DNA from: Octopus sinensis
Taxonomy: Eukaryota
NCBI RefSeq assembly: GCF_006345805.1
Contig: NW_021825300.1
Span: 1 to 16,104 of the forward strand
Length of the DNA stretch: 16,104 nt
Direction: 5' to 3'
The notes under the pieces: generated by a model
What the model saw: the letters and a program-made list of their open reading frames with translations, nothing else
Database searches by the model: none
Told to the model about the DNA's origin: nothing
Translations under genes and position numbers: made by a program
Part shown: positions 1 through 16,104 of the stretch, in pieces
How positions within the stretch are numbered: position 1 is the first letter of the stretch
Layout: each line of letters begins with the position of its first letter

Positions 1-16
1 TTTTTATATAACTGGA

Positions 17-44
17 TGTGCTTCTATATGTGTGCGTATGTAAG

Positions 45-75
<31 letters not shown>

Positions 76-167
76 AAGAGCATATTTTTCTCTTTGTGTG
101 TGTACGCATGTTTGTATATATATATTGTGTGTTTTTTGCGTGTGATATATTATGCACGTGTTTGTGC

Positions 168-200
<33 letters not shown>

Positions 201-852
201 ATATATACTAATGTGTGTGTGTGTGTACGTTTTTGTGGGGGGTGTATAAAGGCGGTGCTCTAGCATGGCCGCAGTCAAATTATTGAAACAAGTAAAAGAG
301 TATATGTGTGTGTGTCTGTGTGTGTTCATGTGCGTGCTTCGTGCTTGTATTTGTGTTTCTGTGTACTTCTGTTTTAATGTATGTATTTGTTTTTGTACAC
401 GTGTGTGTGTGTTTTTATGTGTTTGTGTGTGTGTGTGTGTGTGTTTGCGTGCGCATTTCTGTAACCAAGTTGTTCTGTTTCTTGTAGCAATATAGTGAAA
501 ATAGTCCAATCACTTATAACATCGATAATTTCAGAGTTGTTTTGTTGATTTTGTATAAGACTGTATGTATGTATGCATGGACGGATGTACGTGTGTATGT
601 ACATTTAAATATACTTACACACACACACATATATAGACATATATATATATACATATGTATGTGCGTATACAGTTTTTATATGTATATAAGGTATACGTAC
701 ATATGAGTATATATATAGATATATATATATTATATATATATATATATTAATATATATTTATATATATATTATATATAGCGAGAGCGAGAGAGATAGACAG
801 ATAAACGCAAATATGTATATATGTGTATATATATGTGGTGTGTGGGTGGGTG

Positions 853-892
<40 letters not shown>

Positions 893-955
893 CAAATATG
901 CATGCATGAAATGCTTACATGCGTACATGCTTATATACATATATATATAAATATA
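17..955. repeat. Mosaic (TA)n/(TG)n/(CA)n/(TATG)n microsatellite field, interrupted by a SINE tail at 247-300
   Basis: Alternating purine-pyrimidine dinucleotide runs visible directly. Confidence 0.95.
247..300 (+). mobile_element. SINE-A 3' tail only
   Basis: taaaggcggtgctctagcatggccgcagtcaaattattgaaacaagtaaaagag matches the reverse complement of the tail of the full copy at 3332-3753. Confidence 0.85.
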
Positions 956-1564
956 TTGATATTTAAGGTATTCCGAGTATTAGAGTATCAACTATGTTTA
1001 TACGATTTGACATATTTTTGGTTGATATCACTAACCACAACAATTGATCTCACTTTGAAATGATAAGGACCAAATCAGCTATTTACCTCTTTTACCAATA
1101 TCAGGAACTTTGAATCACTTGTTCGTAACTCACCTGAAATAATTAGTCCATGCTACCCCTGAATCAACAGAATGCTGAAGCGATGCCGGAGTATGCTGTA
1201 GTTTGCTTCAATCTTTGGGATAAATTTCAAAAGACGTTTATGAAATCATAAGCTTCATCTAGGAATATACGAAAAACCTTTTGATGTGAAGACCTCGATT
1301 CCTTGCAACTCGAATTAATCCATTTACAACACATATAACCCCCTGCAGGTTCTTAAACACTTGCAATAGACACATAGACTGTGGTAGCTCGACCTGCACG
1401 AAATAGCTGCCAGATTTTATTCAACTTACACCCTGTTATTTTAATAAAAGGATGATGTCTCTGATACGCAGAAAGAAAGATGAGTTTTATCGATCGGAGT
1501 GAATGGAATATTGCTTTTAGATTTTTGCACAAGACCAGGATTTCGCGTGGAGAGGCAAGTAGTT

Positions 1565-1725
1565 TGCATCGACTCCAGTCCTCAACTGGTACATATTCTA
1601 TCGAACCCGAAAGGATAAAAAAAACAAAGTTGACCTCGGCGAAATTTGAACTCAGAACATAAAGACGGGCGAAATTCTGCTAAGCGTTTTACCTGACGTG
1701 TTAACGACTCTGCCAAGTCGCTGTC
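1565..1725 (-). mobile_element. SINE-B, older diverged copy (tRNA-like head plus core)
   Basis: Homologous to 15580-15727 (atcgac..ccag...aactggtac...cgaaaggat...gacctcggcg..atttgaactcagaac...ctaagc...taacga.tctgcca). Confidence 0.85.
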
Positions 1726-2153
1726 ATAAGAGAGAACGAAAGAATGGGGAGTAAGAATGGAAAAAATAGGGGAGAGAAGGAGAAAAACGGAGAAAGAACG
1801 GCGGAAACGGTGGGAAATGATTTGAAACGAGTAAAAATATTACAAATGGATGAAGGAGAGAGAGAAATATGAAGAAAAGGGGATTGTTTGAATAAGCTGG
1901 ACTGAGTTAATTACTAGAGATGCGGGTAGAATATTTTCAATGTTTCTATATCAATAATATGATTGAAAGACGAAGGTAGATTGTAAAAGGTCATGTATAT
2001 GGATTATGAAATATATTGTTTCAAAGATGACTTATATATCGTGGTTTGTCTTCAAAACAGCGAGCAAGAAAAATGGAGACATATGAAGAGAGAATGAAGT
2101 AACTTTGATGTAACGAAAAAAAACTGATGTATGAAATACAATGTAGTACTGGA

Positions 2154-2470
2154 CTGGCATCCTGTCAGTTACGACGACGAGGGTCCCAGCTGATTTGATT
2201 AACGGAACAGCCCGCTCGAGAAATTAATGTGCAAGTGGCTGAGCACCCCTCAGACATACGTCCCCTTAACGTAGTTTTCAGGGAGATTCAAGGTGGCACT
2301 AAATGTGACATGTCTGGCTCTTTTAAATACAGGTGCTACTCGTTTTTGCCTGCTGGAGCAGCGTGAAATAAAGTTTATTGCTCAAGGAAACAACGCATTG
2401 CCGGAAATTGAACTCACGACATTACGATTGTTAGCCGAATACTCGAACTATTAAAGAGCGCACCTTCACG
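2154..2470 (-). mobile_element. SINE-C, apparently full length (tRNA head + CORE-like domain + unique tail), with target-site duplication
   Basis: Minus strand has a B-box (gagttcaatttcc) then a CORE-like segment (ccttgagcaataaactttatttcac). Flanked by tagtactgga (2144-2153) and taggactgga (2471-2480), 9/10 identical. Confidence 0.8.
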
Positions 2471-2610
2471 TAGGACTGGAACCGAAATGATAATTGTATG
2501 GTTTTATAAGTGACGGTATAACTTGGTTTAAGAAAACTGTGAAAAATTATCGAAGTTTTTGTTCATTGAACGTTTATAACGATGTTTCGGATATAGAAAC
2601 TAAATAATAT

Positions 2611-2679
2611 ATATACGGGTATAGCAAATATACGGGTATAGCAAATATACGGGTATAGCAAATATATACGGGTATAGCT
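2611..2679. repeat. 17-bp minisatellite (TATACGGGTATAGCAAA) x4
   Basis: cggg at 2616, 2633, 2650 and 2669; spacings 17, 17, 19. Confidence 0.95.
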
Positions 2680-3331
2680 AATATAGCCAATATAACTGCT
2701 GTAATAAAATAATTGAGCTACTTTATAATTTCTCACGCTATGGTATTTTATCGTTCCTTGCAGGAAATGTACGTCTATGTCTGAAAAATGAGATAATGTT
2801 GGAATTTCAATTCAACATATTCTGGTTGAGTAAGTTCTCGCGTTTCTCTCATGCATCAATCACAAAAGCTTGGATAATTTGTTTTAAAGCTTTAGCTTGA
2901 TTCCAAATTTTCCACATGTCGAGATTACAGTATTTTGTATTTCAAAGCCCGACTATATTTTGATAAATTAGTTCCTATGAATTTCATAAGGTGTCAGAAA
3001 GTGTATGTATGTAGATTATATCATAATATAAGCCTGCTAATTGTTAAACCAATTATTCTAATTATTACTTCATTTACTTGTGATTCTTCACTCAATAAAC
3101 TATAAAGCTTGTCAAAAAGCTCCGAGTCAACGGATATCAACCATGGTTTATATAATTACATCATTAAGCGGTATTAGGGAAAGCAGGAAGTGCAAGATGT
3201 CTTATTGTTAATGTTCAGCAAAGATTCAGCAAATTTGCTTGTAGTATCATAGCTTATTACGTGCAATGATTGCCAGCATACATACTTCAAAGTGTAGAAA
3301 TGTTCAAGCGATACAAGTCCTGACTGGAGGT

Positions 3332-3753
3332 TTACTCTCTTTTACTCTTTTACTCTTTTACTTGTTTCAGTCATTTGACTGCGGCCATGCTGGAGCACCG
3401 CCTTTAGTCGAGCAAATCGACCCCGGGACTTATTCTTTGTAAGCCCAGTACTTATTCTATCGGTATCTTTTGCTGAACCGCTAAGTGACGGGGACGTAAA
3501 CACACCAGCATCGGTTGTCAAGCAATGCTAGGGGGACAAACACAGACACACAAACACACGCACATATATATATATATATATACATATATATACGACAGGC
3601 TTCTTTCAGTTTCCGTCTACCAAATTCACTCACAAGGCATTGGTCGGCCCGGGGCTATAGCAGAAGACACTTGCCCAAGATGCGACGCAGTGGGACTGAA
3701 CCCGGAACCATGTGGTTGGTAAGCAAACTACTTACCACACAGCCACTCCTGCG
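3332..3753 (-). mobile_element. SINE-A, full length (tRNA head, CORE-like domain, internal microsatellite, 3' domain, short-repeat tail)
   Basis: Minus strand: A-box-like tggctgtgtgg, B-box ggttcagtccc, CORE-like tcttgggcaagtgtctt, tail (gtaaaaga)n. Collinear with four other copies in the window. Confidence 0.92.
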
Positions 3754-4012
3754 TAAAATAAACGTAAAATATTTTCATTACTACTGTTTTAATTTTCGTC
3801 AAGTTGAGTTTTTCTCTCTGTTGCAGATGTATGTCATTTTATATCTCTAATACCACTTCGTTTGAATGATCTCTTGCATTTCTGAATGAATGTTTGTCAT
3901 ATGAGTTTCTCGAAGGCCACAGCAAACGTTTCAGAATATCTTAAAGAATATCTGATGTGTTGCTTGAATTATGAATACAGTGTACAATTTCCGCAAGTTA
4001 TCAATAGGTGTG

Positions 4013-4251
4013 ATCCTTAAATCCTTAAAAATGTTTTAGCCCGGAGACCGCGGCCATGCTGGGGCACCACCGCTGAATGAGCTACACTAATATGTGAATC
4101 CACCTCTGATACGTGGCAGTTGACCAACAAGGGAGTTCGACGCTGCTGCCCGCATCATCTGCGTCTCCTGTCGTGAGGCAGGTTCATCTGGGACTCCCGA
4201 CAAGAAGAGATCCAGTTTAGCTTTAAAGAAACCCACATCCACACCATGTAA
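4013..4251 (-). mobile_element. 5'-truncated CR1/L2-group LINE: ORF2 C-terminus, 3'UTR and (TTTAAGGA)2 tail
   Basis: Minus frame 4251-4087 reads LHGVDVGFFKAKLDLFLSGVPDEPASRQETQMMRAAASNSLVGQLPRIRGGFTY*. The FKxKLDxFL..VPDEP...RAAxSNSL pattern is one I recognise from CR1/L2-group ORF2 C-termini. 8-mer tandem tail at 4014-4029. Clade assignment not searched. Confidence 0.75.
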
Positions 4252-4453
4252 GTGATAGTCAAAAATAACTAATTTTAATGTGATGGCAGGAAATTGTTAA
4301 GGTTAGCATTAAGTATTATTTTCAAGATTAAATCTTTAAATACATTAATGAGATTTAGCATAAATCTTTTGGTCTTTAGTTAGAAAAGATAACAAATATG
4401 AGAAGATGATGATAAGATAATCGTGTACATATGATACTTATTTTATATATATA

Positions 4454-4701
4454 TTCTTTACTCTTTACTTTTTTTACTTGTTTCAGTCATTTGAGTGCGG
4501 CCATGCTGGAGCACCACCTTTAGTCGAGCACATCGATCCCGGGACTTATTCTTTTGTAAGCCTAGTACTTATTCTATCGGTCTCTTTTGCCGAACCGCCG
4601 AGTTACGGGGACATAAACAATCTAGCATCGGCTGTCAAGCGATGTTGGGGGACAAACACAGACACACAAACATACACACACACACACACACATGTATATA
4701 T

Positions 4702-4777
<76 letters not shown>

Positions 4778-4949
4778 CATATATACGAAGGGCTTCTTTT
4801 AGTTTCCGTCTACCAAATCCCCTCACAAGGCTTTGGTCGGCGCGAGGCTATAGTAGAAGACATTTGCCCAAGGTGCCACGCAGTGGGACTGAACCCGGAA
4901 CCATGTGGATAGTAAGCAAGCTACTTACCACCCAGCCACTCCTGCGCCT
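4454..4949 (-). mobile_element. SINE-A, full length, with expanded internal (CA)n(TA)n of about 115 bp
   Basis: Collinear with 3332-3753 on both sides of the microsatellite; ends ...ccactcctgcgcct. Confidence 0.92.
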
Positions 4950-5121
4950 ATATATATATATATATAACATAGGATTATGAAACTTAATGTATTTTTTGAA
5001 ACGTCATTACAACATGTGCATAAAATGAAGTCAACATATGGGAATAAGCAAACACCGAAATTTACTTTCGGGTACAAAAAAAAAGAAGTAACTCCAGAAA
5101 CACAACAAATAGGTAATAATT

Positions 5122-5503
5122 TTTATCCTTTGCTCGTTTCAATCATTAGAGTGCGACCATGCAGGGGCACCGCCTCGAAGTGTTTTGAGTCGAGTGGATG
5201 ACTTCAGGCCCTTCTTTGGTTTCAGGCCTGGTACTTTTTCTTTCGGTCTCTTTTGCCGAACCGCTAATGTTACAGGGATGTAAACATACCGACATCGGTT
5301 GTCCAGTAATGGTGAGCGACAAGCACAGACATAAAGTCGCTCTCACCCCTCCCCCACGAATATATATTCGATGGGCTTCTTTCAGTTTCCGTCTACCAAA
5401 TCCCCTCACAAGGCTTTGGTCGGACTGAGTCTAGAGTAAGAAAAGACACTTCCCCAAGGTGCCACACAATGGGACCGAACTCAGAACCATGTAGTTGGGA
5501 AGT
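5122..5503 (-). mobile_element. SINE-A variant subfamily, diverged, 5' end (A-box) missing
   Basis: Shares tttccgtctaccaaatcccctcacaaggctttggtcgg and ttttgccgaaccgcta with other copies; has ggggcacc and a different linker in the tail region. Confidence 0.85.
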
Positions 5504-5575
5504 ATCTCGAAGCTATAAATAAACCTATAAAACAACGATGTGTAAATATTGAGCTAAAATAAAACCTCAGGATAG

Positions 5576-5664
5576 AAAAAGTCGAAGGCTTTCTCAAGAC
5601 TCGACCCCACACTTCTTGCAAACATGGCAGGTGTTCTACCATTGGGCCAAACGAAAACCTTCGA
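5576..5664 (-). pseudogene. Degenerate tRNA-like Pol III cassette (A-box, B-box, terminal stem, T5 terminator)
   Basis: A-box TGGCCCAATGG (5649-5639) is an exact TRGCNNARYGG match; B-box GGTCGAGTC (5606-5598) has one mismatch; anticodon-arm-like CCTGC-CATGTTT-GCAAG; 12-bp terminal stem; TTTTT at 5580-5576. D and T stems pair poorly, so it is not called a functional tRNA. Confidence 0.45.
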
Positions 5665-6084
5665 ATGTATTTCTTTTAAAATTTTTATTCTTCCAGCAAG
5701 AAATATCTGATGTTGTTGGAAGTATTTGCAAGCTTCAATGACGTTTTTGGTTCATGTCGTACAGGCAGCCTTTGACTTATGTATCCAAAGGATTTTTTTT
5801 ATATATATCCAATGCTTACACATTATCATTTATAGCTTTATCTGCTTCGGGATCCACCGTTCCAAAAAAGACTTATTTCATGTTCTCTCGAAGCTTGTAT
5901 TTTTAATGACGTCAGCGCAGTTAATGTTGTTTTTATACATGCATATATTTACATAAATAGATTTGTGTAATAATAAGAAGACAAAGGAATCTTTTAACAC
6001 ATCTTTAATGATTCTTTACGACTGTTTCTGTACCAGTCCTGCTTGCAACTACAGTTTACGCAAAAATTCGAAGTGAGAATTTAC

Positions 6085-6262
6085 GTAATGTATATATACA
6101 TACATACCTACATGCGTGTATGTGTGTGTGCGTGAGAGCGCGTGCGTGTGTGTATACACACACATACACACACACACAGAGTTACAGAGATACAGAGAGA
6201 GAGGAAGAGTAAGAGAGAAAGAAAGAGAGAGAGAGACAAAGAGAAAGAGAGAGAGAATGACA
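6085..6262. repeat. (TA)/(TG)/(CA)/(GA) compound microsatellite
   Basis: Direct inspection. Confidence 0.9.
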
Positions 6263-6306
6263 GTGAAGCTAATATTCAAATAACCGGAAGAAGCGGTCTG
6301 ACACTA

Positions 6307-6355
6307 AAATACAAATAATAATAATAATAATAATAACAACAACAACAACAACAAC

Positions 6356-6393
<38 letters not shown>

Positions 6394-6498
6394 TAATAAT
6401 AATGATAATAACAACAACAACAACACAACAACAACAGCAATAATAATAATAACAATAATAATAATAATAATAATAACAACAACAACAACAACAACAGC

Positions 6499-6542
<44 letters not shown>

Positions 6543-6558
6543 TAATAATAATAATAAT
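6307..6558. repeat. Compound trinucleotide microsatellite (AAT)n/(AAC)n with GAT/AGC variants
   Basis: Direct inspection; explains the poly-I/L/Y/C ORFs in the track. Confidence 0.97.
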
Positions 6559-6584
6559 GGTCATATATGTACATATATATATCA

Positions 6585-6725
6585 AAAGAGAGCGCGACAA
6601 TAGGGATGAGTGATAAGTGAGTGAGAGAAGGAGAGAGAGGTGGGAGAGAAAGAAGCATAAAGGGAAGAAGGGAGTAAAGGGAGAAAGAAAGAAGGAGAGA
6701 GAGGGGAGGGAGGTAGGGAGAGTAT
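6585..6725. repeat. Polypurine (GA-rich) low-complexity tract
   Basis: Almost pure A/G on the + strand. Confidence 0.85.
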
Positions 6726-7022
6726 AGTGAAGCGAAGTGACAGGTGAGATATAAATGTGTAGTAAATCTAGCGTGATTGTGTCAGTGGTCAGTTTATCGG
6801 ACATGATAGATTGCTGTTCCTTTAAATCACAGAAAGCAGGGGTCAAAGTTTAACCCACATTAGCCCCTTAAATAGCCCTATAAAAACATTCTCCTAAAAC
6901 ATCTTTATTTGCTTCGTAATTATTCTGGTCTTTCACAGGCACAAGATCTAGACACAGTTTGCGTTTTTTTTCTTTTTCTTATCATTTTTTCTTTTTGTTT
7001 TTCAAGAAAAACTTTCTTAAAA

Positions 7023-7109
7023 GCAGGCATGGATGTGTGGTTAAGATGCTCGTTCGGCAACCTCGTAGTTCCAAGTTCAATCTCACTGCGTAGCACATTG
7101 TCCAAGTGT
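7023..7109 (+). mobile_element. SINE-A head only (tRNA-like part and start of the CORE-like domain), ending in (CA)n
   Basis: gcaggcatggatgtgtggttaag...agttccaagttcaatctcactgcgtagcacattgtccaagtgt aligns to the 5' end of the full copies. Confidence 0.75.
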
Positions 7110-7182
7110 ACACACACACATATATGCATGTTCATTATGTACATTATTTACATTTGATGGATATGTGTCGTCATTTTTGTTG

Positions 7183-7215
7183 TTAACACAATGTTTCGAC
7201 TGCTATACCCTCCAG
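7183..7215 (-). ncRNA. 3' half of a Penelope-type minimal hammerhead ribozyme (remnant)
   Basis: Minus strand CUG-GAGGGUAUAG-CAG-UC-GAAAC-AU-U-GUGUU: partial stem II, GAAAC and cleavage-site layout as at 7886-7923. The CUGANGA half is absent. Confidence 0.35.
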
Positions 7216-7216
7216 G

Positions 7217-7312
7217 GTAAATAATGTAAATAATGTAAATAATGTAAATAATGTAAATAATGTAATAATGTAATAATGTAATAATGTAAATAATGTAAAT
7301 AATGTATATAAT
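7217..7312. repeat. 9-bp minisatellite (GTAAATAAT)n: five 9-mers, three 8-mers, two 9-mers, one variant
   Basis: Units counted directly. Confidence 0.97.
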
Positions 7313-7390
7313 TCCTCATCTCTTAAATACAGAACAGTATTATGCATGTTCATGTTTGTAAATACATACATACATACATACATACATACA

Positions 7391-7608
7391 TCTTTCCTCT
7401 TTTATTTGTTTCAGTCATTTGACTGCGGCCATGCAAAGAACACTGCCTTTTAGTTGAATAAATCAACCCCAGGACTTATTCTTTGGAAACCTAGTACTTA
7501 TTCTGTCGGTCTCATTTGCCGAACCGCTAAGTGACGGGAACGTAAAGACACCAACATCGGTTGTCAAACGATTGTGAGGACAAACACAACCGCACAAATA
7601 CATTCTAT

Positions 7609-7657
<49 letters not shown>

Positions 7658-7809
7658 GACGGGCTTCTTTCAGTTTCCGTCAACCAAATCCACTCAGAAG
7701 CCTTTGGTTATAGTAGAAATTACTTGCCCAAAGTGACACGCAGTGGAACTGAACCCGGAACCATGCGGTTGAAAAGCAAGCTTCTTATCACACAGCCACT
7801 CTTGCGCCT
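7391..7809 (-). mobile_element. SINE-A, full length, small internal deletion in the core
   Basis: Collinear with 3332-3753; ggtcggcccggggctatag is reduced to ggttatag. Confidence 0.92.
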
Positions 7810-7885
7810 GCCATGGTAGATCGCTAGCTCTTACACGCATATTTTTTCTCTCCTTGTTTCTCTCCTTGTTTTTTTTTTCTGCGTA

Positions 7886-7923
7886 TCTTTCTGTCGAAGA
7901 GCGTAGGCTCGAAACATAAAAGA
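7886..7923 (+). ncRNA. Minimal type I hammerhead ribozyme motif (Penelope-like element type), probably inactivated; lies in a ~190-bp presumed repeat fragment (about 7812-8006)
   Basis: UCUUU (stem I) CUGUCGA A GAGC-GUAG-GCUC (stem II) GAAAC AU A / AAAGA (stem I). Two deviations from consensus: A6 to U, and G16.2 to A. Confidence 0.7.
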
Positions 7924-8019
7924 CTTCTACTTCTATTCCTGAGCGCCATACTAATACAATTCTTTGTTTGTACTCCACCTGCCTTCGTCTTTTGTTTATT
8001 TTCGTAAACCTTCCCTACA

Positions 8020-8036
8020 TATATATATATATATAT

Positions 8037-8078
<42 letters not shown>

Positions 8079-8170
8079 ATTTTATTTATTTATATATTTA
8101 TTTATTTATATATAATATTTATTTATTTATATATATATGTATATATATATTTATTTATTTATAATATATA
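8020..8170. repeat. (TA)n/(TTTA)n microsatellite
   Basis: Direct inspection. Confidence 0.95.
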
Positions 8171-8304
8171 GGAGGGGAAACAAAGAAATGAAAAATAAGT
8201 GGATAGAATTACCAGTTTATTTGTATGTTACAAAAAAATGACATTTAAGAAAAATAACAGTGAAAATAAATTGGTTAGAAGTTGAAAGTTGAAAGAAAAA
8301 TATA

Positions 8305-8451
8305 TATTTCTTTACTACCCACAAGGGGCTAAACACAGAGAGGACAAACAAGAACAGACAAACAGATTAAGTCGATTACATCGACCCCAGTGCGTAACTG
8401 GTACTTAATTTATCGACCCCGAAAGGATGAAAGGCAAAGTCGACCTCGGCG
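8305..8451 (-). mobile_element. SINE-B young-type module, 5'-truncated, standalone
   Basis: Near-identical to the reverse complement of 10535-10679, including the unique tail (..tttagccccttgtgggtagtaaagaaata). Confidence 0.92.
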
Positions 8452-8754
8452 ATGGTAAAAAGAAAGAAAAGAATCTACATATATGTTTCAGTCGTATCAT
8501 CCTGTTGATGGGAATTTCAAAGCATTTTATTTAATGCTAAGGAAGTTGCCATATTCAAAATATATGATGGAAGGACTTCGTCAGGGCTCATGTAGAGCTC
8601 ATACAACTTAGGTAATCATTCTGTCTTACTTATGGAAACATGATGTGTAGTAAGTCGATGAGATTCGAACCAGGGATGTGAAGATGTGAAATTATGGAAA
8701 GGGCAGATAGACTTCACTCGCCTCTGCTAAAATCTATAGGAGCATAATCATTAA

Positions 8755-8990
8755 TGGTCTCTCTCTCTCTCCCTCCCTAATACACACACGCATACATGTG
8801 CGTGTGCGCACACGCACACACAGACCACATGTATGTAGACTCGTTTTATGAGCTCACTAAATTTTAAGATGCATGGAAGCAAGTCAACTTATTAAATAAT
8901 ATATGTACACACACGTACGTACACATATATACACACACACGCATATATATATATATTAATGATATATGTACACACACATACGTACACATA

Positions 8991-9037
<47 letters not shown>

Positions 9038-9232
9038 GTTCTATGAGAGAGCGTGTGTGTGTATATGTATACGTACATTCAGATATGTATGCGTTTAATG
9101 TATACACACAGATATCTATATGTATTTGTTAATGTACATATGCATATATATGTGTGCGTGTGTGTGTGTGTGTGTGTATAGGTGTCTGTTTATATACATA
9201 TATGTGGTGTATGTTTGTGTGCGCGCATATAT
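8755..9232. repeat. (CT)/(CA)/(TA)/(TG) mosaic microsatellite field
   Basis: Direct inspection. Confidence 0.9.
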
Positions 9233-9475
9233 AGACACCTGAAACATGGCTAGGTGAGCCACAGAGACAGACAGGTGTTTCAACCACCCAGTAAGCCACC
9301 TACCCACAGGTATCTATCAATCTTAATCACATTAAACCTGTCATTATTAAAACCCACAGACAGACACATCCATTAGAGAAGCAGGAGGAGTGGAAGCGGT
9401 GGGAGGAGACGGTGCAAGTTACGGTTGATTCACCTCAACGGACACAGATTAAACGGTACACAGGATCACTTTCAG

Positions 9476-9477
<2 letters not shown>

Positions 9478-9519
<42 letters not shown>

Positions 9520-9665
9520 ATATGTATAATATATATGTATATATGTATATATATATATGTATATATGTATATATATATTTATATGTATGTATATATATAT
9601 ATGTATAAATACATATATATACACGTATATATATAATACATAGACACACATGTATAATACATACA
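9478..9665. repeat. (TA)n-rich microsatellite
   Basis: Direct inspection. Confidence 0.95.
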
Positions 9666-9681
9666 TAAAGTTACAACTAAT

Positions 9682-9873
9682 GTAAGTTCAATTCCAGGAC
9701 CCGGGTTGCGTGTTGTGATCTTGAGCAAGACACTTTATTCACATTGCTCCAGTTCACTCAGCTGTAGAAATGCGTTGCGACGTCACTGATGCCAAGCTCT
9801 ATCGGCCCCTTTGCCTTTCCCGTGGGTAAGATCAGTGGCGTGTAGAGAGAAGCTGGTATGCATGGGCGACTGA
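9682..9873 (+). mobile_element. SINE-C sister family: same B-box/CORE-like domain, different tail; 5'-truncated
   Basis: gtaagttcaattcc...gcgtgttgtgatcttgagcaagacactttattcacattgctccag aligns to the reverse complement of about 2355-2420; sequence after ~9770 does not align. Confidence 0.7.
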
Positions 9874-9875
9874 TT

Positions 9876-9970
9876 TGTATGTATGTATGTATGTATGTAT
9901 GTATGTATGTATGTATGTATGTATGTATGTATGTATGTATGTATGCATGTATGTATGTATGCATGTATGT
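9876..9970. repeat. (ATGT)n tetranucleotide microsatellite
   Basis: Near-perfect run. Confidence 0.97.
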
Positions 9971-10024
9971 GTTTATAGCTGTGTATTTGAATAGAATATC
10001 TTGTCTGTACAGCGGAGCACCAAC

Positions 10025-10180
10025 AGGTGAGCTAACAAGTTCGTTATCTAGACGAACACACAGCTTAGCGTCATTTCTTCTGGATCTTTACGTTCTGAGT
10101 TCAAACCCTACCTAGGTTAGCTTTGGCTTTCTTCCTTTCGGAGTTGATAAAATATCGGTCGATGTAATTGACTCATTCCC
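10025..10180 (+). mobile_element. SINE-B, old diverged copy
   Basis: tcgtta...gcttagcg..atttc..ctttacgttctgagttcaaa...ctttc.tcctttcgg.g.tgataaaa...gtcgatgtaattgact follows SINE-B order. Confidence 0.75.
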
Positions 10181-10452
10181 TTTTTTCAGATTTGCTGAAA
10201 CGGACCAGCATGCAGTTCAAGGTTGACGTTGTGATCTCGGATACTTATACGACCCGAAACCCTAAGGCTCAGGAAGTATGAAGTAAAAGTAAACATGGAT
10301 ACGATTGATTTTGTCAGGTTCAAAGATCACCATTCACTACCGTCGACAATGTCTTCATTTTTGAAATTATTTGAATTATTATAAAGTAGAATTATTAAGT
10401 CAGTGCGTCGGACAAAATGTTCTACGTTATTTCTCCCGGACATTTTACGTTC

Positions 10453-10868
10453 GCGAACTGGCAGAATCGTTACCATGCTGGATGAAATGCTTAGCGGTAT
10501 TTCGTCTGCAGTTACGTTCTGAGTTCAAATTCCGCCGAGGTCGACTTTGCCTTTCATCCTTTCGGGGTCGATTAAATAAGTACCAGTTACGCACAGGGGT
10601 CGATATAATCGACTTAATCCCTTTGTCTGTCCTTGTTTGTCCTCTCTGTGTTTAGCGCCTTGTGGGTAGTAAAGAAATAGGTATTTCGTCCGTCTTTACG
10701 TTCTGAGTTCAAATTCCGCCGAGGTCAGCGTTGCCTTTCATTTTTTCGGAGTCTATAAATGAAGTATCAGTAAAACACTGGGGTCTGTCGTTGTAATTGA
10801 CTAGCCCCCTCCCAACAAATTTGAGGCCTTGTACCTATAGTAGAAAGAATTATTAAATAGAATGTAAT
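10453..10868 (+). mobile_element. Composite SINE-B: head + young 184-bp module + older body and tail
   Basis: GGTATTTCGTC at 10496-10506 and 10680-10690; B-box gagttcaaattcc appears twice; flanked by a 55-bp perfect direct repeat. Confidence 0.9.
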
Positions 10869-11025
10869 AGTCAGTGCGTCGGACAAAATGTTCTACGTTA
10901 TTTCTCCCGGACATTTTACGTTCTGAGATCAAATTACGCCGTTGTCAACTTTGCATTTTATCTTTATGGAGCCGATATAAGAAAGTATTTGTCACATACT
11001 GGACTCAGTGTAATCGGACAGCTAA
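10869..11025 (+). mobile_element. Oldest host SINE-B; its first 55 bp are also present at 10398-10452
   Basis: gcgtcggacaaaatg...ttacgttctgagatcaaattacgccg..gtcaactttgc.tttt.atc aligns to the SINE-B head, B-box and core with many changes. Confidence 0.75.
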
Positions 11026-11206
11026 CGATAAGAGTGATATTCTCCCCTTTTGTACGGCACAATAAATATTTTCTATTGCGAAGGTTTAGAGGTGTCTTAA
11101 GCTCGATTGATGATCAGGTATTTAGTATCAGTCATATTCCATGGCATATACGTCGACGTAGTACGTAAACTCGTACTATAAACATTCAAACATCATCACA
11201 TCAACC

Positions 11207-11248
11207 GCTCTCTCTCTCCATCTCTCTCTCTCTCTCTCTCTTCAATCT

Positions 11249-11281
<33 letters not shown>
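11207..11281. repeat. (CT)n microsatellite
   Basis: Direct inspection. Confidence 0.95.
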
Positions 11282-11283
<2 letters not shown>

Positions 11284-11402
11284 CAAGTCTTTCACATGGA
11301 ATGTTTGCTCCTCTAAGTCATCTTGGTGTATAACTCAATATATCTTTATAGAAATATTATTATTTCTAAGTCTCTCTAAAAGAGACTACGGCAGTGGTAC
11401 TG

Positions 11403-11585
11403 GATATTAGCAATTATCGCCAAGCTAATACGACAGTTCAAAAACATAGGACTAAAGCTGCCGCTGATTAGCTCCAAGAGGCCATATAGCTAGCTAGAGG
11501 TGATGACCTCTTAGAGCTAATCAACGGCAGCTTTAGTCCTATATTTATGGACTGCCATATTAGCTTGGCGATAACTGTTAATATC
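11403..11585. repeat. Long ungapped inverted repeat: 83-bp arms (11403-11485 / 11503-11585), 17-nt loop
   Basis: Base-by-base comparison gives 10 differences and no indels between the arms. Confidence 0.95.
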
Positions 11586-11969
11586 AATATATCTTCCTTT
11601 GCTGTAAATTTCTGAAAAATTTGACTTGTATTCTGGAAAATACAAGCTATGACTGAGTGAACTTACTGTCCAAAGCATTCCAGCCATGCCCATCCTACAT
11701 TCTTGTCTATCTAGGGACTACTTCTTCAACATCTTGCACCTTTTTTTTCACTTCATGGTGTTGCCATACTTTCCAATATACAAATCGAAGTAGTGTATAG
11801 TAAAAACATTCAAACATTGTCACCAACTTTCCAAATCCTGCTGAATTTCACACGGAACATTTGGTCCTCCAAAGTTGACTTGGTGTATAAGTCGACCTAC
11901 CTGTCTTGGCTGTAAATTGTAATCAGAAACATTCGAATTGCTGGGAAATACAACCATTCCTGTTCAAGG

Positions 11970-12352
11970 CTGACAAAGAAGCTTGAGAGGCGGTTGGATG
12001 GAACCTACACTCGCCTCCTTATGAGAGCTCAAAATCTCTCGTGGAAGCGCCATCCAACCAAAATGCAAATATATGGGAAACTACCACCTGTGTCATCTCT
12101 TGTGAAAGGTAAGAGAGTCCAGTTTACTGGACATTGTTGTAGAGCTGAAAAAGAGGTAATTTCTACTCTTCTCCTCTGGAAGCCATCTACCCGTAATACC
12201 AGAGGGCGCAGACTTTCCTACCCTCATGTAATCTCCAGGGATACAGGCATCCAGCAACAGGACCTCCGTAATACTATGATGGACCGTGAAGTCTGGCGTA
12301 GCATGGTAAATTCCAGTGTCTCGACCACGGTCGTACAATGATGAAATGATGA
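11970..12352 (+). mobile_element. 5'-truncated RTE-clade LINE: open ORF C-terminus plus (TGA)n tail
   Basis: LTKKLERRLDGTYTRLLMRAQNLSWKRHPT...RVQFTGHCCR...LLLWKP...DREVWR matches the RTE post-RT C-terminal pattern (LD G.YTRLL...SW...GH..R...W...DR..WR). Stop at 12339-12341 runs into tgatgaaatgatga. Confidence 0.88.
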
Positions 12353-12699
12353 CAAAGACATAACTTTGCAGATGAGATGTGGCGCGTGTATCACAGATCC
12401 ACAAAAGGCGACTTTTCCTATCAATGTTGTGAGAATTCTCTAACTCGCCGGATATGTACTCATCTGTAATTTTCTGCTGGGATGATGAACGTTTCTACTC
12501 CGAGTTTCTGTACTAGTGGATTAGTCCTGCTGCCTTTAGTTCATGGAGAAAAGCCCCGTCCCCGGGAGTGTCTAACCAGGTGTTCTTATTCTAATCTCAT
12601 GTTATTATTTTCCATTTTGTCTGCGCACGTGATGTAGACAATTGTTCTTTTACCGTTTTCTGTAAGTATATAAATGTACGCATTGTGTATGTACAGACA

Positions 12700-12702
12700 A
12701 TG

Positions 12703-12741
<39 letters not shown>

Positions 12742-13102
12742 ATGTGTGTGTATGAAAACGTACGTAGAAACTGATGTGTACGTGTGAGTTAGTCTTAGCG
12801 TGTGTGTATACGTGCGTGCGTATGTACGTGTGTGTGCGCGCGTGTGAGTTTGCAAATGGGTCTTACATACAAAGAAAACGGAGTTGAATTTCAGAAAATA
12901 CTACGGTATCTTCAATAGAGAAAGAGAGGAAGAGAGAGGGAGCGGGGTAGAGAGAGAGAGAGAGAGAGAAAGAAAGAAAGAAAGAAAAACAGAAAGAAAG
13001 AAAGAAAAAAGGGAAACGCGCATACGTGCACCCGACATACTCATTACCTCATTACATACCCCCGTTAAACCATATTGCCGGAAGCATGCGTGTATCTGCG
13101 TG

Positions 13103-13136
<34 letters not shown>

Positions 13137-13504
13137 CATATATATATACATATACATACATATATATATATCATAATATATATATAATATATATATATAT
13201 AATATATATAACATATACATATACATACACACATACTATATATATATATATATATATATATACAAACAACACGTACGCGCGCGCGCACATCATATATAAT
13301 CATTTTAAACTTCCGTTTTCTGTTCCTCATTCCACACTTCACTGATTATATTATATTAACATGATATATACCACCACCACCCAAACTCCCTTTTTCTCTC
13401 TCTTTCTCTTTTACCTCTGTCTATCATAATATAAGCATACATGTATTTATTTACAATGTATATATTTACATATGTATGTACTTGCATATATTTGTATATA
13501 CATA

Positions 13505-13600
<96 letters not shown>

Positions 13601-13670
13601 ATAATATATATATTATATATATATATATATTATATATAGATATATATATGACATAATGAATATATTTTTA
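12700..13670. repeat. Microsatellite field: (TA)/(TG) 12700-12855, (GA)/(GAAA) 12915-13012, (TA) 13105-13262, (TA) 13440-13670, with short unique spacers
   Basis: Direct inspection. Confidence 0.9.
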
Positions 13671-13699
13671 CATGCATATACACGCATAAATATATAGAA

Positions 13700-14035
13700 A
13701 GGCGCAGGAGTGGCTGTGTGGGAAGATCTTCCTTCCTAACCACATATATGTATGTATGTATTATGTATGTATGTATGTATGTATGTATGTATGTATATGT
13801 TTGTTGTTTCTGTGTTTTGTCCCCGCCTACCACCAACCACCACCACCACCAACCATCACTTGACAACCATTGTTGGTGTGTTTATGTCCCCGGAATCTAG
13901 CGGTTCGGGAAAAGGGACGATAAAATAAGTACTAGGCTTACAAAGAATAAATCTTGGGATCGATTCCTTGGACTAAAGGTGGTGCTCCAGCATCGCCGCA
14001 GCCAAATGACTGACGAACGTGAACATATAAAAATA
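13700..14035 (+). mobile_element. SINE-A with B-box and core deleted (head joined directly to (TATG)n), extra (CCA)n, diverged tail
   Basis: aggcgcaggagtggctgtgtgg...aaccacat, then microsatellite, then cttgacaacc...gcggttcgg...aataagtactaggcttacaaagaataa...ggtgctccagcat.gccgcag.caaatgactga. Confidence 0.85.
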
Positions 14036-14053
14036 ACATATATATATATATAA

Positions 14054-14097
<44 letters not shown>

Positions 14098-14174
14098 ATG
14101 TATATATATATACATATATGCGTACAAATATAGTTACGCACAGATACACACATACTCACATATATGTGTATATA

Positions 14175-14262
14175 CCGGGTTTTTCACGTGTAGAATTTAC
14201 GCCATTTTATTGTTGATTTTTAATGAAAAACTAGGGTGTCACTTATACACGAGTAAATAAGG
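14175..14262. mobile_element. Possible tiny pogo/Tc1-mariner-type MITE remnant
   Basis: TA on both sides (14173-74, 14263-64). Ends ccgggtttttcacgtgtagaa versus (reverse complement) ccttatttactcgtgtataag are only weakly complementary. Confidence 0.3.
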
Positions 14263-14304
14263 TATATATGTCTTCAAAAATCTATTGTAGACAAAAACTT
14301 GAAA

Positions 14305-14483
14305 AGTTGGGGGCCAGTGGGTTACTTCGACCTCATTGCTCAGTTTGCGCTCAATTCATCGATCGCAAAACGATGAAATAGAAATTCGACCTGAGCGGCA
14401 TTTGAACTTAGAACGTAAATTCGGACGAAATGCCGCTAAGCAACTTTTTCCGGCTTGCTAACGATTCCGCCAGCTCGCCGCTT
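14305..14483 (-). mobile_element. SINE-B, head well preserved, core diverged
   Basis: atttgaacttagaacgtaaa...gacgaaatgccgctaagca...gctaacgattccgccagctcgccgc matches 15652-15727. Confidence 0.8.
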
Positions 14484-14494
14484 TATTTCTAATG

Positions 14495-14836
14495 CAGTAA
14501 TCCGTTGTCCTATCGCGGTTCACCTATCGCGGTTTATTATTTAAGCTCACTTCGCTTCCTCTGTTGTTTTGCATTTATAATAAAATAACTCTCTTTACTC
14601 TACTTTTTTACTCTTTTACTCTTTTACTTGTTTCAGTCATTTGACTGTGGCCATGCTGGAGTTCCCGCCTTCAGTCGAGCTCATCGACCCCAGGACTTAT
14701 TCTTTGTAAGCTTAGTACGTATTCTACCGCTAGGTTACGGGGACGTAAACACACCAGCATCGGTTGTCAAGCGATGTTGGGGGAACAAACACAAACACAC
14801 AAACATACACACGCACACACACACACACACACACAC

Positions 14837-14893
<57 letters not shown>

Positions 14894-15150
14894 GACGGGC
14901 TTCTCACAAGGCATTGGTTGGCCCAAGGCTATAGTAGAAGCCACTTGCCGAAGGTGTCACGCAGTTGGACTGAACCCGGAGCCATGTAGTTCGTAAGCAA
15001 GCTACTTTCCACACAGCCACTCCTACGCCTATATACAAATTATAAAAAAAATATATATATATAGAGTACTGTAGTGTTTCTACTTCGCGGATTTTCACCT
15101 TTCGCGAGGAGTTTTGGAACTGAACACCTATGATAGTCCACGAATTGCTG
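14495..15150. mobile_element. Degenerate Tigger/pogo-like MITE interrupted by SINE-A (14590-15030)
   Basis: Left end cagtaatccgttgtcctatcg versus reverse complement of right end cagcaattcgtggactatca (about 15 matches in 20, one gap); TA at 15151-52, TG at 14493-94; internal tcgcgg..cacct.tcgcg motif near both ends. CAGT ends and TA duplication are typical of this group. Confidence 0.5.
14590..15030 (-). mobile_element. SINE-A, both ends present, two internal deletions
   Basis: Collinear with other copies but lacks tcggtctcttttgccga and ttcagtttccgtctaccaaatcca. Confidence 0.9.
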
Positions 15151-15152
15151 TA

Positions 15153-15729
15153 TTATTAATAATACTGGTTTCAAATTTTGGCACAAGGCCAGCAATATCG
15201 GGTGAGTGGATAAGTACTCAGCTGGTACTTATTTTATCAACTCCCAAAGAGATGAAAGGCAAATCAACCTCGGCGGAATTTGACCTCAGAACGTAAAAAT
15301 TGACGAAATACCTATTTCTTTATTACCCACAAGGGGCTAAACATAGAGGGGACAAGCAAGGACAAACATAGGTATTAAGTCGATTACATCGACCCCAGTG
15401 CGTAACTGGTACTTAATTTATCGACCCCGAAAGGATGAAAGGAAAAGTCGACCTCGGTTGAATTTGAACTCAGAACGTAGCGGCAGATGAAAAATACCTA
15501 TTTCTTTATTACCTACAAGGGGCTAAACATAGAGGGGACAAACAAGGACAGACATAGGTATTAAGTCGATTACATCGACCGCAGTGCGTAACTGGTACTT
15601 AATTTATCGACTCCGAAAGGATGAAAGGCAAAGTCGACCTCGGCGGAATTTGAACTCAGAACGTAGCGGCAGACGAAATACCGCTAAGCATTTCGCCAGG
15701 CGTGCTAACGATTCTGCCAGCTCGCCCTT
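15153..15729 (-). mobile_element. Composite SINE-B: head + two tandem young 184/186-bp modules + older body and (ATT) tail
   Basis: Junction motif (gacgaaatacc on +) ends at 15312, 15498 and 15682; spacings 186 and 184. Confidence 0.92.
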
Positions 15730-16104
15730 GTATTCCGAATATTATTAATAATATTAATATAAATTCTTATATTAACATTGATCAAGGCGAAAGATGCTTT
15801 ACTATTTAAGATGGCTGTTGTTGAAATTTTACTGCAACAATGGCTGCAATAGAAGCGAAATAGAATAACAAAATTAGATGAACCAACAGTGGAATGTCTT
15901 CATTGATATATCCTGTGAGGGAGGGGGGAAGGGAAAGAAGATCGTCCCATCTATCTTTCTTCTCAACCGGAATAAATCCCTTCCCGAAGCTCCCCATTAC
16001 TATGTTTCCCTAATTGAATACCAAAGCATTTATCTAGATCTCCCTTACCACCCGCCTCCCCTCTTTTATGATGGCAGATACATAATTTGTTTTAGCCCTT
16101 CCTC

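What the first reader, a model, noticed from the sequence alone, without database searches (positions are those of the whole stretch)
10496..10690. 184-bp SINE module that occupies the same 11-bp site inside other SINEs (SINE-in-SINE targeting)
The module (B-box + core + unique tail ..gtgggtagtaaagaaata) is bounded by GGTATTTCGTC on both sides (10496 and 10680, 184 bp apart). The identical architecture recurs independently at 15302-15682 (minus strand, two modules). The downstream host bodies differ (tail ..ggccttgtacctatagtagaaagaattatt versus ..ggccttgtgccaaaatttgaaaccagtattatt), and the modules belong to different sub-variants, arguing against one dimeric master. The site lies between the A- and B-boxes, so each insertion restores a correctly spaced Pol III promoter and puts the new tail first, in effect taking over the host's A-box. 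The standalone copy at 8305 abuts a weakly similar tatatttttc. Possible mechanisms (inference): 3'-end microhomology-primed TPRT, or excision and reintegration of a 184-bp circle. I know of no description of this but cannot search.
Basis: partly seen in the sequence, partly recalled or inferred. Interest (0 to 1): 0.75.

Follow-up and report, generated by a model that had tools for sequence, protein, structure and literature searches.

The report
Head-less SINE units chained at one motif
In DNA that looks like an octopus's, a short retroposon (SINE) is followed three times, always at the same 11-base point, by head-less copies of related SINEs; the pattern is real, but copy-choice at a shared hairpin/terminator motif explains it better than a SINE that hunts other SINEs, and 16 kb cannot settle it.

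Summary
GGTATTTCGTC occurs exactly four times (10496, 10680 on +; 15302, 15672 on -), always inside tRNA-headed CORE-type SINEs. A 173-nt module body with the tail CCTTGTGGGTA[A/G]TAAAGAAATA sits between these sites in a dimer (10453-10868, +) and a trimer (15151-15727, -). The downstream units belong to three subfamilies. All three start exactly at GGTAT.

The interpretation, a module that integrates into an 11-bp site in resident SINEs, is not shown.
- The 11-mer is the whole 3' arm of an 11-bp hairpin in the SINE head.
- It contains TATTT, a minimal Pol III terminator.
- The one stand-alone module (8305-8451) is not in a SINE, yet it carries TATTTTT at the same offset after its tail as trimer unit B1. 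The start of the "target" therefore seems to travel with the module.
- The whole dimer is flanked by a perfect 55-bp duplication of another SINE's head. That is a genuine nested insertion, with a complete head, a long duplication and no use of the 11-mer.

My best reading (confidence 0.4) is that the units are joined at the RNA/cDNA level by reverse-transcriptase template switching at the hairpin and terminator homology, then inserted as one unit. No further octopus sequence was reachable, so a genome-wide test remains open.

The parts
10453..10495 (+). Head of dimer A: tRNA-like, with A-box-like TGGCAGAATCG. Its 3' part, GATGAAATGCT, forms the 5' arm of the hairpin.
   Evidence: no tRNA called by ARAGORN
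10496..10506 (+). First GGTATTTCGTC of dimer A. It is the 3' arm of the head hairpin and contains TATTT.
10507..10679 (+). Module A1: 173 nt with B-box-like GAGTTCAAATTCC, a CORE-like region and the tail ..CCTTGTGGGTAGTAAAGAAATA.
10680..10690 (+). Second GGTATTTCGTC. This is the junction between the module tail and head-less unit A2.
10691..10868 (+). Unit A2: a head-less SINE of another subfamily, with tail ..GGCCTTGTACCTATAGTAGAAAGAATTATTAAATAGAATGTAAT. It has an internal T6 at 10741-10746.
10398..10452 (+). Left copy of a perfect 55-bp direct repeat. It is the first 55 nt of an X-type SINE head and is read as the target-site duplication of dimer A.
   Evidence: 55/55 identical to 10869-10923
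10869..11050 (+). X-type SINE into which dimer A inserted. Positions 10869-10923 are the right copy of the 55-bp repeat. Its 11-mer equivalent, GTTATTTCTCC, was not the insertion point.
15683..15727 (-). Head of trimer B (GGGCGAGCTGGCAGAATCGTTAGCACGCCTGGCGAAATGCTTAGC).
15499..15682 (-). Unit B1: GGTATTTCGTC (15672-15682) plus a 173-nt module ending ..GTAATAAAGAAATA.
15313..15498 (-). Unit B2: degenerate GGTATTTTTCATC (15486-15498, contains TATTTTT) plus a 173-nt head-less module of the same sub-variant as B1.
15151..15312 (-). Unit B3: GGTATTTCGTC (15302-15312) plus a head-less SINE of a third subfamily, with tail ..GGCCTTGTGCCAAAATTTGAAACCAGTATTATTAATAATA. A T5 run starts 2 nt after the 11-mer.
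8295..8451 (-). Stand-alone module, 5'-truncated at CGCCGAGG inside the B-box. Its tail ends at 8305 and is followed by TA+TATTTTT (8296-8304). It is not inside a SINE.
1540..1722 (-). Free full-length SINE of the B3-like subfamily. Its site is AGAATTTCGCC.
14290..14480 (-). Free full-length SINE of the A2-like subfamily. Its site is GGCATTTCGTC.

Best explanation
**What the elements are.** They are ordinary tRNA-headed, CORE-type SINEs of several subfamilies.

**What the 11-mer is.** It is not an integration target. It is the 3' arm of a hairpin in the SINE head and contains TATTT, a minimal RNA polymerase III terminator.

**Proposed mechanism.**
1. The module subfamily carries GGTATTT(TT) after its tail. 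Its Pol III transcripts therefore end ...AAAGAAAUAGGUAUUU, which is the same sequence as the start of the 11-mer in every SINE head.
2. A LINE reverse transcriptase copies some SINE RNA from its 3' tail. It finishes the 3' arm of the hairpin and reaches the loop.
3. The nascent cDNA end (...GAAATACC-3') is released there and re-pairs with the 3' end of a module RNA.
4. Copying continues up that RNA. It either switches again at the next 11-mer or runs out through the head.

**Product.** One retrocopy, [head-11mer-module]-[11mer-unit]n, with every internal unit head-less from exactly GGTAT and one target-site duplication around the whole.

**Shown:** the anatomy, the exact junctions, the predicted hairpin, the TATTT motifs and the 55-bp duplication.

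**Inferred:** the RNA 3' end, the template switch, and one-event insertion.
For: 1. All three internal units (A2, B2, B3), from three subfamilies, begin at the same nucleotide. The 7 nt after the 11-mer are unit-specific: cgtcttt, tgccgct and aattttt.
2. The upstream partner is the module type in 3 of 3 junctions. In the window, units of other types outnumber it 6 to 4.
3. In both heads the 11-mer is the complete 3' arm of an 11-bp hairpin (GGCGAAAUGCU/GGUAUUUCGUC, -13 kcal/mol). The junction falls at the boundary between loop and arm.
4. All four module tails are followed at +3 to +7 by TATTT. B1 and the free copy 8305 both have TATTTTT there. The free copy's flank matches GGTATTTTTC at 8 of 10 positions, with a chance of 0.0008 per position. 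TATTT itself occurs at 0.0043 per position.
5. TATTT stops Pol III in 42-50% of transcripts in mammalian assays, and T-runs in SINE terminators lengthen with age (PMC8466645).
6. Dimer A is bracketed by a perfect 55-bp duplication. A single recent event is more economical than two successive recent hits at one locus.
7. There is precedent. LINE-made bipartite and tripartite chimeras, including a SINE, are flanked by one duplication. Their switches recur at the same nucleotide next to predicted hairpins (PMC2104539). Template switching is also the accepted route to composite SINEs in molluscs (PMC4824008 and PMC4758252).
Against: - There are only two composite loci and one free module, and the model was built after seeing them.
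- The free copy has TA where GG is expected.
- Its T-run could instead be part of a low-complexity duplication: TTTTCTTTC also lies 10 nt upstream of its 5' end.
- The hairpin is not significant against shuffles (z = -1.5; 15 of 200 shuffles fold as well).
- Three switches in about nine passes through an 11-mer would be a very high rate. This suggests composites also multiply as units, or are made in place.
- The trimer's outer duplication is unclear: TATTATTAATAATA appears on both sides, but 12 nt away from the head.
- In the fungal precedent no homology was found at the switch sites.
- Pol III terminator strength in octopus is unknown.
- No partner LINE with this tail was found.
Confidence: 0.4

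Rival explanations
1. In-place, site-directed insertion. A module RNA is reverse-transcribed at a nick beside the 11-mer of a resident SINE. Its 3' end pairs with the 11-mer. The 5' end is resolved by homology with the resident head. One head-less unit is added, and the 11-mer looks like an 11-bp target duplication.
For: - Identical 11-mers flank module A1 and the outer trimer units.
- Orientation is the same in 3 of 3 junctions.
- Three of four module tails in the window lie inside SINEs, as targeting would predict.
- In dimer A the module keeps 10 of 10 conserved CpGs. The head plus A2 have lost 4 of 11 (Fisher one-sided p = 0.055). This would fit a younger insert in an older host.
Against: - It needs exact 5' resolution in 3 of 3 cases.
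- The perfect 55-bp duplication shows that the putative host at locus A is itself very young. The module would therefore have had to hit a brand-new host.
- The one certain nested insertion here (dimer A into SINE X) ignored X's 11-mer equivalent, kept its full head and made a 55-bp duplication.
- No free SINE head in the window has GGTATTT.
- The CpG contrast is confounded by unknown subfamily consensus sequences.
- No site-specific LINE was identified.
Confidence: 0.2
2. Composite master genes. A tail-to-11-mer junction arose once or a few times. Dimeric or trimeric SINEs then multiplied as whole transcripts. The 3' units were later exchanged by homologous template switching or gene conversion within the shared 11-mer/B-box/CORE region.
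For: - Composites are frequent: 3 of 4 module tails.
- Dimeric SINEs and SINE multimers are common elsewhere (PMC8466645 and PMC10702118).
- There is a single duplication around dimer A.
- In the 11-mer-to-CORE region, A2 and B3 are closer to the modules (82-84%) than to the free copies of their own tail type (70-76%).
Against: - The two loci have different architectures and different 3' subfamilies.
- The subfamily-specific sequence starts immediately after the 11-mer in every unit. Random crossover points within about 90 nt of homology would not predict this.
- As they stand, both composites contain strong Pol III stops before their last tail: T6 at 10741, TATTTTT at 15496 and T5 at 15299.
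Confidence: 0.2
3. RNA cut-and-ligate before reverse transcription. A nuclease cuts SINE RNAs in the anticodon-like loop, just 5' of GGUAUUUCGUC. It also cuts at the look-alike GAAAUA|GGUAUUU after the module tail. A tRNA-type ligase (RtcB) then joins a module 5' piece to a head-less 3' piece, and the ligated RNA is retrotransposed.
For: - The junction lies at a loop/arm boundary of a tRNA-like hairpin.
- The tail GAAATA is the reverse complement of TATTTC in the 11-mer, so the junction mimics the head hairpin.
- RtcB-made U6/L1 chimeric RNAs are retrotransposed in human cells (PMC6789731).
Against: - The evidence is purely by analogy.
- The tail/11-mer mini-hairpin is not favoured in folding (z about 0).
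- No evidence exists for such cleavage.
- It does not explain TATTTTT after the free copy any better.
Confidence: 0.08
4. DNA-level tandem duplication, by unequal crossing-over or replication slippage between the head GGTATTT and the GGTATTT after the tail. This would be an early SINE-derived satellite.
For: - B1 and B2 belong to the same sub-variant, are 93-95% alike and adjacent, with a 186-bp period.
- Squamate SINE-derived satellites show a longer terminal unit reaching the SINE end (PMC10702118).
Against: It cannot by itself join a module to units of two other subfamilies (A2, B3) at the same nucleotide. The arrays are only 2-3 units long.
Confidence: 0.08
5. Excision and reintegration of a 184-bp circle.
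For: Only the direct repeats bounding the unit.
Against: - No ribozyme, recombinase site or other RNA-family hit lies in the unit.
- The free copy is a 5'-truncated linear retrocopy.
- Every feature is explained by retroposition.
Confidence: 0.02

Closest known systems
LINE-made chimeric retrocopies (bipartite and tripartite; Magnaporthe WEIRD/Mg-SINE/MGL chimeras; mammalian U6-L1 chimeras)
   Same: - Copies of different RNAs are fused directly, in the same orientation, with one target duplication around the whole.
- Double switches occur.
- Switches recur at the same nucleotide of the template, next to predicted hairpins (PMC2104539).
   Different: - Here both partners are SINEs of one superfamily.
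- The acceptor is always one subfamily.
- The donor and the acceptor 3' end appear to share 7 nt (GGTATTT). The fungal sites showed no homology.
Dimeric and multimeric SINEs (Alu; B2, Dip and B1 multimers; colugo and armadillo tRNA-SINE dimers and trimers)
   Same: Head-to-tail SINE units are frequent in some genomes. Up to 49% of Dip copies are in multimers (PMC8466645; PMC10702118).
   Different: In those cases the units are full-length, or the dimer is one fixed master. Here every internal unit lacks the same 43-45 nt of head, and the partners vary.
SINE-derived satellites of squamate reptiles
   Same: Tandem units are cut from part of a SINE, with a longer terminal unit that reaches the SINE end. 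The period is about 150-190 bp.
   Different: Only 2-3 units occur here, the units come from different subfamilies, and the loci are dispersed.
T+ SINEs (B2, Dip, Ves), with a polyadenylation signal and a short Pol III terminator at the 3' end
   Same: AATAAA or AGTAAA lies 9 nt before TATTT after the module tail. TATTT and TCTTT are the minimal terminators of those families, and their T-runs grow with age.
   Different: No A-tail follows the terminator here. The other subfamilies end in ATT-rich tails.
Sequence-specific non-LTR elements and their SINE-like derivatives (R2, the Dong/R4 group on TAA repeats, the Tx1 group on small-RNA genes). This comparison rests on my own knowledge.
   Same: The insert sits repeatedly at one nucleotide of a repeated target, in a fixed orientation.
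   Different: - Those elements insert whole or randomly truncated copies.
- They are driven by a target-specific endonuclease.
- They are found at the target regardless of homology between element and target.
- None of these points could be shown here.

Membership tests
tRNA-derived CORE-type SINE | Internal Pol III promoter: A-box and B-box in a tRNA-related head | tested here: met
   TGGCAGAATCG (7 of 9 specified A-box positions) and GAGTTCAAATTCC (B-box-like) lie 62 nt apart. ARAGORN calls no tRNA, so the head is only tRNA-like.
tRNA-derived CORE-type SINE | Central CORE domain shared with MIR/OR-type SINEs | tested here: inconclusive
The reference is not curated. The literature says tRNA-Core SINEs dominate in octopus (PMC8967140).
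tRNA-derived CORE-type SINE | Dispersed copies with 5' truncation and target-site duplications (retroposition) | tested here: met
   At least 8 dispersed copies on both strands. There is one 5'-truncated copy and a perfect 55-bp duplication around dimer A.
Site-specific retroelement (targets the 11-mer in SINE DNA) | Independent insertions at the same target nucleotide, with target sequence (not element sequence) on both sides | tested here: inconclusive
   Three junctions fall at one nucleotide. However, the flanks are homologous to the element's own head, so target and element cannot be told apart. The free copy suggests that the first 7 nt belong to the element.
Site-specific retroelement (targets the 11-mer in SINE DNA) | Pre-integration (empty) sites are intact targets, here monomeric host SINEs | not testable with these tools
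   No second genome, haplotype or further octopus sequence could be reached.
Site-specific retroelement (targets the 11-mer in SINE DNA) | Other insertions of the same kind of element use the site when it is available | tested here: not met
   Dimer A inserted into SINE X 16 nt downstream of X's 11-mer equivalent, with a full head and a 55-bp duplication. The caveat is that its priming tail is A2-type, not module-type.
Template-switch chimeric retrocopy | One target-site duplication around the whole chimera | tested here: met
   Met for dimer A: 55 of 55 identical, 10398-10452 and 10869-10923. Unclear for trimer B.
Template-switch chimeric retrocopy | Downstream part 5'-truncated, upstream part ending at its RNA 3' end, same orientation, no filler | tested here: met
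   The claim that the module RNA's 3' end lies in the T-run is an inference.
Fixed dimeric SINE family (one master) | Same partners and co-divergence of the two halves in all copies | tested here: not met
   The two loci have different downstream subfamilies and different module sub-variants. With n = 2, several masters remain possible.
Retrozyme-like or circular-RNA element | Self-cleaving ribozyme in each tandem unit | tested here: not met
   No ribozyme hit lies in 8295-8451, 10453-10868 or 15151-15727 at E up to 1. The only hammerhead-like hits (25 bits against a gathering score of 52) are at 11440-11548, outside the SINEs.

The most novel reading that the evidence does not exclude
The module is a head-less parasite of other SINEs. 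It has no promoter of its own. It integrates, by homology of its terminator-bearing 3' end, precisely into the anticodon-arm hairpin of resident SINEs of any subfamily. It takes over their A-box and places its own tail and terminator first. This would be a retroelement whose genomic niche is other SINEs.
Probability: 0.15. Interest if true: 0.75.

Novelty: new variant of a known kind. Interest (0 to 1): 0.4.

Why it matters
If the terminator/hairpin reading is right, one short motif does three jobs. It is an arm of a promoter-region hairpin, a Pol III stop, and a recombination point.

That would give a simple rule for two known processes:
- how SINEs swap bodies and tails, the "jigsaw" evolution described in molluscs;
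- how SINE multimers and SINE-derived tandem arrays start.

Octopus genomes are more than 10% SINE. A rule that predicts where units join could be tested on hundreds of thousands of copies. It would also improve repeat annotation, which at present splits such composites.

If in-place targeting is right instead, it would be a rare case of a retroelement specialised on another non-autonomous element.

Tried and rejected
**Getting more copies from outside the window (all failed)**
- The antisense SINE ORF had no homologue among 5.8 billion proteins.
- The LINE ORF in the window (11994-12338) found only unnamed ENA, JGI and Logan contigs.
- The three long contigs fetched (L001-L003, 55 kb, sample ERZ25072740) contain no copy of the SINE.
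- The closest hits sit on 0.6-6 kb metagenome contigs, some from TARA Oceans, that hold only the LINE.
- DNA pattern scans of viral, JGI metagenome and GTDB genome collections gave nothing, apart from one chance hit in an archaeon.
- The exhaustive HMMER search plus cluster look-up gave no named protein, so the organism could not be confirmed by a tool.
- No paper in the library contains these sequences.

**Tests that did not decide**
- Head identity as a host-or-donor test.
- Folding of the whole head as a cloverleaf (z = -1.2).
- Folding of the tail/11-mer junction (z about 0).
- A CpG-decay comparison (p = 0.055, confounded).
- The bacterial promoter/terminator scan is irrelevant to this DNA.
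- TRF does not see the dimer as tandem, because A1 and A2 are only 82% alike over the shared part.

**Rejected**
- That the roughly 25 nt of similarity upstream of the two 55-bp repeats extends the duplication. It has two indels and several mismatches next to 55 perfect bases. It is better read as two related SINE tails.
- That the RTE-type LINE at 11900-12341 is the partner. It ends in ATG-type repeats and shares no tail with the SINEs.

Full report
**What the window is**

The window is AT-rich (36% G+C), full of microsatellites, and has no tRNA genes. Its only Rfam matches are low-complexity noise. It carries many short retroposons and a 5'-truncated RTE-type LINE fragment. From memory, the repeat families look like those of Octopus. 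The literature says tRNA-Core and tRNA-Deu SINEs dominate octopus genomes, at about 11.6% of O. vulgaris (PMC8967140; PMC13282606). No tool result could confirm the organism.

**Checking the observation**

GGTATTTCGTC is exact at 10496 and 10680 (+) and at 15302 and 15672 (-), and nowhere else. The tail CCTTGTGGGTA[A/G]TAAAGAAATA occurs four times, against none in 200 shuffles. In a multiple alignment, with coordinates checked, the anatomy is as follows.

- **Dimer A (+):** head 10453-10495, 11-mer, module A1 (173 nt), 11-mer, unit A2 to 10868.
- **Trimer B (-):** head 15727-15683, 11-mer, B1 (173 nt), GGTATTTTTCATC, B2 (173 nt), 11-mer, B3 to about 15151. TRF reports a 186-bp period with 2.5 copies.
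- **Sub-variants:** A1 and the free copy at 8305-8451 are one sub-variant. B1 and B2 are another.
- **Downstream units:** A2 and B3 have different tails. Each resembles a free full-length SINE elsewhere in the window, at 14290-14480 and 1540-1722 respectively.

**What the 11-mer is**

All SINE subfamilies here share a tRNA-like head, a B-box-like GAGTTCAAATTCC, a CORE-like centre and a ..GCCTTGTG.. box before divergent tails. In the heads of A and B, the 11-mer is the complete 3' arm of an 11-bp hairpin (GGCGAAAUGCU-UUAG-...GGUAUUUCGUC, -13 kcal/mol). Head A keeps all eleven pairs despite two base changes. This is not significant against shuffles (15 of 200).

The unit boundary falls exactly between the loop and the 3' arm. 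The 11-mer also contains TATTT. In mammalian assays TATTT stops Pol III in 42-50% of transcripts. It is the usual minimal terminator of Dip and Ves SINEs, and such T-runs lengthen with age (PMC8466645).

**The free copy is the most informative datum**

The copy at 8305-8451 is a typical 5'-truncated retrocopy. It starts inside the B-box and does not lie in a SINE. After its tail comes TA-TATTTTT-C. Unit B1 has GG-TATTTTT-C at the same offset, and A1 and B2 have GG-TATTT-CGT.

- A 10-mer within 2 mismatches of GGTATTTTTC occurs at 0.0008 of window positions.
- TATTT occurs at 0.0043 of positions.

This suggests that NNTATTT(TT) is the module's own 3' end, its terminator. If so, the first 7 nt of the supposed target travel with the element. 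There are two caveats. TA replaces the expected GG. And the T-run could belong to a low-complexity duplication (TTTTCTTTC), whose other copy lies 10 nt from the 5' end.

**A built-in control**

Dimer A is flanked by a perfect 55-bp direct repeat, 10398-10452 and 10869-10923. This repeat is the first 55 nt of another SINE, called X here, which continues to about 11050. This is a genuine SINE-in-SINE insertion:

- the head is complete;
- the duplication is long;
- the insertion point is 16 nt past X's 11-mer equivalent (GTTATTTCTCC).

The perfection of the repeat (0 differences in 55) shows that the event is young. If the module had entered a host in place, it would have had to hit a host that had itself only just arrived. 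One event is simpler.

**Best explanation (confidence 0.4)**

The chain is built on RNA/cDNA during one retrotransposition.

1. A LINE reverse transcriptase copies a SINE RNA from its tail and finishes the 3' arm of the head hairpin.
2. At the loop the nascent end (...GAAATACC-3') comes free. The displaced 5' arm has the same pairing potential and can push it off.
3. The free end pairs with the 3' end of a module RNA that terminated in its TATTT(T) run (...AAAGAAAUAGGUAUUU).
4. Copying continues until the next 11-mer, where it can switch again, or until the 5' end of the head.

This accounts for five features:

- the nucleotide-exact junctions;
- the loss of the same 43-45 nt in every internal unit;
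- the fact that sequence immediately after each 11-mer is unit-specific;
- the upstream partner always being the module type;
- the single duplication around dimer A.

There is close precedent. In Magnaporthe, LINE-made bi- and tripartite chimeras, including Mg-SINE, carry one duplication. Their switch points recur at the same nucleotide next to predicted hairpins (PMC2104539). Template switching is also the accepted source of composite SINEs in molluscs.

**Rivals**

- **In-place insertion primed by the same 3' homology (0.2).** It fits the high share of module tails inside SINEs and the pristine CpGs of A1 compared with its neighbours (p = 0.055). It needs exact 5' resolution every time and a very young host at locus A.
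- **Composite masters (0.2).** These fit the frequency of composites. However, the two loci differ in partners. Both also contain strong Pol III stops before their last tail: T6 at 10741, TATTTTT at 15496 and T5 at 15299.
- **RNA ligation by a tRNA-type ligase after loop cleavage (0.08).** It has a precedent in U6/L1 chimeras (PMC6789731) but no direct support here.
- **DNA-level tandem duplication (0.08).** It may explain B1/B2 but not the joins to A2 and B3.
- **A 184-bp circle (0.02).** It has no support. There is no ribozyme or other signal, and the free copy is a linear truncated retrocopy.

**Limits**

Everything rests on two composite loci, one free module and four diverged free SINEs. 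All routes to more octopus sequence failed.

**Verdict**

The finding is real and non-random. It is best filed as a new variant of known composite or chimeric SINE formation, with an unusually clear junction rule. It is not a demonstrated case of SINE-in-SINE targeting.

Noticed in passing
window 3340-3756, 4460-4949, 7400-7809, 14600-15030; fragments 5325-5420 and 13918-14032: A second, unrelated SINE family lies on the minus strand. It has a tRNA-like head (..GGCTGTGTGGTAAG..GGTTCAGTCCC..), an internal (TA)n(CA)n microsatellite of variable length, a 3' half and a (TAAAAGAG)n tail. All four full copies share the same two-part layout, so it is a fixed composite.
   Followed up: partly
window 11900-12341 (+); loci L004, L005, L007-L010: A 5'-truncated RTE-type LINE 3' end (115-aa ORF, no Pfam hit) ends in ATG-type repeats. 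Relatives (59-87% aa identity) exist only on unnamed ENA, JGI and Logan contigs, some of them about 3.3-kb contigs from TARA Oceans metagenomes. In L005 the end of one LINE ORF is followed at once by the start of another endonuclease/RT ORF, so two LINE copies lie head to tail.
   Followed up: partly
window 11403-11585: A long inverted repeat has 83-nt arms, 88% complementarity and a 17-nt spacer. It gives only sub-threshold Rfam hits: MIR1435 at 51 bits against 94, and Hammerhead HH9 at 25 bits against 52. It looks like a palindromic, MITE-like element.
   Followed up: no
window 10663-10686, 15306-15329, 15490-15515, 8296-8321: The module tail carries AATAAA (B1, B2) or AGTAAA (A1 and the free copy) 9 nt before TATTT. 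Mammalian 'T+' SINEs have this same layout of polyadenylation signal plus Pol III terminator, but no A-tail follows here.
   Followed up: no
window 10741-10746, 15295-15299, 15443-15446: Strong Pol III stop signals (T6, T5, T4) lie inside units A2, B3 and B2. The composites as they stand could not be transcribed end to end by Pol III from the upstream head.
   Followed up: partly
window 10340-10397 and 10830-10868: The sequence just before each copy of the 55-bp repeat is a similar ATT-rich SINE tail (..GAATTATTATAAAGTAGAATTATTA against ..GAATTATTAAATAGAATGTAAT). SINE X therefore sits directly after an older SINE tail. The nick for dimer A fell exactly at that tail's end, which hints that these elements prefer to insert next to tail-like sequence.
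   Followed up: partly
window 15728-15765 and 15151-15170: TATTATTAATAATA occurs both upstream of the trimer head (12 nt away from it) and at the trimer's 3' end. It may be a TAA-repeat target, as known for Dong/R4-type LINEs, which are reported to be recently active in O. vulgaris (PMC13282606).
   Followed up: no
window 6266-6605 and many other places: Microsatellite load is very high: AAT/GAT arrays, and (TA)n, (CA)n and (TATG)n runs. These produce dozens of spurious miRNA-family hits in Rfam and long spurious ORFs.
   Followed up: no

What the first reader, a model, noticed from the sequence alone, without database searches (positions are those of the whole stretch)
11403..11585. Ungapped 83-bp-stem hairpin with mismatches biased to G-U on the minus strand
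The arms differ at 10 positions with no indels; nine are transitions. Read on the minus strand, 7 become G-U wobbles (80/83 positions paired); on the plus strand only 2 do. Seven of nine is suggestive only (one-sided binomial about 0.09). No TSD or recognisable TIR is evident at the arm ends, it matches none of the window's repeats, and the loop contains its own palindrome (tagctagcta, 11487-11496). Established: long G-U-rich hairpins are Dicer substrates (Drosophila hpRNAs) and ADAR substrates, and coleoid cephalopods have extensive A-to-I editing and expanded miRNA repertoires. Candidates: endo-siRNA/miRNA precursor, editing-inducer element, or foldback MITE.
Basis: partly seen in the sequence, partly recalled or inferred. 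Interest (0 to 1): 0.72.

Follow-up and report, generated by a model that had tools for sequence, protein, structure and literature searches.

The report
Hairpin-bodied mobile-element insertion with target duplication
The long hairpin is real, but it is the body of a 239-base piece of mobile DNA that inserted into an older repeat and duplicated 10-12 bases of its target; nothing shown here points to an RNA gene, so it is most likely an ordinary decaying transposon copy.

Summary
Arms 11403-11485 and 11503-11585 are 83 nt, ungapped, with 10 mismatches, 9 of them transitions. The minus strand has 7 G-U wobbles and the plus strand 2. The hairpin is part of a 239-bp unit (11347-11585) flanked by a perfect direct repeat, AATATATCTT (11337-11346 and 11586-11595; up to 12 bp). 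A paralogous copy of the flanking ~190-bp repeat (11765-11953) lacks the unit and has a single copy of the site. So this is an insertion with a target-site duplication. The unit has a 56-nt single-copy end with two mini stem-loops, then the hairpin flush with the other end. It has no terminal inverted repeats, so it is not a classical MITE. Insertion by target-primed reverse transcription is my preferred but unproven mechanism. The G-U bias is not significant (two-sided p=0.18) and shows no ADAR neighbour signature. No Rfam family reaches threshold. The sequence is absent from published octopus miRNA supplements, and mollusks are reported to lack an endo-siRNA pathway. Copy number could not be tested, because the collections here hold almost none of this genome. 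If transcribed, it would be a good ADAR substrate. Interest is low to moderate.

The parts
11335..11346 (.). Left copy of the target-site duplication (core AATATATCTT 11337-11346; maximal TCAATATATCTT 11335-11346)
   Evidence: The 10-mer and the 12-mer each occur exactly twice in the 16-kb window, at the two junctions defined independently by the A/B alignment.
11347..11402 (.). 56-nt single-copy end of the inserted unit, with two mini stem-loops (TAGAAATA/TATTTCTA 11349-11356 with 11361-11368; AGTCTCT/AGAGACT 11369-11375 with 11381-11387). It is AT-rich and contains (AAT)3 on the minus strand.
   Evidence: It has no counterpart in paralog B. The fold shows both mini-hairpins. It has no mirror copy at the right end of the unit.
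11403..11485 (.). Left arm of the 83-nt inverted repeat
11486..11502 (.). 17-nt loop containing the palindrome TAGCTAGCTA (11487-11496), which is offset from the symmetry axis at 11494
11503..11585 (.). Right arm of the inverted repeat, flush with the right TSD copy. Its last two bases (TC, 11584-11585) may belong to the TSD instead.
11586..11595 (.). Right copy of the target-site duplication (AATATATCTT; maximal 11584-11595)
11133..11645 (+). Host repeat copy A (11133-11346 plus 11596-11645), interrupted by the 239-bp unit and by a (CT)37 microsatellite at 11208-11281
   Evidence: A is collinear with B. The joined flanks align at 80% identity (82/102), and 0 of 2000 shuffles reach the score for the left block, the right block or the joined sequence.
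11765..11953 (+). Paralogous copy B of the same ~190-bp repeat. The uninterrupted 'empty site' is TCGACCTACCTG at 11892-11903.
   Evidence: There is no LINE homology here and no homology beyond the ~190-bp unit.

Best explanation
The hairpin is the body of a 239-bp non-autonomous mobile-element insertion (11347-11585). It landed in one copy of an older ~190-bp repeat and duplicated 10-12 bp of the AT-rich target (shown). The unit has a 56-nt single-copy end with two small stem-loops, followed by an 83-bp-stem inverted repeat that ends exactly at the opposite junction. The unit has no terminal inverted repeats (shown). I infer that it was inserted by borrowed LINE machinery through target-primed reverse transcription. 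Two sub-cases are open: it is a copy of a hairpin-bearing retroposon or a 5'-truncated retroelement, or the RT folded back on its own cDNA and so created the inverted duplication. Since insertion it has drifted neutrally. The arms are 12% diverged (K2P 0.136), less than the 20% between host copies A and B, and almost all changes are transitions. The 7:2 excess of minus-strand G-U is sampling noise (inferred). It has no dedicated function. If a host transcript reads through it, the RNA would fold into ~80 bp of near-perfect duplex and be hyper-edited by ADAR (inferred from the literature).
For: The TSD and empty site rest on the collinear A/B alignment across the junction (80% identity, 0/2000 shuffles) and on a 10-12-mer found only at the two junctions. 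No TIR lies at the unit ends, and the 56-nt end is not mirrored. The TSD length fits endonuclease/TPRT insertions. A 5'-truncated RTE-like LINE 390 bp downstream carries its own 9-bp flanking repeat, so that machinery acted in this locus. The timeline is coherent: arm divergence is 0.12 against 0.20 for A/B, and an intact TSD is expected with probability 0.21-0.28 at that divergence. The G-U bias has two-sided p = 0.18. The seven wobble Gs have 5' neighbours A, C, G, T, A, T, G, so there is no ADAR-type depletion of 5' G. No Rfam family reaches its gathering score; the sub-threshold hits are to unrelated plant, insect and mammalian miRNA hairpins on both strands. In the literature, a palindromic ~200-bp repeat in Xenopus is heavily hyper-edited and octopus shows the strongest hyper-editing signal (PMC5625713).
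Against: No second copy of the unit was found anywhere, so 'family' is unproven. The searches had almost no power, because the collections hold almost none of this genome. No Pol III A/B boxes or tRNA-like head were found. The unit has no poly(A) and no tail shared with the RTE-like LINE or the SINEs in the window. Its orientation is therefore unknown, and TPRT is an inference from TSD length and the absence of TIRs. A 10-12-bp TSD is also near the Mutator range. The empty site comes from a paralog, not an ortholog.
Confidence: 0.65

Rival explanations
1. It is a foldback or MITE-type DNA transposon (for example Mutator-like, with 9-11-bp TSDs and long TIRs) that moved by cut-and-paste. The long inverted repeat would be its TIR pair.
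For: A long, near-perfect inverted repeat makes up 77% of the unit. The unit is small and non-coding. The TSD length of 10-12 bp is close to the Mutator range. Drosophila FB elements can have arms of unequal length (my own knowledge).
Against: The left arm starts 56 nt inside the left junction, and the unit's two ends share no inverted repeat. No TSD directly flanks the arms. No transposase relative or sister copy is in the window.
Confidence: 0.17
2. It is a one-off event rather than a family member. The inverted duplication was made at insertion by snap-back synthesis: an RT or a repair polymerase copied about 150 nt of template, folded back on the nascent strand and copied 83 nt of it.
For: The architecture is what snap-back predicts: a single-copy primer-proximal segment, then arm, short loop and arm, with the second arm ending at the junction. 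The loop holds a self-complementary TAGCTAGCTA that could seed fold-back. Arm divergence below A/B divergence is compatible with arms that were identical at birth. No other copy was found, though that is weak evidence.
Against: The palindrome is offset from the symmetry axis by about 2.5 nt, so it is not the actual fold-back point. The template source is unknown. This is counted inside the TPRT umbrella of the best explanation and cannot be separated from a family origin without the genome.
Confidence: 0.1
3. It is a functional hairpin RNA gene on the minus strand (miRNA, hpRNA or endo-siRNA precursor, or an ADAR-recruiting editing-inducer element), with G-U wobbles retained by selection for pairing.
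For: Seven of 9 transitions are G-U on the minus strand, and the minus-strand fold is 17.5 kcal/mol more stable. Hairpin-forming TE insertions are a known source of new miRNAs, as with hsa-mir-548 from Made1 (PMC1784062, listed). Octopus has strong hyper-editing.
Against: The bias has two-sided p = 0.18, and strand-asymmetric mutation would give the same pattern. An 83-bp near-perfect stem is unlike animal pre-miRNAs. Nothing reaches an Rfam gathering score. The sequence is absent from the octopus miRNA supplements. Mollusks are reported to lack a dedicated siRNA pathway. No exon lies nearby for an inducer element to serve. The minus strand carries T5 and T4 runs. The element is a TE-type insertion into another repeat.
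Confidence: 0.08

Closest known systems
Palindromic MITEs that fold on themselves (for example the ~200-bp Harbinger-derived repeat of Xenopus tropicalis; Made1/hsa-mir-548 in human)
   Same: It is a short, non-coding, mobile unit whose body is a long self-complementary repeat with a small loop. It is expected to give tight dsRNA and ADAR hyper-editing when transcribed (PMC5625713).
   Different: Those elements have inverted repeats that reach both ends and short, superfamily-specific TSDs (TWA or TA). Here one end is a 56-nt single-copy segment, the TSD is 10-12 bp, and the unit has no TIR.
SINEs and 5'-truncated LINE insertions made by target-primed reverse transcription
   Same: The TSD is about 10 bp at an AT-rich target, there are no TIRs, the size is a few hundred bp, and small stem-loops sit next to an AT-rich, (AAT)-containing end. 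A TPRT-type LINE insertion lies 390 bp away.
   Different: No Pol III promoter boxes or tRNA-like head were found, and no poly(A) or LINE-shared tail. An 83-bp hairpin body is not a usual SINE feature.
Drosophila hpRNA loci (endo-siRNA hairpins)
   Same: Both are long, nearly perfect intramolecular hairpins with G-U pairs.
   Different: hpRNAs need a Dicer-2/AGO2-type pathway, which is reported absent in mollusks (PMC12479628). No target complementarity or small RNAs are known here.
Foldback (FB) elements and Mutator-like MITEs
   Same: Both have long inverted repeats, and their TSDs of about 9-11 bp are near the length seen here.
   Different: FB arms are built of tandem sub-repeats and are terminal. 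No sub-repeats are present here, and the left arm is internal.

Membership tests
MITE / foldback DNA transposon | Terminal inverted repeats at both ends of the mobile unit | tested here: not met
   The unit ends (TATAGAAAT... and ...TTAATATC) are not inverted copies of each other. The left arm begins 56 nt inside the left junction.
MITE / foldback DNA transposon | Fixed-length TSD directly abutting the TIRs | tested here: not met
   No direct repeat flanks the arms themselves (AGTGGTACTG on the left against AATATATCTT on the right). The TSD that does exist encloses the larger 239-bp unit.
MITE / foldback DNA transposon | Multi-copy family in the genome | not testable with these tools
   The source genome is not in any searchable collection. 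All searches were negative but had almost no power.
SINE / TPRT retroposon | Target-site duplication of variable length (about 5-20 bp) and no TIRs | tested here: met
   The perfect TSD is 10-12 bp, the paralog supplies an empty site, and the unit has no TIR.
SINE / TPRT retroposon | Pol III head derived from tRNA, 7SL or 5S, with A/B boxes | tested here: not met
   ARAGORN finds nothing. Rfam finds no tRNA, 7SL or 5S match. Reading the sequence by eye shows no convincing A/B boxes.
SINE / TPRT retroposon | 3' tail: poly(A), simple repeat, or a tail shared with a partner LINE | tested here: inconclusive
   The minus-strand end ...AGAAATAATAATATTTCTATA is AT-rich and contains (AAT)3 after two stem-loops. 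It shows no similarity to the RTE-like LINE tail or to the SINE tails in the window.
Animal miRNA precursor | Match to a curated family, or a Drosha/Dicer-type hairpin (about 60-70 nt with an imperfect stem of about 33 bp) | tested here: not met
   The best Rfam scores are 35-41 bits against gathering scores of 70-140, to unrelated families and on both strands. The stem is 83 bp and near-perfect. The sequence is absent from the supplements of PMC9699675.
Animal miRNA precursor | Discrete 21-23-nt reads with 2-nt 3' overhangs; conservation in orthologues | not testable with these tools
   No small-RNA data and no orthologous genomes are available here.
hpRNA / endo-siRNA locus | A host siRNA pathway (siDicer, siAgo) that processes long hairpins | not testable with these tools
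   Literature only: PMC12479628 reports no siAgo, no siDicer and no endo-siRNAs in mollusks, including O. bimaculoides.
ADAR substrate / editing-inducer element | Long, near-perfect intramolecular dsRNA | tested here: met
   80/83 positions pair on the minus strand and 75/83 on the plus strand. MFE is -132.8 and -115.3 kcal/mol.
ADAR substrate / editing-inducer element | Transcription, A-to-G clusters in RNA, and a nearby edited target site | not testable with these tools
   No RNA data are available. No exon-like ORF appears in the 16-kb window apart from TE remnants.
Hammerhead ribozyme (HH9) | Catalytic core CUGAUGA ... GAAA around three helices, with a score at or above the gathering score | tested here: not met
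   The score is 25.2 bits against a gathering score of 52, and the hit is lost when the stretch is narrowed. The sequence reads CUGAUUA, and no GAAA box follows helix II (read).

The most novel reading that the evidence does not exclude
The unit represents an undescribed cephalopod retroposon type, or a snap-back retro-insertion, that delivers a ready-made ~80-bp dsRNA hairpin in one TPRT step. Retroposition itself would then seed new ADAR hyper-editing sites, and possibly new hairpin-RNA genes, in octopus transcripts. On that reading the minus-strand G-U excess would be an early sign of selection or of strand-specific mutation.
Probability: 0.12. Interest if true: 0.55.

Novelty: new member of a known kind. 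Interest (0 to 1): 0.25.

Why it matters
The practical value is as a correction. A striking 83-bp hairpin with an apparent strand-specific G-U bias turns out to be a mobile-element insertion, once the target duplication 56 nt outside the arm and the empty paralogous site are seen. The bias is not significant. Self-folding repeats are the main source of ADAR hyper-editing substrates (PMC5625713), and octopus is an extreme editor. If this unit proves to be one of a family, that family would be worth cataloguing as a source of editing clusters and possibly of young hairpin RNAs. The asymmetric architecture (single-copy end plus flush hairpin, about 10-bp TSD, no TIRs) would also be a mildly unusual class of retroposon.

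Tried and rejected
**Searches for other copies**
1. A protein search with a concatenated six-frame translation of the unit gave 0 hits at E<=10.
2. Exact look-ups of the 58-aa and 115-aa window ORFs found nothing on record.
3. phmmer of the 39-aa hairpin ORF against 1.84 billion representatives gave 0 hits.
4. An 18-mer scan of metagenome contigs and a 17-mer scan of viral contigs gave 9 and 5 loci. All are chance matches of 17-25 nt only.
5. A sequence-string search of 8.3 million papers gave 0 hits, and the octopus miRNA paper supplements gave 0.

**An indirect route to genome DNA**
- I sampled DNA through relatives of the LINE. The long contigs L015-L017 share only the LINE, at 72% identity, and none of the window's SINEs, so they come from a different species and hold no copy of the unit. 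These negatives have almost no power.

**Readings rejected**
- Hammerhead or retrozyme: the core is not present.
- Arms derived from the window's SINEs or from the A/B repeat: no similarity beyond shuffles.
- A and B as LINE fragments, which was my first reading. LINE homology starts only at 11974, and the duplication does not extend beyond about 190 bp.
- G-U wobbles as fossil A-to-I edits of a retrotransposed RNA: the 5'-neighbour pattern shows no ADAR signature.

**Not pursued**
- TSDs of the older SINE copies, looked at as a yardstick for TPRT in this genome, were too decayed or too microsatellite-rich to read.
- I ran no further search on a SINE calibrator. With only one close LINE relative in the database, the resulting bound on copy number would have been too loose to matter.

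Full report
**1. The observation**

The arms are 11403-11485 and 11503-11585, 83 nt each and 88% complementary, with a 17-nt spacer.

A base-by-base comparison gives 10 ungapped mismatches, 9 transitions and one A/T transversion. On the minus strand 7 of these become G-U, 2 C-A and 1 U-U. On the plus strand only 2 become G-U. Pairing stops at the arm ends.

Folding gives -115.3 kcal/mol for the plus strand (z = -16.2) and -132.8 kcal/mol for the minus strand (z = -21.6). None of 200 shuffles comes near either value. The loop palindrome TAGCTAGCTA (11487-11496) is present but sits about 2.5 nt off the symmetry axis. So the structure is real and far beyond chance.

**2.

The repeat finder on the surrounding kilobase returned three short direct-repeat pairs. 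They are collinear but have decreasing offsets: 11174 to 11798, 11315 to 11872 and 11590 to 11898.

Alignment shows that a segment A (11133-11346 plus 11596-11645) is a paralog of a segment B (11765-11953). A is interrupted twice, by a (CT)37 microsatellite and by a 249-bp block that contains the hairpin.

With the block removed, the joined A flanks align to B straight across the junction. Identity is 82/102, or 80%. None of 2000 shuffles reaches the score for the left flank, the right flank or the joined sequence.

The block is bounded by a perfect direct repeat, AATATATCTT, at 11337-11346 and 11586-11595. It can be extended to TCAATATATCTT at 11335-11346 and 11584-11595. Both the 10-mer and the 12-mer occur only at these two places in the 16-kb window. 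B has a single, diverged copy of the site, TCGACCTACCTG at 11892-11903.

This is the classical signature of a mobile-element insertion: a target-site duplication plus an empty site. Here the empty site is supplied by a paralog.

**3. Anatomy of the inserted unit**

The unit is 11347-11585, 239 bp (237 bp if the TSD is 12 bp). It begins with a 56-nt single-copy segment that forms two mini stem-loops:
- 11349-11356 pairs with 11361-11368.
- 11369-11375 pairs with 11381-11387.

The 183-nt hairpin follows, and its right arm ends exactly at the right TSD. The two ends of the unit are not inverted copies of each other, and the 56 nt is not mirrored. The long inverted repeat is therefore not a pair of terminal inverted repeats in the MITE sense.

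The unit has no similarity beyond shuffles to the window's two SINE families or to the A/B repeat. It has no tRNA-like part. The minus strand carries a T5 run (plus coordinates 11440-11444) and a T4 run (11378-11381). The plus strand has none.

**4. Context**

The window is repeat-rich eukaryotic DNA of the octopus type. It has microsatellites throughout, a tRNA-derived SINE in four copies, and a 186-bp SINE-like unit in tandem and inverted copies.

I first took A and B for LINE fragments, which was wrong. Comparison with the closest relative found (L018, 88% nt identity) shows LINE homology only from 11974 to about 12355. That stretch is a 5'-truncated RTE-like insertion, flanked by its own 9-bp repeat TGACAAAGA. 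A and B are copies of an unclassified ~190-bp repeat with no homology beyond that length. No exon-like ORF is visible in the window.

**5. Mechanism**

Three points are shown: the insertion, the TSD, and the absence of TIRs at the unit ends. The rest is inferred.

A perfect TSD of about 10-12 bp at an AT-rich target, without TIRs, points to endonuclease nicking and target-primed reverse transcription by LINE machinery. That machinery demonstrably acted 390 bp away.

The asymmetric layout (single-copy end, arm, short loop, arm flush with the far junction) fits two sub-cases:
- A copy, possibly 5'-truncated, of a retroelement that carries such a hairpin.
- A snap-back event, in which the polymerase folded back on its nascent strand.

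I cannot separate these without other copies. A Mutator-like or foldback DNA transposon remains possible, because the TSD length is near that range. But the defining feature, TIRs at both ends abutting the TSD, was tested and not met.

The timing is coherent. The arms differ by 12% (K2P 0.136) and A and B by 20%. At that divergence an intact 10-12-bp TSD is expected with probability 0.21-0.28.

**6. The G-U bias**

Any transition in a Watson-Crick pair gives G-U on one strand and C-A on the other. So 7:2 is a binomial draw, with one-sided p = 0.09 and two-sided p = 0.18. That is before allowing for the many features a reader can inspect.

The same pattern would follow from strand-asymmetric C-to-T or A-to-G mutation. 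I also tested whether the seven wobble Gs could be fossil A-to-I edits of a retrotransposed RNA. Their 5' neighbours are A, C, G, T, A, T, G, so 2 of 7 have the disfavoured 5' G, against 7 of 46 among the unedited As. There is no ADAR signature.

Nine of 10 changes being transitions is also unremarkable (p about 0.10 at a 2:1 expectation).

**7. RNA-gene readings**

- Rfam at gathering thresholds finds nothing in the window.
- Permissive searches give only 20-41-bit matches, against gathering scores of 36-140. The matches are to unrelated plant, insect and mammalian miRNA hairpins on both strands, as any long hairpin would give.
- A 25-bit Hammerhead_HH9 match lacks the catalytic core and vanishes on a narrower stretch.
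- Three 13-14-nt cores conserved in both arms, searched in both alphabets, are absent from the supplements of the octopus miRNA survey (PMC9699675) and from all searchable paper texts.
- A survey of 32 mollusks, including O. bimaculoides, reports no siAgo, no siDicer and no endo-siRNAs (PMC12479628). That weighs against a Drosophila-type hpRNA.
- An 83-bp near-perfect stem is not a Drosha-type substrate (my own knowledge).

What remains is a generic inference. If a host transcript reads through the unit, it will be an excellent ADAR substrate. A palindromic ~200-bp repeat is the most edited family in Xenopus, and octopus has the strongest hyper-editing signal among 21 species (PMC5625713).

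**8. Copy number**

All of the following were negative or chance-level:
- the six-frame protein search;
- the exact-ORF look-ups;
- phmmer against 1.84 billion representatives;
- the exact-word scans of the metagenome and viral collections.

The negatives mean little. The RTE-like ORF, which belongs to a family that should have many genomic copies, found only 49 relatives, and just one of them is above 80% identity. The long contigs retrieved share none of the window's SINEs. The collections therefore hold almost none of this genome.

**9. Verdict**

The hairpin is real. It is best read as the body of a TE-type insertion that is decaying neutrally. The G-U asymmetry is not evidence of function. 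The finding is a new member of a known kind (a self-folding non-autonomous mobile element) with a mildly unusual asymmetric architecture. I score interest at 0.25.

The most novel reading left open is a hairpin-delivering retroposon or snap-back insertion that seeds dsRNA and editing sites. I give it about 0.12 probability.

Noticed in passing
window 11974-12358: A 5'-truncated RTE-like LINE lies on the + strand. It has a 115-aa ORF remnant (11994-12341) and a (TGA/ATGA)-type tail, and it is flanked by a 9-bp direct repeat TGACAAAGA (11971-11979 and 12350-12358). It is 88% nt identical to a 576-bp ENA metagenome contig (L018, ERZ27289496). LINE homology stops sharply at 11974.
   Followed up: partly
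window 11133-11645 and 11765-11953: Two direct copies, about 80% identical, of an unclassified ~190-bp repeat. Homology does not extend beyond the unit. Copy A also carries a (CT)37 microsatellite (11208-11281) that copy B lacks.
   Followed up: partly
window 15222-15725, 10453-10790, 8298-8483, 14335-14434: A 186-bp SINE-like unit with a tRNA-like B-box region occurs as 2.5 tandem copies and as inverted copies 2-4.8 kb apart (up to 234 nt at 91% and 154 nt at 94% complementarity). If co-transcribed, these pairs would form longer dsRNA than the hairpin under study.
   Followed up: no
window ~3330-3760, 4470-4950, 7400-7810, 14620-15030: Four copies of a tRNA-derived SINE lie in minus orientation. 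Each has an internal (CA)n(TA)n microsatellite of variable length and a (CTCTTTTA)n tail as read on the plus strand.
   Followed up: partly
window 6314-6558, 7217-7312, 9876-9970, 13441-13667: Long microsatellites and minisatellites: (AAT)82, (GTAAATAAT)11, (TGTA)24 and a 16-bp AT-rich unit in about 14 copies. (TA)n tracts recur throughout and give many spurious inverted-repeat calls.
   Followed up: no
L015-L017 (ENA ERZ25072740, contigs of 33-50 kb): A long-read 'metagenome' assembly contains low-coverage eukaryotic contigs. They are dense in LINE RT/endonuclease, Helitron/PIF1, integrase and DDE_Tnp_4 remnants, and one carries an Ets-domain ORF. They share the RTE-like LINE tail with the window at only 72% nt identity, so they come from a different, probably molluscan, host.
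   Followed up: no
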